DNA of 62,121 nucleotides, filler included, from Coriobacteriales bacterium (lineage in GTDB: Bacteria > Actinomycetota > Coriobacteriia > Coriobacteriales > UBA8131), in assembly GCA_031263105.1 (NCBI GenBank). It is 3 parts of 3 records of this genome, joined end to end, with 100 filler letters (N's around TTAATTAATTAA, not from the genome) between each part and the next. Parts side by side here need not be neighbours in the genome. Positions count along the whole stretch, not along the records: positions 39,404 to 62,121 come from JAISGJ010000106.1; 2 more parts are not named here. The stretch is one strand, 5' to 3'. Shown in pieces: positions 1 through 62,121 of the stretch. The position numbers were made by a program, and so were the translations under genes. Below the pieces are notes generated by a model. The model saw only the letters and a list, made by a program, of their open reading frames with translations, was not told where the DNA came from and made no database searches. Each line of letters opens with the position of its first letter. The first letter of the stretch is position 1.

Positions 1-67
1 TACTCTGGGCGGGCACCGCGCATTCTACGCACACCCAGAAGTGGAGCGCTGGCTCCGTCCCCATGTA

Positions 68-292
68 CTACACTGAGACCAACGGCTTGCTGCTCGCCTC
101 GATGTCCGACTGTTCGCGGACAGGGGCATATGAGGCCGGGCGGCGGAACCTGATGCCGTACTTCTGTTCCAATTCAGCCGCCGCCGCATTGGCCCTGTCC
201 GCTCGCTCCTGCGGTGTCAGCCCCTTGGTCTCTTCATATATTTGGAGCCGTATCTCATGAATCTCTCTCATGGCCTCTGGTTCATTCTTCAT
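68..292 (-). CDS. Small hypothetical protein, probable partner (antitoxin-like) of the adjacent PIN protein
   Basis: 74-aa helical, charged ORF overlapping the 3' end of the PIN gene; lower GC than the flanking housekeeping genes. Confidence 0.6.
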   Translation of the reverse strand: MKNEPEAMREIHEIRLQIYEETKGLTPQERADRANAAAAELEQKYGIRFRRPASYAPVREQSDIEASSKPLVSV

Positions 293-764
293 GTTCGATC
301 ACTTCCGTAGGTGAGTAGATACCGACCTTCTTGAAACCCTGTTGATAATTTACGAGCTCGGTCATCTCTATCGTTTTTCGTTTGACAATATGCCGGAAGT
401 TGTAGCTGACAATAAAGTGCAGTCCATTGACAGCAGTCAAAGCGATGTGCAGTCCATCTGTGCGGTATCTTTCAGGAACGATACCCTGCTCAACATATAC
501 GTCAGCGAGCTCCTCAGATTTCTCGTCAACTGGCAGAACCGTGATTTCAAACTCGTCAATCAACTTTACCATTTGACCCTGCTTCGGCTCAGACGCTCTG
601 CTCAGTTCATCCAAGACGGCATCAGAGGTATATGGCACGTAGGCACCTTCGCGAATCTCCCCAAAGAGCTTCAGGGTGTCCCGCCTCTTCTCTTCGTCCT
701 GCTCCGAGAAGTAGAAGTTGAAAACCGAAGTCTCGATATAGATGCCCAGCGGATTCATGCGCAA
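282..764 (-). CDS. PIN-domain (VapC-like) nuclease
   Basis: N-terminal IYIETSVF (D/E-T-S-V), S-x-x-V-x-x-E-L, D-x-x-H-I-A and VSYNFRHI motifs typical of PIN proteins; AGGAAGG RBS; start TTG 764 or ATG 758. Confidence 0.85.
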   Translation of the reverse strand: MRMNPLGIYIETSVFNFYFSEQDEEKRRDTLKLFGEIREGAYVPYTSDAVLDELSRASEPKQGQMVKLIDEFEITVLPVDEKSEELADVYVEQGIVPERYRTDGLHIALTAVNGLHFIVSYNFRHIVKRKTIEMTELVNYQQGFKKVGIYSPTEVIEHEE

Positions 765-850
765 CTCTGCCTTCCTGTCGTATGCTGTTCATAATAGCAT
801 GTCCGCTTTTGTGTCGCCTTGGGCAGCAGTGCCCGAGAACCTGCGCGAGA

Positions 851-971
851 ACCTGCCGCGCCGTTCTCGCTGGAGACGCAGTGAGTTTTCCGAGCGCTCG
901 GTTTCCGTGGATCTGTCGGCCACTTCTCGCCGAAAACAGCCCAGTGGGCCGTTTTCCGGGCACTCGAACCC
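851..971 (-). repeat. Free-standing copy of the palindromic cargo modules of the MITE family
   Basis: Reverse complement of 903-971 aligns with 1223-1291; reverse complement of 852-901 aligns with 34448-34497. Confidence 0.75.
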
Positions 972-1172
972 TCATGGAGGGGAATTAGCGTCCTCAGTCG
1001 CAGCAACCCTCTCTAAGGTGGCGGGCGCAGGCCCGCCATCTTGGCGCAGTGAGCACAAAAGAGCGGAGCGTCGTGCAGTCGAGCAGCGAAGCTGCGACAC
1101 GCTTCTGACGGGAGCGCGGACGGCAGCGGACGCTTTTCTCCCCGCCCTTCTCTCCAATCCCACCGAATTGCA

Positions 1173-1400
1173 GTTGCTGTTCACGCCCCCACTGTCATTC
1201 CGAGCGAAGCCGAGGAATCTTTGGGTTCGAGTGCCCGGAGAACAGTCCGGCGGACTGTTCTCCGCGAGAACGGGCCGACAGGCCCACGGAACGCGACAGC
1301 GCCCAACCGGGCCAGTTGGACACTGTGTGTCCAAAGATTCTCACGCTGTGCGCCCTTGCGGGCGCTTCGCTCAGAATGACAGTGGGGTCTGTACAGTAAC
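1173..1400. mobile_element. MITE-like element, copy A (diverged TIRs, alternative cargo)
   Basis: Left GTTGCTGTTCACGCCCCCACTGTCATTC, right GAATGACAGTGGGGTCTGTACAGTAAC; CCGAATTGC occurs on both flanks (1163-1171, 1403-1411). Confidence 0.75.
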
Positions 1401-1497
1401 ATCCGAATTGCGCGTTCGCGGCTTTTCTGCGGGAGGCCGGTGGCGCGTGGTGCCGCGTGGTACACTGTGGGCGGACGATTTTCGGCAAAGGAGTTGC

Positions 1498-2697
1498 ATG
1501 GACCCTCAACGGAGCCTTGATGGCGGCGTTGTCCAACAGAACAGGGAGTATGCCGCACCTGAGCGCCGTTGGGCATGGGTCGAGATAGACCGCGAGGCGA
1601 TACGGCACAACCTCAAGCGATTCCGCAGGCACCTCGGGCCGGACGTGAGGATGCTCGCGGTCGTCAAGGCGGACGGCTACGGGCACGGCGCGGTGGAGTG
1701 CGCACGCGTCTCGCTTGCGACCGGGGCCTCCGTGCTCGGCGTCGCGAGCGTCGACGAGGGCATCGAGCTTCGGCACGCCGGGATCGCCGCACCTGTCCTC
1801 ATCCTTGCGGAGCCGCCCATAGAGGCCATACCGCTCGTGCTCCAGCACCAGCTCGTCCCCTCCGTCTACAACATGGAGTTCGCGCTCGCGCTCGGCGAGA
1901 CGGCGGACGCGCAGGGCCGCCCCTCCCCCTACCACCTCAAGGTCGACACGGGCATGAACCGCGTCGGCGTCCATTACAGCGACGCAGGGGACTTCCTGCG
2001 CACCATCGACTTCCATCGCGGCCTTGAGCTGCAGGGCGTGTTCACGCACTTCGCGACTGCGGACGACATCGACACCTACGAGTTCAAGCGCCAGATAGAG
2101 CGCTTCGAGCAGGCGCTCTCGGTCATACGCTACATGGGCATCGACCCCGGGACCGTCCACGCCGCCAACACCTCGGCGGCCATCCGCTACCGGCAGTCGC
2201 ACTACGACATGGTGCGCCTCGGCATCGGGATCTACGGCCTGTACCCGAGCGAGGTGACCAAGCAGTCGATCGAGCTGCACCCGGCGATGAGCGTGCGCGC
2301 ACGGGTGAGCTTCCTCAAGGCGGTGCCGGTGGGGGAAGGCGTGAGCTACTCCCACAGCTACCGCTCGCCGGGCAACGTGCTCGTCGCGACTTTGCCCATC
2401 GGCTACGGGGACGGCCTCTCGCGGGTGCTCTCGAACCGCATGGACGTGCTCGCCAAGGGCAGGCGGCTGCCGCAGGTGGGCAACATCTGCATGGACATGA
2501 CGATGGTCGAGGTTGACCAGCGCTCCTCGGCGCTCCATCCGCGCACGGACATCGCCCTCGGCGACGAGGTCACCATCATCGGCAGGAGCGGCAACGACCT
2601 CATCACGCTTGACGACATGGGGAAGATGACCGGCACGATCAACTACGAGCTCGCCTGCCGCTTCGGCCTGCGGCTCGACCGCGTCTTCGTCGACTGA
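1498..2697 (+). CDS. alr: Alanine racemase
   Basis: AVVKADGYGHG PLP-lysine motif, HLKVDTGMNRVG, GYGDG, GNICMDM; AAGGAG RBS before ATG 1498 (upstream ORF extension runs through repeats). Confidence 0.96.
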   Translation: MDPQRSLDGGVVQQNREYAAPERRWAWVEIDREAIRHNLKRFRRHLGPDVRMLAVVKADGYGHGAVECARVSLATGASVLGVASVDEGIELRHAGIAAPVLILAEPPIEAIPLVLQHQLVPSVYNMEFALALGETADAQGRPSPYHLKVDTGMNRVGVHYSDAGDFLRTIDFHRGLELQGVFTHFATADDIDTYEFKRQIERFEQALSVIRYMGIDPGTVHAANTSAAIRYRQSHYDMVRLGIGIYGLYPSEVTKQSIELHPAMSVRARVSFLKAVPVGEGVSYSHSYRSPGNVLVATLPIGYGDGLSRVLSNRMDVLAKGRRLPQVGNICMDMTMVEVDQRSSALHPRTDIALGDEVTIIGRSGNDLITLDDMGKMTGTINYELACRFGLRLDRVFVD

Positions 2698-2852
2698 GGG
2701 CTGCGGGGCAAGGCGACGGGGGCGAGGACGGCGGGGCGCATGGCAGGCGGTAGCCGCACTGCGGGCGGCGGGGCGGCGGGGCGCGTCGATGCGGGCGGGC
2801 GGCGGGGCAGGGCGAGACGGACGGCAGACAGACGACAGGAAGCGTGACGGGC

Positions 2853-3443
2853 ATGGCACAGCCGTTGGACGACATACGGGCGGAGACGACGGACTGCCGG
2901 CTCTGCGCCTTAAGCGAGACCCGGACGAACGTCGTGTTCGGCGTGGGCAACCCCCATGCCGAGGTGATGTTCATAGGGGAGGCCCCCGGGAAGAACGAGG
3001 ACCTGGGGGCGGAGCCCTTCATCGGCGCGGCGGGGCAGTACCTCAACAGCCTGCTGGCGCTCGCGGGCCTCAAGCGCGAGGAGATCTACATCGCGAACGT
3101 CCTGAAGTGCCGCCCCCCTGAGAACCGCGACCCCCGCCCGGAGGAGATAGAGGCCTGCACCCCCTACCTGCGTGCGCAGGTGCGCTCCATCGCACCGGAG
3201 ATACTCGTCACGCTGGGGAACTTCGCCACGCGCTTCATCCTCAAGACCGACCGGGGCATCACGGGGCTGCGGGGGCAGGTGCACATCACCGGGCGCTTCT
3301 CCGTCCTGCCGATCTTCCATCCGGCCGCCGCCATCTACGACCGCAGCAAGGAGCCTGTCATGGAGAACGACTTCCGGCTGCTGGGGCGCCTGATCGCCCA
3401 ACGCAGACGCGAGCGCGCCGAACGCGGGGCACAGGGTGCCTGA
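2853..3443 (+). CDS. Uracil-DNA glycosylase, family 4 (Fe-S)
   Basis: CxxC, GEAPG, NVLKCRPPENRDP, HPAA motifs. Confidence 0.93.
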   Translation: MAQPLDDIRAETTDCRLCALSETRTNVVFGVGNPHAEVMFIGEAPGKNEDLGAEPFIGAAGQYLNSLLALAGLKREEIYIANVLKCRPPENRDPRPEEIEACTPYLRAQVRSIAPEILVTLGNFATRFILKTDRGITGLRGQVHITGRFSVLPIFHPAAAIYDRSKEPVMENDFRLLGRLIAQRRRERAERGAQGA

Positions 3444-3918
3444 GCCCTTCGAGACCACGTCGCCCGAGCAGACCGTCGGCCTCGGCGCGACGCTCGGCGC
3501 CTTGCTGCAGGCGGGGGACGTCGTGCTGCTGACCGGCGACCTCGGCGCAGGCAAGACGCAGTTCACAAAAGGCGTGGCCCGCGCCCTGGGCGTGCGGACG
3601 CCCGTCACGAGCCCCACCTTCAACCTCATGTACGAGTACGCGACCGACAGGGGCACGCTGCTTCGGCACTTCGACCTGTACCGCCTCGACGACGAGGCGC
3701 AGCTCGACGACATCGACTACTTCGGCCTGCTGGAGGACGGCTCGATAAGCCTTGTGGAGTGGGGCGACCGCTTCCCCGACGCCCTGCCGCCCGACTGCCT
3801 GACCGTCGCCTTCGAGCTTGTCGGCACGCAGCTGCGCAGGCTGCGCCTCGACGCGCAGGGCGCACGGGGGGCGCAGCTGCTGGCGGCCTTTGGGGAGGCG
3901 GCGGCCGATGGCGACTGA
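3436..3918 (+). CDS. tsaE: tRNA threonylcarbamoyladenosine biosynthesis ATPase TsaE
   Basis: GDLGAGKT Walker A, VTSPTF, HFDLYRL, VEWG. Confidence 0.95.
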   Translation: MPEPFETTSPEQTVGLGATLGALLQAGDVVLLTGDLGAGKTQFTKGVARALGVRTPVTSPTFNLMYEYATDRGTLLRHFDLYRLDDEAQLDDIDYFGLLEDGSISLVEWGDRFPDALPPDCLTVAFELVGTQLRRLRLDAQGARGAQLLAAFGEAAADGD

Positions 3919-6373
3919 GGGCGCAGATGCGGGCGGGGGTGCGGGTCGCGGCCCCGGCGACGGCCTCGTCCTCGCCTTCGATACCGCCAGCGAGACCATC
4001 GCCCTTGCGGTGGGGCGCTGGTCTCCCGGCGGCGGCGGCGCGCCCTCGGAAGATGCTGGTGCGCCCGCCACAGCACCCGCCATGCCCGCCACGGGCGCCC
4101 TCCGCCTCCTCGCGTCGGACGACCGCGCCGCGCCCCGGCAGGCGAACGTGCGGCTCATGCCCTCGATAGCGGCGCTGTTCGAGCAGAACGGCCTGTCCCG
4201 CGACGACGTCTCCTGCGTGGTCTGCGGCCTGGGCCCCGGCTCGTTCACCGGCGTTCGCATCTGCGTGGCGACCGCCAAGGGCATCGCACGCGGCCTCGGC
4301 GCGCCCCTCTTCGGGGCCTCGACCCTCGAGGCGGTCGCCTGGGGCGCCTGGCTTGCGGGCGTGCGCGGGAACGTGGGCGTCGTCGCCGACGCGATGCGCG
4401 GCGAGGTCTACCCCCTGCGCTTCCTGCTCGACGATGCGGAGGTGCGGCCCCTCGACCCCCACACGGTGGCGAAGGCCGACGAGGCAGCCGCACGCTGGCG
4501 GGAGGCCGGAGACGACCTGCTGCTGCTCGGCGACGGGCTCAGGAAGCATGCCGAGGCCTTCGCGCCTCCCGGCGGCGGGCGCCTCGCCATCGGCGATGCC
4601 GCGCTCTGGACGCCGACGGGGGCCGGCCTGCTTCGCGCCTTCGAGGCGGCCTGCGCCGAAGGGAGGGAGGGCAGCGGCGAGGCAGGCGTGCTCCTCCCCC
4701 TCTACACAAGGCTCTCCGACGCGGAGGAGAACGAGCGCAGACGGCTCGCCGCAGGGGGGCAGATAGCCCAAGGCGCCCTCGCCGAGGTCCCACGCAGCGG
4801 CATCGCCGACCCTGCCCGCAGCGAGGAGGTCGCCTACCGTCCGATGGCGGCAGGCGACCTGGAACAGGTGTGCGCGCTGGAGGCCGCGTGCTTCCCGGCG
4901 GGGGCGAGCACGTCCGGGGAGCGCTGGAGCCTCGGCATGTTCGCCGACGACCTTGTGCGCGACGACCGGATATGGTGGACGGCGTTTCGAGGGGACGTGC
5001 TCGTCGGCTTTGCGGGCGGCCAGATGACGGAAGACGGCTTGCAGGTGCTCGATGTGGCAGTCGATGAGGCGGAGCGGCGGAGCGGCATCGCCAAGGGGCT
5101 GCTCGCCCGCCTGCTGGACGATGCCGCAGGCCTGGGGGCACAGGCCGCCGCCTTGGAGCTGCGAAGCTCCAATACGGGGGCACATGCGCTCTACGCCTCG
5201 CTGGGCTTCGGACGGGCCGGCGTCCGCCCTGCGTATTACGCGCCGCTCGGAGGCGAGGGGCCGCGCGAGGACGCCGTCCTCATGACGATGCCCCTTGCAG
5301 AAGGCGCGTGGCGCTCCCGTCCGACCGCTGCGGCGGGAGGGGCACGGGGCGGGGCGGCCCCCGTCGTCCTCGCCATCGAGACCTCGTGCGACGAGACGGC
5401 GGCGGCGGTCATCGAGGGCACGGGACGCATCCTCTCGGACGTCGTCGCGAGCCAGGTCGATTTCCACGCGCGCTTCGGCGGCGTCGTCCCCGAGATCGCC
5501 TCGCGCAAGCACACGGAGGCCATCGTCGGCGTCGTCGATGCCGCCCTTGAGGAGGCGGGGGTCGCAGGCTGGGAGGGGCTCGACGCGCTCGCCGTCACCT
5601 ACGCACCGGGCCTCATCGGCGCCCTTGTGGTGGGCGTCGCCTTTGCAAAAGGGCTCTCCTGGGCGACCGGCCTGCCGCTCGTGCGCGTCAACCACCTGGA
5701 GGGGCACATCTACGCGAACCGCATGGGCGACGACCCTCCCTCCCCTCCCTTCGTCATCGCGCTGCTCAGCGGGGGGCACACCATGCTCGTGCACGTGCGC
5801 GGCTGGGGCGACTACCGCCTGCTCGGCCAGACGCTCGACGACGCGGTGGGCGAGGCCTTCGACAAGGTCGCCAAGGCGCTCGGCCTCGGCTACCCCGGCG
5901 GCCCCGCCATCGCACGGCTTGCCGCGCACGGGGACCCTCACGCCTTCGACTTCCCCCGGGCGCTGCTCCACAGCCACGACTACCGCTTCTCGCTCTCGGG
6001 GCTCAAGACGGCGGTCATAAGCTTCATCCGGGCAGAGCAGGGCGCGGGCAGGGCGCTCAGGCTCCCCGACATAGCGGCGTCGTTCCAGCAGGCGGTCTTC
6101 GACGTCCAGGTCGCAAAGGCGCTCGCCGCCCTCGAAGAGACGGGCTGCGCCACCTTCTGCATCGGGGGCGGCGTGGCGGCGAACCGGGCGCTGAGGGACG
6201 CCTACCGGGCCGCGATGGAGCCACGGGGCATCCGCGTGACGTCCCCGCCCGTCCATGCCTGCACCGACAACGCCGCGATGATCGCGTGCGTCGCCCTCGA
6301 CCGCTTCCGCGCAGGCAGCCTCATGGGCCTGGACGACGACGCCCAGGCGCATTCCCCCATCGCGGCGGCCTAA
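3908..6373 (+). CDS. tsaD: TsaB-RimI-TsaD triple fusion
   Basis: LAFDTAS and GPGSFTGVRI (TsaB); GNAT segment with LELRSSN..A..LY...GF...RPAYY (RimI); LAIETSCDETAAA, HLEGH, SGGHT, DNAAMIA (TsaD); ATG 3908 overlaps tsaE. Confidence 0.93.
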   Translation: MATEGADAGGGAGRGPGDGLVLAFDTASETIALAVGRWSPGGGGAPSEDAGAPATAPAMPATGALRLLASDDRAAPRQANVRLMPSIAALFEQNGLSRDDVSCVVCGLGPGSFTGVRICVATAKGIARGLGAPLFGASTLEAVAWGAWLAGVRGNVGVVADAMRGEVYPLRFLLDDAEVRPLDPHTVAKADEAAARWREAGDDLLLLGDGLRKHAEAFAPPGGGRLAIGDAALWTPTGAGLLRAFEAACAEGREGSGEAGVLLPLYTRLSDAEENERRRLAAGGQIAQGALAEVPRSGIADPARSEEVAYRPMAAGDLEQVCALEAACFPAGASTSGERWSLGMFADDLVRDDRIWWTAFRGDVLVGFAGGQMTEDGLQVLDVAVDEAERRSGIAKGLLARLLDDAAGLGAQAAALELRSSNTGAHALYASLGFGRAGVRPAYYAPLGGEGPREDAVLMTMPLAEGAWRSRPTAAAGGARGGAAPVVLAIETSCDETAAAVIEGTGRILSDVVASQVDFHARFGGVVPEIASRKHTEAIVGVVDAALEEAGVAGWEGLDALAVTYAPGLIGALVVGVAFAKGLSWATGLPLVRVNHLEGHIYANRMGDDPPSPPFVIALLSGGHTMLVHVRGWGDYRLLGQTLDDAVGEAFDKVAKALGLGYPGGPAIARLAAHGDPHAFDFPRALLHSHDYRFSLSGLKTAVISFIRAEQGAGRALRLPDIAASFQQAVFDVQVAKALAALEETGCATFCIGGGVAANRALRDAYRAAMEPRGIRVTSPPVHACTDNAAMIACVALDRFRAGSLMGLDDDAQAHSPIAAA

Positions 6374-6572
6374 CAGCACCCCCCCCCCCCCCCCCCCCCA
6401 AAGAAGCCGGAACCTGCGTGTCGGTCTATGGGGGCTCACGATGCGACATGCATAACTTATAACGATTGTCAATAGCCATCTACCCGGGCAAACGGCATCT
6501 GGCAATATATTACAGAGCGCGTATCATTAAGCCAATCACTTGGATTCGCCACGATTGCGCCAAGGAGCTCAT

Positions 6573-7166
6573 GTGAAGGGGAAGTCGAAAAAGACCATCG
6601 GGCACGCCATCTTGACAGCTGGCCTCGTCTTCATGCTCGGGTTCCCGTTACTCGTCTATATGGGCAACGACCCGGTGCAGGCGGATGCGGAGCCTTGGGC
6701 GGGCGGCACTGCCGACATCACAGTGGCAGAGGCGGACGTGCAGGCGGCTTCCGACGACCCGGACGCCACAGGCGCCGCCCCGGATGCAGGGCAGTCCGAT
6801 ACCGGTTTGGAGACCATCCCCGACAACGACACCCCCCTCAGCGTGCGGCCCTACGAGCTGGGCTGGGCCTTGGTCAACTTCCTCACCGCGTCGCTTGCGC
6901 TCGTCATCGGCGTGGCGATGGTGGTGTCCACCATGTTGCGGCGGCAGGCAGAAGGCGGCCGCCTGTCGGACAAGTTCGGCCTGACGGTGTTCGGCATGTC
7001 CGCCGCGATCCTCTCGATAATCCTCTTCACGAGCACGGAGGACTTCAGCACACCGATGATTTTGGTCGACAGCTTCACGGTCGCCCATGTCGTCCTTTTG
7101 GTGGTCGCCCTGACCTGCGGGGTGTTCTACCTGAGACGCGACCCCGACAAGTCGTCCTCCCGTTAG
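6573..7166 (+). CDS. Hypothetical membrane protein
   Basis: N-terminal hydrophobic anchor, acidic linker ending IPDNDTPLS, about three C-terminal TM helices; AAGGAG RBS before GTG 6573. Confidence 0.7.
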   Translation: MKGKSKKTIGHAILTAGLVFMLGFPLLVYMGNDPVQADAEPWAGGTADITVAEADVQAASDDPDATGAAPDAGQSDTGLETIPDNDTPLSVRPYELGWALVNFLTASLALVIGVAMVVSTMLRRQAEGGRLSDKFGLTVFGMSAAILSIILFTSTEDFSTPMILVDSFTVAHVVLLVVALTCGVFYLRRDPDKSSSR

Positions 7167-7232
7167 GGACGCGCTCCCGGCCCCGTCACCCCGTCACCCG
7201 GCCTTCCCGCCAAGGACGCGCTCCCGGCCTCG

Positions 7233-8846
7233 TCACCCGGCCTCGTCGCCCTCCCAGGTTATCAGCGTGACGGTGTCGCCGGGACGGATCCTGGTGCCTC
7301 CCTTGGGGGTCACGGAATCCCCGTCCTCCCTCGCCACGTTCGCGACAAGCGTGTTGCCCGGCAGGCTCAGGTCCCGGACGAACATGTTCGCCCAGGCGTC
7401 CCCCTTCCCTATCGTCGTCTGCTCTATGCGCACGTCGTCGTCGTCGGTGTAGGACTCGCCGGTCATGACCAGGATGTCCTCCGGCATGACGACCGTGTCG
7501 CCGTTGGGCGCGATGGTCTTCTCTCCACGTTTGATGAGGACGATGAGGTTCTCCGGCCCGATCTCCAGGTCGCGCAGCGCCTTGCCCACCCAGATGTGCT
7601 CGGGATGCATCCGCATCCTGAGGAAGGCGCGCTCGGACTGCTCCTGGAAGTCCGTGAACGAGCGCATCACGTCCGAGTCGGTGTCTATCATGTCGAGGCG
7701 CCGCGCGACCTTCTCCAGAAGCGTGCCCTGCAAGGAGATGGAGAAGAACGCGGTGAGGACGACGACGGAGAACAGGTCGCCCTCGAGCACCACCCCGCTC
7801 GTCGTGGCAAGCACCGCGAACACGAGGGACGCCGCGCCCCGCAGGCCGACCCAGGAGATGAGCAGGCATTGGCCCGTCGGCGAGCCACGGAGGCGGAAGA
7901 TGAGGAACACCGCAAGCGGGCGCGCGATGAGCAGCAGGAACAGGGTGAGCCCGACAGCGGGCAGGATGGCCGGGAGGAGGGCGGCAGGCTCGACGAGCAG
8001 CCCCAGCACGAAGAAGATCATGATCTGGCCGAACCAGTCGACGGTGTCGAAGAAGTGCGCCATCCTCACCTTGTTGGGAATCCTCGAGTTGCCGAGGATG
8101 ATGCCGCAGAGGAAGGCGGCGAGGTAGCCGTTGCCGCCGAGCATCTGCGTCAGCGCAAAGGTGAGCACCGCGACGGCGAAGACGAACACCAGGTCCATGC
8201 CGTCGGCGAAATGCCGGGAGAAGCGCACGATGAGCGGCACGGAGAGCTTGGCTATCAGCACGCCGACCAGCACGCCGAAGAGGACCTGCTTGAGGACGAG
8301 CAGGGGGATCTCGGCCAGCGGCTGCCCCTGCAGGATGACCAGCGCGATCATGGTGAGAAGGTAGGCGGTGGGGTCGTTGCTCCCGTTCTCGATCTCCAGC
8401 ACGCTCACGGTGTTGTGCTTGAGGTTCATCTTCTTCGTGCGCAGGATGGAGAACACCGAGGCGGCATCGGTGCAGCTGATGACGGCACCGAGCAGGAAGC
8501 TCTCGGCCCAGCCGAGCCCGAAGAGGAGATGGGCGAACAGCGTGACCGCCGCCGCCGTGACGCACACCCCGAGCGATGCGAGCAGCCCCGCCTTCACGGC
8601 GACGGGACGAGCCGTCTTCCAGTTGGTGCCGAAGCCCCCGTAGAACATGACGAAGATGAGGGCCACCTCGCCGATGTTCTCGGCGATATGGGGGTCGATG
8701 AGCTTCTGGTCGATGGGGAGCGCGCCCGCGACGACGCCCAGCACAAGGAAGATTATCAGGGCCGGCATCCCGAAGCGGTGGATGAACTGTCCGGACGATA
8801 TGCAGATGAGCACGATGAGCGAGCCGATGACGAGTGCGGGGATCAA
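7233..8846 (-). CDS. K+/H+ antiporter (CvrA/NhaP2 family) with two C-terminal TrkA-C domains
   Basis: TDAASVFSIL, EIENGSNDP, WVGLRGAAS motifs; many TM helices; GGAGG RBS. Confidence 0.9.
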   Translation of the reverse strand: MIPALVIGSLIVLICISSGQFIHRFGMPALIIFLVLGVVAGALPIDQKLIDPHIAENIGEVALIFVMFYGGFGTNWKTARPVAVKAGLLASLGVCVTAAAVTLFAHLLFGLGWAESFLLGAVISCTDAASVFSILRTKKMNLKHNTVSVLEIENGSNDPTAYLLTMIALVILQGQPLAEIPLLVLKQVLFGVLVGVLIAKLSVPLIVRFSRHFADGMDLVFVFAVAVLTFALTQMLGGNGYLAAFLCGIILGNSRIPNKVRMAHFFDTVDWFGQIMIFFVLGLLVEPAALLPAILPAVGLTLFLLLIARPLAVFLIFRLRGSPTGQCLLISWVGLRGAASLVFAVLATTSGVVLEGDLFSVVVLTAFFSISLQGTLLEKVARRLDMIDTDSDVMRSFTDFQEQSERAFLRMRMHPEHIWVGKALRDLEIGPENLIVLIKRGEKTIAPNGDTVVMPEDILVMTGESYTDDDDVRIEQTTIGKGDAWANMFVRDLSLPGNTLVANVAREDGDSVTPKGGTRIRPGDTVTLITWEGDEAG

Positions 8847-8942
8847 GCAGGCACCTCCAAGGGGCGGTCCGTCGGTGTATAATCAGTGGTTCCCGGTGTG
8901 CCCTATTCTACCCGATAACAGATTGCCCGACATCAGACGCAG

Positions 8943-10445
8943 ATGCTTTGTTTCAAAAAGGTCTCATACCGTTACCCGTCCGCAACGGCGCCCACGCTCT
9001 CTGCGGTGGGCTTCTCGCTGTCGCCTGCCGAGCACGTCGTGCTCCTGGGCAGCAACGGCTCGGGCAAATCGACGCTCGCACGCCTGGCGAACGGCCTGCT
9101 CCTGCCCGAGCAGGGCAGGGTCCTGGTCGACGGCATGCAGACGGGGGACCGCTCGACGATACGGGCGCTGCGCTCGCGCGTGGGCCTCGTCGCCCAGGAC
9201 GCGGACAACCAGATCGTGAGCACCAGCGTGCTCGACGAGGTCGCCTTCGGCCCCGAGAACCTCGGGCTCGAACGCACGGAGATACTCAGGCGTTGCACCG
9301 ACGCTCTCGCCGCGCTCGGCCTCGACGGCCTCGAGGCGCGCGACCCCAACACCTTGAGCGGCGGTCAGAAGCAGCGGCTCGTCCTCGCAGGCATACTCGC
9401 GATGGATCCCGCCTACCTCGTGCTGGACGAGCCGACGTCCATGCTCGACAGCAAGGGGCGCTCCGAGGTCCGCCGCGCCCTGCACGGCCTGCATGCCCGT
9501 GGGCACGCGATCGTGCATATCACGCACGACCTCGGCTTCGCCCGCGACGCCGACCGGGCGCTCGTGCTCAAGGCCGGCAGGCTCGTGTTCGACGGCGCCC
9601 CCGAGGCGCTGCTTGCCGACGAGGGGCTGCTGCTCGCCTACGGCCTCATGGTGCGCGGCGAAGACGAGCTTGGGGAGAAGCGGCCGGAGGAGGGACCTGC
9701 GACGGCACGGCCCGGGGAGAAGACGCGGGCCGGAGGGTCGGCGGCGCTGCCTGGGACCCCGGCGGCCCAGGCCTCGCTGCGCCTTGAGGGCGTCGGCTTC
9801 TCCTATGGGCATGACGGCCCGGGCGGAGACGGACGGCACGAGGTCCTCAAGGGAATCGACTTCGTCGTCGACCCGCAGAGCCACGTCCTTGTCACCGGGG
9901 ACTCCGGCTCGGGGAAATCGACCCTGCTGCGCATACTCGCAGGCCTGCTCGAGCCGACCGTCGGAGCCGCGCGGCTCGCCCAGGGAGCAGCGGGCCGCAT
10001 AGTCCCCGGCTCGGTGGGCCTCGTCTTCCAGCACCCGGAGTCCCAGCTCTTCGCCCAGACGGTGGCCGACGAGGTCGCGTTCGGCCCCGAGAACCTCGGC
10101 CTTGTCCCCAGCCGCGCCCTCCGGGACGGGGCCGTGCGCGAGGCCCTTGAGGCCGTGGGGCTCGACCCGGAGGACTTCGGCCCCCGCTCCCCGTTCATGC
10201 TGTCGGGCGGCGAGATGCGCCGTGTCGCCATCGCGGGCGTGCTGGCGATGCGCCCGCCGTTCCTGCTGCTCGACGAGCCGACAGCCGGGCTCGATGCCGC
10301 AGGGCGCGCCTTCGTGCACGCCCTCATGCGCCGCCTGGCCCAGGCAGGGACAGGGGTCGTGGTGGTCTCGCACGACGTGGAGGAGTTCCGGCCGCACGCC
10401 CGCACCCACTTCGAGCTGAGGGAGGGCAGGCTGTGGCGCCGCTAG
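8943..10445 (+). CDS. ECF transporter ATPase, fused EcfA-EcfA'
   Basis: Two ABC cassettes (GSNGSGKST...LSGGQKQR; GDSGSGKST...LSGGEMRR), VAFGPENLG twice; adjacent to ecfT. Confidence 0.92.
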   Translation: MLCFKKVSYRYPSATAPTLSAVGFSLSPAEHVVLLGSNGSGKSTLARLANGLLLPEQGRVLVDGMQTGDRSTIRALRSRVGLVAQDADNQIVSTSVLDEVAFGPENLGLERTEILRRCTDALAALGLDGLEARDPNTLSGGQKQRLVLAGILAMDPAYLVLDEPTSMLDSKGRSEVRRALHGLHARGHAIVHITHDLGFARDADRALVLKAGRLVFDGAPEALLADEGLLLAYGLMVRGEDELGEKRPEEGPATARPGEKTRAGGSAALPGTPAAQASLRLEGVGFSYGHDGPGGDGRHEVLKGIDFVVDPQSHVLVTGDSGSGKSTLLRILAGLLEPTVGAARLAQGAAGRIVPGSVGLVFQHPESQLFAQTVADEVAFGPENLGLVPSRALRDGAVREALEAVGLDPEDFGPRSPFMLSGGEMRRVAIAGVLAMRPPFLLLDEPTAGLDAAGRAFVHALMRRLAQAGTGVVVVSHDVEEFRPHARTHFELREGRLWRR

Positions 10446-11338
10446 TCCCCTTCGGGCAGTACGTCCCCGGCGACAGCCTGCTGCACCGCACCGACGCACG
10501 CATGAAGCTGCTCTGCATCGCCGCCTATGTGTCCGCCCTGTTCATGGTCGACGGCTGGCCGGGGCTGCTGCTCTGTGGCGCGGCGTTCGTCGGCGCCTAC
10601 CTGTTTTCCGCCGTGCCCCTCCGGCTGCTGCTGCGCGGCTTCAAGCCGATCCTCGTGCTGCTGGCGTTCACCTTCCTGGCGAACGCGCTCACCTTCGGTG
10701 CGGGGGATGCGGGTGCCTGGGCGGCGGCGGATCTGGCAGAGGCGACGGCCGGGGCGGCCGGGACAGGAGCGGCGGGGGACGGGGCGCTGCCGGGGCCGAC
10801 GGGCGGGGGCGGCCTGCCCGAGAGCGTCGCGCTCGTCGGCAGCTTCGGCATCAGGCCCCTGGGCGCGCTGCGCGGCCTGTACTTCGCCGTGCGCATCCTG
10901 CTGCTGGTGGCCATGACCTCGCTGCTCACCTACACGACGCCCCTCGTCACGCTGAGCGACAGCCTCGTTGCCCTCATGCGCCCGCTCGCCCGCATCAAGG
11001 TCCCCACGGAGGACATCGCGACGATGTTCTCCATCGCGCTGCGCTTCATCCCCCTCACCGCCGAGGAGGCCGAGAAGATCATGGTCGCACAGAGCGCACG
11101 GGGCGCGGTGTTCGACAGCGGCGGCCCCCTCAAGCGGGCACGGGCCTGGCTCCCGGTGATGATACCCCTGTTCGTGAGCCTGTTCAGGCGCGCAGACGAG
11201 CTTGCCGGCGCGATGGAAACGCGCTGCTACCTCGGGCAGGGGCGCACACGTCTCAGGGTCGTCGAGCTGCACGCCGCCGATGCCGTCCCGGGCGCCCTCG
11301 TCGCAGCGGCCTTTATCGCGCTGGGGATCCTCCTCTGA
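10433..11338 (+). CDS. ecfT: ECF transporter transmembrane component T
   Basis: GQYVPGDS..H..D.R.K, IALRFIP, AQSARG, AMETRCY. Confidence 0.92.
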   Translation: MAPLVPFGQYVPGDSLLHRTDARMKLLCIAAYVSALFMVDGWPGLLLCGAAFVGAYLFSAVPLRLLLRGFKPILVLLAFTFLANALTFGAGDAGAWAAADLAEATAGAAGTGAAGDGALPGPTGGGGLPESVALVGSFGIRPLGALRGLYFAVRILLLVAMTSLLTYTTPLVTLSDSLVALMRPLARIKVPTEDIATMFSIALRFIPLTAEEAEKIMVAQSARGAVFDSGGPLKRARAWLPVMIPLFVSLFRRADELAGAMETRCYLGQGRTRLRVVELHAADAVPGALVAAAFIALGILL

Positions 11339-11609
11339 CGCACGGCACCGGGAGACGGGGCAGAGAACCTGCCCTCCTTTGAGCGGAAACGGGGGAGGGG
11401 GTCGTTTCCCTGCCTCTGTGCCGTTCAGACGGGCAGACGGCACATCGGAAACAGGGCATGTGCCCTTCCCACTGTCCCGCCCGGTGCTACAATAAGGCCC
11501 GTCCGGGAGGGGCCCGGTCGTTCGGCGCCTGTGCGGCGCCCGCTTGGTGCAGGGGTCCTTTTGACATCCCGGCGGCAGAAGGCCACGGATCGGAAGGGCA
11601 AGTGGGGCT

Positions 11610-14600
11610 ATGGACCTTGACGTCATTGTAGAGGTGGTGGATCCTGCGCGGGCCGCCGCCCTCCTCCCCTCCACGGGGGACACCGCAGCTATCTCCCTCG
11701 TCGTCGGCATCTTCCTTGCCGTGGCGGCCGTCGCCCTCCTCGCGCGCCGCCGCCTGCTTCCCACCCGCACGGCCGCCTGTGCCCACACCGTTCCTGCGCA
11801 TGCCGCCCCCAAGGACGGCACGTCCACGGCAGCGGGGAGCACGGCAAGGCGGGCGGTGCGCACGGCCTTGGGCGCCCTGTGCGCGGCTGCCCTCGTCGCG
11901 GCGGCCCTCTGGGGAGGAGGGGCCCTTCGCGGCTTTGCCGAGGACGGCACCGTGAGGATAACGCTCACGAGGGGCCAGGGGCACGACGTGCAGTCCACCG
12001 TGGCGGTTCCTCTCGCCCTCGATGCCGCCGCCTCGCACGGCTCGAGCGTGCTGCTCGCCTGTGCATCCAGCGACCTCGGCACCTTCAAGGCCTCCCTCGC
12101 CGCCCCCGCCGCGCTCCCGGCCGGCACCGTGGGCTTCGCGCTCTCAGCGAACCCCGCCCCCACCAAGGCGAACACCGTCCCGAACGGCTTCGGCGCCTCC
12201 TATGCGCCTGCGGCCAATGCGAAGGCGGACACCCGCCTGTTCGCCGCCCTGCCCAAGACGCGAACCCTCGTCCTCCAGTCGAGCGCTCCCTCCACCTCCA
12301 AGGCTCCCACCAGGCTGTACCTGTCCGCCAAGGCCTCGCCCGCACTCGAGGCGGGCACCTACCACGTGCGCCTGCGCCTGGAGGTCGTGGAGAACGTCCT
12401 CATGAGCCTGGACGCCGGCGAGGGCACGGGGACGACCTCTCCCCTCCTTGCGTTTGCAGGGGCGGAGGTGACCGTGCCTGCCGCCCCTGCGGACTTCGTG
12501 CGCACGGGCCACCGCTTCGCCTCTTGGAACAGTGCGCCGGACGGCACGGGGAAGGCCTACCGGCCCGGCGACACGCTGGGCCTTACGACCGATGTCACCC
12601 TGTACGCCCAGTGGGAGCCGGAGAGCTACACGGTGAGCTACCACGCCAACGCGCCCTCCAGTGCCACGGGGACGGTCACGAGCGCAAGCGGCATGCCCGC
12701 GCAGACGGCCGCCTACGGCAAGAGCCTCAGGCTTGTCCCTAACGACTTCACGCTTGCAGGCCATGTCTTCAGGGGTTGGAACACGGAGCCGGACGGCGCG
12801 AGCGGCACAGACTATGCCGACGCCCAGGCCTTCAGCCCCTGGATCCTCATGGCAGACCTTCACCTGTACGCGAAGTGGGAGCTTGCCACCTACGCGCTTG
12901 CCTTCGACAAGAACGGCGGCGACACAGAGGCGAACCCGGCCTCAAGGCCCGTGACCTACGGTGCCGCAGTCGGCACGCTCCCTGCATCGGGCAGCGGGGC
13001 GCCCGTGCGTGCAGGCTACACCTTCTCAGGCTGGTCTGCGGACCCGGGAGCCTTCGCGGCAGGCGTGGGCACGGGCAACGTGGCAGACTTCTTCGACACG
13101 ACGACCGTGGACTGGACGGGCCCTAAGGCCGTCTACGCCGTGTGGACGGCGAACCCGCACACGCTCAGCTTCGATGCCGGCGGCGGCACCGGCACGATGG
13201 CTGCCTTCCCGGTCAATTTCGGCCAGACCAAGGCGCTCGCCCCGAACGGCTTTGCCAGGCCCGGCTACAACTTCACGGGCTGGGCAACGAGCGCAGGCGG
13301 CCCTGTCGTCTACGCAGACGGGGCGGACTACACGCTCACGGCAGACGCGGACCTGCGGCTCTGGGCCGTCTGGGCGGACAACACCCCTCTGGCCTTTACC
13401 GTCACGGTCGCTGCAGGCGAGGAGTTCCTTGTCCCCGTGAACGGCTACGGCACCAGCGGCGCAGGCGCGCCCTACGCATGGGACATAGAGTGGGGGGACG
13501 GCGAGACCTCGGAGAACGAAACAGGCGTCTCGACCCCGAACACGACCTACCAGGGCCATCTTGGCATACCCCATACCTACACCGGTGCCGGCACGTACAC
13601 CGTCACCATACGCCCACACGACCCCTCCATGCCCTTTGGCTGGGCCCGGGCCTTCGGGTTCGCGTATGAGCACTCGGGCTCCTCTGTGGCCGCCAACAAG
13701 GCCAAGGTGCAAAGCGTCGTCAGCATGCCGGCCCGGGGCTTTCTCGAAAGCGCGACCTCCACGGGCGACTTCTTCCTGAACAACCTCTGGTACGGCTGCT
13801 CCGGCCTCGTCACCGCCGTCGTGCCCGATACCTCTGATTATGAGATTCGTACCGTCGGCACCTACTTCCTGAGCGGCACCTGGTACTACTGCACCGGCCT
13901 CGTCGATGCCGACGTGCCCGACACCTCGGGCTGGCCGGTCACCGATGTCGGCCGCGGGTTCCTTGAGCTCACCTGGTACCACTGCGACAGCCTCGTCGAT
14001 GCCGTCGTGCCCGACACCTCGGGCTGGCCGGTCACCGATCTCGACACGTACTTCTTCCTATGCAGCACCTGGGACCGCTGCAGCAGCCTCGTCAACGCCG
14101 ACGTGCCCGACACCTCGGGCTGGAAGGTCGATGCCATCGCCGACAGCTTCCTTGTCGACACCTGGACCCTCTGCACCAGCCTCGCCACCGCCGTCGCACC
14201 CGACACCTCGGATTGGAGGCCCGCCAGCATCGGCAGCAACTTCATGGCGAGGACCTGGCAGCACTGCAGCAACCTTGCCGCCGCCGCCGTGCCCGACACC
14301 TCGGATTGGAGGCCTACCGACATCGGCACCTGGTTCATGACCAACACCTGGCGCGACTGCAGCAGCCTCGCCACCGCCGGTGTCGCGATGCTCGATACCG
14401 AAGACTGGGACGTCGACAGCATCGGCAACAACTTCCTGTTCTATACGTGGTACGACTGCATCGCCCTCAAGGACCTCTCCGGCCTGCACTTCTCCGACAG
14501 CTTCAAGGACGTGCCCGACCTCTACAGCAATCTCAACAATTGGAACCGTACCTTCCATTGGAGCACTCCGGCCGGTTCGGCCACCGGTGCCCCTCCCAGC

Positions 14601-14717
14601 TTCTACGACGGAACGCCGATAACCGCCACCGCCCCGACCACGCCCCGCGCCACCTTCACCAACCGCAACGGCATGCCGCTCTACGCCAGCCTCAACCCCA
14701 ACTGGACGACGGCATAA
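11610..14717 (+). CDS. Large surface protein: InlB-B/Listeria-Bacteroides-type repeats, PKD-like domain, about 8 LRR-like 31-aa repeats
   Basis: Four R.GY.F.GW...LYA.W units; IEWGDG...HTY...GTYTVTI; repeats F(L/M)xxTWxxCxxLxxAxVPDTSxW. Confidence 0.8.
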   Translation: MDLDVIVEVVDPARAAALLPSTGDTAAISLVVGIFLAVAAVALLARRRLLPTRTAACAHTVPAHAAPKDGTSTAAGSTARRAVRTALGALCAAALVAAALWGGGALRGFAEDGTVRITLTRGQGHDVQSTVAVPLALDAAASHGSSVLLACASSDLGTFKASLAAPAALPAGTVGFALSANPAPTKANTVPNGFGASYAPAANAKADTRLFAALPKTRTLVLQSSAPSTSKAPTRLYLSAKASPALEAGTYHVRLRLEVVENVLMSLDAGEGTGTTSPLLAFAGAEVTVPAAPADFVRTGHRFASWNSAPDGTGKAYRPGDTLGLTTDVTLYAQWEPESYTVSYHANAPSSATGTVTSASGMPAQTAAYGKSLRLVPNDFTLAGHVFRGWNTEPDGASGTDYADAQAFSPWILMADLHLYAKWELATYALAFDKNGGDTEANPASRPVTYGAAVGTLPASGSGAPVRAGYTFSGWSADPGAFAAGVGTGNVADFFDTTTVDWTGPKAVYAVWTANPHTLSFDAGGGTGTMAAFPVNFGQTKALAPNGFARPGYNFTGWATSAGGPVVYADGADYTLTADADLRLWAVWADNTPLAFTVTVAAGEEFLVPVNGYGTSGAGAPYAWDIEWGDGETSENETGVSTPNTTYQGHLGIPHTYTGAGTYTVTIRPHDPSMPFGWARAFGFAYEHSGSSVAANKAKVQSVVSMPARGFLESATSTGDFFLNNLWYGCSGLVTAVVPDTSDYEIRTVGTYFLSGTWYYCTGLVDADVPDTSGWPVTDVGRGFLELTWYHCDSLVDAVVPDTSGWPVTDLDTYFFLCSTWDRCSSLVNADVPDTSGWKVDAIADSFLVDTWTLCTSLATAVAPDTSDWRPASIGSNFMARTWQHCSNLAAAAVPDTSDWRPTDIGTWFMTNTWRDCSSLATAGVAMLDTEDWDVDSIGNNFLFYTWYDCIALKDLSGLHFSDSFKDVPDLYSNLNNWNRTFHWSTPAGSATGAPPSFYDGTPITATAPTTPRATFTNRNGMPLYASLNPNWTTA
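13765..14480 (+). repeat. Intragenic ~93-bp tandem repeats (31-aa LRR-like units)
   Basis: GTGCCCGACACCTCGG and ACCTGG...TGC recur at a period of about 93 bp. Confidence 0.85.
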
Positions 14718-14804
14718 CGGGCCGCATCGGCCGCAGACAGGCCAAGGGCGGCCCCGAACGGGCCGCACCGGCCCCGATATAGGGTTATCGAACCTGATGT
14801 TGCC

Positions 14805-15491
14805 CTACGAAAGCCCGTCCCTGTAGCCGACGTTCACATGCGAGGCGTCGCAGAAGGGCTTGTTGCGCGACGCGCCGCAACGGCAGAGGGCGTAGCGGTT
14901 GCGCTGCTCGTAGGTGCTGCCGCTGGCAGAGACGAGCGGGATGCCGCCCTTCACGTACAGGGGGGCGCTCACCTCGCGCTCGGGGTCCTGCAGGAGGGAT
15001 ATCGCAGGTTCGAGGTCGGGCTCTATCTCCTGGTAGCCGTCGAGCTTGTCGTGATGGACGAGGCGGCCCGCAGGGCAGTCGGTCGAGGCCCGGACGGCCT
15101 CCTTGCGCAGGGCAGGGTCGTCCGACTCCTCCGTCAGCGTCCAGACCTCGCCGTGCTCCTGATGGCAGAAGCGCGCGAAGGCGCAGCGGTTGTCGTCGTA
15201 CAGGTCGAGCGTGGGGCCTGCGAAGACCTCGACGCGCTCGTCGAAGGGCGCGGTGTCCGCCACCTCGGTGCCGTCGAAGCCGGCGGCCACATGGGAGCCG
15301 TCGCAGAACGGGGGGTTCTTCGAGTGCCCGCAGCGGCAGAGCGCATAGCGCTCCTGCGCCTCGAAGACCCTCCCCTGCTGATACTCGCGGTGATGGCCCT
15401 TCGAGACCATGACCTTCTCGTCGAGGGGAACCGCCCCCTCCACGAGGTACGGCCCGTCCTTCACGATGGTGATCCTCTTCTCAGATGCCAT
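14805..15491 (-). CDS. CDGSH iron-sulfur domain protein (two CDGSH motifs flanking a central Cys domain)
   Basis: LCRCGHSKNPPFCDGSH and LCRCGASRNKPFCDASH; central CAFARFC...CPAG. Confidence 0.92.
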   Translation of the reverse strand: MASEKRITIVKDGPYLVEGAVPLDEKVMVSKGHHREYQQGRVFEAQERYALCRCGHSKNPPFCDGSHVAAGFDGTEVADTAPFDERVEVFAGPTLDLYDDNRCAFARFCHQEHGEVWTLTEESDDPALRKEAVRASTDCPAGRLVHHDKLDGYQEIEPDLEPAISLLQDPEREVSAPLYVKGGIPLVSASGSTYEQRNRYALCRCGASRNKPFCDASHVNVGYRDGLS

Positions 15492-15611
15492 GGGTCAAAC
15501 CCCCTGTCCTGTCCGATTGCCTTCTGCCAACATACCTGCACCCAGTATAGCCCATCGGGCGGGTCACGGCCCTTGGGATGACAGATGCATGGGCTACAAT
15601 GGTATCGACAC

Positions 15612-15857
15612 GTTACAGTTCACACCCCACTGTCATTCCGAGCTCCGCCGAGGAATCTTTGGACACGCAGTGTCCAACGGCAGGTCAGGGGGCCCTTCGA
15701 CCTGCGATCGGCCGCTGGCGCGGCCGAGGATTCCTCGACAGGCTCGGAATGACAGTGGGTACGCCGAGTCAAGGTACGGAGGATGGACCGGGGTGCCGAG
15801 GATTCCTCGACAGGCTCGGAATGACAGTGGGGTATCCGTGGGGGTGTGAGCTGTAAC
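15612..15857. mobile_element. MITE copy B (inner right end duplicated)
   Basis: GTTACAGTTCACACCCC ... GGGGTGTGAGCTGTAAC; flanks ATCGACAC / ACCGACAC (7/8). Confidence 0.88.
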
Positions 15858-15889
15858 ACCGACACTCTGGTACGCAATGGGAGGCTTGC

Positions 15890-16540
15890 TTGATGGACCC
15901 TTCGACATCCCGGCTCTTCTGCCTGACGGGCGACGTGCAGACAGGCAAGACGCGTTGGCTGCTCAGGCTGCTCGACGAGCTGGCGGCATCCGGCGTGACG
16001 GGCCTTGGCGTGGTGTCGCCGGGGATATGGCGCAAGAACGACGTCGACGGCGAGAGGAAGGGCGCAGCGCCTTTTGAGAAACTCGGCATCGAGGCCGTCC
16101 TGCTGCCGCAGAACGAGCGCCTGCCGTTCGCGACGCGACGCGATCTTCTGGACGAGGAGGACGCTGAGGCCCCCACCGCCGAGGCCGACCGGGCCCGGCT
16201 GCGTTGGGCGATCCGCGACGACTCCATCCGAGCCGTGAACCGACACTTCGACGCACTCATGCAAGACCCGATGGACGGCCTGCTGGTCGTCGACGAGCTC
16301 GGACGCCTGGAACTCGAGCAGGGAGGCGGCTTCACCCAAGCGCTGCGCCTGCTGGAGGCCGGCCCGACCGCGCACTGGCCCTGTGCGCTCGTCGTCGTGC
16401 GCGACCGGCTGGCGCGCACGGCCGCAAGCCGCCTCGCCCCCGCTTGGGGCGAGGCCGTGCCGCTGGCCCCCGACGCACAGGGCCGACGCCTCATACGAGG
16501 CTCCCTTGGCCTGCCTGAACATAGTCGAGGAGAGATATGA
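15890..16540 (+). CDS. P-loop NTPase (NTPase_1/DUF2478-like)
   Basis: TGDVQTGKT Walker A; LLVVDELGRLE Walker B. Confidence 0.75.
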   Translation: MMDPSTSRLFCLTGDVQTGKTRWLLRLLDELAASGVTGLGVVSPGIWRKNDVDGERKGAAPFEKLGIEAVLLPQNERLPFATRRDLLDEEDAEAPTAEADRARLRWAIRDDSIRAVNRHFDALMQDPMDGLLVVDELGRLELEQGGGFTQALRLLEAGPTAHWPCALVVVRDRLARTAASRLAPAWGEAVPLAPDAQGRRLIRGSLGLPEHSRGEI

Positions 16541-16680
16541 CTTTAGAGTTTGTGTGTTGCCAAAGTATCTCCAAGTTTTGCGGCAAATTGATACAATGAT
16601 AGTCCAAGTTTCGTTACGATTTGTGAAAATGTATGTCTGATTTTCGTGAAGGCACGGGCTGAGCCTGCTATACTGCCGTC

Positions 16681-18009
16681 ATGGAGAGAACCCTTTACAG
16701 AGAACTGCTGGCCTGGAAGGCCGACAAGGGGGCGAAGCCGCTGCTGTTGTCCGGTGCCAGGCAGGTCGGCAAGACCTACCTCGCCCGCCAGTTCTGCACA
16801 CGGGAATACGCGCGGGCGCTGGAGGTCAACCTCTTCGACTACCCCAACGTCGTCGCGCTTTACGACACCGCCCTCACGTCGGCGGAGAAGTTCGAGCAGC
16901 TCAAGCTGATCCTGAACACGGACTTGGACGGCGAGGCCTTCCTGCAAGACGGCATCCTGTTCATCGACGAGGTGCAGGAGTCCGAGTCCCTGCTGACCGA
17001 GCTGAAGTACCTTCGCGAGCATAAGCCCAGGCTGCGGATACTCTGCTCCGGCTCCCTGCTGGGGGTCAAGCTCAGGCGCTTGAGCAAGGCGCTCCCGGTC
17101 GGCCAGGTCGACATGCTCAAGCTGCGCCCGTTGAGCTTCGAGGAGTTCCTGCTCAACACTGACAACGCCATGCTCAGGGACGCGGTCGCGGACTGCTTCG
17201 GCCGGGACAAGGCCCTGAGCGCGCCCGTGCACGAGCGGGCACTGAACGTCTACCGCTCCTACCTTTGCCTGGGGGGCATGCCGGAGGTCGTCAACTCCTA
17301 CCTCGAGGCGGGCATCGACCTGGCCGGCGTGGACAGGCGGGTCGCCGCGAACATCATGGCCGCCTACCTTGACGACATGAACAAGTACGTCAGGAACCAT
17401 GCGGAGTCCAACCGGATCGCGGGCATCTACAACAGCTTGCCGTCGCAGATGCTCAACGCCTCGCGGAAGTTCCAATACTCGAAGGTCGACCGCTCGGCGC
17501 GGGCCAAGACCCACGCGAGCGCCTTGGACTGGCTGGTGGCGGCCGACATGGTGCTGCTCAGCCGGGCGGCGACGTGGGCCGAGGTGCCGTTGAGGGCAAA
17601 CACCGACAGCGACGTGTTCAAGCTGTTCTTCGGCGACATCGGCTTCCTCGTGTCGCTGACCGGCTTGGATTTCGCCGACATCATGACCAACCAGAGCTTC
17701 GGCTTCAAGGGCGCCCTGGCCGAGAACTACGTGGCCTGCGAGCTGGCGGCCGTAGGCAGGGACCTGTACTACTGGCGCTCCGAGCACAGCGCCGAGGTGG
17801 ACTTCCTGCTGGAGAACGGCATCGCGCAGGGAGGAATACTCCCCGTCGAGGTCAAGGCCGACAAGCACGTCCAGACCCCCAGTCTGAGCGTCTACCGCAG
17901 ACGCTTCGACCCTTCCTGCTCGCTGCGCGTCTCGGCCAAGAACTTCGGCTTCGAGAACGGCATCAAGTCCGTGCCGCTCTACGCCGTATTCTGCCTGGGG
18001 AGGCGATGA
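16681..18009 (+). CDS. AAA_14-type ATPase with C-terminal DUF4143
   Basis: GARQVGKT, LFIDEVQ, SGSLL, GGMPEVV, EVDFLL...PVEVK. Confidence 0.9.
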   Translation: MERTLYRELLAWKADKGAKPLLLSGARQVGKTYLARQFCTREYARALEVNLFDYPNVVALYDTALTSAEKFEQLKLILNTDLDGEAFLQDGILFIDEVQESESLLTELKYLREHKPRLRILCSGSLLGVKLRRLSKALPVGQVDMLKLRPLSFEEFLLNTDNAMLRDAVADCFGRDKALSAPVHERALNVYRSYLCLGGMPEVVNSYLEAGIDLAGVDRRVAANIMAAYLDDMNKYVRNHAESNRIAGIYNSLPSQMLNASRKFQYSKVDRSARAKTHASALDWLVAADMVLLSRAATWAEVPLRANTDSDVFKLFFGDIGFLVSLTGLDFADIMTNQSFGFKGALAENYVACELAAVGRDLYYWRSEHSAEVDFLLENGIAQGGILPVEVKADKHVQTPSLSVYRRRFDPSCSLRVSAKNFGFENGIKSVPLYAVFCLGRR

Positions 18010-18075
18010 TTAATGCTTGTGCGCTGGATTCCGAGTCGCTTTGCCCCGTCCATGGCCAAACTCTCCTCCCAACCA

Positions 18076-19467
18076 TTACGTTAGGATAGCCTTGGCGGCG
18101 GCGGAGACGGGGGGGCGGACGGCGGCGAGCAGGGACTCGCGGGTGTTGGGCAACTCGCCGTCGATGACTGCGTCGAGGAGGCGGGCGAGGGTCTCGCCGA
18201 GGAGGGGGCCCTGGGGGATGCCGAGGGCCATGAGGTCGTGGCCAGAGACGGCGAGGTCGCGTAGGGAGAAGCAGGCCTGCTGCGCGAGGGCCGCGTCGAG
18301 GGCCTCCTCGCTGAGGCGCAGGTCCGCGAGGCCCCGGGCCGCCACGTCCTCGGCGTGGGCGGCGATGTCGCCGCGCTTCACCTCGATGAGCAGGCGCAGG
18401 CGCTTCTCGCCCAGGCGGTTGAGCCACCGCAGCATGTTCTCCGGCGCGAGGTGCCTCTGGTGGTCGCGGACGAGCTCCGCGACCGTCTCCGTGACGTCGT
18501 TGCCGAAGCGCAGGGCCCCAAGGCGTGCGCGCGCGATCTCCTCCCCCCTCCTGTCGTGGCCGTAGAAGTGGCCGTGCCCGTCCGCGTCCACGGTGAAGGT
18601 CTCCGGCTTGCCGAGGTCGTGCATGAGCAGGGCGAGCCGCACGAGGGCGCTGGGCGCGGCGGCCGCCACGGCGTGGGCGGTGTGCTCCCAGATGTCGTAG
18701 CGGTGGTACACGCTCCTCTGGGCGTGCCCGACGGCGGAGGCCACCTCCGGCACGGGGACGGCCAGCACGTCGGGATAGGCGAGCAGCACGGGGAGCACCT
18801 GTGCGCCGGGCAGCATCCTTACGAGCTCGGTGCCGACGCGCTCGGGGGCGATGCGTGCGAGGAGGGCGCGGTTCGCGTGGAGGGCCTCTGCGAGCCGCCC
18901 GTCGAGGGAGAAGCCCAGGACGGAGGCCAGGCGCAGGGCGCGCATGATGCGCAGGGCGTCCTCGCGCAGGCGCCCTGCGGGGTCGCCGACGCTGCGGAGC
19001 AGGCGGGCCTCAAGGTCGGCCTGCCCTCCGAAGGGGTCGACGAGGCCGGTGCGGGGGCTGAAGGCCAGCGCGTTCACCGTGAAGTCGCGCCGGGCGAGGT
19101 CCTCCTCGACGGAGGCGACGAAGCCCACGCTGGCGGGGCGGCGGTTGTCGAGGTAGGGGCCCTCGCTCCTGAAGGTCGTGACCTCGAAGGGGCCCTCGGG
19201 CAACAGAACGGTGAGGGTGCCGTGCCGTATCCCCGTGTCGAGCACACGCACGCCTGCGAACAGCTCCTTGACCTGGGAGGGCAGCGCCGAGGTGGCGAGG
19301 TCCCAGTCGTGGGGCACGACGCCCCTCAGCGCGTCGCGCACGCAGCCACCCACTACGAATGCAGCAAAGCCCGCATCGTTCAGGCGGTCGAGGGCGGCGG
19401 CCATGTGGGCGGGGAGCCACCGGTCGAGGGGCCGTGCGCCGGATGGATGGCCGTCCGTCTCCCTCAT
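18076..19467 (-). CDS. cca: CCA-adding tRNA nucleotidyltransferase / poly(A) polymerase family with HD domain
   Basis: VGGCVRD..DWDLAT, DLARRDFTVNA, EDALRIMRALR, HDLGK; ATG 19467 with GGAGGGG RBS. Confidence 0.9.
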   Translation of the reverse strand: MRETDGHPSGARPLDRWLPAHMAAALDRLNDAGFAAFVVGGCVRDALRGVVPHDWDLATSALPSQVKELFAGVRVLDTGIRHGTLTVLLPEGPFEVTTFRSEGPYLDNRRPASVGFVASVEEDLARRDFTVNALAFSPRTGLVDPFGGQADLEARLLRSVGDPAGRLREDALRIMRALRLASVLGFSLDGRLAEALHANRALLARIAPERVGTELVRMLPGAQVLPVLLAYPDVLAVPVPEVASAVGHAQRSVYHRYDIWEHTAHAVAAAAPSALVRLALLMHDLGKPETFTVDADGHGHFYGHDRRGEEIARARLGALRFGNDVTETVAELVRDHQRHLAPENMLRWLNRLGEKRLRLLIEVKRGDIAAHAEDVAARGLADLRLSEEALDAALAQQACFSLRDLAVSGHDLMALGIPQGPLLGETLARLLDAVIDGELPNTRESLLAAVRPPVSAAAKAILT

Positions 19468-19721
19468 CCTCTCCCCTCCTTCCGCTCCGATGCCCGGCCT
19501 GTCCGTGCCGAACGTTCCGCCGCAGAGGGCGGGCGGCATATGGTCAGCTTCCTGTCTGACCACACGTTACAGGGACGCGCAGGGGCATAAACCTGAAAAG
19601 TGGAATGAGCCGCCAGCAACAGTAGCCGTGACCTGCGCAAACCAGCGTGCCACGGCTTTTTGTTGTCTGCTCACCGAAAACCATGATACACCACCGGACT
19701 GGCTCCGTCATCGATTTTGAG

Positions 19722-19785
19722 GTGAAGGGGTCGTCACAGTGAAGGGGTCGGCACGTGAAGGGATCCGTGAAGGGGTCGACCCTTT
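19722..19785 (+). repeat. Four short direct repeats GTGAAGGGGTCG; the last closes a palindrome
   Basis: Copies at 19722, 19739, 19755 (variant), 19767; AAGGGGTCGACCCTTT. Confidence 0.7.
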
Positions 19786-19849
19786 CCGTTTACCTGCAAT
19801 CTACGCCTGCTGGCGCGGCGACATCGCTGACGACCTCTGCTGGCTCATG

Positions 19850-21604
19850 TCAAGCCTTGCTGCCCGCAGTCCAACCGAGGCTTTCCGTTTGGAGCGTCCA
19901 GAGCCTTCTGTACAGTCCGTTCCTCCCCATAAGCTCGTCATGCGAACCGTGCTCCGCTATACGGCCTTTATCAAGGACTATTATTTTGTCCGCCTCGGCG
20001 ATGGTGCGCAGGCGGTGCGCTATGACAAGCACGCTCTTGCCCGCGATCAGGGCGGAGATGGCCTCTTGTATCGACGCCTCGTTTTCCGGGTCGAGGCTCG
20101 CCGTCGCCTCATCGAGCAGGACGATAGGGGCATCTTTCAACAGGGCGCGGGCAATGGAAACGCGTTGGCGCTCCCCGCCGGAGAGCGTCTGACCGTTCTC
20201 GCCGAGCATCGTGCTGTAGCCCTCGGGCAGACGACTGACAAAATCATCGCAACGGGCGGCCTTCGCGGCGGCAAGAACTTGTTCGTCCGTAGCGTCCATA
20301 TTGCCGATGCGAATGTTGCCCAGAATCGTATCATTGAACAGTGTCACATCCTGAAAGACAAAAGACATATAGCTCATCAGATGCTCGGGGTCGAGCGTTT
20401 TGACGTCCACGCCTCCGATTGTTATCCTCCCCTTGTCCACATCCCAGAACCGCGCTATCAGCCGTGATACCGTGCTTTTCCCGCTTCCGGAAGGGCCGAC
20501 GAGCGCCGTCAGGCTGCCTGAGGGAATCGTCACAGACAGATCGCTTATCGCCGGCTCTGCGCCCGCACCGTAGGAGAATCCAACGTTTTCACATACGACA
20601 GTGAAGTCTGTCAGTTTCCGCTCCTCGTCGCCGGTCATGGGTTCTATGGTGAGTAGATCGCTCATACGCCGCAAGCTGATTTGAAAATAGAACAACTCCG
20701 GCAACAGCGTGAGTACGGTGATCACCGGGGCGTATATCTTCACTACGATGATCAAAAACATCAAAAACGGCACAAAGCCGAGTTGCCCGCCTGTCAGAAG
20801 CGTTGCGCCGACGAGCGCCGTGAGTCCGATGCCGCCCTGCAATACGGCTTGGGCCCCCGTCACAAACACGCCTGTGCCGACCTCCATAGCCATCGCCAGA
20901 CGCATCATCTCTCGCAAAGCCGACTCCAGCGCGCCAAAGCGCTCGCCATCCATATTGCATGCCCTGATGACCTTTATGCCCTCGATATACTCCTGTACGC
21001 GTTCGGAGGCAGCCAGTTTCGCTGCCGCGTGTTTTTTCGAGACGTTGCCGTAGATTTTGCGGCTCAACATGATGATACCGAACGCCAGCGGAACGGTGAT
21101 AAAGATTGCCAGCGCCATACGCCAGTCATATATCGCGAGCATGACGCAAATCGCGGTGATGGATATGATATTCCCTATGAGCTCTGGAATGATATGGCTC
21201 ATCACGTGCTCGCTGGTAGCTACGTCGCCCATGACGTTGGTCGTAAGCTCAGAGAGATTCTTTGAGTTGAAAACGCTCATCGGCAGGCGGCGGATGTGCT
21301 CCGCCACCGTTACGCGCGTCTGCTCGCACTGGTTGTATGAGACGACATAGGTTTTCTCATAATCGTTTCGCTGACAGAGGTACACAAGAAACGTCCCAAC
21401 GACAGCCGCGCCGAACAGCAGCCACATCTTTTGCCACGAGAGCTCGTCGCCCATAAGTGGCTTCACCAGTTCCATGATGAAAAGCATGAGCGCCCCAAGC
21501 GGCAGTATCATGGACAAATTCGTGAGCGTGCAGGCGAAAGCCGCCTTTTTCAAATCCTTATAGCCGCCATCGGTCAACAGCAACATCTTTTGCAGTTTAC
21601 TCAT
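19850..21604 (-). CDS. ABC transporter, fused permease/ATPase half-transporter
   Basis: TM domain plus GPSGSGKST, LSGGERQR, LLDEATA; ATG 21604 overlaps the upstream stop (ATGA). Confidence 0.92.
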   Translation of the reverse strand: MSKLQKMLLLTDGGYKDLKKAAFACTLTNLSMILPLGALMLFIMELVKPLMGDELSWQKMWLLFGAAVVGTFLVYLCQRNDYEKTYVVSYNQCEQTRVTVAEHIRRLPMSVFNSKNLSELTTNVMGDVATSEHVMSHIIPELIGNIISITAICVMLAIYDWRMALAIFITVPLAFGIIMLSRKIYGNVSKKHAAAKLAASERVQEYIEGIKVIRACNMDGERFGALESALREMMRLAMAMEVGTGVFVTGAQAVLQGGIGLTALVGATLLTGGQLGFVPFLMFLIIVVKIYAPVITVLTLLPELFYFQISLRRMSDLLTIEPMTGDEERKLTDFTVVCENVGFSYGAGAEPAISDLSVTIPSGSLTALVGPSGSGKSTVSRLIARFWDVDKGRITIGGVDVKTLDPEHLMSYMSFVFQDVTLFNDTILGNIRIGNMDATDEQVLAAAKAARCDDFVSRLPEGYSTMLGENGQTLSGGERQRVSIARALLKDAPIVLLDEATASLDPENEASIQEAISALIAGKSVLVIAHRLRTIAEADKIIVLDKGRIAEHGSHDELMGRNGLYRRLWTLQTESLGWTAGSKA

Positions 21605-23442
21605 TGGTGTTTTCCCTCCCTGGTCTTGGAAAGCTGCCAGTTTGACGTTTGGGTGTAAACGTGCCACATGTCGCCATATCTCCCGCCTTGACTGAGCAGT
21701 CCATCGTGAATACCGCGCTGTACGACGCGCCCATTGTCTATCACAATGATCTGATCCGCACCGCGTACCGTGGACAGCCTGTGCGCTATCATGACGACGG
21801 TCTTGTCTTTCATCAGTCGCTCAAAGGCCTTCTGAATCAAGTGTTCGTTCTCCGGGTCGGAAAACGCCGTCGCCTCGTCGAGCACGATGATGGGCGAATC
21901 TTTAACGATGGCGCGGGCGATGGCGAGGCGCTGCTGCTCGCCGCCCGATAGATGTATACCCTTCGTGCCAATAACCGTTTGATAGCCCTGCGGCAGCTTT
22001 TGTATGAACTCGGCGCACTGTGCGTCCCGCGCTGCCTCGTATACCCGTTCGTCGGAAGCGGCGGGATTACCCATGCGGATATTATCCATGACGCTCTGCT
22101 TGAAAAGATACACATCCTGAAAGACGAAGCTGACGTTGTCCATCAGCGTATGCGGGTCAATCGCGCGCACGTCTGTGCCACCTATCAGCACGGCACCTTC
22201 GCTCACATCGAAGAAGCGGGGAATCAGATGCGCTATTGTGGATTTGCCTCCGCCTGATGGCCCTACTATCGCGGTCACCTCACCCTGCTTTGCTGTAAAG
22301 GAAACACCGGAGAGCGCCTCGATCTCTTTATCCTTGTCATAGGAAAACGTCACCTCATCAAATTGCACATCGAATCCGGTGACAGGTTTTGGGTTGGGGG
22401 AGGCGGAGAGTTCAGGCTCAGCGAGTATGGCATCCATGGCATCCACGTGGCCCGTGAGCTGCATCATCGTTCCGCTCGCATAAATGACTTTCAGTATAAT
22501 GCCGCCCACCGCTTGCGATAAAATCAGATAAAAAAGGGTGGTTCCGGCGAATGCCGAGAAAGTCGCCGTATCGTCTTGTGCGACACCCACACCGATGATT
22601 ATGGCTACAGGCATGACAAAAAGAAATACGTTCTGCACAACGGTCACGGCGGCGGCGTAGCCGTTTTTCATTTTGAGTGTGTAATCAATGACCCAGGTCG
22701 TGTAGTTTTTGATGGAGTCGTACAAGCGCCGAAACGAGTATACCGTCTGCCGGAACGCCTTGACCACCGATATGCCCCGGATATACTCCACGGTGGCGTT
22801 GTTCATATCCTCCAAGGCTCCTTGATAGCGCGACATCCGCTCCTGTGCGCTCTGGTCGCCTATCATCCGCGAGTATATGAAAAGCCCGATGGCTACGCCC
22901 ACCATTGTGGCTAACCCAAAACGCCAATCCACCGCGAATAGCAGTACAAAGAGCAGAATGGGCGCGGCAATGGCCGCGGCAAGATCGGGTAGCTGGTGAG
23001 CGATGAAGCCCTCGATCTTCTCTATGTTCTCATCCGTGATCTTACGCAGCTTACCGCTACCGATGAGCACGTGGAAGCCCAACGGCAACCGCGCCAGATG
23101 CGAAGCGAAGTCGACCTTCAGCTTGTAAAGCGTTCCGAAAGCTGCGAGGTGGCTACACATCAGCGCCGCGAAATATACGAGTATATTGCCGACCACCCCC
23201 GCGAAGGCTATCCAACCCCATCGAATAATGTACCCCGCGTCCGCGCCGGAAACATCCGGCAGGGCTTCAATGACCTTGATTATGATGAAGTAGATGGATA
23301 CGTAGGGTACAAAGCTGAGTACCGCTGCCGCTGCGGATAGTATAAGTGAGCCGACGACGAGTGCTTTTTTCGTCATGGCGAGCTCGAGGAGTCTCGCGAA
23401 CCCCGTCTTAGGTTGCGCCGGTTCCCCCTTTGATGTTCCCAT
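21601..23442 (-). CDS. ABC transporter, fused permease/ATPase half-transporter (heterodimer partner)
   Basis: SHLAAF, GPSGGGKST, LSGGEQQR, LDEATAF; ATG 23442. Confidence 0.92.
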   Translation of the reverse strand: MGTSKGEPAQPKTGFARLLELAMTKKALVVGSLILSAAAAVLSFVPYVSIYFIIIKVIEALPDVSGADAGYIIRWGWIAFAGVVGNILVYFAALMCSHLAAFGTLYKLKVDFASHLARLPLGFHVLIGSGKLRKITDENIEKIEGFIAHQLPDLAAAIAAPILLFVLLFAVDWRFGLATMVGVAIGLFIYSRMIGDQSAQERMSRYQGALEDMNNATVEYIRGISVVKAFRQTVYSFRRLYDSIKNYTTWVIDYTLKMKNGYAAAVTVVQNVFLFVMPVAIIIGVGVAQDDTATFSAFAGTTLFYLILSQAVGGIILKVIYASGTMMQLTGHVDAMDAILAEPELSASPNPKPVTGFDVQFDEVTFSYDKDKEIEALSGVSFTAKQGEVTAIVGPSGGGKSTIAHLIPRFFDVSEGAVLIGGTDVRAIDPHTLMDNVSFVFQDVYLFKQSVMDNIRMGNPAASDERVYEAARDAQCAEFIQKLPQGYQTVIGTKGIHLSGGEQQRLAIARAIVKDSPIIVLDEATAFSDPENEHLIQKAFERLMKDKTVVMIAHRLSTVRGADQIIVIDNGRVVQRGIHDGLLSQGGRYGDMWHVYTQTSNWQLSKTREGKHQ

Positions 23443-23450
23443 GCCTTCCC

Positions 23451-24047
23451 TCACTTTCTGCTCCAGCCACGAGCATTTTCCCGTGCCGTCACGAAGTTGC
23501 AATATATGCCATCTTTTTGCAAAAGCGCCTCATCCGTACCGCGCTCTGCGATTTTTCCATTCGCGACCACCAAAATCTCATCCGCATGGCGAATTGTGTT
23601 TAAGCGATGGGCGATGACAATCAATGTCTTGCCGTGGCAAAGCTCGCTGATGGCGGCTTGTATATAGCTTTCGTTATCGGCGTCCACGCTGGCAGTGGCT
23701 TCGTCAAGGATGATGATCGGAGCGTCTTTTAAGATGCACCGCGCGATGGAAATGCGTTGTTTTTCTCCGCCTGAAAGGGTCTCGCCTCCGTGCCCGACCA
23801 TGGTCTGAAAGCCGTCCGGCAACGCCTGTATGAAGTCGTAGCACCGTGCCTTTTTCGCGGCGGCGTAAACCTCGTCCTCCGTCGCGTCCGGCCTACCAAG
23901 CGCTATGTTGTTATAGATGGTGTCTTGGAAGAGATAAACCCGTTGGAAAACCATGCTGATGTTTGCAAGAAGCTCCTTCAACGGAATCTCGCGCACGTCC
24001 ACGCCACGAATGCGTACCGTGCCATTTTTTACGTCCCAAAAACGCGG
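23451..24047 (-). CDS. ABC transporter ATPase C-terminal part, cut by the contig end
   Basis: RFWDV..., LSGGEKQR, LDEATAS, IAHRL; frame open to the gap. Confidence 0.88.
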   Translation of the reverse strand, partial: PRFWDVKNGTVRIRGVDVREIPLKELLANISMVFQRVYLFQDTIYNNIALGRPDATEDEVYAAAKKARCYDFIQALPDGFQTMVGHGGETLSGGEKQRISIARCILKDAPIIILDEATASVDADNESYIQAAISELCHGKTLIVIAHRLNTIRHADEILVVANGKIAERGTDEALLQKDGIYCNFVTARENARGWSRK

Positions 24048-24147
24048 NNNNNNNNNNNNNNNNNNNNNNNNNNNNNNNNNNNNNNNNNNNNTTAATTAAT
24101 TAANNNNNNNNNNNNNNNNNNNNNNNNNNNNNNNNNNNNNNNNNNNN
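24048..24147. other. Artificial contig spacer
   Basis: 44 N + TTAATTAATTAA + 44 N. Confidence 0.97.
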
Positions 24148-24341
24148 CGGACCTGTTCAGTGCTCGGAGCTGCCAACTCAACCGCCTCCTTATGACAGGG
24201 CCTCACCGGCCCTCTCGGAAATAGGATTATCGTGCGAAAACACATGGGTATCACTATAACAAAAAAGCCCCGCCAATAAAGTGACAAAGGAGACGGAGCA
24301 GGACGGGGGCTACTGAAGGTCACGGTTCACACTATGCCGTC

Positions 24342-24374
24342 ATGCTGCGATTCGGCTGTGCCGAATCGCAGCAT
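24342..24374. repeat. Perfect 15-bp inverted repeat (possible terminator or operator)
   Basis: ATGCTGCGATTCGGC-TGT-GCCGAATCGCAGCAT, downstream of the Mop gene. Confidence 0.65.
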
Positions 24375-24476
24375 CCACGTGGGTGTTAACTGCTCAAAGG
24401 GACTTAAGCTATGGAGCCTGTGCTACGCGCAGCCGCAATGCTTCGCTCCGCGCAGACGGAATGAGAATAAGGTGGT

Positions 24477-24686
24477 CTAATGGTCGACGCCTACCATGAC
24501 TGAGGTCGCCTTGATGATCGCGTAGGCTTCCATGCCGGGTTTGAGTTCGAGGTCATCGACGGCTGCGTTCGAAATCGTCGCCGTGATGGTGTTGCCAGAG
24601 ACATCAAGCGTGACGATGCTTGAGATTGCACCCTTCTCAACCTTTGTTATCGTTCCCTTAAGCTGATTACGTGCCGATATTTTCAT
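24477..24686 (-). CDS. Molybdate-binding Mop/TOBE (molbindin) protein
   Basis: MKISARNQLKG...IIKATSV, 69 aa; AGGAAGGA RBS. Confidence 0.92.
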   Translation of the reverse strand: MKISARNQLKGTITKVEKGAISSIVTLDVSGNTITATISNAAVDDLELKPGMEAYAIIKATSVMVGVDH

Positions 24687-25146
24687 GATAGTTCCTTCCT
24701 CTCGTGGTCTTGAGCGTCGCTCGGCAGCAAACCGTGCGACTGTCGGCCAACGCCCTATAACCCATTATACCCCTGCCCTCCCGCCCCCGTCCCCTTTTTG
24801 TCCGTTGTCCGCAGCCCCAACCCCGTTCACGCTGAGCCTCGAGGGGTGCGCGTGTTTTTTCTTACTCAGAGCGCCCAACACCCCCACATTCGGGTCGTGA
24901 TATGCCCTTGTTGTCATGATAAGGTGATTTCAATAACCCCTTTCGAATGATGTTCATTTAACACTAATAGGTTGATTCGGGGATTTACGGGCGGGTTTCA
25001 GGGGCGGATTATACATGATGATACGGATTGCATTGTGAGGAAGGAGAGGGAGTACAAGGAGTACTGGGAACGGAAGTGGTTAGGGAGTCCACGCAGTTTC
25101 ACTAATCAAAAGCAATAAGAATCCAAGAACAGAAAAGAGGAAGAAT

Positions 25147-26913
25147 ATGTCAGAAACGAAAGGTTTATCGCGTCGCGATTTTCTCAAAGGTGCGGCCGTT
25201 GCTGGCGCCGGAGCAGCCGCTCTCGGCTTGGTCGCCTGCGACACCCCTGCCACCGGTGACAGCGGCAGTGGTTCTGAAATCGTCACTTTACCGCATGTAG
25301 ACAAGTGGGATTATGAGGCTGATGTCGTGGTTTGCGGCTTCGGCTTCGCCGGCCAGGGTGCCGCGGTGGAAGCCAACAACCTCGGCAACAGTGTCTTTGT
25401 GGTCGACAGGGCGCCGCGGGAGCATTGCGGCGGCAGCAGCGCATCAAAGAGGATTTACACTTCTGGGTTGCTCGGCCCGGATGTAGAGACCAACATCAAG
25501 TATGTGACTTCAGAGTGCTGGGGCTCTACCGATGCAGAGACGATTCGCGCACAGATTGAGATGAATCACAAGGTTCCGGAGTGGATTGAATCAATCGGTG
25601 GCACCGTCACATGGCAGCCGACGGGTATATCGTATCTTGCCATCCCCGGTGGCCCGGAAATGGTGAATGCTGGGACGGGGCCTGAGAACGGGTTTGTGGG
25701 TCATCCGCCAGCACCGTACGAGGACAACTTCCCTCAGGAGTCATTCAAGCCGCCGTGGACGGAGTGGATGCTTGACATGATGGCGGAGCGGGACATCCCC
25801 GTGAAGCACGCCACCGCGCTCGTCGAGCTGATTCAGAACGGCGAGACTGGTGAGGTTCTTGGCATCAAGGCCGGCGAAGGGATAACATTTGCCAAGGGCT
25901 TTGAGCAGAATTCGGAAGGGACGCCTATCTACATCAAGGCCAAGAAAGCCGTATTCATCGCTACGGGCGGTTATGAGCATAACGAAGAATTGCTCAAACA
26001 ATTCGCCCCCCATGCCCACTCTGCCTTTGTGACCATGTACGGCTCCCCCTACTCCGATGGTTCAGGTATGATAGCGGCAATGAAAGCCGGCGCCGCGATC
26101 TGGCACACGAACAAGAAGGAGATGCACAGCTTTGGTTGTGCCCCTCTCAGCAAAGAGCTTGGCGTGGGAGTAACCGTGAGTGCCTGGGCCACCAACATCG
26201 GCAGAGAACCGGGCATCGTCGTCAACCGGTACGGCAAGCGCTTCTACAATGAGTACTTCAACGGTGGACATAGCGATAACCGCAGGGAATGGGACAGGTT
26301 TGTGCATCATCACCTGCCCGCTGACGATGAAGAATACTGCGACTATCCCAACGTACCCATGTACTTCATCTTTGACGAGACCACAAGGACGGGAAGAAGG
26401 ATAGGCGGCATCGGCCAGTTCCAGGGTAACCTGGGCGTTTACAAATGGAGCGAGGACAACTCGGCCGAGATAGCTGCGGGCTATATCCTCAAGGCCGACA
26501 GCATAGAAGAACTGGCTGGCAAGATTACCAGCACAAACTTCTTCGGTGTGCAAGAGCCCATGGATAAAGCTGCCCTGGCGAAGACGGTGTCCGACTACAA
26601 CGGTTACTGCGCAACGGGCGTGGACTTGGAGTTTGGCAGGCGGGACTCGACCATGTTTCCGCTGGTCACTCCTCCCTTCTATGCTATGGAGATCTGCGAA
26701 TGCCAGACCAACACCCAGGGTGGCCCGAAGCATAACGGCGACTGCCAGGTGCTGGATCCTTTCGACAAGCCCATCCCGCGCCTCTATGTGGGAGGCGAGC
26801 TGGGTTCGATTTATGGCCATCTGTACAACGGCATGGAGAACATTCCGGAAACGCTTTCCAGTGGTATCCGGGCCGCTCGGCATGCCAATGGCCTGACGGC
26901 TTGGGACGCGTAA
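25147..26913 (+). CDS. Tat-exported lipoprotein FAD-dependent oxidoreductase (fumarate reductase/flavocytochrome flavin-subunit family)
   Basis: SRRDFLK, lipobox LVAC, DVVVCGFGFAG, ATGGY, PPFYA, TQGG, IPRLY. Confidence 0.9.
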   Translation: MSETKGLSRRDFLKGAAVAGAGAAALGLVACDTPATGDSGSGSEIVTLPHVDKWDYEADVVVCGFGFAGQGAAVEANNLGNSVFVVDRAPREHCGGSSASKRIYTSGLLGPDVETNIKYVTSECWGSTDAETIRAQIEMNHKVPEWIESIGGTVTWQPTGISYLAIPGGPEMVNAGTGPENGFVGHPPAPYEDNFPQESFKPPWTEWMLDMMAERDIPVKHATALVELIQNGETGEVLGIKAGEGITFAKGFEQNSEGTPIYIKAKKAVFIATGGYEHNEELLKQFAPHAHSAFVTMYGSPYSDGSGMIAAMKAGAAIWHTNKKEMHSFGCAPLSKELGVGVTVSAWATNIGREPGIVVNRYGKRFYNEYFNGGHSDNRREWDRFVHHHLPADDEEYCDYPNVPMYFIFDETTRTGRRIGGIGQFQGNLGVYKWSEDNSAEIAAGYILKADSIEELAGKITSTNFFGVQEPMDKAALAKTVSDYNGYCATGVDLEFGRRDSTMFPLVTPPFYAMEICECQTNTQGGPKHNGDCQVLDPFDKPIPRLYVGGELGSIYGHLYNGMENIPETLSSGIRAARHANGLTAWDA

Positions 26914-26967
26914 GCAAGGCTTTTGCCGATAAGGCGGCATAAGACAAAGCAACAAATGAAGTGAGCC

Positions 26968-27003
26968 GGGGGGCGGGAAGGTCTCGCCCCCCTGTGTTTA
27001 TTT
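26968..27003 (+). terminator. Intrinsic terminator-like hairpin
   Basis: GGGGGGCG...CGCCCCCC followed by TGTGTTTATTT. Confidence 0.6.
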
Positions 27004-27041
27004 GTGTGCTTGAAGAACTTGAATTTGTAGAGGAGTGATCG

Positions 27042-28235
27042 GTGATAGAAGAATTCGACACAGAACAAGTCGACACAGAGCAGGTCGACACAGAGCAGGT
27101 CGACACAGGACAAGCTGATGCAGAACAAGTCGATGCAGAACAAATTGACACAGAACAAGTCGATGCAGAGCAGGTCGACACAGAACAGGTCGACACAGAA
27201 CAAATTGACACAGAGCAAGTCGATGCAGAACAAATTGAAACACACGAGATTACGGTGGCTATATCCCATGTCAATGCGCCTGAAATGACGGAATCTGTAA
27301 GTAGCGTTTATACAGGCGATAGGGAAGCTGTCGAGCCACCTCTTCCTCGGGTCTATGCAGGCTCCGATATAGCTCTGCAGGTCAAGGTATCATGTTCTCT
27401 GGCCTGTGACTTTCGGGGTGGTATGGTCGAGATTCTGGCTCAAGATGCCGTGTTAACGCAAGTAGAGCTTAGCTCTTTCGATGACGATGATGCAGTCAAT
27501 CAGACCGATGTGTTTATCTTGGCTGCACCAACAGAGCCGGGGGAATATACCTGGACAGCAGTGTTTGAACCACAAGAAGAGGAGAACACCCCTCATGTGC
27601 CGGTCTCGGCGTCGTTCACGTTTATCGTCGAAGCCCACATGCTCACCCTGTCATCCTGGAATGTGCCTTTCCCGGTAATCATGGGCTCGAAATTCACCCT
27701 GAAGGCTGGTGCCCGGTGTGTGGGCGACTGCAAGCTGGCAGGCGAGCAGATCATGCTCTATGACCAGCAAGGCGTGTTGCTGGCGACGGGTGTCTTAGGT
27801 GAAGAACCCCTCGAGGGCACAGCCGGTGTGTATTGGACTGAGTTGGAGCTGGATGCTCCCGACGAAGCAGGTGTCTATGAATGGGAGCTGAAGTTCTCCC
27901 AGCCTGATAGGGCACCGGCGCATGATGACGCTTCCCACGCCGTTGTCTTTCGAGCTGCCCGGCCACCTGAGCATCTGTTGACCATCGAGGTCACTTGCGA
28001 TTTCGAAAAAATACCGGTCGTGAATGCCTGGGTGGCTGTCACTTCGGAGGGCGTCTCATACCGAGCTGCGTCTGATGATGCCGGAATGGTCAGCTTCAAT
28101 GTGCCCAAAGGCGAATACCGTCTCTTGATCACGGCTGAGGATCATGTTGCATTGGATTCTAAGGATACGATAGCGGTGGATGGTGATCAAACAGTAAAAA
28201 TAGTGATGAAGTATGAGTTGGACTCATACAAGTAG
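27042..28235 (+). CDS. Acidic hypothetical protein: N-terminal (DTEQV)x12, two internal beta-rich CxxxC repeats, C-terminal beta domain
   Basis: AGGAG RBS; internal repeats VSCSLACDFRG..GEYTW and ARCVGDCKLAG..GVYEW. Confidence 0.75.
   Translation: MIEEFDTEQVDTEQVDTEQVDTGQADAEQVDAEQIDTEQVDAEQVDTEQVDTEQIDTEQVDAEQIETHEITVAISHVNAPEMTESVSSVYTGDREAVEPPLPRVYAGSDIALQVKVSCSLACDFRGGMVEILAQDAVLTQVELSSFDDDDAVNQTDVFILAAPTEPGEYTWTAVFEPQEEENTPHVPVSASFTFIVEAHMLTLSSWNVPFPVIMGSKFTLKAGARCVGDCKLAGEQIMLYDQQGVLLATGVLGEEPLEGTAGVYWTELELDAPDEAGVYEWELKFSQPDRAPAHDDASHAVVFRAARPPEHLLTIEVTCDFEKIPVVNAWVAVTSEGVSYRAASDDAGMVSFNVPKGEYRLLITAEDHVALDSKDTIAVDGDQTVKIVMKYELDSYK
27057..27236 (+). repeat. 15-bp coding tandem repeat, 12 copies
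   Basis: GACACAGAACAAGTC-type units encoding D(T/A)EQ(V/I). Confidence 0.93.
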
Positions 28236-28244
28236 TTAGCAAAA

Positions 28245-28283
28245 GGGGACGGGGGCAGGTGTTCCACTTGCCCCGTCCCTGTT
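28245..28283 (+). terminator. Hairpin after the 27042 gene
   Basis: GGGACGGGGGCAGGTG-TTC-CACTTGCCCCGTCCC. Confidence 0.55.
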
Positions 28284-28410
28284 CCAACACCCCTCTGCCT
28301 TACATTTGTGGTTAACCACAGTCTTGCGCGCGGTAAAAGCGCGTACAATATACGCTATATATCGTATGGCGGTTATCATATGGCGGTGCGAACATGAATT
28401 GGGGACACTC

Positions 28411-29871
28411 ATGTGGCAAAAAGTTGTGCGCTGGGCACAGCGCGAGCGGGGAGAAAATCAGGGGGGGGGGGGGGCATATCCTGTTGCGCTCTGGGTGACC
28501 ATCGGACTCGGAGCAATGGGCATATGGATGAACCTCGTGGGGTACAGTTCCGCCTTTGCCCCTCTCCCGGCGACCCAGGAAGCGCTTGCTCAGCCGGAGT
28601 TGAGCAGGTACGCGTTCTACGTTGGCCTGTTTGCGTGCGGCGTGCTTCTTATCACGCTGGATAAGAGGATTCCCCCGATAAAGACCTATCTTGATTTTGG
28701 GATGGGCGTCCTGATGTGCATGGGGACCGCCTCCTTTGGCATAGCGTATCAACAAAACCTGTATAGTCCTGTGGTCCTCGCGACGATAGGCTGCTTTTGC
28801 TCCGGTGTGGGCTATGCCTGGTTTGTCCGCTCCTTCTACCTGCTGCTCGCGACGAGGGAGAGTTTTAAGGTCGCCATCATAGCCATCACCGCAAGCCTCC
28901 TTGTCGAAAGCATAGCCGCGATGCTGCTCAATATCATGTTGCCTCGGGTCGCCCAGGTTGTTGTGGGGACGCTCATGCCTCCCGTCGCCTGTATCATCCT
29001 CATTGTGACGACATCGCGAACGCAGGGGCTCGTTCGCTCTGAACCAAAATTCACCGGTAAGCAGGCGCGCTATCAGGTTCAGATACTTGCCGTTGCCGTG
29101 CTGAGTCTCCTGGTCATCCGCGCCGTTACGACCGTGGGTCTCTGGGGCAATGTCCGCGAAGACCTCTCCCAGTTCTCCGCTCAGGCGGTGTTTGAGCAGG
29201 TCGGGTCATGCCTGGTGCTTGTGGTACTCGCCTTTTTTGTGCTCATACGGCGCAGCGAGGCCCCTCTGCACTCTCGCTACCAGATACCGCTTCTGGTCAT
29301 CGTCGCGGGATGTCTCGCCTATCTCATCAATGAGTACGCCCTCCCGCTTGCACATCCTTCAGAACGCATCGTCATAGAGGCCATCGAGCTTTTTGGTCAT
29401 CTCGTCATGTGGACGATTGTCATCGCAAGCATCAAGTGGCTTTCCACCTCCCCCTTCCGCATTATGGGAGGGATGGCGGTCATGTACAGCATACTGGCGA
29501 TTGCCTGGATGTATTTCTTTGAGGGCTCATCGAACCCTATCTCCGCGTTTGTGCTTATCGTGGTCTATATTGTGGCGTTCTTCCTGGCAATCATGCCTTT
29601 AGGCATCCAGGAGACAGCGCGGGCCGTGCCGGAGGACATCTATGGGTCGATTGTCGAGCGCTATGGTCTGACGCAGCGCGAGCGCGAGATACTGACGTTT
29701 CTGGCGCAGGGGAGAAACCGACCCTACATCCAGCAGAAACTGCATCTCGCGGATGGGACCGTCAAGACGCATACGTCACACATCTATGCGAAGCTGGGTA
29801 TCCACACCAAGCAGGAGTTGATCGACCTCATCGAGCGCTCAGCCGCGGACGAACAGCACAACGGCCAGTGA
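28411..29871 (+). CDS. Multi-TM LuxR-family one-component regulator
   Basis: About 12 hydrophobic segments plus C-terminal LTQREREIL..LAQGR...TVKTHTSHIYAKLG HTH. Confidence 0.92.
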   Translation: MWQKVVRWAQRERGENQGGGGAYPVALWVTIGLGAMGIWMNLVGYSSAFAPLPATQEALAQPELSRYAFYVGLFACGVLLITLDKRIPPIKTYLDFGMGVLMCMGTASFGIAYQQNLYSPVVLATIGCFCSGVGYAWFVRSFYLLLATRESFKVAIIAITASLLVESIAAMLLNIMLPRVAQVVVGTLMPPVACIILIVTTSRTQGLVRSEPKFTGKQARYQVQILAVAVLSLLVIRAVTTVGLWGNVREDLSQFSAQAVFEQVGSCLVLVVLAFFVLIRRSEAPLHSRYQIPLLVIVAGCLAYLINEYALPLAHPSERIVIEAIELFGHLVMWTIVIASIKWLSTSPFRIMGGMAVMYSILAIAWMYFFEGSSNPISAFVLIVVYIVAFFLAIMPLGIQETARAVPEDIYGSIVERYGLTQREREILTFLAQGRNRPYIQQKLHLADGTVKTHTSHIYAKLGIHTKQELIDLIERSAADEQHNGQ

Positions 29872-30122
29872 GCTGCGCGTGTTTCTCCGCGTCGGCGAGG
29901 TGCCCGGCGGAATAGGTGGCATCTAAAAGATGTACCCACTAAACCGATGGTTTCCCCGTGCGCCTGTGCCTGCCCTTCTCAATCCCCGGCGTTTGAGCAT
30001 ATAATACCCACAGAGGCATACGTGCTGGATGCCGCTGCGCGAAGAATGGGGCTTCGCGGTTTTCGCGTTGTCCCTTTCCAGGAAGAACCAGTCCGTAAGG
30101 GAACACGAAAAAAGGAGGAAAC

Positions 30123-32510
30123 ATGAACGAGAGAAAAACAACAGCGCTGTTCGACAGGCTCGACAGGCTCGGTGGGGCTGGCGGGGGTGACCGGCCCGGC
30201 GGATTCGACGTCATCGACACGGCCGCTACCGCCGGCATCTCACGTCGAGGCTTCCTGAAGGGGGCTGCCGTCTCGACACTGGCGGCCGGGGTGCTGGGTG
30301 CAGCGGGAGCGGCCCTGACCGGCTGCACGCCCAGCGATTCCGGGCCCTCGGGCAGCCCGTCAGGAGGAGGCTCGTCCACCGGCGGTGGCGCCGCGACCGG
30401 TGGCGCGCTCAATCCGCAGGACTACAGCTACACGACCAACTCCATCACCAATTTTGCCAGCAGCGCCTTTTTCACGCCGTGGCAGATTGGCCCGCACACC
30501 ATCGAGAACCGCATGGTCAAATCGGCGGCCTTTCAGCTGGCGTTCATGCGCAACATCAAAGACGAGTACATCGGCTACTACCAGCGCATGGCAGAGGGCG
30601 GCGTGGGGATGATTTGGATTGAGGACTGCGCCAATCTCTGGGACTTCACCGCCAGCCCCATGAAGCAGCCCTTCGACGCCTACGACATGCCAGGGCTGCT
30701 CGATGCCCTGCACGGCGCCGGCGCCAAGGTCGGCTACCAGTTCGACACCATGGGCTCGCCCGTCGGCCCGCTGGACTTCACCATGCCCTTCCTGGGAGAG
30801 TATTCCATCGACGACGTCAAGGGCTGGGTGCAGGCCGTCATCGACATCGGCAAGAAGCTCAAGGAGACCGGCTTCGACGCCTACGAGCTCAACTTCGCCG
30901 CCAACAACCTCGGCCAGTCGTTCTTCTCGCGCGCGCGCAACAACCGCACCGACGAGTACGGGCCGCAGACCCTGGAGAGCCGCACCAAGTTCATGGTGGA
31001 GTGCATCACCGGCATCAAGGAGGCCTGCGGCGAGGACTTCGTAGTCCAGCTGCTGATCAACGGCATCGAGGAGAACGACGCCCACCTCGGGGACAGCTCG
31101 CTTTACACCGGCCTGGAGGAGACCAAGGCCATCGCCAAGACGGCGGAAGACGCAGGCGCGGACTCCATCCATCTGCGCATCGGCCCGGCCGGCATGCATG
31201 TGGCCCAGTTCGCCTCCGAACTCTACTTCGCCCCTCGCGGCCTGGAGGGCCAGAGCGGCTACGGCTCGCGCTTCGACTTCTCGCGCCACTTCGGCGGCAT
31301 CCTGCGCGCCAGCCACTCGGGCTGCGGCCTCAACCTCGACATGGCCGCCGCCGTCAAGGAGGCCGTCTCCATTCCGGTCGGCGCCGCCTCGTACATGGAT
31401 CCCGCCCAGGCCCCGGACTACTTCGAGGCCGCGCTCTCGGAGGGCAAGATCGACTTCTTGGTGATGAACCGCCCCTTCTGCGTCGACCCCGGCTATGTGA
31501 ACAAGCTGCGCGAGGGCAAGCTGGACGAGATCGCGCCCTGCACCCGCTGCCTGCACTGCTTCTACGACGCAGACCTGAAGGGCACGGCCCTGATGGAGCA
31601 CTGCCGTGTCAACGCCGCCAACTGGCGGGCCTATGGCGAGGCCATGCCCGAGGGCTACGAGCCCTTGCCCGCGACGGGCGACAAGAAGGTCATGGTCGTG
31701 GGGGGAGGCCCCGCCGGTTGCGAGGCCGCCCGCATCGCCGCCCAGCGTGGGTACGCGGTCACGCTGTATGAGAAGAGCACGGCCCTGGGCGGGATGCTCT
31801 CGACCGCCGAGGCCATCAAGGGGCCCCACGAGAACCTCTCACGTCTGGCGGCCTACCTTGCCAAGCAGCAGGAGCTGGCCGGCGTCGAGGTGGTCACCGG
31901 GACCGAGGTCGACGCCGCCCTCATCACGAGCGAGGCCCCCGACGTCCTCATACTGGCTGTCGGCGGCACGCGCACGTCGCTCGGCCTCACAGCCTCCGGC
32001 TCCACCGCCGTCTACGACATCGCCAGCTTCCTCGGTGCCGATCTAGGGGAGAAGGTCGTGGTTTGGGGCGGCAACTGCCAGGCCGTCGATGTCGCCGTCT
32101 ACCTCGCGGGAGAAGGCTACCAGGTGGACATCGTGGCCCCGGACGACTTCGTCGTCCCCTCGATGTTCGGGATGCCGCCGGGAACCGACCCGCTGAAGGT
32201 CTTCGACAAGGGCCACTCCGCGAACATGCGGGAGTTCCTCTTGCCGGCGCTGACCGCCACCGGCTGCCATATATGGGCCAGCGCCCAGATAGACGCGGTC
32301 GGCGAGGGCTCCATCGAGATCACCACGGAGTCCGGCCTCAAGCAGACGATCGCCTGCGACTCCGTGGTCGACGTCAGCGACATGCTGCCGAACAAGGACC
32401 TGCTCGACGGCCTGGGCAGCATCGAGGCCTACGCGGTGGGCGACTGCGACACCCCCTACAACATCGCAGAGGCCATCGCCGCCGGCAACCTGACGGCCCG
32501 CATGATATAG
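30123..32510 (+). CDS. Tat/lipoprotein NADH:flavin oxidoreductase (Old Yellow Enzyme / 2,4-dienoyl-CoA reductase-like)
   Basis: SRRGFLK, LTGC, NNRTDEYG, CTRCLHC..C, VVGGGPAG, AVGDC. Confidence 0.88.
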   Translation: MNERKTTALFDRLDRLGGAGGGDRPGGFDVIDTAATAGISRRGFLKGAAVSTLAAGVLGAAGAALTGCTPSDSGPSGSPSGGGSSTGGGAATGGALNPQDYSYTTNSITNFASSAFFTPWQIGPHTIENRMVKSAAFQLAFMRNIKDEYIGYYQRMAEGGVGMIWIEDCANLWDFTASPMKQPFDAYDMPGLLDALHGAGAKVGYQFDTMGSPVGPLDFTMPFLGEYSIDDVKGWVQAVIDIGKKLKETGFDAYELNFAANNLGQSFFSRARNNRTDEYGPQTLESRTKFMVECITGIKEACGEDFVVQLLINGIEENDAHLGDSSLYTGLEETKAIAKTAEDAGADSIHLRIGPAGMHVAQFASELYFAPRGLEGQSGYGSRFDFSRHFGGILRASHSGCGLNLDMAAAVKEAVSIPVGAASYMDPAQAPDYFEAALSEGKIDFLVMNRPFCVDPGYVNKLREGKLDEIAPCTRCLHCFYDADLKGTALMEHCRVNAANWRAYGEAMPEGYEPLPATGDKKVMVVGGGPAGCEAARIAAQRGYAVTLYEKSTALGGMLSTAEAIKGPHENLSRLAAYLAKQQELAGVEVVTGTEVDAALITSEAPDVLILAVGGTRTSLGLTASGSTAVYDIASFLGADLGEKVVVWGGNCQAVDVAVYLAGEGYQVDIVAPDDFVVPSMFGMPPGTDPLKVFDKGHSANMREFLLPALTATGCHIWASAQIDAVGEGSIEITTESGLKQTIACDSVVDVSDMLPNKDLLDGLGSIEAYAVGDCDTPYNIAEAIAAGNLTARMI

Positions 32511-32628
32511 GCTCGCACCCTATAGGCTCGCACCCGACACGCCGGTGCATGCGCGTGCGTGCGCCGGCGCGTCGGGAGGTTCGTGACGCCCGGGCTGCGG
32601 CCGAGCGCGGGACGAAGCATTGTCCGGG

Positions 32629-32763
32629 TGCGGTCGACCGCTGGCGCGGTCGAGGATCCCTCGGCAGGCTCGGGATGACAGTGGGGGGCCGGGATGACAG
32701 TGGGGGGCCGGGACGGCAGTGGGGGGCCGGGACGGCGGTGGGGGCCGGGACGGCGGTGGGGGG
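32629..32763. repeat. Partial MITE (right half) with 5 tandem copies of the subterminal unit
   Basis: GCGGTCGACCGCTGGCGCGGTCGAGGATCCCTCGGCAGGCTCGGGATGACAGTGGGGGG, then degenerating CCGGGA(T/C)G(A/G)C(A/G)GTGGGGGG units. Confidence 0.8.
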
Positions 32764-33681
32764 TTATGCGGCGGGGTATGAGCCGAGGGACTTGACTTCG
32801 CGCAGTTTGAGGCGCAGGCAGTCGAGGGCGGTCTTGACGTGGATGTCGTCGGTGTGGCCGTCTATGTCTATCCAGAACATGTAGTCGCCCAAGGCACGCT
32901 TCGTCGGGCGCGACTGGATCTTTGTGAGGTTCAGCCCTGCGTAGGCGAACTCCTCGAGGATCATGAGCAGGGTGCCGGGGCGGTCCTGGCGCATGAAGAG
33001 CGCCAGCGAGGTCTTGTAGCCCGTCGTGTCGCGAGGCGTGGGCAGAGGGTCGTTCCCGATGAGGACGAAGCGGGTCTGGTTGCCGAGATGGTCCTCGATC
33101 TGCTCCGCCAGCACCTCTCCCCCAAAGAGTCGGGCGGCAAGCCCGGCACCGATGGCCGCGAGCCGTGGGTCGGCGACGGCCATGCGCACGGCCTCGGCCG
33201 TGGAGGTGGTGGCGAGCGTATGTGCAGTCGGCAGGTGATGCTGCAACCAGCGACGCGACTGCGCGAGCGCCTGCGGATGGGAGGCCACGGTGTCGATCTG
33301 CGCGAGGGCCGTGCCCGGCTGCACGACAAGGTTGTGATGGATGTCGACGACGACCTCGCCGAGGATCTGGGCCCCCGAGGTGAACGCGAACGCGTCGAGC
33401 GTCTCGTTGACGCTGCCCTCGAGCGCGTTCTCTATGGGCACGACGCCGAAACGGGCGCGCCCACGATCGACCAGCTCGAATATCTCGGAGATGGTGGCAC
33501 ACTCGAAAAGCCCGTCGGGGGCGGAGGCGGAGCTCGCGGCACCGGGGGCGGGGGCGGCGTCGGGGGCGGGGGCGGCGTCGGGGGCGGAGCTCGCGGCATC
33601 CGACCGTGCGAACAGGCGGGCCGCCTCATGGCTGAATGTCCCCTCGGGACCAAGGTAGGCATACCTGTTGTCTATGGGCAC
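32764..33681 (-). CDS. pheA: Prephenate dehydratase
   Basis: YLGPEGTFSH, VPIENALEG, SHPQALAQ, NQTRF, NLTKIQSRP, LGSYP. Confidence 0.95.
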   Translation of the reverse strand: MPIDNRYAYLGPEGTFSHEAARLFARSDAASSAPDAAPAPDAAPAPGAASSASAPDGLFECATISEIFELVDRGRARFGVVPIENALEGSVNETLDAFAFTSGAQILGEVVVDIHHNLVVQPGTALAQIDTVASHPQALAQSRRWLQHHLPTAHTLATTSTAEAVRMAVADPRLAAIGAGLAARLFGGEVLAEQIEDHLGNQTRFVLIGNDPLPTPRDTTGYKTSLALFMRQDRPGTLLMILEEFAYAGLNLTKIQSRPTKRALGDYMFWIDIDGHTDDIHVKTALDCLRLKLREVKSLGSYPAA

Positions 33682-34139
33682 TATTCTCCCCCTCCATCGG
33701 ACAGTTGCGCTTGGTTCAAGCTCTTGGCATCCAGATGCCGGTAACTTTGGATTGCGCGATCTATCGAGAGTTCGGGGTCAATCGTCTCATCAACCCGCTC
33801 GCTGCCCACCTTTGCCAGCCACAGCTTGAACGGCTCGGCCTTCTTGCTGGGGATGGACTGGACAAGGCGAAATATCTGCTCGGTGTCGGCGACATCGGTT
33901 TTTCGCATCTTGCCATCAGATGCCTGCATCTTCAAACCGTGACAATTTGTCACGGTTTCGTTTCCCTCGGCGAGCAAGCGCTGCTTAAGCTTGCGCCAGT
34001 AGGCGGAGGCATCTGTGCTTTCTGTGAGAACGGCTACCACGTCCACGATTGATAGCCACCACTTTTCGTTATCCTCATCCCATTCAGCACGGACGTGACG
34101 CCCCTCAAAGAGCTTTATCTTATTATTGGCTTCACTCAT
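33681..34139 (-). CDS. BRO-N domain protein, apparently C-terminally truncated
   Basis: WWLSIVDVV..LT, YWRKLKQRL, DGKMRKTD, QSIPSKKAEPFKLWLA; lower GC; family-like sequence ends after AIQSYRHL. Confidence 0.8.
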   Translation of the reverse strand: MSEANNKIKLFEGRHVRAEWDEDNEKWWLSIVDVVAVLTESTDASAYWRKLKQRLLAEGNETVTNCHGLKMQASDGKMRKTDVADTEQIFRLVQSIPSKKAEPFKLWLAKVGSERVDETIDPELSIDRAIQSYRHLDAKSLNQAQLSDGGGE

Positions 34140-34295
34140 TGGTCATATGCTCCCAAAGTTTCTTATAGCTCGCGACCATATCGGCTCACCTCTTTGCGTT
34201 GCGGAAACCGGCTTCGTGTATGTTTATTATATCACAATAGTGTTTGCCTTTACTGCATAGTTCCCGATTCCGTCGGGGGGGGGGGGGGGGGGGTC

Positions 34296-34772
34296 GTTAC
34301 AGGTACAGGCCACACCCCCCACTGTCATCCCGAGCGGAGGAGGTCAAGGTCAGAAGGAACGGCAAGACGTACATGTCACAGGCCACACCCCCCACTGTCA
34401 TCCCGAGCGGAGGGGGCGAAGCCCCCGCAGCCGAGGGATCCTTGGGTCCGAGCGCCCGGAAAACGCACCGCGTTCTCAGCGAGGACGGCGCGGCAGGCCA
34501 GTGGACTGGGAAACAGCCCAGTGGGCTGTTTCCGGGCGAAGCTGCGAAGCAGCGGGTGAGCCCATGGAACCGGCAGGCCCACGGGACGCGAAGCAGCCAA
34601 CCCATGCCAAGAGCCCGCGCAGCGGGCGACACACTGTTTCGACTGCGGGGCAGCCAACCGCAGGCAGAGGCGCCTTCCGGCCGCAGTCGACCGCTGGCGC
34701 GGTCGAAGATTCCTCGGCAAGCTCGGAATGACAGTGGGGGGTGTGGCCTGTAACAGGGGTGTGGCCTGTAAC
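34296..34772. mobile_element. Long composite MITE copy D (two left ends, two right ends)
   Basis: ACAGGCCACACCCCCCACTGTCAT at ~34305 and ~34378; ATGACAGTGGGGGGTGTGGCCTGTAAC ending 34754, repeated end at 34772. Confidence 0.8.
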
Positions 34773-34787
34773 AGGGGGGGGGGGGGG

Positions 34788-35237
34788 TCAGCTGATGCGG
34801 CCCTGCTGGCCCTGTGAGCCCTGTGAGCCTTGTGTGCCTTGCGGGCCTTGGGAGAGGCCGCCTTGGGAGGAGGTGGTGCCGTCGGGGGCCTCGAAGTCCT
34901 GGGACTGGCCGCCTGGGAACGACTGGTTGGGGACGAAGTTCGCCCCGTTCGCCCCGCCGCGCATTCCCACGGGCATGACCTGCAAGACGAGGCCGACGGA
35001 GCTGACCACGAGCGTCAGCGCGAGAAGGATGATGACGATCCAAGCGTGCAGCGCCCTCACCCCGCCCGCCTGCGGAGGCGCCGACAGCGGCGCGGGCATC
35101 GGAGCGTGCGCCTGCGCCGAGGGCTGCGCCGACCCCAGGCCCGGTGCCAGGCCCGGTGCCGGTGCCGGTGCCGGAGCGGGCACCTGCCCTGATGCCGCCG
35201 CTTGGCTCCCCCTGTTTGTGTGCTCTTGTTCGTACAT
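34788..35237 (-). CDS. Small single-TM, Pro/Gly/Gln-rich protein at the end of the ABC operon
   Basis: GAAAGGA RBS; one strong TM helix; low-complexity flanks. Confidence 0.6.
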   Translation of the reverse strand: MYEQEHTNRGSQAAASGQVPAPAPAPAPGLAPGLGSAQPSAQAHAPMPAPLSAPPQAGGVRALHAWIVIILLALTLVVSSVGLVLQVMPVGMRGGANGANFVPNQSFPGGQSQDFEAPDGTTSSQGGLSQGPQGTQGSQGSQGQQGRIS

Positions 35238-35317
35238 GATCGGTCCTTTCTCTTCCAATACGATACTGCCGTTACTCAATGCTGCCCCGGGGCGACGGCG
35301 CCCCGTTCACGATGCCC

Positions 35318-36529
35318 TCATTCGTATCTCAGGGCTTCGATCGGGTGCATCCGGGCCGCCTTGTTGGCGGGATACAGGCCGAAGACCATGCCGATAACCG
35401 TGGAGAAGACCACTGCCACGACGATGACCGTCCCGGAGAAGCTGTAGGTGGTCGCAGACGTCGTGCCGGAGGCCTCGGCACCGGAGAGGGCGACCATGTT
35501 CGCGATGCCCAGCACGATGCCGGAGCCGAGGATGCCGATCGCGCAGCCGATGAGGCAGAGCACCAGCGCCTCCAGCAGGAACTGGGTCATGATGCTCCCT
35601 CGGGTGGCGCCGATGGCCTTGCGGATGCCGATCTCGCGCGTGCGCTCGGTGACGGAGACCAGCATGATGTTCATGATGCCGATGCCGCCCACCAGAAGCG
35701 AGATGCCCGCGATGCCTCCCAGCAGCAGCGCAAAGGTGTCTTGGACGCTGCTCAGGGTTTCGGAGAGGGTCGCCATGCTCTGCACGTAGTAGGCGTCGGT
35801 GTCGCCGCCGAAGCGCAGGGAGAGCCAGGAGTTCAAGGTCAGCTCGGCGTCCTCGATCTGGGAGGGGTCCGCCGCCGTGGCATAGAAGCTGCTGACGTCG
35901 CTGGAGCCGGTCGTACGCGCGGTCACCGTGAAGGGCAGGTACACGGAGTAGGACTGCATGCCGCCCGCCGTGACGCTCTCGTTCTCCGCCAGCACGCCCA
36001 CGACCTGGTACGGCAGGCCGTCCAGCATGATCGACTGCCCGCAGATGTCGCTGATCGGCACCTCCGCGAACAAGGCGGCTGCGGCCTCGTAGCTGAGCAC
36101 CACGACGTGGGCGAGGTTGTCGAGGTCGGGTTGCAGCAGGAGGCGGCCGGCCGCGAGCGTGCTGCCCATGATCGAGAAGTAGGCGTTGTTGGTCCCCGTG
36201 ATGCTCACCCGCACCGTGTCCGTGCCCTGCTTCACGCTGCCCGAGCTTTGCAGGTAGGGCGCTGTGAGCCCCAGGCTGTCGTTTGCGGCAAGGGCCTCGA
36301 TCTCGTCTTGCTTCAAAGGCTCGCCGCCATCGTCGCGGATGCTCACGGTGAAGAGGTCGTTGCCCATCTGTGAGATGCGGTCGGACACGCTGCTGGTCGC
36401 GCTCGTGACCAGCGAGACGAGCACGACCAGCGCCATGACGCCGATGATGATGCCGAGCATGGTGAGGAAGGCCCGCATCTTGTTCACGAGGATGGACTTC
36501 ACGGCCATCTTGATGGACTGGAGGATCAT
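35318..36529 (-). CDS. MacB/FtsX-family ABC permease
   Basis: NKMRAFLTMLGIIIG, GGIGIMNIMLVSVTERTREIGIRKAIGA, PIEALRYE. Confidence 0.95.
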   Translation of the reverse strand: MILQSIKMAVKSILVNKMRAFLTMLGIIIGVMALVVLVSLVTSATSSVSDRISQMGNDLFTVSIRDDGGEPLKQDEIEALAANDSLGLTAPYLQSSGSVKQGTDTVRVSITGTNNAYFSIMGSTLAAGRLLLQPDLDNLAHVVVLSYEAAAALFAEVPISDICGQSIMLDGLPYQVVGVLAENESVTAGGMQSYSVYLPFTVTARTTGSSDVSSFYATAADPSQIEDAELTLNSWLSLRFGGDTDAYYVQSMATLSETLSSVQDTFALLLGGIAGISLLVGGIGIMNIMLVSVTERTREIGIRKAIGATRGSIMTQFLLEALVLCLIGCAIGILGSGIVLGIANMVALSGAEASGTTSATTYSFSGTVIVVAVVFSTVIGMVFGLYPANKAARMHPIEALRYE

Positions 36530-37242
36530 CCGTCGGCCACCCTTCCGTCCTTGATGCGCACCCTGCGCCCCGTCTGGGCCGCCAGGTGGTCGTCGTGCGT
36601 GATGAGCACGATGGTGCGCCCGCTGGCGTTGAGCCCGTGGAGAAGCTCGATGATCTCCCCGCCGGTGTGCGAGTCGAGGTTGCCCGTCGGCTCGTCGGCG
36701 AGGATCAGCGAGGGCTCCGTCACCAGCGCCCGCGCTATCGCCGCACGCTGCTGCTGGCCGCCGCTGACGCTGTTGGGGGTGTGCCGCCGCCGCTCGAGGA
36801 GTCCGACCTTCTCCAGAGCTGCCTCCACGAGGGGCCTGCGCTGGGCGGCCTTCATGCCCTGGTAGACCAAGGGGAGCTCGACGTTCTCCTCGATGCTCAT
36901 GCGACCGATGAGGTTGAAGTTCTGGAACACGAAGCCGATGTGCCGGTTGCGGATGCGCGCAAGCTCGTTGCTGCCGTAGGACTCGATGGGCACGCCGTCC
37001 AGCAGGTACATGCCGGAATCGGCCACGTCCAGCACGCCGATGATGTTCATCAGGGTGCTCTTGCCGCTCCCGGAAGGCCCCACGATCCCCACGAACTCGC
37101 CGTCCGCGACGCTCAGGTGCACGTCGTCCAAGGCGTATACCTCGCTGTCGCCCAGGATGTAGGTCTTGGATATGCCGATAAGGTCGATCACTTCCGGACT
37201 CCCAAGCGCCGCGTCATTGGCGAGCGGGGCCCTGGCCCCCAT
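36526..37242 (-). CDS. ABC ATP-binding protein (LolD/MacB type)
   Basis: GPSGSGKST, IGFVFQ.FNL, SGGQQQR, ADEPTGNLD; start uncertain (37242 or 37191). Confidence 0.92.
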   Translation of the reverse strand: MGARAPLANDAALGSPEVIDLIGISKTYILGDSEVYALDDVHLSVADGEFVGIVGPSGSGKSTLMNIIGVLDVADSGMYLLDGVPIESYGSNELARIRNRHIGFVFQNFNLIGRMSIEENVELPLVYQGMKAAQRRPLVEAALEKVGLLERRRHTPNSVSGGQQQRAAIARALVTEPSLILADEPTGNLDSHTGGEIIELLHGLNASGRTIVLITHDDHLAAQTGRRVRIKDGRVADG

Positions 37243-39238
37243 CGAAGCTGGGCATCTGCGTCGGCCCGGCGCCCATGCTGAAGCCGCCGCCTGTGCCGAA
37301 GTTCTCGCCCATGCCCCTCTGCCCGAAGCTGTCCGTTCCGGTGCTGGCGGCGGAGGAGGTGACGCGCTGCTGGTAATAGACGGTCGTTCCCTCGTCCAGC
37401 CCACTGGTCACCTCGACGGCGTCCTCGTCGGAGAGGCCGGTCTCGATTGCGACCTCGCCGCCCAGCTCGCCGTCCTCGCTGGCCGTGGTGTACACGAACA
37501 GCTCCTCGCCGCTCTGCTGCACGGCATCGAGGGGGATGAGCACCGCGTCGGTCGCCTGCTCCTTGACGATGGTGGCCGTGGCGGAGAAGCCCGCGTACAT
37601 GCCCTCGGTCTTGGGGATGGCGATAACCGCGTAATAGCTGCCGCCGGAGGAGGAGACCGAGGCCACGGTCCCTTGGAACACCTGGCCCTCCAACGCGCTC
37701 AGCTCCACGGTCGCCTGCTGCCCCGCCTTCACGGCCGCCACGTCCATCTCGTCCAGCTGGATCTGGACCTCCATCTCGCTGTCGGACTTGATCTGGAAGG
37801 CTGCGGCCTCCACGCTGTCTATGGCCACCTCCTCCGAGGTGTCGCTCTGGGTGGCGGCGGTGTTGGTGGCGGCGGGGGCGTTGGTGGTGCCGGTGCCGTT
37901 GGCCGCGTTGGTGCCGCTGGCGGCGCCCGTGCCGCTGGCGGTGCCGTCGGCCGTGTTGCCGCCGGTGCCGGTGTTGGTGCCGCCGGTGCCGCCGGTGCCG
38001 CCGGTGCCGTTGGCGGCGGGGTCGGCGGGGTCGTCGTCCACCACCACATAGGTCGTCTGCGTGGCCTTCGGGTCGTCGGACGAGCTGAAGGTCACGGGGT
38101 ATATGCCTTTTTTGGCAGCAAAGCTGCCGTAGTCGATGCTGAGGGAGGTCGGCTTGGCGGGGTCGGACGTGCTCCACGCCTTGGCCTTGCAGAGGTCTGC
38201 CAGATAGGTCTCGGTGGCCTTTTTCTTGGTGACCTTGGCGGAGGCGACGCAGGCCGCCTTGACCTGGGAGACCGTTGCCGTGGCATAGGGCAGGGCGCTG
38301 ACCGCGTAGCCGGGGTCCTTGTCGGCATCTTTGTCGGCGTCCTTCTCGGCAGCGCCGCCGTCGGCGTCCTTGTCGGCGTCGCCGGTGCCGCCGGTGCCGC
38401 CGGTGCCGGAGCCGTCGGAGCCGGAGGGGTCGGTGCCGGGACTGCCGGAGCCGCCGGTGCCGCCGGTGCCGCCGGTGCCGCCGGAGCCGGAATCGCCGCC
38501 GGAGCCCTCCCCATTGCCGGAACCGGAGGAGTCGCCGGAGCCCTCCCCACTCACCGCGACGATGTGCGCATCGCTGGCTGCCAGTGGCCGGTAGTCGGCC
38601 GTCATGAGGCTGCTGCCTGCCGCCGTGTAGGACGACGGCATGAGGTTGGAGGCACCGGACGAGCCGGACGACGCGTCGGCGGCGGAGCCGGAGTCAGCGC
38701 CTGTGCCGGCCGTTACCGTGTCGCCCTTCTCGACGTTCACGCTGCCGATGGTGCCCGAGGCGCCAGCCCTGAGATACCCCGACGCGTAGAGCGCGTTCAG
38801 GTCGTTCGTCAGCTCCCCGTAGGCGGCGACCACGCGGTCGAGGGTCGCCGACCCGCCGAGCGCGGCCGATGCCTCGGCAAGGGCGTCCGTCTCCTCCTGC
38901 ACCAGGTCGATGGCCTCCTGCACCGATTCGGCGTCCACCGCTGCCAGCACGTCGCCTTCGGCGACCACGTCGCCGGCGCGCACGTAGACATCGGTTATGG
39001 TGATGCCGACGGGCACCTCGACGTCGCTGCTTGCCTCCGCCAGGGTGCCGCTGCCGGTGACCGTGGTGGACACGTCGCCGACCTTGGCCGTGGCATAGGC
39101 GATGAGCGTGTCGGTGGCCTGGCCCTCCGAGGCAGAAAACAGCCTCGGCACCACCAGCGCGGCCCCGGCCACGACGACGACCGCAATACCAACCGCCACA
39201 AACAGCCCTGTCCGTCGGGCCTTCTTTCCCCGCTGCAT
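37214..39238 (-). CDS. MacA/HlyD-like periplasmic adaptor with long Gly/Thr/Ser-rich inserts
   Basis: N-terminal TM, lipoyl-like V.AGDVV.EGD, LDEMDV..VK.GQ.A, TGLSD....EV.SGL. Confidence 0.8.
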   Translation of the reverse strand: MQRGKKARRTGLFVAVGIAVVVVAGAALVVPRLFSASEGQATDTLIAYATAKVGDVSTTVTGSGTLAEASSDVEVPVGITITDVYVRAGDVVAEGDVLAAVDAESVQEAIDLVQEETDALAEASAALGGSATLDRVVAAYGELTNDLNALYASGYLRAGASGTIGSVNVEKGDTVTAGTGADSGSAADASSGSSGASNLMPSSYTAAGSSLMTADYRPLAASDAHIVAVSGEGSGDSSGSGNGEGSGGDSGSGGTGGTGGTGGSGSPGTDPSGSDGSGTGGTGGTGDADKDADGGAAEKDADKDADKDPGYAVSALPYATATVSQVKAACVASAKVTKKKATETYLADLCKAKAWSTSDPAKPTSLSIDYGSFAAKKGIYPVTFSSSDDPKATQTTYVVVDDDPADPAANGTGGTGGTGGTNTGTGGNTADGTASGTGAASGTNAANGTGTTNAPAATNTAATQSDTSEEVAIDSVEAAAFQIKSDSEMEVQIQLDEMDVAAVKAGQQATVELSALEGQVFQGTVASVSSSGGSYYAVIAIPKTEGMYAGFSATATIVKEQATDAVLIPLDAVQQSGEELFVYTTASEDGELGGEVAIETGLSDEDAVEVTSGLDEGTTVYYQQRVTSSAASTGTDSFGQRGMGENFGTGGGFSMGAGPTQMPSFDGGQGPARQ

Positions 39239-39303
39239 GAGTCTCCCGTTCCCTCAAGTACCGCACAATCCGACAGCACTCAGGGTATCCCTCTTGCCTG
39301 AAA

Positions 39304-39403
39304 NNNNNNNNNNNNNNNNNNNNNNNNNNNNNNNNNNNNNNNNNNNNTTAATTAATTAANNNNNNNNNNNNNNNNNNNNNNNNNNNNNNNNNNNNNNNNN
39401 NNN
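39304..39403. other. Artificial contig spacer
   Basis: 44 N + TTAATTAATTAA + 44 N. Confidence 0.97.
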
Positions 39404-39450
39404 GGAGATTGAACCATCAGCACCGTGTTATCTATAAAGTCGACGAATAG
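39404..39450 (+). pseudogene. 3' fragment of a Txe/YoeB-type toxin at the contig edge
   Basis: Frame from 39406 reads RLNHQHRVIYKVDE*, matching the SRRI..xHRLVY motif. Confidence 0.55.
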
Positions 39451-39626
39451 GAAAAGTGGGGGAAATACGCGCGGCGTGGACCCCTTATCATAGATAGCCG
39501 GAGATGGAACAGACTGCTGCTGCTTTTGCGTCCGTATCCCCTCACGGCGCACCAAAACTTTGTTTTAAGATATGATATAGTATGAAATAGTATGATAAAG
39601 AATGATGATGAAGGGACGGTCTCCAG

Positions 39627-39980
39627 ATGGCTACCGCACTGGTTCAGGCAAAGATAGATGCCGATGTCAAAGAGAAAGCAGAGAAGGTGATTAAGCATTA
39701 TGGCCTTGATACCTCTACGGCTGTGAGGATGTTCCTTACGAAGATTGCCAATACCAACGAGATACCCATCAAGCTCACCGAAGAAGATGAGCTGGGCAGT
39801 CTTACCGAGGACGAGCGCCATAACATGCGGGTGTTGGGCATCAGGACGGTTGCCGGTTATCGCAGGTTCGAAGCGGACATGGAGGAAGCGGAAAGGGAGT
39901 TCGCTGAGGGCAAATACAGAAGCTATAAGACGGTGGACGAAGCCTTCGCGGATGTCCTGGGTGCTGATTGGAATGCTTGA
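39627..39980 (+). CDS. RelB/DinJ-family antitoxin
   Basis: VQAKIDADVKEKAE.V...GLDTSTAVRMFL.KIA....IP. Confidence 0.88.
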   Translation: MATALVQAKIDADVKEKAEKVIKHYGLDTSTAVRMFLTKIANTNEIPIKLTEEDELGSLTEDERHNMRVLGIRTVAGYRRFEADMEEAEREFAEGKYRSYKTVDEAFADVLGADWNA

Positions 39981-40236
39981 GCCGGTATTTGAAGATAGAT
40001 TCACTGAGCAGCTGAAACAACTGCAAAAGAGTAACAAGCGATTGGCAATCAAAACGCATGAGCTGGTTACCGATGCGTGTTTGCACCCGTTCACTGGTCT
40101 CGGCAAACCGGAGCCGCTGAAAGGCAACAGGCGCGGACAGTGGTCCAGACGCATCGACCAGAAGAACCGGCTTATCTACCGTGTTATTGAGCCAAATTTA
40201 ATCTGCATCTCCTGTATCGGCCACTACGATGATTAA
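39973..40236 (+). CDS. Txe/YoeB-family toxin
   Basis: PFTGLGKPEPLKG, WSRRIDQKNRLIY, C-terminal GHYDD; overlaps the antitoxin. Confidence 0.92.
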   Translation: MLEPVFEDRFTEQLKQLQKSNKRLAIKTHELVTDACLHPFTGLGKPEPLKGNRRGQWSRRIDQKNRLIYRVIEPNLICISCIGHYDD

Positions 40237-40434
40237 GCGAAGATAAACAGGTGCGATGAAATAATCGTCCATCTTTGAAGAGCCCATCGGGCTGCTATAT
40301 CCTGTACCCGATAGGACTGAAGGACCACCTTACCTTGTTCCCTGTGGTGGATTGTCGATTCATGCATAATGCAGTATAATTACATGAAGTGATTGCCGTT
40401 GTTTGTTTTTTTGCCGCGATAAGAGGAGGCGCGT

Positions 40435-40758
40435 ATGCCGGCGTTACAGGTGCGGGATTTCCCGGCCAGTCTCTATGATGAGCTCAAGGCTCGCGCGAAG
40501 CGTGAGGGCCGCAGCCTTTCGCAGCAAACCATCGTCGCGGTGCGTGAGCATCTGGCCGTCTCTCCGCTACAGCTACAGCTTCAACCCCAGCTCCCGCCCT
40601 CGGATCCCGGATTCCCCGTGCGCGCTGAGGACGAGACGCAGCGCGTCGCGCGTCGCAAGGCGCTGTTTGCGGAAATGGACAAGAGGCCCAGAATCGAGCT
40701 TCCGCCCGATTTCCCCAGCTCGGCTGAGATTGTCCGTGAGATACGCGACGCGCGATGA
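40435..40758 (+). CDS. FitA/VapB-like ribbon-helix-helix antitoxin
   Basis: MPALQVRDFP..LYDELK.RA..EGRSL.QQ; ATGA overlap with the PIN gene. Confidence 0.85.
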   Translation: MPALQVRDFPASLYDELKARAKREGRSLSQQTIVAVREHLAVSPLQLQLQPQLPPSDPGFPVRAEDETQRVARRKALFAEMDKRPRIELPPDFPSSAEIVREIRDAR

Positions 40759-41162
40759 TAGTCCTCGACTGCAGCGCTGCCGTAGAGATTGCATTGGGGA
40801 CCGAGACGGGTCTTTGCCTCCGAACGCTGATGCTCAACGGGGAGCAGGCCATCAGTTCGAGCCTACTCTATGCCGAGGCCGCAAGCGTGTATCGAAAATA
40901 TGTCAGAGCGAACGTGATGACCCAGAGCGAGGCTCTTGCCGCGCTGAATGCGACCGTCCGATTGGCCGATTGTTACGTCGATGTCGTCGAGAACCATGTC
41001 GAGGCTTTTGCCGAATCGCTCCGTTTGGAGCATTCCCCGTATGACCTGCTCTATTTCACCCTTGCTCGCCGCAATGGCGCGACACTTTTCACACTCGACC
41101 GCAAGCTCCTTGAACTCTGCGAGCGCGAAGGAGTCGATTGCGTCCATGTTCTGTCTGAGTAG
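40755..41162 (+). CDS. VapC-family PIN toxin
   Basis: MIVLDCSA, E, SPYDLLY..LARR, LFTLDRKL. Confidence 0.92.
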   Translation: MIVLDCSAAVEIALGTETGLCLRTLMLNGEQAISSSLLYAEAASVYRKYVRANVMTQSEALAALNATVRLADCYVDVVENHVEAFAESLRLEHSPYDLLYFTLARRNGATLFTLDRKLLELCEREGVDCVHVLSE

Positions 41163-41213
41163 GTGCTTGTGGGGATATAGTGTGCAGATTTCAACTGGAG
41201 TGGAAAGGCCATT

Positions 41214-41624
41214 GTGCAGGTATTTCAATCAAAACAAGAGAGAATCAAGGGCACGTCCTATGGCGTTCTCGTCAAAAGAGCCAGAATGCTGTTTGACGCT
41301 GAGGCCAAGAGAACCAAGAGGACTCCCTATATTAGAAGCCCATATTTCGGCAAGGAGAAGATATTCTTGAATCTCTTTTGGGTTCACCTTGGGCAAAAGC
41401 CTCAGCGCGAACGCAAGTACCGCCTCAGATATGTTGCCTGTGCCTTTGATCTTTTGCACAACTCCACGGTTGCTCCAGTATCTAAGCTGAACCCTAACAA
41501 TCCTTTTGAAAAACTGCATCGCTTTGCCGGGGTCTCAAAGGATGGGAACCTGTTCTTTGTCCAAGTCAAAGAGGAGCTAAAGAGCAAAAGAAAGTATTTC
41601 ATGTCCGTATTTTCGCCAAAATAG
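41214..41624 (+). CDS. Basic 136-aa hypothetical protein, possibly a RelE/BECR-fold RNase
   Basis: Clean low-GC ORF, GTG start after GGAG/GAAAGG; K/R-rich; FWVHL...ERKYRL and C-terminal FFVQVKE...KYFMSVF; fold is inferred only. Confidence 0.65.
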   Translation: MQVFQSKQERIKGTSYGVLVKRARMLFDAEAKRTKRTPYIRSPYFGKEKIFLNLFWVHLGQKPQRERKYRLRYVACAFDLLHNSTVAPVSKLNPNNPFEKLHRFAGVSKDGNLFFVQVKEELKSKRKYFMSVFSPK

Positions 41625-41727
41625 GGAAACCCCGCATGTGTAGTGTATAAACTACGCGCTGGGTTTCCTACGACAAGCTCTTGGCTTCGTCTTTGATTAT
41701 AGTATCAGATAAGCAGGTTTTTGGGAA
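41615..41727. ncRNA. Candidate structured RNA, copy 1 of a 145-bp-period direct repeat
   Basis: GGAAACCC/GGGTTTCC, CGC/GCG and GTAGT/ACTAC stems, then a GAC-AAGC/GCTT-C-GTC hairpin; repeat is certain, RNA status inferred. Confidence 0.55.
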
Positions 41728-41759
41728 CCAGTATTTGAGCGTGGGATAATGCCGGCGCT

Positions 41760-41872
41760 GCCAAAATAGGGAAACCCCGCATGTGTAGTGTATGAACTAC
41801 GGGCCGGGTTTCCTGCGACAAGCTCTTGGCTTCGTCTTTGGTTATAGTATCAGATAAGCGAGGTATTGGGAA
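41760..41872. ncRNA. Candidate structured RNA, copy 2
   Basis: 5 mismatches versus copy 1 over 100 bp (41760-41859 vs 41615-41714). Confidence 0.55.
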
Positions 41873-42024
41873 TCTCGCGTCCTAAAGTGCCGTGGGTGAT
41901 GGTTCGGGGGCGGGGTTTGGTTTAGAATAGTACGGTTGGGTGACCGATGCTATAGATGAGCAAATACGCGCGAATACTGCGTGCGGACAGAAGCAAAGAG
42001 CAGCGTGCGTCAGAAAGGATAGAC

Positions 42025-44910
42025 GTGGCACAGGATTATAAGAATACGATGAACCTCCCGCAGACCGACTTCCCCATGCGGGCCGGGCTGCCGGTAAACG
42101 AGCCAAAGCGCCTGGAAAAGTGGGCGCGGATGGACCTCTATCACCGCGTCCTTGAGCAGAACCGGGGCAACAGCTCCTACATCCTGCACGATGGGCCGCC
42201 GTACGCGAACGGCCCCATCCACATTGGGCACGCCTTCAACAAGGTGCTCAAGGACATCATCGTGAAGTACAAGTCGCAGCGCGGCTTCTTCTCGCCGTAT
42301 GTGCCCGGCTGGGACTGCCACGGGCAGCCCATCGAGCACATGGTTGAGACGAGGCTCGGCCCTGAGAAGATGGCGAGGATCGACCAGCCGACGCTCAGGC
42401 GCCTGTGCCGCGACTGGGCCCGCGAGAACATCGACCTGCAGCGCGAGGGCTTCAAGCGCCTCGGCGTGCTCGGCGAGTGGGACGACCCCTACCTCACCTA
42501 CAGGCCCTCCTACGAGGCCGGCAACGTGCGGGTCTTCAAGGCGATGTACGAGGACGGCGCGATCTACCGGGGCCGCAAGCCCATCCATTGGTGCCGTCAC
42601 TGCCACACGGCGCTCGCAGAGGCGGAGATCGAGTACGGCGACGAGGTCTCGCCCTCCGTCTATGTCGCGTTCAGGCTGACGGAGGAGGGCGGGGGCGTCG
42701 CGTCCGCTGGCTCTGCCGCTCCTGTCGCCCCCGCAGCCTTCGCCGAGGCGCCCGCTCCTCTCCACATCCTCATCTGGACGACCACGCCTTGGACGCTGCC
42801 GGCCAACACGGCGGTGTCGCTCGCGCCCCAGGCCGAGTACGTCGTCGTGCTGGCACAGGGCAGGGCGCTCATCATGGCGCGCGAGCTCGTCGAGAGCGTG
42901 GCGGATGCCGTCGGCTGGGCGGGCCACGAACTGCTGCGAGGCTCGGACGGCGAGGTGGCAAGCCTCAAGGGCAGCGAGCTTGCGGGCCTGCACTACGCAC
43001 ATCCCATCCACGACCACATGACGGGCGTCGTCGTCACGGGCGACCACGTGGAGCTTACCACCGGGACCGGCGCCGTGCACACCGCGCCCGGCCACGGCCA
43101 GGACGACTACCTCGTCGGCGAGGCCCACGGGCTGCCCATGCTCATGCCCGTCGACGACAACGGGGTCTTCGACGCGGGCGGCGGCCCCTTCGAAGGGCTG
43201 GATGTGGACGAGGCGAATCCGCGCATCATCGAATGGCTGAAGGAGCGAGGCACGCTCGTCGCGCGCGCCGACATCACGCACAGCTACCCGCACTGCTGGC
43301 GCTGCCACAAGCCGGTCATCTTCCGTGCCACGGACCAGTGGTTCGTGTCGATGGAGGCCACCGGTCTGCGCGATGCGGCCATCGAGGAGATCGGGAAGCT
43401 CAACTGGTACCCTGAGTGGGCCTCCAAGCGCCTGCGCCTGATGGTCGAGGGGCGGCCCGACTGGTGCATCTCGCGCCAGCGCTCCTGGGGCGTACCCATC
43501 CCCGTGTTCAAATGCGCCCACTGCTCGCAGACCGTCGCGACGCCGCAGACCTTCGACGCGGTCATCGCCCTCTTCGAGCGCGAGGGCGCCGACGCCTGGT
43601 TCACGAAGGCGCCCGCCGACTACCTCCCCGAAGGCACATGCTGCGGGCACTGCGGCTCAACGGAGCTGCTCCCCGAGAAGGACATTCTCGACGTCTGGTG
43701 GGAGAGCGGCGTCTCGCACACGAGCGTGCTGGACGCCTATGCCGACCTCGCCCGCCCCGCCGACCTCTACCTCGAGGGCTCCGACCAGCACCGGGGCTGG
43801 TTCCAGAGCTCCCTGCTCACGAGCGTGGGCGCCTATGGGACGGCGCCCTACCGGGGCGTGATGAGCTGTGGCTTCACAGTGGACGAGAACGGCGAGAAGA
43901 TGTCGAAGTCCCGGGGCAACGGCGTCGATCCGGCCGACGTCATAGCCAAGTACGGGGCCGACGTGCTGCGCCTGTGGGTGGGCAGCGTCGACAGCTCGCA
44001 GGACGTGGGCATAGGCGCGAACATCCTCGAGCGCACCGCCGACGCCTACCGGCGCTTCCGCAACACCTTCCGCTTCCTGCTGAGCAACCTCTACGACTTC
44101 GACGCGTCCTGTGGGCCCGTGGGCTGGGAGGAGCTTACGGTCGTCGACCGCTGGGCGCTGGCGCGCCTGCGTCAGGTCGCCCGCGAGGTGGACGCCGCCT
44201 ACGAGGCCTTCCGCTTCCATCAGGCCTACCACGCGCTGTACGACTACGTGGTGAGCGATCTGAGCGCCGTGTACATGGACGCCCTCAAGGACCGCCTGTA
44301 TTCGGACGCAGCCACGAGCACGGAGCGTCGTGCGGCCCAGACCGTGCTGCTCAACATCCTTGAGGTGCTCGTGCGCCAGCTCGCTCCCATCCTGAGCTTC
44401 ACCTGCGACGAGGTCCTTGAGCACTACCCCGAAGGGCTGCGCCACGAGGGCTTCCCCGAGGCGGCGGCGCTCGCAGGCTGGCCTGTGGACGGCGACTACG
44501 TCCCTGCCGCCCCTGCCGGGGAGGCCGAGCGCATCCTGGAGGACTTCGCCGTGGTGCTCGGGGTGCGCGACGTGGTGACGAAGGCGTTGGAGGAGGCACG
44601 TGGCGCAAAGGTCGTCGGCAAGAGCCAGGAGGCGCAGGTCTCCCTCACCGTCTCGCCCGAGGCCGCCGAGACCCTGTCGGCCCTGCCCGCAGGCACGCTC
44701 GAGGAGCTGCTCATCGTCGCCAAGGTGGAGCTTGCCGTCGCAGACGGCCTGCCCGCGCCGCAGGTTGAGGTCACGAAGGCGGCAGGGGAGAAGTGCCCCC
44801 GCTGCTGGAACATCCGAGAACTGGGGGAGGATCCCGCCCATCCGGCGGTCTGCGCCCGCTGCGCCGCAGTGCTGGCGTCCCGGGGCCACAGGGGAGAGGG
44901 CGCCTCGTGA
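42025..44910 (+). CDS. ileS: Isoleucine--tRNA ligase
   Basis: GPPYANG..HIGH, WCISRQR, KMSKS, C-terminal CPRCW..C..C; GAAAGGA RBS before GTG 42025. Confidence 0.98.
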   Translation: MAQDYKNTMNLPQTDFPMRAGLPVNEPKRLEKWARMDLYHRVLEQNRGNSSYILHDGPPYANGPIHIGHAFNKVLKDIIVKYKSQRGFFSPYVPGWDCHGQPIEHMVETRLGPEKMARIDQPTLRRLCRDWARENIDLQREGFKRLGVLGEWDDPYLTYRPSYEAGNVRVFKAMYEDGAIYRGRKPIHWCRHCHTALAEAEIEYGDEVSPSVYVAFRLTEEGGGVASAGSAAPVAPAAFAEAPAPLHILIWTTTPWTLPANTAVSLAPQAEYVVVLAQGRALIMARELVESVADAVGWAGHELLRGSDGEVASLKGSELAGLHYAHPIHDHMTGVVVTGDHVELTTGTGAVHTAPGHGQDDYLVGEAHGLPMLMPVDDNGVFDAGGGPFEGLDVDEANPRIIEWLKERGTLVARADITHSYPHCWRCHKPVIFRATDQWFVSMEATGLRDAAIEEIGKLNWYPEWASKRLRLMVEGRPDWCISRQRSWGVPIPVFKCAHCSQTVATPQTFDAVIALFEREGADAWFTKAPADYLPEGTCCGHCGSTELLPEKDILDVWWESGVSHTSVLDAYADLARPADLYLEGSDQHRGWFQSSLLTSVGAYGTAPYRGVMSCGFTVDENGEKMSKSRGNGVDPADVIAKYGADVLRLWVGSVDSSQDVGIGANILERTADAYRRFRNTFRFLLSNLYDFDASCGPVGWEELTVVDRWALARLRQVAREVDAAYEAFRFHQAYHALYDYVVSDLSAVYMDALKDRLYSDAATSTERRAAQTVLLNILEVLVRQLAPILSFTCDEVLEHYPEGLRHEGFPEAAALAGWPVDGDYVPAAPAGEAERILEDFAVVLGVRDVVTKALEEARGAKVVGKSQEAQVSLTVSPEAAETLSALPAGTLEELLIVAKVELAVADGLPAPQVEVTKAAGEKCPRCWNIRELGEDPAHPAVCARCAAVLASRGHRGEGAS

Positions 44911-45611
44911 GGAGGCGCCACGTGCGCACGGTGTCGCTTGTCGTCTTCGCGGTGGGGGCCTGCATGGTGGTCGTGCTGGACAGGGTGACCAAGTCGCTTG
45001 CGGAGGCTGCGCTGTCGGGCGGGGGAGCGCAGCCCTTCCTGCCCGGCATCATCGACTTCCGCCTCGTCTACAACACGGGCGCGGCCTGGGGCATGTTCGA
45101 GGGCGCGCGCGCGCTCTTCCTCGTCATCGCCCTTGTCGCGCTCGCGGCGATGCTGCTGTACCTGCTCTCCGCCCGCCGTCATGCGCTCCTTGAGCTGCTG
45201 GGGCTCGCCCTCGTCGCAGGCGGTGCCGTCGGCAACGCCATCGACCGCGCCCAGAGCGGCAGGGTGGTCGATTTCATCCACCCCCTCTTCGTCGAGTTCC
45301 CCTTGTTCAACCTTGCGGACTCGGCGATAACCGTGGGCGCCGTGCTCTTCGTGGCCTACCTGCTCTTCGGTGGGAGAGGGGCGGAGGGTGTTGGGGGTGC
45401 AACCGGGAGTATGGCTGGGGAGCAAGGCGAAGGGCAGGCAGGAGGGTCGTTTGCATTAAGCGCTATGCAGCCGCATAACCACCCCGACGCTTCGCACCAC
45501 CCCTCCGAAGGAGGGGAATTAGAGACAGGGATATCGTCAGGGATTCCGCTCGCAAGGCAGGGGAGCGCAGTCGAGAAGCAGCACGAGGAGCAGGGCGATG
45601 CCCCGCATTGA
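44907..45611 (+). CDS. lspA: Lipoprotein signal peptidase with a long C-terminal extension
   Basis: NTGAAWG, GGAVGNAIDR, VVDF, FNLADS; GTGA overlap with ileS. Confidence 0.93.
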   Translation: MRRRHVRTVSLVVFAVGACMVVVLDRVTKSLAEAALSGGGAQPFLPGIIDFRLVYNTGAAWGMFEGARALFLVIALVALAAMLLYLLSARRHALLELLGLALVAGGAVGNAIDRAQSGRVVDFIHPLFVEFPLFNLADSAITVGAVLFVAYLLFGGRGAEGVGGATGSMAGEQGEGQAGGSFALSAMQPHNHPDASHHPSEGGELETGISSGIPLARQGSAVEKQHEEQGDAPH

Positions 45612-46608
45612 GCATGTGGTCACCGCTTCCGAGCAGGGGAGCCGCCTCGACGTGCTGCTCGCCCGCATCAAGGGCGTTCCCAGCCGCTCCGTTGCCGTGC
45701 GGCTCGTCGATGCGGGCGCGGTGAGCGTCAACGGCATGCCTGCGACCAAGAAGCGCGTCCTCGTCGAGGGCGACCTGCTCGTCTGCGACATCGTCGTGCC
45801 GGTCCCTGCAGGGCTTGTCGCCGAGGACATCCCCCTCGACATACGCTACGAGGACGAGGACCTCATCGTGCTCTCCAAGCAGGCGGGGCTCGTCTGCCAT
45901 CCCTCGCGCGGCCATGAGACGGGCACCCTCGTCAACGCCCTCATCGCGCACTGCGGCTACGAGGGGCTCGCGCGCCTGCAGGGCGACGAGCGTCCGGGCA
46001 TCGTCCACCGCCTCGACCAGGACACGACGGGGCTCATGCTCGTCGCCAAGACCGACGAGGCCGGCACCGTGCTGCAGGAGGGGATACGGGCCAAGGCCAT
46101 CGACCGCCGCTACCTCGCCTTGGTGCACGGCTACATCGCACCCGACACGGGCCTCATCGACGCGCCCATCGCCCGCGGGCAGGGCGACCGCCAGCGCATG
46201 GTCGTCTCGGAGGGGGCGGGCGCGCGTCCGAGCGTGACGACCTTCACGGTCCTCGAGCGCTTCGACGCGGGACGTTTCGACGACGGCTATACCCTGATGG
46301 AGTGTAAGCTGTTCACGGGCCGCACCCACCAGATACGCGTGCACCTCGACCACATCCGCCACCCCTGCGTCGGCGACCCGCTCTACGGCCCGCAGAACCG
46401 CCCCAAGGCGCAGCTGGGCCTCACGCGGCAGTTCCTGCACTCCTGGCGCCTGAGCCTCGACCACCCGCTCTCCGGTGCGCCCCTGAGCCTCCTCGACCCA
46501 CTGCCCGACGACCTCGCCTCCGCCCTCGCCTCCCTTGAGGAGAGGTCTTTGGGCCGCACGGAGGCAGGGGAGGGGTGCTTGCCTGGCTTGCCTGTCATGG
46601 CTACGTGA
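45598..46608 (+). CDS. rluD: RluA/RluD-family pseudouridine synthase
   Basis: S4 domain RLD, RPGIVHRLDQDTTG, TGRTHQIRVH, GDPLYG. Confidence 0.93.
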   Translation: MPRIEHVVTASEQGSRLDVLLARIKGVPSRSVAVRLVDAGAVSVNGMPATKKRVLVEGDLLVCDIVVPVPAGLVAEDIPLDIRYEDEDLIVLSKQAGLVCHPSRGHETGTLVNALIAHCGYEGLARLQGDERPGIVHRLDQDTTGLMLVAKTDEAGTVLQEGIRAKAIDRRYLALVHGYIAPDTGLIDAPIARGQGDRQRMVVSEGAGARPSVTTFTVLERFDAGRFDDGYTLMECKLFTGRTHQIRVHLDHIRHPCVGDPLYGPQNRPKAQLGLTRQFLHSWRLSLDHPLSGAPLSLLDPLPDDLASALASLEERSLGRTEAGEGCLPGLPVMAT

Positions 46609-46743
46609 ATGCAGCGGGCAGCGGGCCGGTCGCCTTCAGAGGGCCGGTCCATGATGTGCGCTCCTCTCCGTCAGCGTGTGAGCGGGGTCAGCCTTGTCTG
46701 GTTCGTTGTCTGGTTCATCGCGAGGCAGGAGGGCATCCTCCGG

Positions 46744-47730
46744 TCACAGCTGCGCTTCGACGATTCCCCTCAGGGCCTCGACGTGGGCGGGGGACTCGTT
46801 CAGGCAGGGGATGTAGCCGAAGCGGCCGTCGGGGAAGTCGCCCTCCAGCTCGCCTCTGAGGCGCTTCTCGATGTCGTAGAGGGTCTCGGTGCAATCGACG
46901 GAGAAGCCGGGGCAGACGATGCGGAGGTTCTCGACGCCCTGCGCCTTCAGCTCCTCTATCCGCGTATGGAGGAAAGGCCCCAGCCAGCGCTGGGTGTCGT
47001 CGAACTGGGACTGGTAGGCCACGCTGAAGCTGCCTTCCGGCAAGCCGAGGACGTCGGCGACGGCACGGGCGCCCTCCTCGACCTGCCGGGGGTAGGGGTC
47101 CCCCCTGCGCACATCCTTCAGCGGGACGGAATGGAACGAGAGCAGCAGGTGGGCCTTCGAGGGATCCTGGGGCAGATGGGGACGGATGGAGCCCGCAAGC
47201 GCGTGGAGCCAGGCGGGGTCGTCGAAGTAGTCCCATACGAAACTGACGTCAGGGCCGTACGAGAGGCGAGGGAGCAGCCGCATGAGCTCGTCATGGACGC
47301 TGTGCGTCGTCGGGAAGGCCTGCTGCGGGTAGAGCGGCAGGACGACGAGGCGGCCTATTCCCTGCTGCTGGAACTCGCGCAGCCCGTCTGCCATGGAGGG
47401 GCTGCCGTAGCGATGCGTCATCCGCACCAGTGCCCGGACGTCCCCCTTCTCCGCGAACGAGCGCGCGAGCGCGCGCTCCAAGGCCTCGGAGTGGAGGGTG
47501 TAGGGCGAGCCTTCTGGCGTCCAGATGCGCTGATAGATGCCCACGGTCTTTGCGGGGCGTATCCGTAAGACGATGCCGTTCAGCACCGGCCTCCACAGAA
47601 GGACGGGCAGGTTCACGATGCGCCGATCCATGAGGAAGCGGCGCAGGTAGCCGACCACCGCGTCCTTGGTGGGGGCTTCAGGGGTGCCCGTGTTAACGAG
47701 AAGTATGCCGATGGAGAGTTTGGAGTCCAT
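46744..47730 (-). CDS. hemH: Ferrochelatase
   Basis: LLVNTGTP, LPLYPQ, LSFHSVP, GDPY, YQSQF, WLGP, PGFSVDCTETL. Confidence 0.92.
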   Translation of the reverse strand: MDSKLSIGILLVNTGTPEAPTKDAVVGYLRRFLMDRRIVNLPVLLWRPVLNGIVLRIRPAKTVGIYQRIWTPEGSPYTLHSEALERALARSFAEKGDVRALVRMTHRYGSPSMADGLREFQQQGIGRLVVLPLYPQQAFPTTHSVHDELMRLLPRLSYGPDVSFVWDYFDDPAWLHALAGSIRPHLPQDPSKAHLLLSFHSVPLKDVRRGDPYPRQVEEGARAVADVLGLPEGSFSVAYQSQFDDTQRWLGPFLHTRIEELKAQGVENLRIVCPGFSVDCTETLYDIEKRLRGELEGDFPDGRFGYIPCLNESPAHVEALRGIVEAQL

Positions 47731-47806
47731 AACCCTCTCAGTTTAGCGCATAGGGGAGGGGATTGCGACGGTATGCGGCATAATGGATGCACTATACTGA
47801 TTGACG

Positions 47807-47970
47807 GTTACTGTTCACACCCCCACTGTCATCCCGAGCCTGCCGAGGGATCCTCGGCCGCGCAAGCGGCCGACCGCAGGCCGGAGGGCCCCCTGGCCCG
47901 CCGTTGGACACTGCGTGTCCAAAGATTCCTCGGCGGGGCTCGGAATGACAGTGGGGGTGTGAACAGTAAC
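47807..47970. mobile_element. MITE copy E (164 bp)
   Basis: Perfect 26-bp TIR GTTACTGTTCACACCCCCACTGTCAT; flanks GATTGACG / GATTGGCG (7/8). Confidence 0.92.
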
Positions 47971-48035
47971 GATTGGCGGCAGTGCCCGGCGGGTTCGGCG
48001 GGCCGGACGGGCCCGCATGCGGGTCGGAAGGAGTC

Positions 48036-49625
48036 ATGGTGGCACAGGGTCCGTTGAAGGTCACGTTCCCGGAGAGGGGCGTCAGCGTCGCGGCCGAACG
48101 GGGCGACAACCTGCTTGCGCTCATCCGTGAGGCGGGCCTCCCCCTCGACGCAGACTGTGGAGGCACCGGTCGCTGCGGGAAGTGCAGGGCCCTTCTCAAC
48201 GGGGAGCCGTGCCTTGCCTGCACGGCCTACATCACAGGCGACAGCGAGGTGCGCATCCCCTTCGCCCCTGCGGAGCGTGCGGCCCGTGCCGGCGAGGGCT
48301 ATGCCATACTCGACGACTGGGTGCCGACGGCGGGCGCGGATGCGGAGGCTGCCTTGGGAGCTGCCGCAGGGGTTGCTCCGGATGCGGCGGCCCGTCCTTC
48401 CTCGGGCGGCTGTGCGCTGGCAATCGACATCGGGACGACCACGGTGGCGGCACGGCTCGTCGACCGTGCGAGCGGCCGCGAGGCCGGCTCCTTCGCCCTG
48501 CTCAACGCCCAGACGGCCTACGGGGCCGACGTCCTCTCACGCATCGAGGCGTCCCTTGACGACTCCTCGGTCCTCTCGGCGCTCATAACGGCACAGCTGG
48601 ACACCGCCGTGGCGGCCCTGCTCAAGGAGCGCCGTATCGCCCGGGAGCAGGTGGAGAAGGTCGTCATTGCAGCCAACACCGCCATGTCCTATATCTTGTT
48701 GGGCCTGCCGTGCCGCTCGCTGGGCCTTGCCCCTTTCGAACCCGCGTTCCCTCCGGGGGGGCCGTACCCCTACCCGGAGGTGTTCGGATCCGACACCCTT
48801 GCCTGCGACTGTGACGTGCTGCCCTTCATCTCTGCCTATGTCGGCGGCGACCTCGTCGCAGGGCTCTGCGCACTGCACGGCGAGGACGACTTCGTCCTCA
48901 TGGACATGGGGACGAACGGGGAGCTGCTGTTCAAGCGCGGCGAGCGGCTGCTCTGCACCGCGACCGCCGCCGGCCCGGCCTTCGAGGGGGGCAGCATCGA
49001 ATGCGGCAGCGGCAGCGTGCAGGGGGCCGTGTCGTCCGTGAGCTGCGAGGGAGGCGGCTTCCGGCTCAAGACCATAGGGGCCGCCCCGCCGATCAGCATC
49101 TGCGGCTCAGGGATACTCGACCTCATGGCCGTCCTGTTGCGAGAGGGCCTTGTGGATAGGACCGGGCTTCTCTCCGAACGCGTTGCGGACGGCAGGGTCG
49201 TGCTCTGGGAGGGCACGGGCCCTGCCGCCGAGGAATCCGGTGCCGAGAGGCACGGTGCCGAGGGGGAGGTGTCCTTCACGCAGAAGGACGTGCGACAGTT
49301 CCAGCTTGCGAAGGGGGCGGTGCGCGCGGGGCTTGCCGTCCTCATCGAGGAGATGGGCGCAGGGCCTCCCTCCCAGGTCTTCCTGGCAGGCGGCTTCGGG
49401 CAGGCCCTCGACCCGGGAAGCGCCGTCGCGGTCGGTCTTCTCCCCAGGGAGTTCGAGGGCCGTGTGCATGCGATAGGCAACAGCAGCCTGGGCGGCGCCG
49501 TCAAGGTCTGCCTGAACGACACGGTGCGCTCGGAGGTCGTCTCGTCCATAGCGCATGCCCAAGAGGTCAACCTGGCCACCCATCGGCGCTTCAACGACCT
49601 GTTCATGGAGCACATGCTGTTCTGA
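48036..49625 (+). CDS. RACo/AcsV-type ASKHA reductive activator of corrinoid proteins with N-terminal 2Fe-2S domain
   Basis: CGGTGRCGKC...CLAC, AIDIGTTTV, GADVLSRI, DMGTNGE, AAGPAFEG, ICGSG, LAGGFG; GAAGGAG RBS. Confidence 0.9.
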   Translation: MVAQGPLKVTFPERGVSVAAERGDNLLALIREAGLPLDADCGGTGRCGKCRALLNGEPCLACTAYITGDSEVRIPFAPAERAARAGEGYAILDDWVPTAGADAEAALGAAAGVAPDAAARPSSGGCALAIDIGTTTVAARLVDRASGREAGSFALLNAQTAYGADVLSRIEASLDDSSVLSALITAQLDTAVAALLKERRIAREQVEKVVIAANTAMSYILLGLPCRSLGLAPFEPAFPPGGPYPYPEVFGSDTLACDCDVLPFISAYVGGDLVAGLCALHGEDDFVLMDMGTNGELLFKRGERLLCTATAAGPAFEGGSIECGSGSVQGAVSSVSCEGGGFRLKTIGAAPPISICGSGILDLMAVLLREGLVDRTGLLSERVADGRVVLWEGTGPAAEESGAERHGAEGEVSFTQKDVRQFQLAKGAVRAGLAVLIEEMGAGPPSQVFLAGGFGQALDPGSAVAVGLLPREFEGRVHAIGNSSLGGAVKVCLNDTVRSEVVSSIAHAQEVNLATHRRFNDLFMEHMLF

Positions 49626-49726
49626 CTCCTGCGCCCTGCGCATCGTCCGCTCTCTGTTCGTCCCCGCCCTGCCCTGCAGCGGGCCGCATCACAGGACGCG
49701 CCCTGCCTGCCCCGCCTCTGTGCGCG

Positions 49727-50590
49727 TCAGCGTCCGCAGGCATCCTCCGCCTTGCCTGCTGCGGCGACGACATGCTTGACGAGGACGCTGGTCGTCACCG
49801 TGCCCACGCCGCCGGGCACCGGGGTGAGGGCGGCGGCCTTGGCCTGGGCTGCCGCGAAGTCCACGTCGCCGACCAATGTGCCGTCTGCGGCGACGTTGAT
49901 GCCCACGTCCATGACGACCTGGCCCTCGGAGAGGCAGCTGCCGCCTATCATCCGGGCGCGCCCGACACAGGCGACGACGATGTCTGCCTCCCGGACGAGG
50001 GCGGGAAGGTCCCGTGTGCGGGAATGGGCGATGTCCACGGTCGCGTGGCGGCCGAGCAGCATCATGGCGAGCGGCCTTCCCACGACGAGGCTGCGCCCGA
50101 TCACCACGGCGCGCCTGCCCTCGCACGTTATGCGGTAATGGTCGAGCATCTCCAGACAGGCGGCGGCCGTGCAGGGAGGGAAGCCGGTCGTTCCGCCCGT
50201 GAAGACGGACGCAAGCGACAGGTCGGTGATGCCGTCGACGTCCTTCTCGGGGGCCAGGGCGTTGCGGACGGCGTGCTCGTCGACATGCGAGGGAAGGGGA
50301 TGGAGCACCAGCACCCCATGGACGGAGTCGTCGCGGTTCAGCCCGGTGACGGCATCCATGAGCCCTTCGGTCGTGACCTCGGAGGGGAGGTGCATGCTTC
50401 GGGGCCTGACGCCGACCTCCCGGGCGCGCCTCGTCGCGCTGCGCTCGTAGGAGACGGCGTCCTCCCGCTCCCCGACGCGCACGATGGCGAGCGTCGGTGT
50501 GACCCCTCGGGCCTCAAGCGCCGAGACCGCAGGGGCCAGGTCCCTGCTCAGGGCCGCGACGACCTCCGACCCCCGTAAGAGCTCCGCCAT
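49727..50590 (-). CDS. folD: Methylene-THF dehydrogenase/cyclohydrolase
   Basis: KDVDG, PCT, GRSLVVGRP, DVGIN, TPVPGGVG. Confidence 0.93.
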   Translation of the reverse strand: MAELLRGSEVVAALSRDLAPAVSALEARGVTPTLAIVRVGEREDAVSYERSATRRAREVGVRPRSMHLPSEVTTEGLMDAVTGLNRDDSVHGVLVLHPLPSHVDEHAVRNALAPEKDVDGITDLSLASVFTGGTTGFPPCTAAACLEMLDHYRITCEGRRAVVIGRSLVVGRPLAMMLLGRHATVDIAHSRTRDLPALVREADIVVACVGRARMIGGSCLSEGQVVMDVGINVAADGTLVGDVDFAAAQAKAAALTPVPGGVGTVTTSVLVKHVVAAAGKAEDACGR

Positions 50591-50610
50591 GTCGGTTCCC
50601 TTCCTTGTCC

Positions 50611-51309
50611 CTATGCGGACGGCGCGGCAAGGCGCACGGAGACCTCTGCGAAGAGCGCGTCGGCACGGGGCACGTACTCCTCAAGGAGCGCACGGGCCTC
50701 CCGGTCGACCTCCTCGGCATGGCTGCGGTTCTGCATCAGGGCGGTGTTGGCAAGGACGTTCAGGCTCGCTGCCTGAAGCGCCGCCTTGCAGCAGACGGCC
50801 CCGCAACCCACATCGCTTATGGCAAGGGCGGCGCCCTTGGCGGCGAACTGCTCGTGCAGGCCTATCGCCTCGCAGCACTTCTCCATGATCTGGAGCGGGA
50901 CGGCGCAGCACGTGCACAGGCACTCCTCCATGACCTCGGTCCTGTGCGTGCGCTCGGCATCGTTGCCCTTGGGAAGCCCGTAGGCGCGCGAGAGCGGCAG
51001 GAAGGCCTCGGCATCCTGCTCGACGAGGGAGAGAAGGGCGTCCTGGAGGGCGTCCGTCTGCTCCTTGAGGAGAGCGACGTCCTGCTCGACGTCGGCGTAC
51101 CGGGGCTTCCCGATGGTCAGGGATCCCACCATGTTGCCGAGTGCGGCCCCTATCGCCCCCACGAGCGCCGCCGCGCCGCCGCCGCCCGGGACGGGCGCCT
51201 TGGAGGCCAGAGCCTCGACGAAGCCGTCGCAGGGCAGCGCCGCGAGGCTTGGGGGGGTTCCTGCGGATGCCCTCGCGTCCGTGCCCCTGTCCGTGTCTGC
51301 CGCGCCCAT
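50611..51309 (-). CDS. fchA: Cyclodeaminase/methenyl-THF cyclohydrolase family (FchA)
   Basis: LASKAPVPGGG, MVGSLT.GK, DAEAF, SDV, LNV.AN; lies between fhs and folD. Confidence 0.85.
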   Translation of the reverse strand: MGAADTDRGTDARASAGTPPSLAALPCDGFVEALASKAPVPGGGGAAALVGAIGAALGNMVGSLTIGKPRYADVEQDVALLKEQTDALQDALLSLVEQDAEAFLPLSRAYGLPKGNDAERTHRTEVMEECLCTCCAVPLQIMEKCCEAIGLHEQFAAKGAALAISDVGCGAVCCKAALQAASLNVLANTALMQNRSHAEEVDREARALLEEYVPRADALFAEVSVRLAAPSA

Positions 51310-52985
51310 CAGAACAGCCCGCTTATCCTGCCGGAGGCGTCCACGTCGATCCTCTCGGCCGCCGGTGCCTTGGGGAGCCCCGGCATCGTCATGATGTCCC
51401 CGGTCAGCGCCACGACGAAGCCCGCCCCCGCCGACACCTTGAGCTCGCGCACCGTGACGCGGAAGCCCTCGGGCGCCCCGAGCAGGGCGGGGTCGTCGGA
51501 GAAGGAGTACTGCGTCTTGGCGACGCAGACCGGCAGGCCGCCGAAGCCCAGCTCCTCCAGCGCCTTGGCCTGCGCCTTGGCCTGCGGCGTCAGGTCGACG
51601 CCGTCCGCGCGGTAGACCCTCGTCGCGACCGCATGCAGCTTCTCCTCTATCGGGAGTTCGTCCGGGTAGCTGAACGCAAAGCTGTTTGGGCGATTTGCGA
51701 GACGCACGACCTCCTCCGCAAGTGCCAAGCCGCCTTCGCCGCCTTTGGCCCAGACCTCGGATTGGGCGACGTTGACCCCCAGCTCACGACATCTGTCTTC
51801 CACAAGCCTCAGCTCGGCAGGCGTGTCGGTGGGAAACTGGTTGACGGCGACCACACAGGGCAGTCGGTAGACCTCTGTGATGTTTCCGACGTGTCGGAGC
51901 AGGTTGGGAAGCCCAGCTTCCAAGGCATCGAGGTCTTCTGTGCCCAATTGGTCTTTTGCCGCGCCGCCGTGCATCTTCAGGGCGCGCACGGTGGCGACCA
52001 CGACGACGGCATCGGGCTTGAGCCCTGCAACGCGGCACTTGATGTCCAGGAACTTCTCTGCGCCAAGGTCCGCGCCGAAGCCCGCCTCGGTGATCGCATA
52101 GTCGCCCAAGGACAGCGCCATGCGCGTGGCGATGACGGAGTTGCAGCCGTGCGCGATGTTGGCGAAGGGGCCGCCGTGGACGAATGCGGGGGTGCCCTCC
52201 AGCGTCTGCACGAGGTTGGGCCTCAGGGCGTCCTTCAGCAGCGCCGTCATCGCGCCCTGGGCATTCAGGTCGCCTGCGGTGATGGGTTCGCCCGTGCGCG
52301 AATAGGCGACGATGATCCTGGACAGGCGCGCCTTGAGGTCGGCGACCGATGTCGCAAGGCAAAATATCGCCATGACCTCGGAGGCCACCGTGATGTCGAA
52401 GCCGTCCTCCCGTGGCAGGCCGTTCGTTCTTCCGCCAAGGCCGTCCACGACGGAGCGCAGCTGGCGGTCGTTCATGTCCACGCAGCGCCGCCAGGTGACG
52501 TTGCGGGTGTCGACGTCCAGCGCGTTCCCCTGGTGGATGTGGTTGTCGAGCATCGCTGCCAAGAGGTTGTTGGCCGCGCCTATGGCGTGGAAGTCGCCCG
52601 TGAAGTGCAGGTTTATGTCCTCCATGGGAACCACCTGGGCGTACCCTCCGCCTGCCGCCCCTCCCTTGACGCCGAAAACCGGCCCGAGCGAGGGCTCGCG
52701 CAGGGCGACGACGACGCTCTTGCCGAGGCGGGCCAGCCCGTCCGCGAGCCCCACGGTCGTGGTGGTCTTGCCCTCGCCTGCCGGCGTGGGCGTGATTGCC
52801 GTGACCAGGACGAGCTTCCCGTCGGCCTTCCCCGCCTTTTCCTCGAGGACGTCGTGGTCGACCTTGGCCTTGTAACGGCCGTAGGGCTCAAGGCGCTCCG
52901 ATCCTATCCCCAGCCTCCTGGCGATCTCCGCGATTGGGCGGGGGGTGACGGATTGTGCGATCTCGATGTCCGATGGGAGGCTCAT
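51309..52985 (-). CDS. fhs: Formate--tetrahydrofolate ligase
   Basis: [42 protein letters not shown] 52985. Confidence 0.97.
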
Positions 52986-53040
52986 GTCCTTTTCCTTTCC
53001 TGTCCAGGTCTCATGCGGTTGTTTGCCCTGTGCGGGCCTT

Positions 53041-54693
53041 TCATTGCGGCGCGTCCTGTCGGGGCCCCTGCGTGCCGTCCTTGTCCTTTGCCCCGTCTGC
53101 ATCCCCGCCCCTGCGCCCGCCGGGCCGCGCCCGTTCCCCTTGGGGAGGCAGGTACTGGCGGTGCGCCGCGTTGTCCCTGCCGTGCGTGTAGTTGCTCCAA
53201 GCCGAGGTCTCGAAGAGCTCCCAGTTGTTGGGCGGCGTGATGCAGCGGTCGAGCTTGGAGAGCTCGCCGTGCTTCCTCAGACGGTAATAGGCCTTGAAGT
53301 GGATGCAGAAGCGTTCCTGCGGGTAGACCTCGCACCAGCCGTCCTTGCTTCCCCCGCACGGCCCGTTGCGCTGGCATTTGGGGCATTGGGCCATCGGGCA
53401 GCTGTAGCCCGCCGACTCGAGCCCGCAGTCCCCGCAGTCCACGCAGCCGTACAGCGCGGTCTTCCCCAAGTGCTCCAGGCCATGATGGCGGTGGGGGCCC
53501 TTCTTGCGCTCGCGCCTGTCCATGACGCGCATCAGGAGCCGGAAGCCGCGTTTGCCCTTGGTGAGGACCCAGTAATGGAAGAAGCGCGATACCCCGTAGC
53601 CTCGGAATATCCTGCGGTCGTGGGGCGCCTCGGCGGGAGGGGAGGGGAGAGGCGCGCCAAGGGCACGTGTGCCGTCCTTTCCATCGTCCGTCTGCCGGTA
53701 CAGGTAGAAGCCTCCGGGCCTTCCGTGGGCTATCTCTTCCGCCCACTCGCGCCATCGGCCCTGCATCTCCTCGGCGTCGTCGAGGACCTGTCCGACGATC
53801 TCGGAAGTGAGGCCCGTGCCGCCGATATGGACGCCTGCATAGCCGAGGCCACGGGCCACGGCTATCATCTTCGCGGCCCTGAGACAGCGTGCCCCAAGGC
53901 CCTTGTCTGTGGCCTTCGCCTCGTCCCTCAGCGTCGTCAGCAGCCCCTCGCCCACATAGGCGCCGGGGACGTTTCCCTCGCTCATATAGCGTGCGGCCCC
54001 GGCCGTCAGGAGGTAGACGTTCGCTATCACAGGCGTGCCGTAGCCGCGCGCGCGCAGATAGGCCATGAGCTCTTCCATCTTGCGGGCGTCGTAGCCCAGC
54101 TGCGAGACGACGAACCGGGCGCCGCCGGCGATCTTCTTCTCGAGCTTGAGGTACTGGGTGACGGTCTCGCCCTCGGTCCACTTGAAGGGGCTGACCACCG
54201 CGCCTGGGAAGAAGCTGGCAGGGACCTCCCTGGCGTCTCCGCGCGGCGTCGCCTGCGTCAGGCCCGTGTTCATGTCCTGTATCATCTGGAGCGTGTGGAT
54301 GGGGTCGAGGTCGAACACGGGGCGCGGCCTGCCTCCCCAGCCGGACTGCACGTAGTCGCCGCTCATGACGAGGAGGTTCTCCATGCCACGCCGCTGCAGC
54401 GCGTAGAGCTGGCTTTGCATCTGGTTGCGGTTGCGGTCCTTGCAGGTGAAGTGCAGGAGCGTCGTGATGCCCTTCTCGTGGAGCTCCTCTGCAACGGCAT
54501 CTGCCAAGAGCGCAGGGTTGCCCCCCGGGTTGTCCGTTATCGAGATGGCATGGACGCGCCCGCCCGCATATATGCGCTCGGCCTCCTCGATCTCCCGTAA
54601 CTGGGCGGCCTCGTTCGCGCCGCGCCCGGGTATCGTCTCGACCGTGACGACGAACTCGCCGCGCCCCAGCGCCTCTCTCAATCGGTTCGACAC
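53041..54693 (-). CDS. metF: Methylene-THF reductase with a fused C-terminal Cys-rich MetV-like domain
   Basis: [30 protein letters not shown]-terminal CVDCGDC..CP..CPK..RNGPCGG....CE......C. Confidence 0.88.
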
Positions 54694-54856
54694 GAACAGG
54701 GCCTCCTTATCGACCTGTCGTCCTGCCCCTTAAGGCATGCCCTGCCGTCGGGCATCGCCATGCAGTCCGGCGCCTCCTTCTTGCCGCATGCATCGCCACG
54801 GTCGGCGCTGCCTTGCAGTTGTGCGGTGCCCGTCGTCACGCTAGAATGGCCTTCCC

Positions 54857-55411
54857 ATGGACAAGGCAGGCACAAAGCAGATGCTCCGGGACACGCTGCT
54901 CGCCAGACGCGACGGGCTGCCCCCTGCCGAGCGCCGGCGTCTGAGCGGCCGTATCGTCGCGCGCCTGACCGGCGATGTGCGCGTTCGCGACGCGACGACG
55001 GTGCTCTCGTACCAGCCCTTCGGCAGCGAGGTCGACGTCGGCGCCTTCAACGACTGGGCGGTCCTGCACGGCAAGACGCTCGCCTTCCCTTTCTGCCACG
55101 GCGCAGGCATCATGGAGGCGCTCGTTCCCAGCAGCATCGATGCGCTTGTGAAAGGCCGCTATGGCATCGTCGCGCCCGACCCGGAACGTTCGCGTACCAT
55201 CATACCTGAAGCGCTCGACCTTATCCTCGTGCCCTGCGTGGGATTCGACGAGGGGCTCGTGCGTCTGGGGATGGGCGGCGGCTTCTATGACCGCTACTTG
55301 CTCCAGTGCACGAAGGCCGTCAAGCTGGGGGTGGCCTTCCTGTCACAGAAGGTGCCAAAGGTCGCACGTGAGCCCTGGGACGCCGTCTTGGACGAGGTGG
55401 TCTGCGCGTAG
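54857..55411 (+). CDS. 5-formyl-THF cyclo-ligase
   Basis: K..LR...LARR, SEVD, LILVPCVGFD, RLGMGGGFYDRYL. Confidence 0.93.
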   Translation: MDKAGTKQMLRDTLLARRDGLPPAERRRLSGRIVARLTGDVRVRDATTVLSYQPFGSEVDVGAFNDWAVLHGKTLAFPFCHGAGIMEALVPSSIDALVKGRYGIVAPDPERSRTIIPEALDLILVPCVGFDEGLVRLGMGGGFYDRYLLQCTKAVKLGVAFLSQKVPKVAREPWDAVLDEVVCA

Positions 55412-55453
55412 GCCTGTGCGCAGCCGCATTGCCGCGATGCCGTTGTCCGGCCC

Positions 55454-55888
55454 TTATCGGCCCCTTGCCTTGACGACGACCTGCGCGCCGCCGCGCACGA
55501 CCTCATGGCCGTCCTGGTTGCAGGCGCTGAGGGAGATGTCCACCAGTCCGTTGTAGGGGTTGCGCCTCTCGGTCCTGTCCACCGTCACCTTCCCGTACAG
55601 AACGTCGCCGGGATAGGTGGGGCGCGGCCACGACATATGGTTGGAGCGCCCCGCGACAAGCTCGTCCCCGAAGAGGTCGTGCTCCTTCACGAAGGTGCTC
55701 CAGACGAGCATGAACGACATGACCCCCGACGAGATAAGGCCCTCGAAGCGCGTCGTCTGCGCATAGCCCTCATCGAGGTGGAACGGGAGGGGGTCGTAGT
55801 CTTTGGCAAATGCCAGGACCTGCTCCTTCGTTATGGCGACAGGCGGAACCTCAAAGGCCTGTCCGACCTCGAACTCCTCGAAATACAT
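55454..55888 (-). CDS. MaoC-family dehydratase
   Basis: MYFEEFEVG, FA..YDP.PFH.D...A, P.YPGD. Confidence 0.88.
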   Translation of the reverse strand: MYFEEFEVGQAFEVPPVAITKEQVLAFAKDYDPLPFHLDEGYAQTTRFEGLISSGVMSFMLVWSTFVKEHDLFGDELVAGRSNHMSWPRPTYPGDVLYGKVTVDRTERRNPYNGLVDISLSACNQDGHEVVRGGAQVVVKARGR

Positions 55889-56484
55889 GGCAGTCGTTTC
55901 TCTGTGCAGGCAGCACCGGGCGGTAGCTTCACCCATAGGATAACGCATCATGCGCCATCAGGGGAAGGGAGGGCGTAAAAGCCGCTTCTCAGGGAGGGGA
56001 ATTATTGCGCAAGCGATCACCCCCTTCAAGGCACTGGGAAAACCAAAGGCTGTGCCACAGCCAATGCCCTTGGTCATCCCGCGATATTAAATATTACATA
56101 ACATGCATTATCAGACTTTTATGTATCGCCTTCACCGGGGAACACTGATAACCGAATTGCTGTGGTGCGGGAAGATCTCACGCAGGATGTTGTAGGTCAT
56201 ACGCTCACCGCTTGAGCCGGTATCCTTATACTCGCCGGTTCCCCTGACGCTATCGACAACCCAATCGCCTGCATCGAAGATATGATCCACACGCTTGGTA
56301 TACTCGATTTTTATACGATCGAGAAACCTCGGCTTCTTCACAGTGAGCTCCTTGTCGCAGTGGCCCCTATCTGCGAAGTATAGCACATACGACTATAAAC
56401 TTTTTCAAATATAGAAAACCTTCGGAAGATAACATAATTACAGGCTGCCATGTTGAACAATGGGCGGCATCAAGCAGCATCAAG

Positions 56485-56716
56485 GTTACACGTCGCACCC
56501 CCACTGTCATTCCGAGCTCCGCCGAGGAATCCTTGGACACGCAGTGTCCAACGGTGGGTCGGGGGGCCCTTCGACCTGCGGTCGACCGCTTGCGCGGTCG
56601 AAGATTCCTCGGCAGGCTCGGGATGACAGTGGGGCCGGGATGACAGTGGGGCCGGGATGACAGTGGGGCCGGGATGACAGTGGGGCCGGGATGACAGTGG
56701 GGGTGTGACGTGTAAC
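56485..56716. mobile_element. MITE copy F with five tandem 17-bp subterminal units
   Basis: GTTACACGTCGCACCCCC ... GGGGGTGTGACGTGTAAC; flanks GCATCAAG / GCATCGAG; (CGGGATGACAGTGGGGC)x5 at 56619-56703. Confidence 0.9.
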
Positions 56717-56854
56717 GCATCGAGCCTCCCCTATCAGTTCTTATCTCAAGGTTTGTTGGTCGCAGGCACATAAATATCGATATACTGGTACGGGCAAGCA
56801 ATGCGTCTCAATGAGACATCCTGCAAAGATAACTGGCGAAGGGGGCATGCAGCC

Positions 56855-57517
56855 ATGGACAACAACGACAAAGGCTACGTCTACATCCTCACCAATCCGA
56901 GCTTCAAGGACGACTGGGTGAAAATCGGCAAGAGCGCTCGGAAGGTGAACGTGCGGAGCAAGGAGCTTGACAACACGGCGGTGCCGCTCCCGTTCAGCAT
57001 CTTTGCCACGCTCAACACCGCCAAATACAATGCAGCAGAGAAGTTCATCCACAAGATGATTGACATGGTTGCTCCTGACATCCGTATCAGGAAGAGCCGT
57101 GAGTTCTTCAACATCACGCCAGTCAAGGCGTATGAGATATTGAAGCTCTGTGCCGAGCAGTACGACGACTCGGAGATCGAGGTCTATGACGATGACCTCC
57201 TCGCGGAAATAAGCGCAGGCAGCACGGGCGGCAAAAGCAAGCGGACACCACGTGCGGGGCGACTGACCTTTGAAATGCTCGGCATACCCGTGGGCACAGA
57301 CCTCGCCTTTTGCTCGCACGAGGACGTCACGGTCACGGTGGTGGACAAGGGCAGCACAGTCAGGATCGACGACCTCGAACTGTCGCTGTCTGCTGCCGCC
57401 CGCTACATCAGCGAGAAGCTGGGCACCGTCAATCAAAGTGGCTCCTATCAGGGCGGGCTATACTTCAAGTGCGACGGCGAGACGCTAACCGACATGAGAA
57501 AGCGGCTCGAACGGTAG
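56855..57517 (+). CDS. GIY-YIG-like nuclease (T5orf172 type)
   Basis: GYVYILTNPSF..WVKIG, TAVPLPF, E...H, REFF. Confidence 0.85.
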   Translation: MDNNDKGYVYILTNPSFKDDWVKIGKSARKVNVRSKELDNTAVPLPFSIFATLNTAKYNAAEKFIHKMIDMVAPDIRIRKSREFFNITPVKAYEILKLCAEQYDDSEIEVYDDDLLAEISAGSTGGKSKRTPRAGRLTFEMLGIPVGTDLAFCSHEDVTVTVVDKGSTVRIDDLELSLSAAARYISEKLGTVNQSGSYQGGLYFKCDGETLTDMRKRLER

Positions 57518-57549
57518 GGTATTTCTTGAACTGCTCTCAACCTTATTTA

Positions 57550-57918
57550 CTACACCAATCCCAGATACTTCTCAAAGAACGCCAGCAACTTCTCTATGAT
57601 GCCTTGCTTCTTAGCCGCCCGGTTGTCGCCGCCGAAGCGTGAGGTGGGCGGCATTATCCTGTCGATGTCTGTGCCGGTTGTCTTCAAGGAGCCGTCGCGG
57701 AACGCCCTCTCGATGAGCTGGCGCGTCGCGTCGTCCTTGAGGTTGTCGCCCTTGATGAGCGCGGTCAGGTCTTCCTCTTTGCGCTTCTGGATGAACCGCC
57801 GCCAGTCCTCGTCAACCTTGGTGTCGATGTTCACCTGCTCGATGAAATGCTCGATAAGCTCCTTCTTGCTGCGTAGCTCGATGCTGGAGCCGATGGCCTT
57901 GTCGATGGCCGTGAGGAT
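57550..57918 (-). pseudogene. hsdR: C-terminal remnant of a type I restriction subunit HsdR
   Basis: IDKAIGSSIELRSKKELIE.FI, AFRDG.LKTTGTDID.IMPP.SRFGG..RA.KKQ..IEKL..FFEKY; nothing homologous upstream. Confidence 0.75.
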
Positions 57919-57969
57919 GCACTGGTGAAGGAGACATAGAGAGGTGCCGAGGAGAAAGCGGAGGGACGC

Positions 57970-58173
57970 ATGGCCGTATATCTGATTGATTACGAGAATG
58001 TGCACAAGAGCGACCTCGCTGGGATGCAGAAGCTCTCTGACAGCGACACCGTTATCGTGTTCGTTGGAAGCAAGATAGGCAACAGGCCGAAGGAGACAGT
58101 GCGCCAACGGCGGCCTCCACGACCCCTCCAAGGCTTGACGACGCGACGAGGGCAACAATACGCAGGATTGTGA
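57970..58173 (+). pseudogene. N-terminal fragment of a PIN/NYN-like protein
   Basis: MAVYLIDYENV...L.G...L...D.VIVF, then the sequence degenerates; GAGGG RBS. Confidence 0.6.
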
Positions 58174-58243
58174 AAGGCGAGCAGTTAAGCCCTCAGAGCT
58201 ACACGGGCATATACAACCTGTTTTGAATGAGGGCGAGAAGCAG

Positions 58244-58404
58244 GTTACCGTTCAGACCCACTGTCATTCCGAGCCTGCCGAGGAATCCTCGACCGCACCA
58301 GCGGTCGACCGCAGGTCGAGGGGCCTCTGACCTGCCGTTGGACACTGCGTGTCCAAAGATTCCTCGGCGGAGCTCGGAATGACAGTGAGGGTGTGAACGG
58401 TAAC
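58244..58404. mobile_element. MITE copy G (161 bp) with a perfect 8-bp TSD
   Basis: GTTACCGTTCAGACCC ... GGGTGTGAACGGTAAC; AGAAGCAG at 58236-58243 and 58405-58412. Confidence 0.93.
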
Positions 58405-58585
58405 AGAAGCAGGGACTCCACTCCGGGCTTGTGCGGCTGTTCAAGCAAGAGTGAGGCAGGCATCTATACGATTTGCTAAAGGACACCTTCGAGCAGCATA
58501 AAGCGTGAGAACAGGCAATGCGGTAAGCAAAAACGACGAGTGTCGGCTATTGCACGTCGGCTATTGTGCACACCATATGTTTTGC

Positions 58586-59059
58586 CTACGGCACCGCGAA
58601 GCCGAATCCGGGCAGGTGGCATTCGTTGCAGTAGAGGGATGAGTCGGCGTGGTTGCTGTGGCAGAGGGTGCATCGTGGCGTTCCAGCGTGCGAGTCGTGG
58701 GGGTTCTGCAGGCCTTGGGTCGGGTCGTCGTAGTCAGCGGTGCTGGCGATCACGTCCTCTTGGGCGTGGCATGAGAGGCAGGTTTTCTCTGCGGGCATGG
58801 CGTAGTCCTCGTCGGACGAGACCTGTCCGTGGCATGTCGTGCATGCCACGCCGTCCTCGACGTGCTTGTTCATGGCGGTGGCGTCGGCCACGGTGAGCTT
58901 GGTCTGCGCAAGCTCGACCGTCTGCGCATCGTCGACCGACTGTTCCTGCGGAGCGGGGCTGCAGGCAACGAGGATGGCCGCAACGAATGCCACGCAGAAA
59001 CCGCTTATGCAGAGCTTCTTGGACTGCTTGTGCCATAATTCAGCAAGCCGTCTGTTCAT
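58586..59059 (-). CDS. Tetrahaem cytochrome c lipoprotein
   Basis: Four CxxCH (CTTCH, CLSCH, CTLCH, CNECH), NPHDSH, lipobox LVAC; GAAGGAG RBS. Confidence 0.92.
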   Translation of the reverse strand: MNRRLAELWHKQSKKLCISGFCVAFVAAILVACSPAPQEQSVDDAQTVELAQTKLTVADATAMNKHVEDGVACTTCHGQVSSDEDYAMPAEKTCLSCHAQEDVIASTADYDDPTQGLQNPHDSHAGTPRCTLCHSNHADSSLYCNECHLPGFGFAVP

Positions 59060-59084
59060 GGGTGCTCCTTCCTCCCTTATGGCC

Positions 59085-60761
59085 CTACTCAAAGATCTCT
59101 TCGATGGCACGGCGGGCGGCGAGCCTGCCTCCGGTGAGGGCGAAGCCCACGCTTGCGAGCAGGCTGCCCGTCTCCCCTGCCACGAAAAGCCCCGGTATCG
59201 CGTGTCCCTCGGCATCCGTCACATGGAAGTCCTCGTCAGCGACCAAGCCGCCCCAGGTGTTGAAGGCGCTGGCGCCGACCTGCTTGACCGCATAGAAGGG
59301 AGGCGTGAGTATCGGGACCATGAACGGGGGTTCCTTGAAGAAGTCCTCGTCGTAGCCCTTCTCGCACAGCTCGTTGTACCTGTCGACGGTCTTCTGGAGC
59401 TGAGGGGCATCGACCTCCATCAAGGCGGCGAGATCCTGTATGGTGTCCGCCTTCATGATGGTGCCGTCGGCCAACGACTCCTCGAACTGCTTGTCGAACC
59501 AAGGGACGGGGTACTCGCAGAAGACCGGCATGAAGCGCTCGATGAGGTCTTCCTTTCTGATGCAGTCGGCATCGAAGAGCGTGAAGGAGGTCGCGTCGGG
59601 CTGGTGGATGTTCATCGCGGCCTGGTAGGAGAACAGGTAGCCTGCGTACCTGCTTTCGGTGAAATAGCGCTTGGCCAGTTTGTTGACCGAGAGCGACTTC
59701 TGGCGTACCAACTGGTTCGCTGCCGTGTAGACGCCGAATGCGCCCAGCTCCCGTTTCGCGCCGCCGTCCCAAAGCTCGATCTCGTGCATGTTGACGGTTG
59801 CGGCACCGACCCCTTGCGCCATGCGGATGCCCTCACCCATCGCAGAGGGCATCCCCCACGACCTCACCGCCCGTACGGCGTCTCCCGGGTAATACTTGTC
59901 CAGCATCGCCCGGTTAGAGGCGAAGCCACCGGTGCAGAGCAGCACCCGCCGCCCCTTGACGAAGACGTCGTTGCCGCTGAAGTCCCTACAGGCGACCCCG
60001 ACCACTGCATCGCCTTCTTGCACGAGGGCATATGCCGGATGCTCTGTAAGCACGGTGGCGTTCTCAAGCTCTAACGAGGTCTGATACAGCGCCTCGGTGA
60101 ATCCCCGCGCAGTGTTCGGATGCCAGTAGTACCAGTCCCCCTCCTCAAGATCCGGGCAGGTCGGCATGTGCGCCGCTCCGGGAGGCAGGCCCCCCGCTGC
60201 TTGGCGCGAGTACTTCACACCGCACTCTGCGAGCCATTCGCACGCCTCTGCTTGCGCCGCAAGGAGCTTGCGCGTGAGCACGGCGTTGCGGCCCGACTGC
60301 ACGTTCGGCGACAGCGCGGCATTGTCATCGCTCCAGAAACGCTCCTCTAGGCTCAAGGACGGCATGCCCATCGACAGCTGAAACGAGTCCCCGATGGTGC
60401 CAGCAAAGACTATGGCGAGAGAGGTGTCGCCTCCGGTGAAGGGATTCTTCTCTACCAGGACGGCACGCTTGCCCGCTTGGGCGCATGTCACCAGTGCGGA
60501 CAGGCCAGCCCCGCCGCCGCCGACTATGACCAGATCGGCCTCATGATCCCATGTCTCAGGTGCGCCGACAGGCGGCATCGGCTCTGCCGTGGCGTCCTGC
60601 GTCTTGGGGTAGGTCTCCCCGCCCTTCTCCGGAACAGGGATTCCTTCGGATGCGCGGGCCACGCTTGGGATTATCGCCGACAACGCTGCCGCCCCCACCC
60701 CCGATGCCGCTACCTTGAAGAAGCCCCTGCGACTGACATTGAGACTTGCGTTCCTCTCCAT
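59085..60761 (-). CDS. Tat-exported FAD oxidoreductase (flavocytochrome c flavin subunit family)
   Basis: SRRGFFK...ARA, DLVIVGGGGAG, CTGGF, PPFYA, TWGGL, IPGLFVAGE; ATG 60761. Confidence 0.9.
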   Translation of the reverse strand: MERNASLNVSRRGFFKVAASGVGAAALSAIIPSVARASEGIPVPEKGGETYPKTQDATAEPMPPVGAPETWDHEADLVIVGGGGAGLSALVTCAQAGKRAVLVEKNPFTGGDTSLAIVFAGTIGDSFQLSMGMPSLSLEERFWSDDNAALSPNVQSGRNAVLTRKLLAAQAEACEWLAECGVKYSRQAAGGLPPGAAHMPTCPDLEEGDWYYWHPNTARGFTEALYQTSLELENATVLTEHPAYALVQEGDAVVGVACRDFSGNDVFVKGRRVLLCTGGFASNRAMLDKYYPGDAVRAVRSWGMPSAMGEGIRMAQGVGAATVNMHEIELWDGGAKRELGAFGVYTAANQLVRQKSLSVNKLAKRYFTESRYAGYLFSYQAAMNIHQPDATSFTLFDADCIRKEDLIERFMPVFCEYPVPWFDKQFEESLADGTIMKADTIQDLAALMEVDAPQLQKTVDRYNELCEKGYDEDFFKEPPFMVPILTPPFYAVKQVGASAFNTWGGLVADEDFHVTDAEGHAIPGLFVAGETGSLLASVGFALTGGRLAARRAIEEIFE

Positions 60762-61036
60762 ATGCCTTCCCTCCTGCTCTCTGTCGCGCCTGCATCTGCG
60801 CCTGGCTTGTTGCCAGGGAGTGTCCGGGGAACCCGTCACCCCGTATGCATCCTCACTCGAATTCGGCTTGTTGTCTTGTTCGGGTTGCCTCATTCCACAT
60901 TTTGCCTCGCCTGTCCCAATTTGAGTTCCTGCATTTCAAATACTTAGTCTACAAGCTATCTCGGCAAGGCGGAAGCGAATTATTGTGCCGCTTGATGTAA
61001 ACTATTCGTTGCGTTCATAATTCTGAGGAGGCCTAT

Positions 61037-61945
61037 ATGAACAGCAGGCAACTGGAGTACTTCGTCACGCTCTGTAGGACGGGCAATGTCACCTCGGCCA
61101 GCGAAGAGCTGTTCTTGACCAGGCAGGCCCTCTCGAAGAGCCTTCGTGCCCTTGAGGAGGAGGTCGGATCACGACTCTTCGTCAGAAAGAGCAACGGGGT
61201 CGAACTGACCGAGGCGGGGCACACGGTCAGGGACAGCGCCCAGCAGATACTGCTCATGTGGAACCATGCGCTCGACAGGGTGTCCATGAGGGAGGTCGAG
61301 CGGATCATCAGACTGGGTGTGCATATGACCCATATCACCGACGAGGCCATAGACTTCTGCATGGCGTATCAGGACAAGGCCTCGAACGTGAGAATCGAAT
61401 TGTATGACAACGAGGACTACACGTCGTTGTTCAAACTGCTGCGCGAGAACAGGCTCGATATCGCCAACGTCAGGAAGCGGCCGGAAAACGAGGACCTGAA
61501 GTGGTTCAAGACCAGGGACTGCATCGTCTATCTCATGGTGCACAAGGACAATCCTTTGGCCGAACTCGACAGCGTCGATTTCATGAGAGACCTCAAAGGA
61601 TGCCGGAGCTATGTCGTGTCCCGGGACACGATAGCGGAGATGACCCCTTATGCCAACGAGGCAGGCATCGTCCTGGAGTACATGACGCCGTCCCTTCTCG
61701 CCTTGCGCGTCGCTCTCAACCACAACAGGGGCGTGTTCTTCTCGCCTGACATCTCCGCGAAGATGCTGGCAAGCGAGACCATCGTCGCCCGAAGGGTCGA
61801 TGCTTTTCCCTTGGAGACCGTGAATTATTTCGTGTATCGGCCCAACCCATCGGCACTCATCGTCGAGTACCTGGATTACCTGCAAGGATTCTCTTCATTG
61901 CCCGTGCATTGCTTGAACGGACAGCCTGCCTGTCGTCGGCCTTGA
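61037..61945 (+). CDS. LysR-family transcriptional regulator
   Basis: QLEYF......NVTSASEELFLTRQALSK.LR.LEEE.G..LF.R; divergent from the flavoprotein operon. Confidence 0.92.
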   Translation: MNSRQLEYFVTLCRTGNVTSASEELFLTRQALSKSLRALEEEVGSRLFVRKSNGVELTEAGHTVRDSAQQILLMWNHALDRVSMREVERIIRLGVHMTHITDEAIDFCMAYQDKASNVRIELYDNEDYTSLFKLLRENRLDIANVRKRPENEDLKWFKTRDCIVYLMVHKDNPLAELDSVDFMRDLKGCRSYVVSRDTIAEMTPYANEAGIVLEYMTPSLLALRVALNHNRGVFFSPDISAKMLASETIVARRVDAFPLETVNYFVYRPNPSALIVEYLDYLQGFSSLPVHCLNGQPACRRP

Positions 61946-62121
61946 GGCAGAGAACCTCGCAACGACTGTCCTTCTGCGCCTTCGCAGGCCGAGGGGAGAC
62001 CTAAGAACGCCCCCCCCCCCCCCCCCCCCCCCCGCCCCCACCACAGTGGGGGGGTGGGAGGGGGGGCGGGGGCGCCCCCGCCCCCCCACCAGCGCCCCCC
62101 CCCCCCCCCCCCCCCGGGGGC

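Follow-up and report, generated by a model that had tools for sequence, protein, structure and literature searches.

A basic protein of RelE/BECR- and LPD3-like fold and its convergent hairpin RNA: a candidate RNA-controlled toxin module in Patescibacteria and Actinomycetota

How a putative toxin might be held in check when no protein antitoxin is encoded beside it is the question raised by a locus in the window, i.e., the whole stretch of 62,121 nucleotides analysed here, which consists of MAG contigs of a Coriobacteriales bacterium (GCA_031263105.1) joined end to end with N runs at 24048-24147 and 39304-39403. The whole locus lies within a single contig, on which ileS is found, too. An earlier note on this DNA had drawn attention to a low-GC ORF for a very basic protein of 136 aa, placed at the end of a run of toxin-antitoxin (TA) modules, and to a repeated hairpin element that begins across its stop codon, and had proposed that the protein is a RelE/BECR-type RNase neutralised by the RNA of this element. 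The features on which the following rests are listed here with their positions in the window.

39627..41162, plus strand: two type II toxin-antitoxin pairs, RelB/YoeB and RHH/PIN, in a low-GC island common with the 136-aa ORF (Pfam; GC profile)
39627-40236, upstream of the 136-aa ORF: RelB/YoeB pair (Pfam)
40435-41162, upstream of the 136-aa ORF: RHH antitoxin and PIN toxin (Pfam)
41214..41624, plus strand: gene of the basic 136-aa protein, of an unnamed family; residues ~46-136 RelE/BECR-like, whole protein LPD3-like (ORF call, homologues, AF2 model, fold matches)
41615..41872, no strand assigned: tandem duplication of the whole predicted sRNA gene, promoter to terminator, plus the last 9-10 nt of the ORF (period 145; bridging contig)
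41625..41668, minus strand: predicted sRNA copy 1, conserved bulged hairpin that doubles as terminator stem and begins at its base immediately behind the ORF stop codon (covariance model; fold)
41672..41691, minus strand: predicted sRNA copy 1, minor hairpin on the 5' side, flanked by the predicted start and the bulged hairpin (fold)
41699..41727, minus strand: predicted promoter of sRNA copy 1 (aligned to the family consensus TTGACA-16/18-TGnTAnnnT)
41770..41813, minus strand: predicted sRNA copy 2, conserved bulged hairpin (covariance model)
41817..41836, minus strand: predicted sRNA copy 2, minor hairpin on the 5' side (homologue of the copy 1 hairpin, shifted by +145)
41844..41872, minus strand: predicted promoter of sRNA copy 2, with -35 TTCCCA (41867-41872), TG and -10 TACTAT (41844-41849) (family consensus)

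With respect to its surroundings, the ORF, which starts with GTG, lies in DNA of 44-50% G + C, compared with 60-72% in the flanks from 42000 onward. Both type II pairs lie upstream, in agreement with the run of TA modules seen in the earlier note, and since only 51 nt separate the stop codon of the PIN gene from the ORF, a protein antitoxin cannot fit in between; no tRNA or tmRNA gene was found in the window. The basic character of the protein is likewise borne out, with a pI of 10.43 and 29 lysine and arginine as against 10 aspartate and glutamate residues.

Homologues of the protein were found in 30 cases with identities of 43-69%, and the family as a whole comprises 300 representative clusters and 318 genome loci, for the most part in Patescibacteria. 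In the homologue alignment R36, Y39, K49, R67, R70, R103, E120 and K127 are invariant, and H58 and H102 nearly so. Comparison of the protein with Pfam, NCBIfam, PHROG and PADLOC (E <= 10) led to no family, the lone match to DUF7911 being due to chance, and a profile search of PDB sequences gave chance matches alone (E >= 0.1). Viral contigs (2.9 million, in a pattern-limited scan using the family alignment), phage records (50,697) and plasmids (72,556, like the phage records by tblastn) yielded no relative. The gene is carried by four of 33 other genomes of the window's own taxonomic family and by none of 27 from other families of its order. The nearest upstream ORFs (n = 77) are unrelated housekeeping genes with no conserved protein partner among them, and the insertion sites differ between loci; many of the Patescibacteria copies appear to be leaderless. 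Two fusions with STAND NTPases bear the domain at the C terminus, one of them in addition to an N-terminal HNH nuclease, and metagenome scans with both fusion proteins as query found no relative. Such a C-terminal place would suit a binding role of the domain over a toxic one.

The repeat downstream of the gene is present as first described, i.e., as a 100-bp unit at a period of 145 bp with five mismatches (41649, 41657, 41660, 41670, 41696), and can be extended to 113 nt (41615-41727 versus 41760-41872, spacing 145) with nine mismatches and 92% identity. In the 2.9-Mb assembly there are no copies besides these two. Copy 1 is joined to copy 2 by a contig (41666-41789) that a second, independent assembler produced, probably from the same sample, which makes an assembly artefact unlikely; a search of sequencing runs for the stretch matched one DNA run and no RNA run. 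Folding predicts both hairpins that had been noticed in each unit, namely a long stem with bulges and a shorter hairpin next to it, the latter being confined to the window and a few close relatives. Relative to shuffles, the folds have Z-scores of -4.1 and -2.7 (plus strand) and of -2.9 and -2.4 (minus strand), and in the window's own two copies the fold of the plus strand is more stable than that of the minus strand.

Across genomes, a covariance model of the bulged hairpin matched opposite the gene strand in 79 of 80 loci, and 78 of these matches adjoin the stop codon, with a median gap of 1 nt between stop codon and last paired base (57 of 77 matches within -3 to +8). The two copies of the window, at 41617-41676 and 41762-41821 on the minus strand, scored 52.2 and 51.8 bits, respectively, and 60.8 and 62.1 bits with the rebuilt model R2. 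In each of five whole genomes of about 1 Mb there are one gene and one to two RNA copies, adjacent every time, and within the window's own family each of the four carriers shows a weak match, likewise placed and oriented. Besides being conserved downstream of the gene, the structure covaries: in the covariance-model alignments, which are biased towards the model's own structure and strand, 95.7% of the cells are paired, with double-sided changes in 15 of 18 pairs and 233 compensatory cells, and 141 G-U cells (read on the antisense strand) compare with 8 A-C cells. None of 500 shuffles reached the observed pairing, and slid controls were 50-60% paired. The antisense-strand fold is the more stable one in 65 of 72 loci (mean -23.1 versus -17.8 kcal/mol).

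The unpaired nucleotides of the hairpin core are 82-97% conserved and include a G-G mismatch, a UUAUAY loop and an AC bulge; the mean identity of the RNA core is 77.5% compared with 58.1% for the ORF DNA, and between the window and locus L009 the two values are 97% and 56%, respectively. An A run precedes the hairpin and a T run follows it. At locus L091 an intact sRNA gene lies next to a gene remnant of about 20 codons, and at locus L018 the whole sRNA gene has also been duplicated, independently. The best Rfam 15 score in the window (39000-43000) was 18.3 bits as against a threshold of 64, tRNAs alone were matched at 20 homologous loci, and nothing above 17 bits was obtained at positions 3350-3600 of locus L044. 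A full-text search of the literature accessible outside subscription-only papers gave no description of this protein-RNA pair, either, and the arrangement, unfamiliar to the author of the earlier note, matches nothing in the Rfam, Pfam or literature searched. A pairing of the sRNA loop with the 5' end of the mRNA was considered as well and rejected, since inspection by eye showed nothing more than a short AU palindrome, which the coding sequence imposes.

In turn, the promoter signals lie on the strand opposite to the gene. An exact TTGACA -35 box is present in 57 and a TG-extended -10 box in 49 of 73 sRNA loci, the spacer measuring 16-18 nt, and in 63 of the 73 the distance from the end of the -10 box to the model start is -3 to +7 nt. 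Hexamer scores of 10 or more out of 12 were reached in 52 of 72 loci, compared with two of 72 on the other strand and three of 360 random windows. In the window itself, homology puts the -35 box of copy 1 at TTCCCA (41722-41727), followed by a 17-nt spacer, TG (41706-41707) and TACTAT (41699-41704) as the -10 box. The TATAAT that had previously been taken for the -10 box has to be replaced by this TACTAT after TG (41699-41707), which it overlaps, and the difference between TATAAT and TATAAC in the two copies consequently falls just outside the box. The window's promoter scores 8 of 12 and is below the threshold of a simple scanner, and its -10 box is separated from the model start by 22 nt instead of the usual -3 to +7 nt. 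The transcript of copy 1 would start near 41692 and end near 41617, giving a length of about 76 nt. Because of the covariation, the G-U polarity of the antisense strand and the near-consensus promoter, the element is, judged from sequence, a self-contained convergent sRNA gene of 55-80 nt, of which the window contains two tandem copies. The suggestion that each unit is an independent, convergent small transcript is thereby strengthened, as the hairpin, its antisense polarity and a predicted opposite-strand promoter are conserved beside this gene family across phyla.

As to the protein, the AF2 model is confident (pLDDT 95.9) and predicts a globular, soluble protein. The BECR fold is composed of a strand, two helices and a three- to four-stranded sheet, in this order. 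Residues ~46-136 align with 7vd7_A (VIA Z 4.8, rmsd 3.8 Å, 81 residues), with the archaeal RelE 1wmi_C (Z 4.7) and with BrnT 3u97_A (Z 4.2), scores to be read against the 7-8 that is typical of unrelated models, no chain reaching Z >= 5 here. Foldseek probabilities for HigB2 and RelE are 0.5-0.7, with no match in the PDB at E <= 0.001, and TM values to the BrnT, MqsR and PBECR clusters of the Atlas are 0.41-0.52; unrelated folds can attain any of these toxin-fold scores. Better structural similarity, and over the whole domain, is found with LPD3 (PF18798), for which the Atlas gives TM 0.62/0.68 over 112 residues, passing its bar for naming, and LPD/LPD3 proteins occupy the top rows of the BFVD search (probability 0.99-1.00, TMq 0.46-0.59). 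The LPD3 HMM matched none of the 30 family members at E <= 1, and in a search of 301 genomes it gave no match in the window's genome, nor in the control genomes. The models thus support a RelE/BECR-type fold class with weak to moderate scores, LPD3 being the best structural resemblance. Of the RelE/BECR-type RNase proposed earlier, what stands is a probable fold, from structure only; a match to a sequence family is missing, as 0 of 30 members match the models of RelE, ParE, YoeB, HigB or BrnT. LPD3 and PBECR/MuF-C are described as domains of polyvalent proteins of phages and conjugative elements in the pertinent passages of Iyer et al. 2017 (PMC5512222), which give no function or toxicity for LPD3.

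Beyond the linkage of gene and RNA, the structure, strand and promoter of the RNA and the fold class of the protein, the mechanism proposed here is that of an autonomous two-gene module, in which the basic BECR/LPD3-like protein of 136 aa would probably be an RNA-cleaving or RNA-binding toxin. The second gene, convergent and with its own strong promoter, would supply an sRNA of 55-80 nt, barely more than the bulged hairpin and a U tail, as an antidote produced in excess, which might bind the protein via the conserved unpaired nucleotides, i.e., G-G mismatch, UUAUAY loop and AC bulge. Since the sRNA would exactly complement the 3' end of the mRNA, an additional antisense effect on the latter would be built in. 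In this view, the module of the window is located in a horizontally acquired TA island, with the complete sRNA gene tandemly duplicated. We infer toxicity, RNase activity, RNA-protein binding and neutralisation alike, and assign a probability of about 0.38 to a toxin-like RNase restrained by its own convergent sRNA.

Alternatively, the sRNA might not bind the protein at all and only pair with the 3' hairpin of the toxin mRNA in a type I-like manner, acting either through cleavage of the duplex, by which the protective 3' stem would be lost, or by interference of convergent transcription. The geometry would ensure full complementarity to the 3' end of the mRNA, as the hairpin adjoins the stop codon and any mRNA ending at or past it would be complementary to the sRNA; the A run before and the T run after the hairpin could terminate both transcripts, the loop of the sRNA starts with UUUA and so fits YUNR, a loop motif of antisense RNAs, and with many leaderless-looking copies in Patescibacteria it is at the 3' end that a regulator could gain access. 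However, pure antisense needs no conserved primary sequence, whereas the unpaired core is highly conserved here and the core as a whole more so than the ORF DNA; moreover, both RNA partners would be stable hairpins, and a soluble, basic protein is unlike the typical small hydrophobic peptides of type I systems, which leaves this explanation unlikely. It is also rather unlikely that the module is no TA system and that the protein is a non-toxic ribonucleoprotein component, or an RNA-processing or RNA-sensing factor beside its dedicated small RNA, maybe in defence or RNA quality control. The strong conservation of the RNA core suggests a specific protein-RNA complex, LPD3 is without known toxicity, and in STAND NTPases the domain occupies the C-terminal position that is usual for a sensor. 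Against such a role speak the patchy, accessory distribution (4/33 in the window's own family, 0/27 in the other families of the order), the variable insertion sites with the placement in a TA island here, the persistence of a gene remnant beside an intact RNA gene, and an sRNA promoter far stronger than a stoichiometric partner requires.

Far less probable is an ordinary origin, with the hairpin as the gene's intrinsic terminator, copy 2 as an assembly artefact or what is left of a lost second gene end, and the promoter boxes as chance. It is true that a stem with flanking A and T runs resembles a bidirectional terminator, that the window's own promoter boxes are weak and that copy 2 retains the final 9-10 nt of the ORF. 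Terminators, however, do not keep loop and bulge sequences across phyla, nor do they show a G-U polarity confined to the antisense strand, and the consensus promoter at a fixed distance (52/72 versus 2/72 on the other strand) as well as the independent contig bridging both copies argue against this origin. Hardly credible, finally, is the hairpin as a mobile-element end or recombination site (REP/RAYT, IS200-like or integron attC) and the protein as its recombinase, even though a compact module occurs at many unrelated sites and the hairpin lies directly 3' of a cassette-like ORF: the hairpin is not dispersed but present in one to two copies per genome and always next to the gene, no Y1 transposase or other recombinase family was matched, the fold is BECR-like rather than HUH, upstream there is no sign of a second end element, and a conserved promoter would have no role.

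If an RNase restrained by its convergent sRNA is indeed what the locus encodes, RNA-antitoxin systems would gain a protein family, an RNA family and a gene arrangement that are all new, and an RNA-controlled RelE-like toxin would tie the largest type II toxin superfamily to RNA antitoxins. To our knowledge, there are only three type III families, nearly all type I toxins are small peptides, and the RNA biology and defence systems of Patescibacteria are almost unexplored. The module, which is compact at about 600 bp, is among the few conserved small-RNA genes recognisable across this group. The STAND fusions hint at a recognition of RNA hairpins by the domain inside immune receptors, and recruitment by STAND proteins would, if true, imply an immune receptor sensing RNA hairpins. 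The widest reading, which has to be regarded as doubtful, would be that of a widespread undescribed protein-RNA module, in which a BECR/LPD3-fold RNase is silenced by a minimal convergent hairpin sRNA sharing its terminator, as a third architecture beside types I and III, with an addiction or anti-phage role across Patescibacteria, horizontal transfer into Actinomycetota and recruitment of the domain by STAND NTPases.

Compared with known systems, the toxins RelE, ParE, YoeB, HigB and BrnT align with residues ~46-136, and E, H, R, K and Y are among the conserved residues of the protein, but about 45 additional residues at its N terminus form a helix and strands, and it has no adjacent protein antitoxin. 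LPD3, the best structural match, covers nearly the whole protein; in contrast to LPD3, the protein is a standalone chromosomal one and not part of a polyvalent protein. The gene of Rsr (Ro60) lies next to Y RNAs and likewise combines a protein gene and a dedicated small structured RNA side by side, but folds and RNAs are unrelated, and the pair considered here is convergent, shares a terminator and is distributed like a selfish element.

Type I systems with convergent RNAs are par/Fst RNA I-RNA II of pAD1, txpA/RatA and bsrG/SR4. As in these, the toxin mRNA and the antitoxin RNA would overlap at their 3' ends in a shared terminator hairpin, and the antitoxin promoter is strong. The protein, however, is a soluble BECR-like one of 136 aa with a pI of 10.43, and not the small, usually hydrophobic membrane peptide of type I, and the sRNA consists almost solely of the shared hairpin, with unpaired nucleotides conserved across phyla.

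With the type III systems ToxIN, CptIN and TenpIN, the module has in common a protein of probable RNA-directed activity and a small structured ncRNA, which may be multi-copy, without a protein antitoxin. In the descriptions consulted, the type III antitoxin is an array of 34-36-nt repeats that lies upstream, is co-transcribed and is processed by the toxin, whereas here the RNA, a single hairpin unit with a promoter of its own, is encoded downstream of the gene and opposite to it (78 of 80 loci), and the two copies of the window are whole-gene duplications 145 nt apart, unlike an array of short repeats. The protein matches none of the ToxN/AbiQ, CptN and TenpN models in Pfam and PADLOC. The label "type III-like" of the earlier note is therefore to be given up as far as the defining architecture is concerned, there being neither an upstream co-transcribed array nor a toxin of the ToxN, CptN or TenpN family; by analogy of the proposed mechanism, in which the RNA would bind and inhibit the protein, the antidote may nevertheless act in a type III-like way.

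The gene for the basic 136-aa protein and a small RNA gene converging on it from beyond its stop codon form a compact autonomous unit, in which a BECR/LPD3-like protein is accompanied by a promoter-to-terminator sRNA cassette whose structure and sequence are both under selection. The ORF, the hairpins and the repeat reside on a single contig (G000:C24), which also carries ileS; as the window consists of concatenated MAG contigs separated by N runs at 24048-24147 and 39304-39403, features should not be linked across these runs. According to the GC profile the surroundings of the ORF have 44-50% GC, as opposed to 60-78% in the flanks, and Pfam matches identify RelB/YoeB, followed by an RHH antitoxin and a PIN toxin, upstream of the ORF in the same low-GC island.

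39627-39980, relB
39745-40236, listed 163-aa ORF with a YoeB match confined to residues 82-161
41214-41624, plus strand, gene for the 136-aa protein (GTG start, pI 10.43)
41615-41727 and 41760-41872, direct repeat (113 nt, 92% identity, 145 nt apart)
41956-44910, ileS, downstream of the ORF

The true start of yoeB is probably near 39988, directly after relB. The direct repeat is present as the earlier note had described it, with five mismatches within the first 100 nt and nine within 113, and folding predicts both of the hairpins that it had assigned to each unit; further copies were not found in the 2.9-Mb assembly. That the duplication is an assembly artefact, a possibility that the same note had raised, is unlikely, because copy 1, spacer and copy 2 are bridged by a 124-nt contig (41666-41789) that a different assembler produced, probably from the same sample. 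In a DNA run, the summed contig depth amounts to 101-130 at 41652-41698 and 41746-41839 within the repeat versus 16 over the ORF, and a loose contig end at 41827 reads as a variant of the promoter-proximal part, a pattern suggesting that other strains or organisms in the sample harbour related copies of the RNA element. The ileS leader (41873-41955) has no T-box or other Rfam match at E <= 10.

The protein has no family match in Pfam, NCBIfam, PHROG or PADLOC, nor did a Pfam scan of 30 family members return a meaningful match for any of them. A word-indexed search nevertheless yielded 30 proteins, of which one was the window's own and the remaining 29, nearly all 117-150 aa long, were 43-69% identical to it, and a profile search of 1.84 billion representatives gave 300 clusters at E <= 0.001, 83 of them at E <= 1e-30. 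In the family alignment R36, Y39, K49, W56, R67, R70, R103, F104, G106, E120 and K127 are invariant and H58, H102, N93, P94, E99, Q117 and K119 nearly so; by sequence, this is a real, conserved protein despite the absent family match. Relatives are encoded in 318 stretches (one genome per species searched), and the best 80 of these come almost entirely from Patescibacteria (Saccharibacteria, Parcubacteria, Berkelbacteria, Uhrbacteria and others). Among the other genomes of the window's own family the gene occurs in 4 of 33, and in other families of its order in none of 27, many of these genomes being incomplete. This occurrence pattern, together with the low GC content, points to horizontal acquisition of the window copy; searches of viral contigs, plasmids and phage records returned no relatives.

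An AlphaFold2 model based on the family alignment reached a pLDDT of 95.9 and a pTM of 0.89. Against the PDB, Foldseek returned nothing at E <= 0.001, with HigB2 and RelE at a probability of 0.5-0.7, and RelE/ParE-type toxins headed the list of an exhaustive VIA search for residues about 46-136 (7vd7_A, Z 4.8; RelE 1wmi_C, Z 4.7; E. coli RelE, Z 4.3; BrnT, Z 4.2; YoeB, Z 4.1), in which no chain attained Z 5, the range below being reachable by chance according to the tool's warning. In the ESM Atlas an LPD3 cluster was matched with TM 0.62/0.68 over 112 residues, alongside PBECR3/2, BrnT and MqsR clusters, and the top rows among BFVD viral models were LPD/LPD3 phage polyvalent proteins (probability 0.99-1.00, TMq 0.46-0.59), followed by MuF-C domains. 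LPD domains are listed with unknown function by Iyer et al. (PMC5512222). Structure comparison alone thus lends moderate support to a BECR-type fold, as the earlier note had guessed from the His/Arg pattern and the beta-rich C-terminus, and the protein would be a putative nuclease. Three cluster representatives are fusions that keep all conserved motifs of the domain, which here forms the C-terminal module behind STAND/NACHT-type NTPases: P0074 (685 aa) consists of an N-terminal HNH nuclease, a STAND NTPase and the domain, P0094 (736 aa) of a STAND NTPase and the domain, and P0108 (299 aa) is a fragment of the same kind.

Beyond the stop codons of the homologues, the same element recurs nearly everywhere. 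It opens with an A run and an outer stem whose sequence varies, continues with an internal loop that is conserved and an inner stem of 5 bp closed by a likewise conserved loop, and ends in a T run; a conserved TGTCAA follows about 45 nt further on. A first covariance model (R1), built on the strand opposite the gene and searched against 80 loci (513 kb), matched that strand in 79 of the 80 at E <= 0.03, and in 78 of these the match adjoins the stop codon; in L014 it lies 543 nt upstream, and in L075, without an R1 match, a nested variant is visible by eye. Other matches were either weak (E >= 0.048) or the same sites on the opposite strand. The two copies in the window reach 52 bits with R1 and, under a re-framed model (R2), 61-62 bits; the median distance from stop codon to last paired base is 1 nt (57 of 77 within -3 to +8). 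The R2 alignment (77 hits, 76 distinct) has standard pairs in 95.7% of 1360 cells, changes on both sides in 15 of 18 pairs and 233 compensatory cells; none of 500 shuffles matched any of five covariation measures, and sliding the partners by 1-3 columns lowers pairing to 50-60%. Although alignments fitted to a covariance model favour structure, these margins are large. Comparison of the homologues' downstream DNA, as proposed in the earlier note, thus yields a conserved hairpin in 78 of 80 loci with strong covariation, and the Rfam search that it had likewise proposed gave no family for the element. In eight loci (L020, L021, L027 at 769-877, L030 at 3408-3487, L070, L071, L075 and L080) the apical loop is swapped for an extra hairpin or a second inner stem, with outer stem and internal loop retained.

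Several lines of evidence assign the RNA to the strand opposite the gene. Paired columns hold 141 G-U cells on that strand versus 8 A-C cells, which would be G-U on the gene strand, and, independently of the alignment, the antisense RNA is the more stable in 65 of 72 distinct sequences (mean MFE -23.1 versus -17.8 kcal/mol, Wilcoxon p = 3e-11; 167 versus 60 G-U pairs in the folds), the window's two copies being exceptions in which the plus strand is more stable by 2-6 kcal/mol. On the antisense strand an exact TTGACA precedes the hairpin in 57 of 73 hits, at a spacer of 16-18 nt (most often 17 nt, in 41 hits), an extended -10 box is indicated by its TG in 49 of 73, and 52 of 72 cases score 10 of 12 or more for the hexamers, as compared to 2 of 72 on the other strand and 3 of 360 random 75-nt windows of the same loci. 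Since the distance from the end of the -10 hexamer to the first position of the model is -3 to +7 nt in 63 of 73 hits, transcription should start at the hairpin foot, and the predicted product would be a 55-60-nt RNA comprising hairpin and U tract. The window's minus-strand boxes (TTCCCA, 17-nt spacer, TG, one base, TACTAT) were recognised by homology to the family consensus alone, a simple promoter scanner not calling them; a small extra hairpin sets them off from the main one by a further 22 nt, so that an sRNA of about 76 nt is predicted. The independent convergent transcript per unit postulated earlier is thus supported as a cassette of conserved antisense polarity, whereas the TATAAT proposed as its -10 box overlaps the aligned box by three bases only and its change to TATAAC in copy 2 falls outside it.

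The RNA is also constrained in sequence. A G-G mismatch is conserved at 88% and 84%, the loop U-U-A-U-A at 82-91%, and the A and C that follow the inner stem at 97% and 82%; across 2686 locus pairs mean identity is 77.5% in the RNA core versus 58.1% in ORF DNA, and 97% versus 56% between the window and the Saccharibacteria locus L009. As conservation of core and unpaired positions exceeds what complementarity needs, the RNA sequence appears to be read by something.

Upstream, the nearest ORFs (77 in all) are housekeeping genes unrelated to each other (among them FtsW, MurD, DprA, PolA, UvrD and ribosomal proteins S8, S19, L6 and L12), any one family occurring in two loci at most. The hairpin is no dispersed repeat, since each of five whole genomes of about 1 Mb contains one gene and one or two RNA copies. 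An extra copy in G001 (L091 1100-1260, contig C18) has an intact promoter with exact TTGACA and a hairpin of 46 bits with R2, and adjoins only the last ~20 codons of the protein gene, upstream of which stop codons lie. L018 (2564-2738) carries two tandem whole sRNA genes with differing apical loops, a duplication independent of the window's, and in L009 a second, divergent copy of the gene still has the TGTCAA box and a hairpin, albeit a weaker one. In all four carriers from the window's own family a weak match (18-25 bits) is placed and oriented as expected. Two loci of this family, L090 (G012:C34) and L087 (G035:C154), were flagged for a partial match (residues 64-135, open frame 74 aa) or an internal TAA and keep a weak antisense hairpin match; they are possibly decaying copies. 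In the 90 nt upstream of the gene starts of L006-L085, inspection by eye shows that many Patescibacteria copies lack a Shine-Dalgarno sequence and have a TG-extended -10-like box just 7-12 nt from the start codon, so that their mRNAs may be leaderless; the window copy instead has GGAAAGG 6 nt before its GTG.

Taken together, several of these features would agree with a module of toxin-antitoxin type whose antidote is an RNA: the upstream ORFs reveal no protein partner that is conserved, many toxins share the fold class, the module is patchily distributed over many insertion sites and in the window lies in a TA island, the RNA is preceded by a very strong promoter, its gene alone was duplicated on two independent occasions, and in one case it has persisted where the protein gene has decayed. 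That unpaired nucleotides of the RNA are conserved speaks for a protein that recognises it directly, in what would be a type III-like mechanism, and to the reading that the RNA binds and neutralises a toxic protein we tentatively assign a probability of about 0.38. As both genes share their terminator, a type I-like antisense effect on the mRNA would in principle be unavoidable; that the gene is subject to such antisense control only is rather unlikely, next to a core conserved beyond complementarity. A non-toxic ribonucleoprotein or sensor, in which the RNA would likewise be read, has a similarly modest chance. An ordinary terminator, with which hairpin and T run would agree, or an artefact is very improbable beside the promoter and the covariation, and the end of a mobile element, many insertion sites notwithstanding, is about as improbable; the remainder falls to readings outside these.

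Protein and RNA are both absent from the family libraries searched, and no description of the pair was found in a full-text literature search covering work outside subscription. The module is widespread, sharply defined and easily testable, and we rate it as a variant among RNA-controlled toxin-like modules: it resembles type III systems in the putative direct recognition of an RNA and type I systems in the antisense effect expected in principle, but departs from the architectural definition of either.
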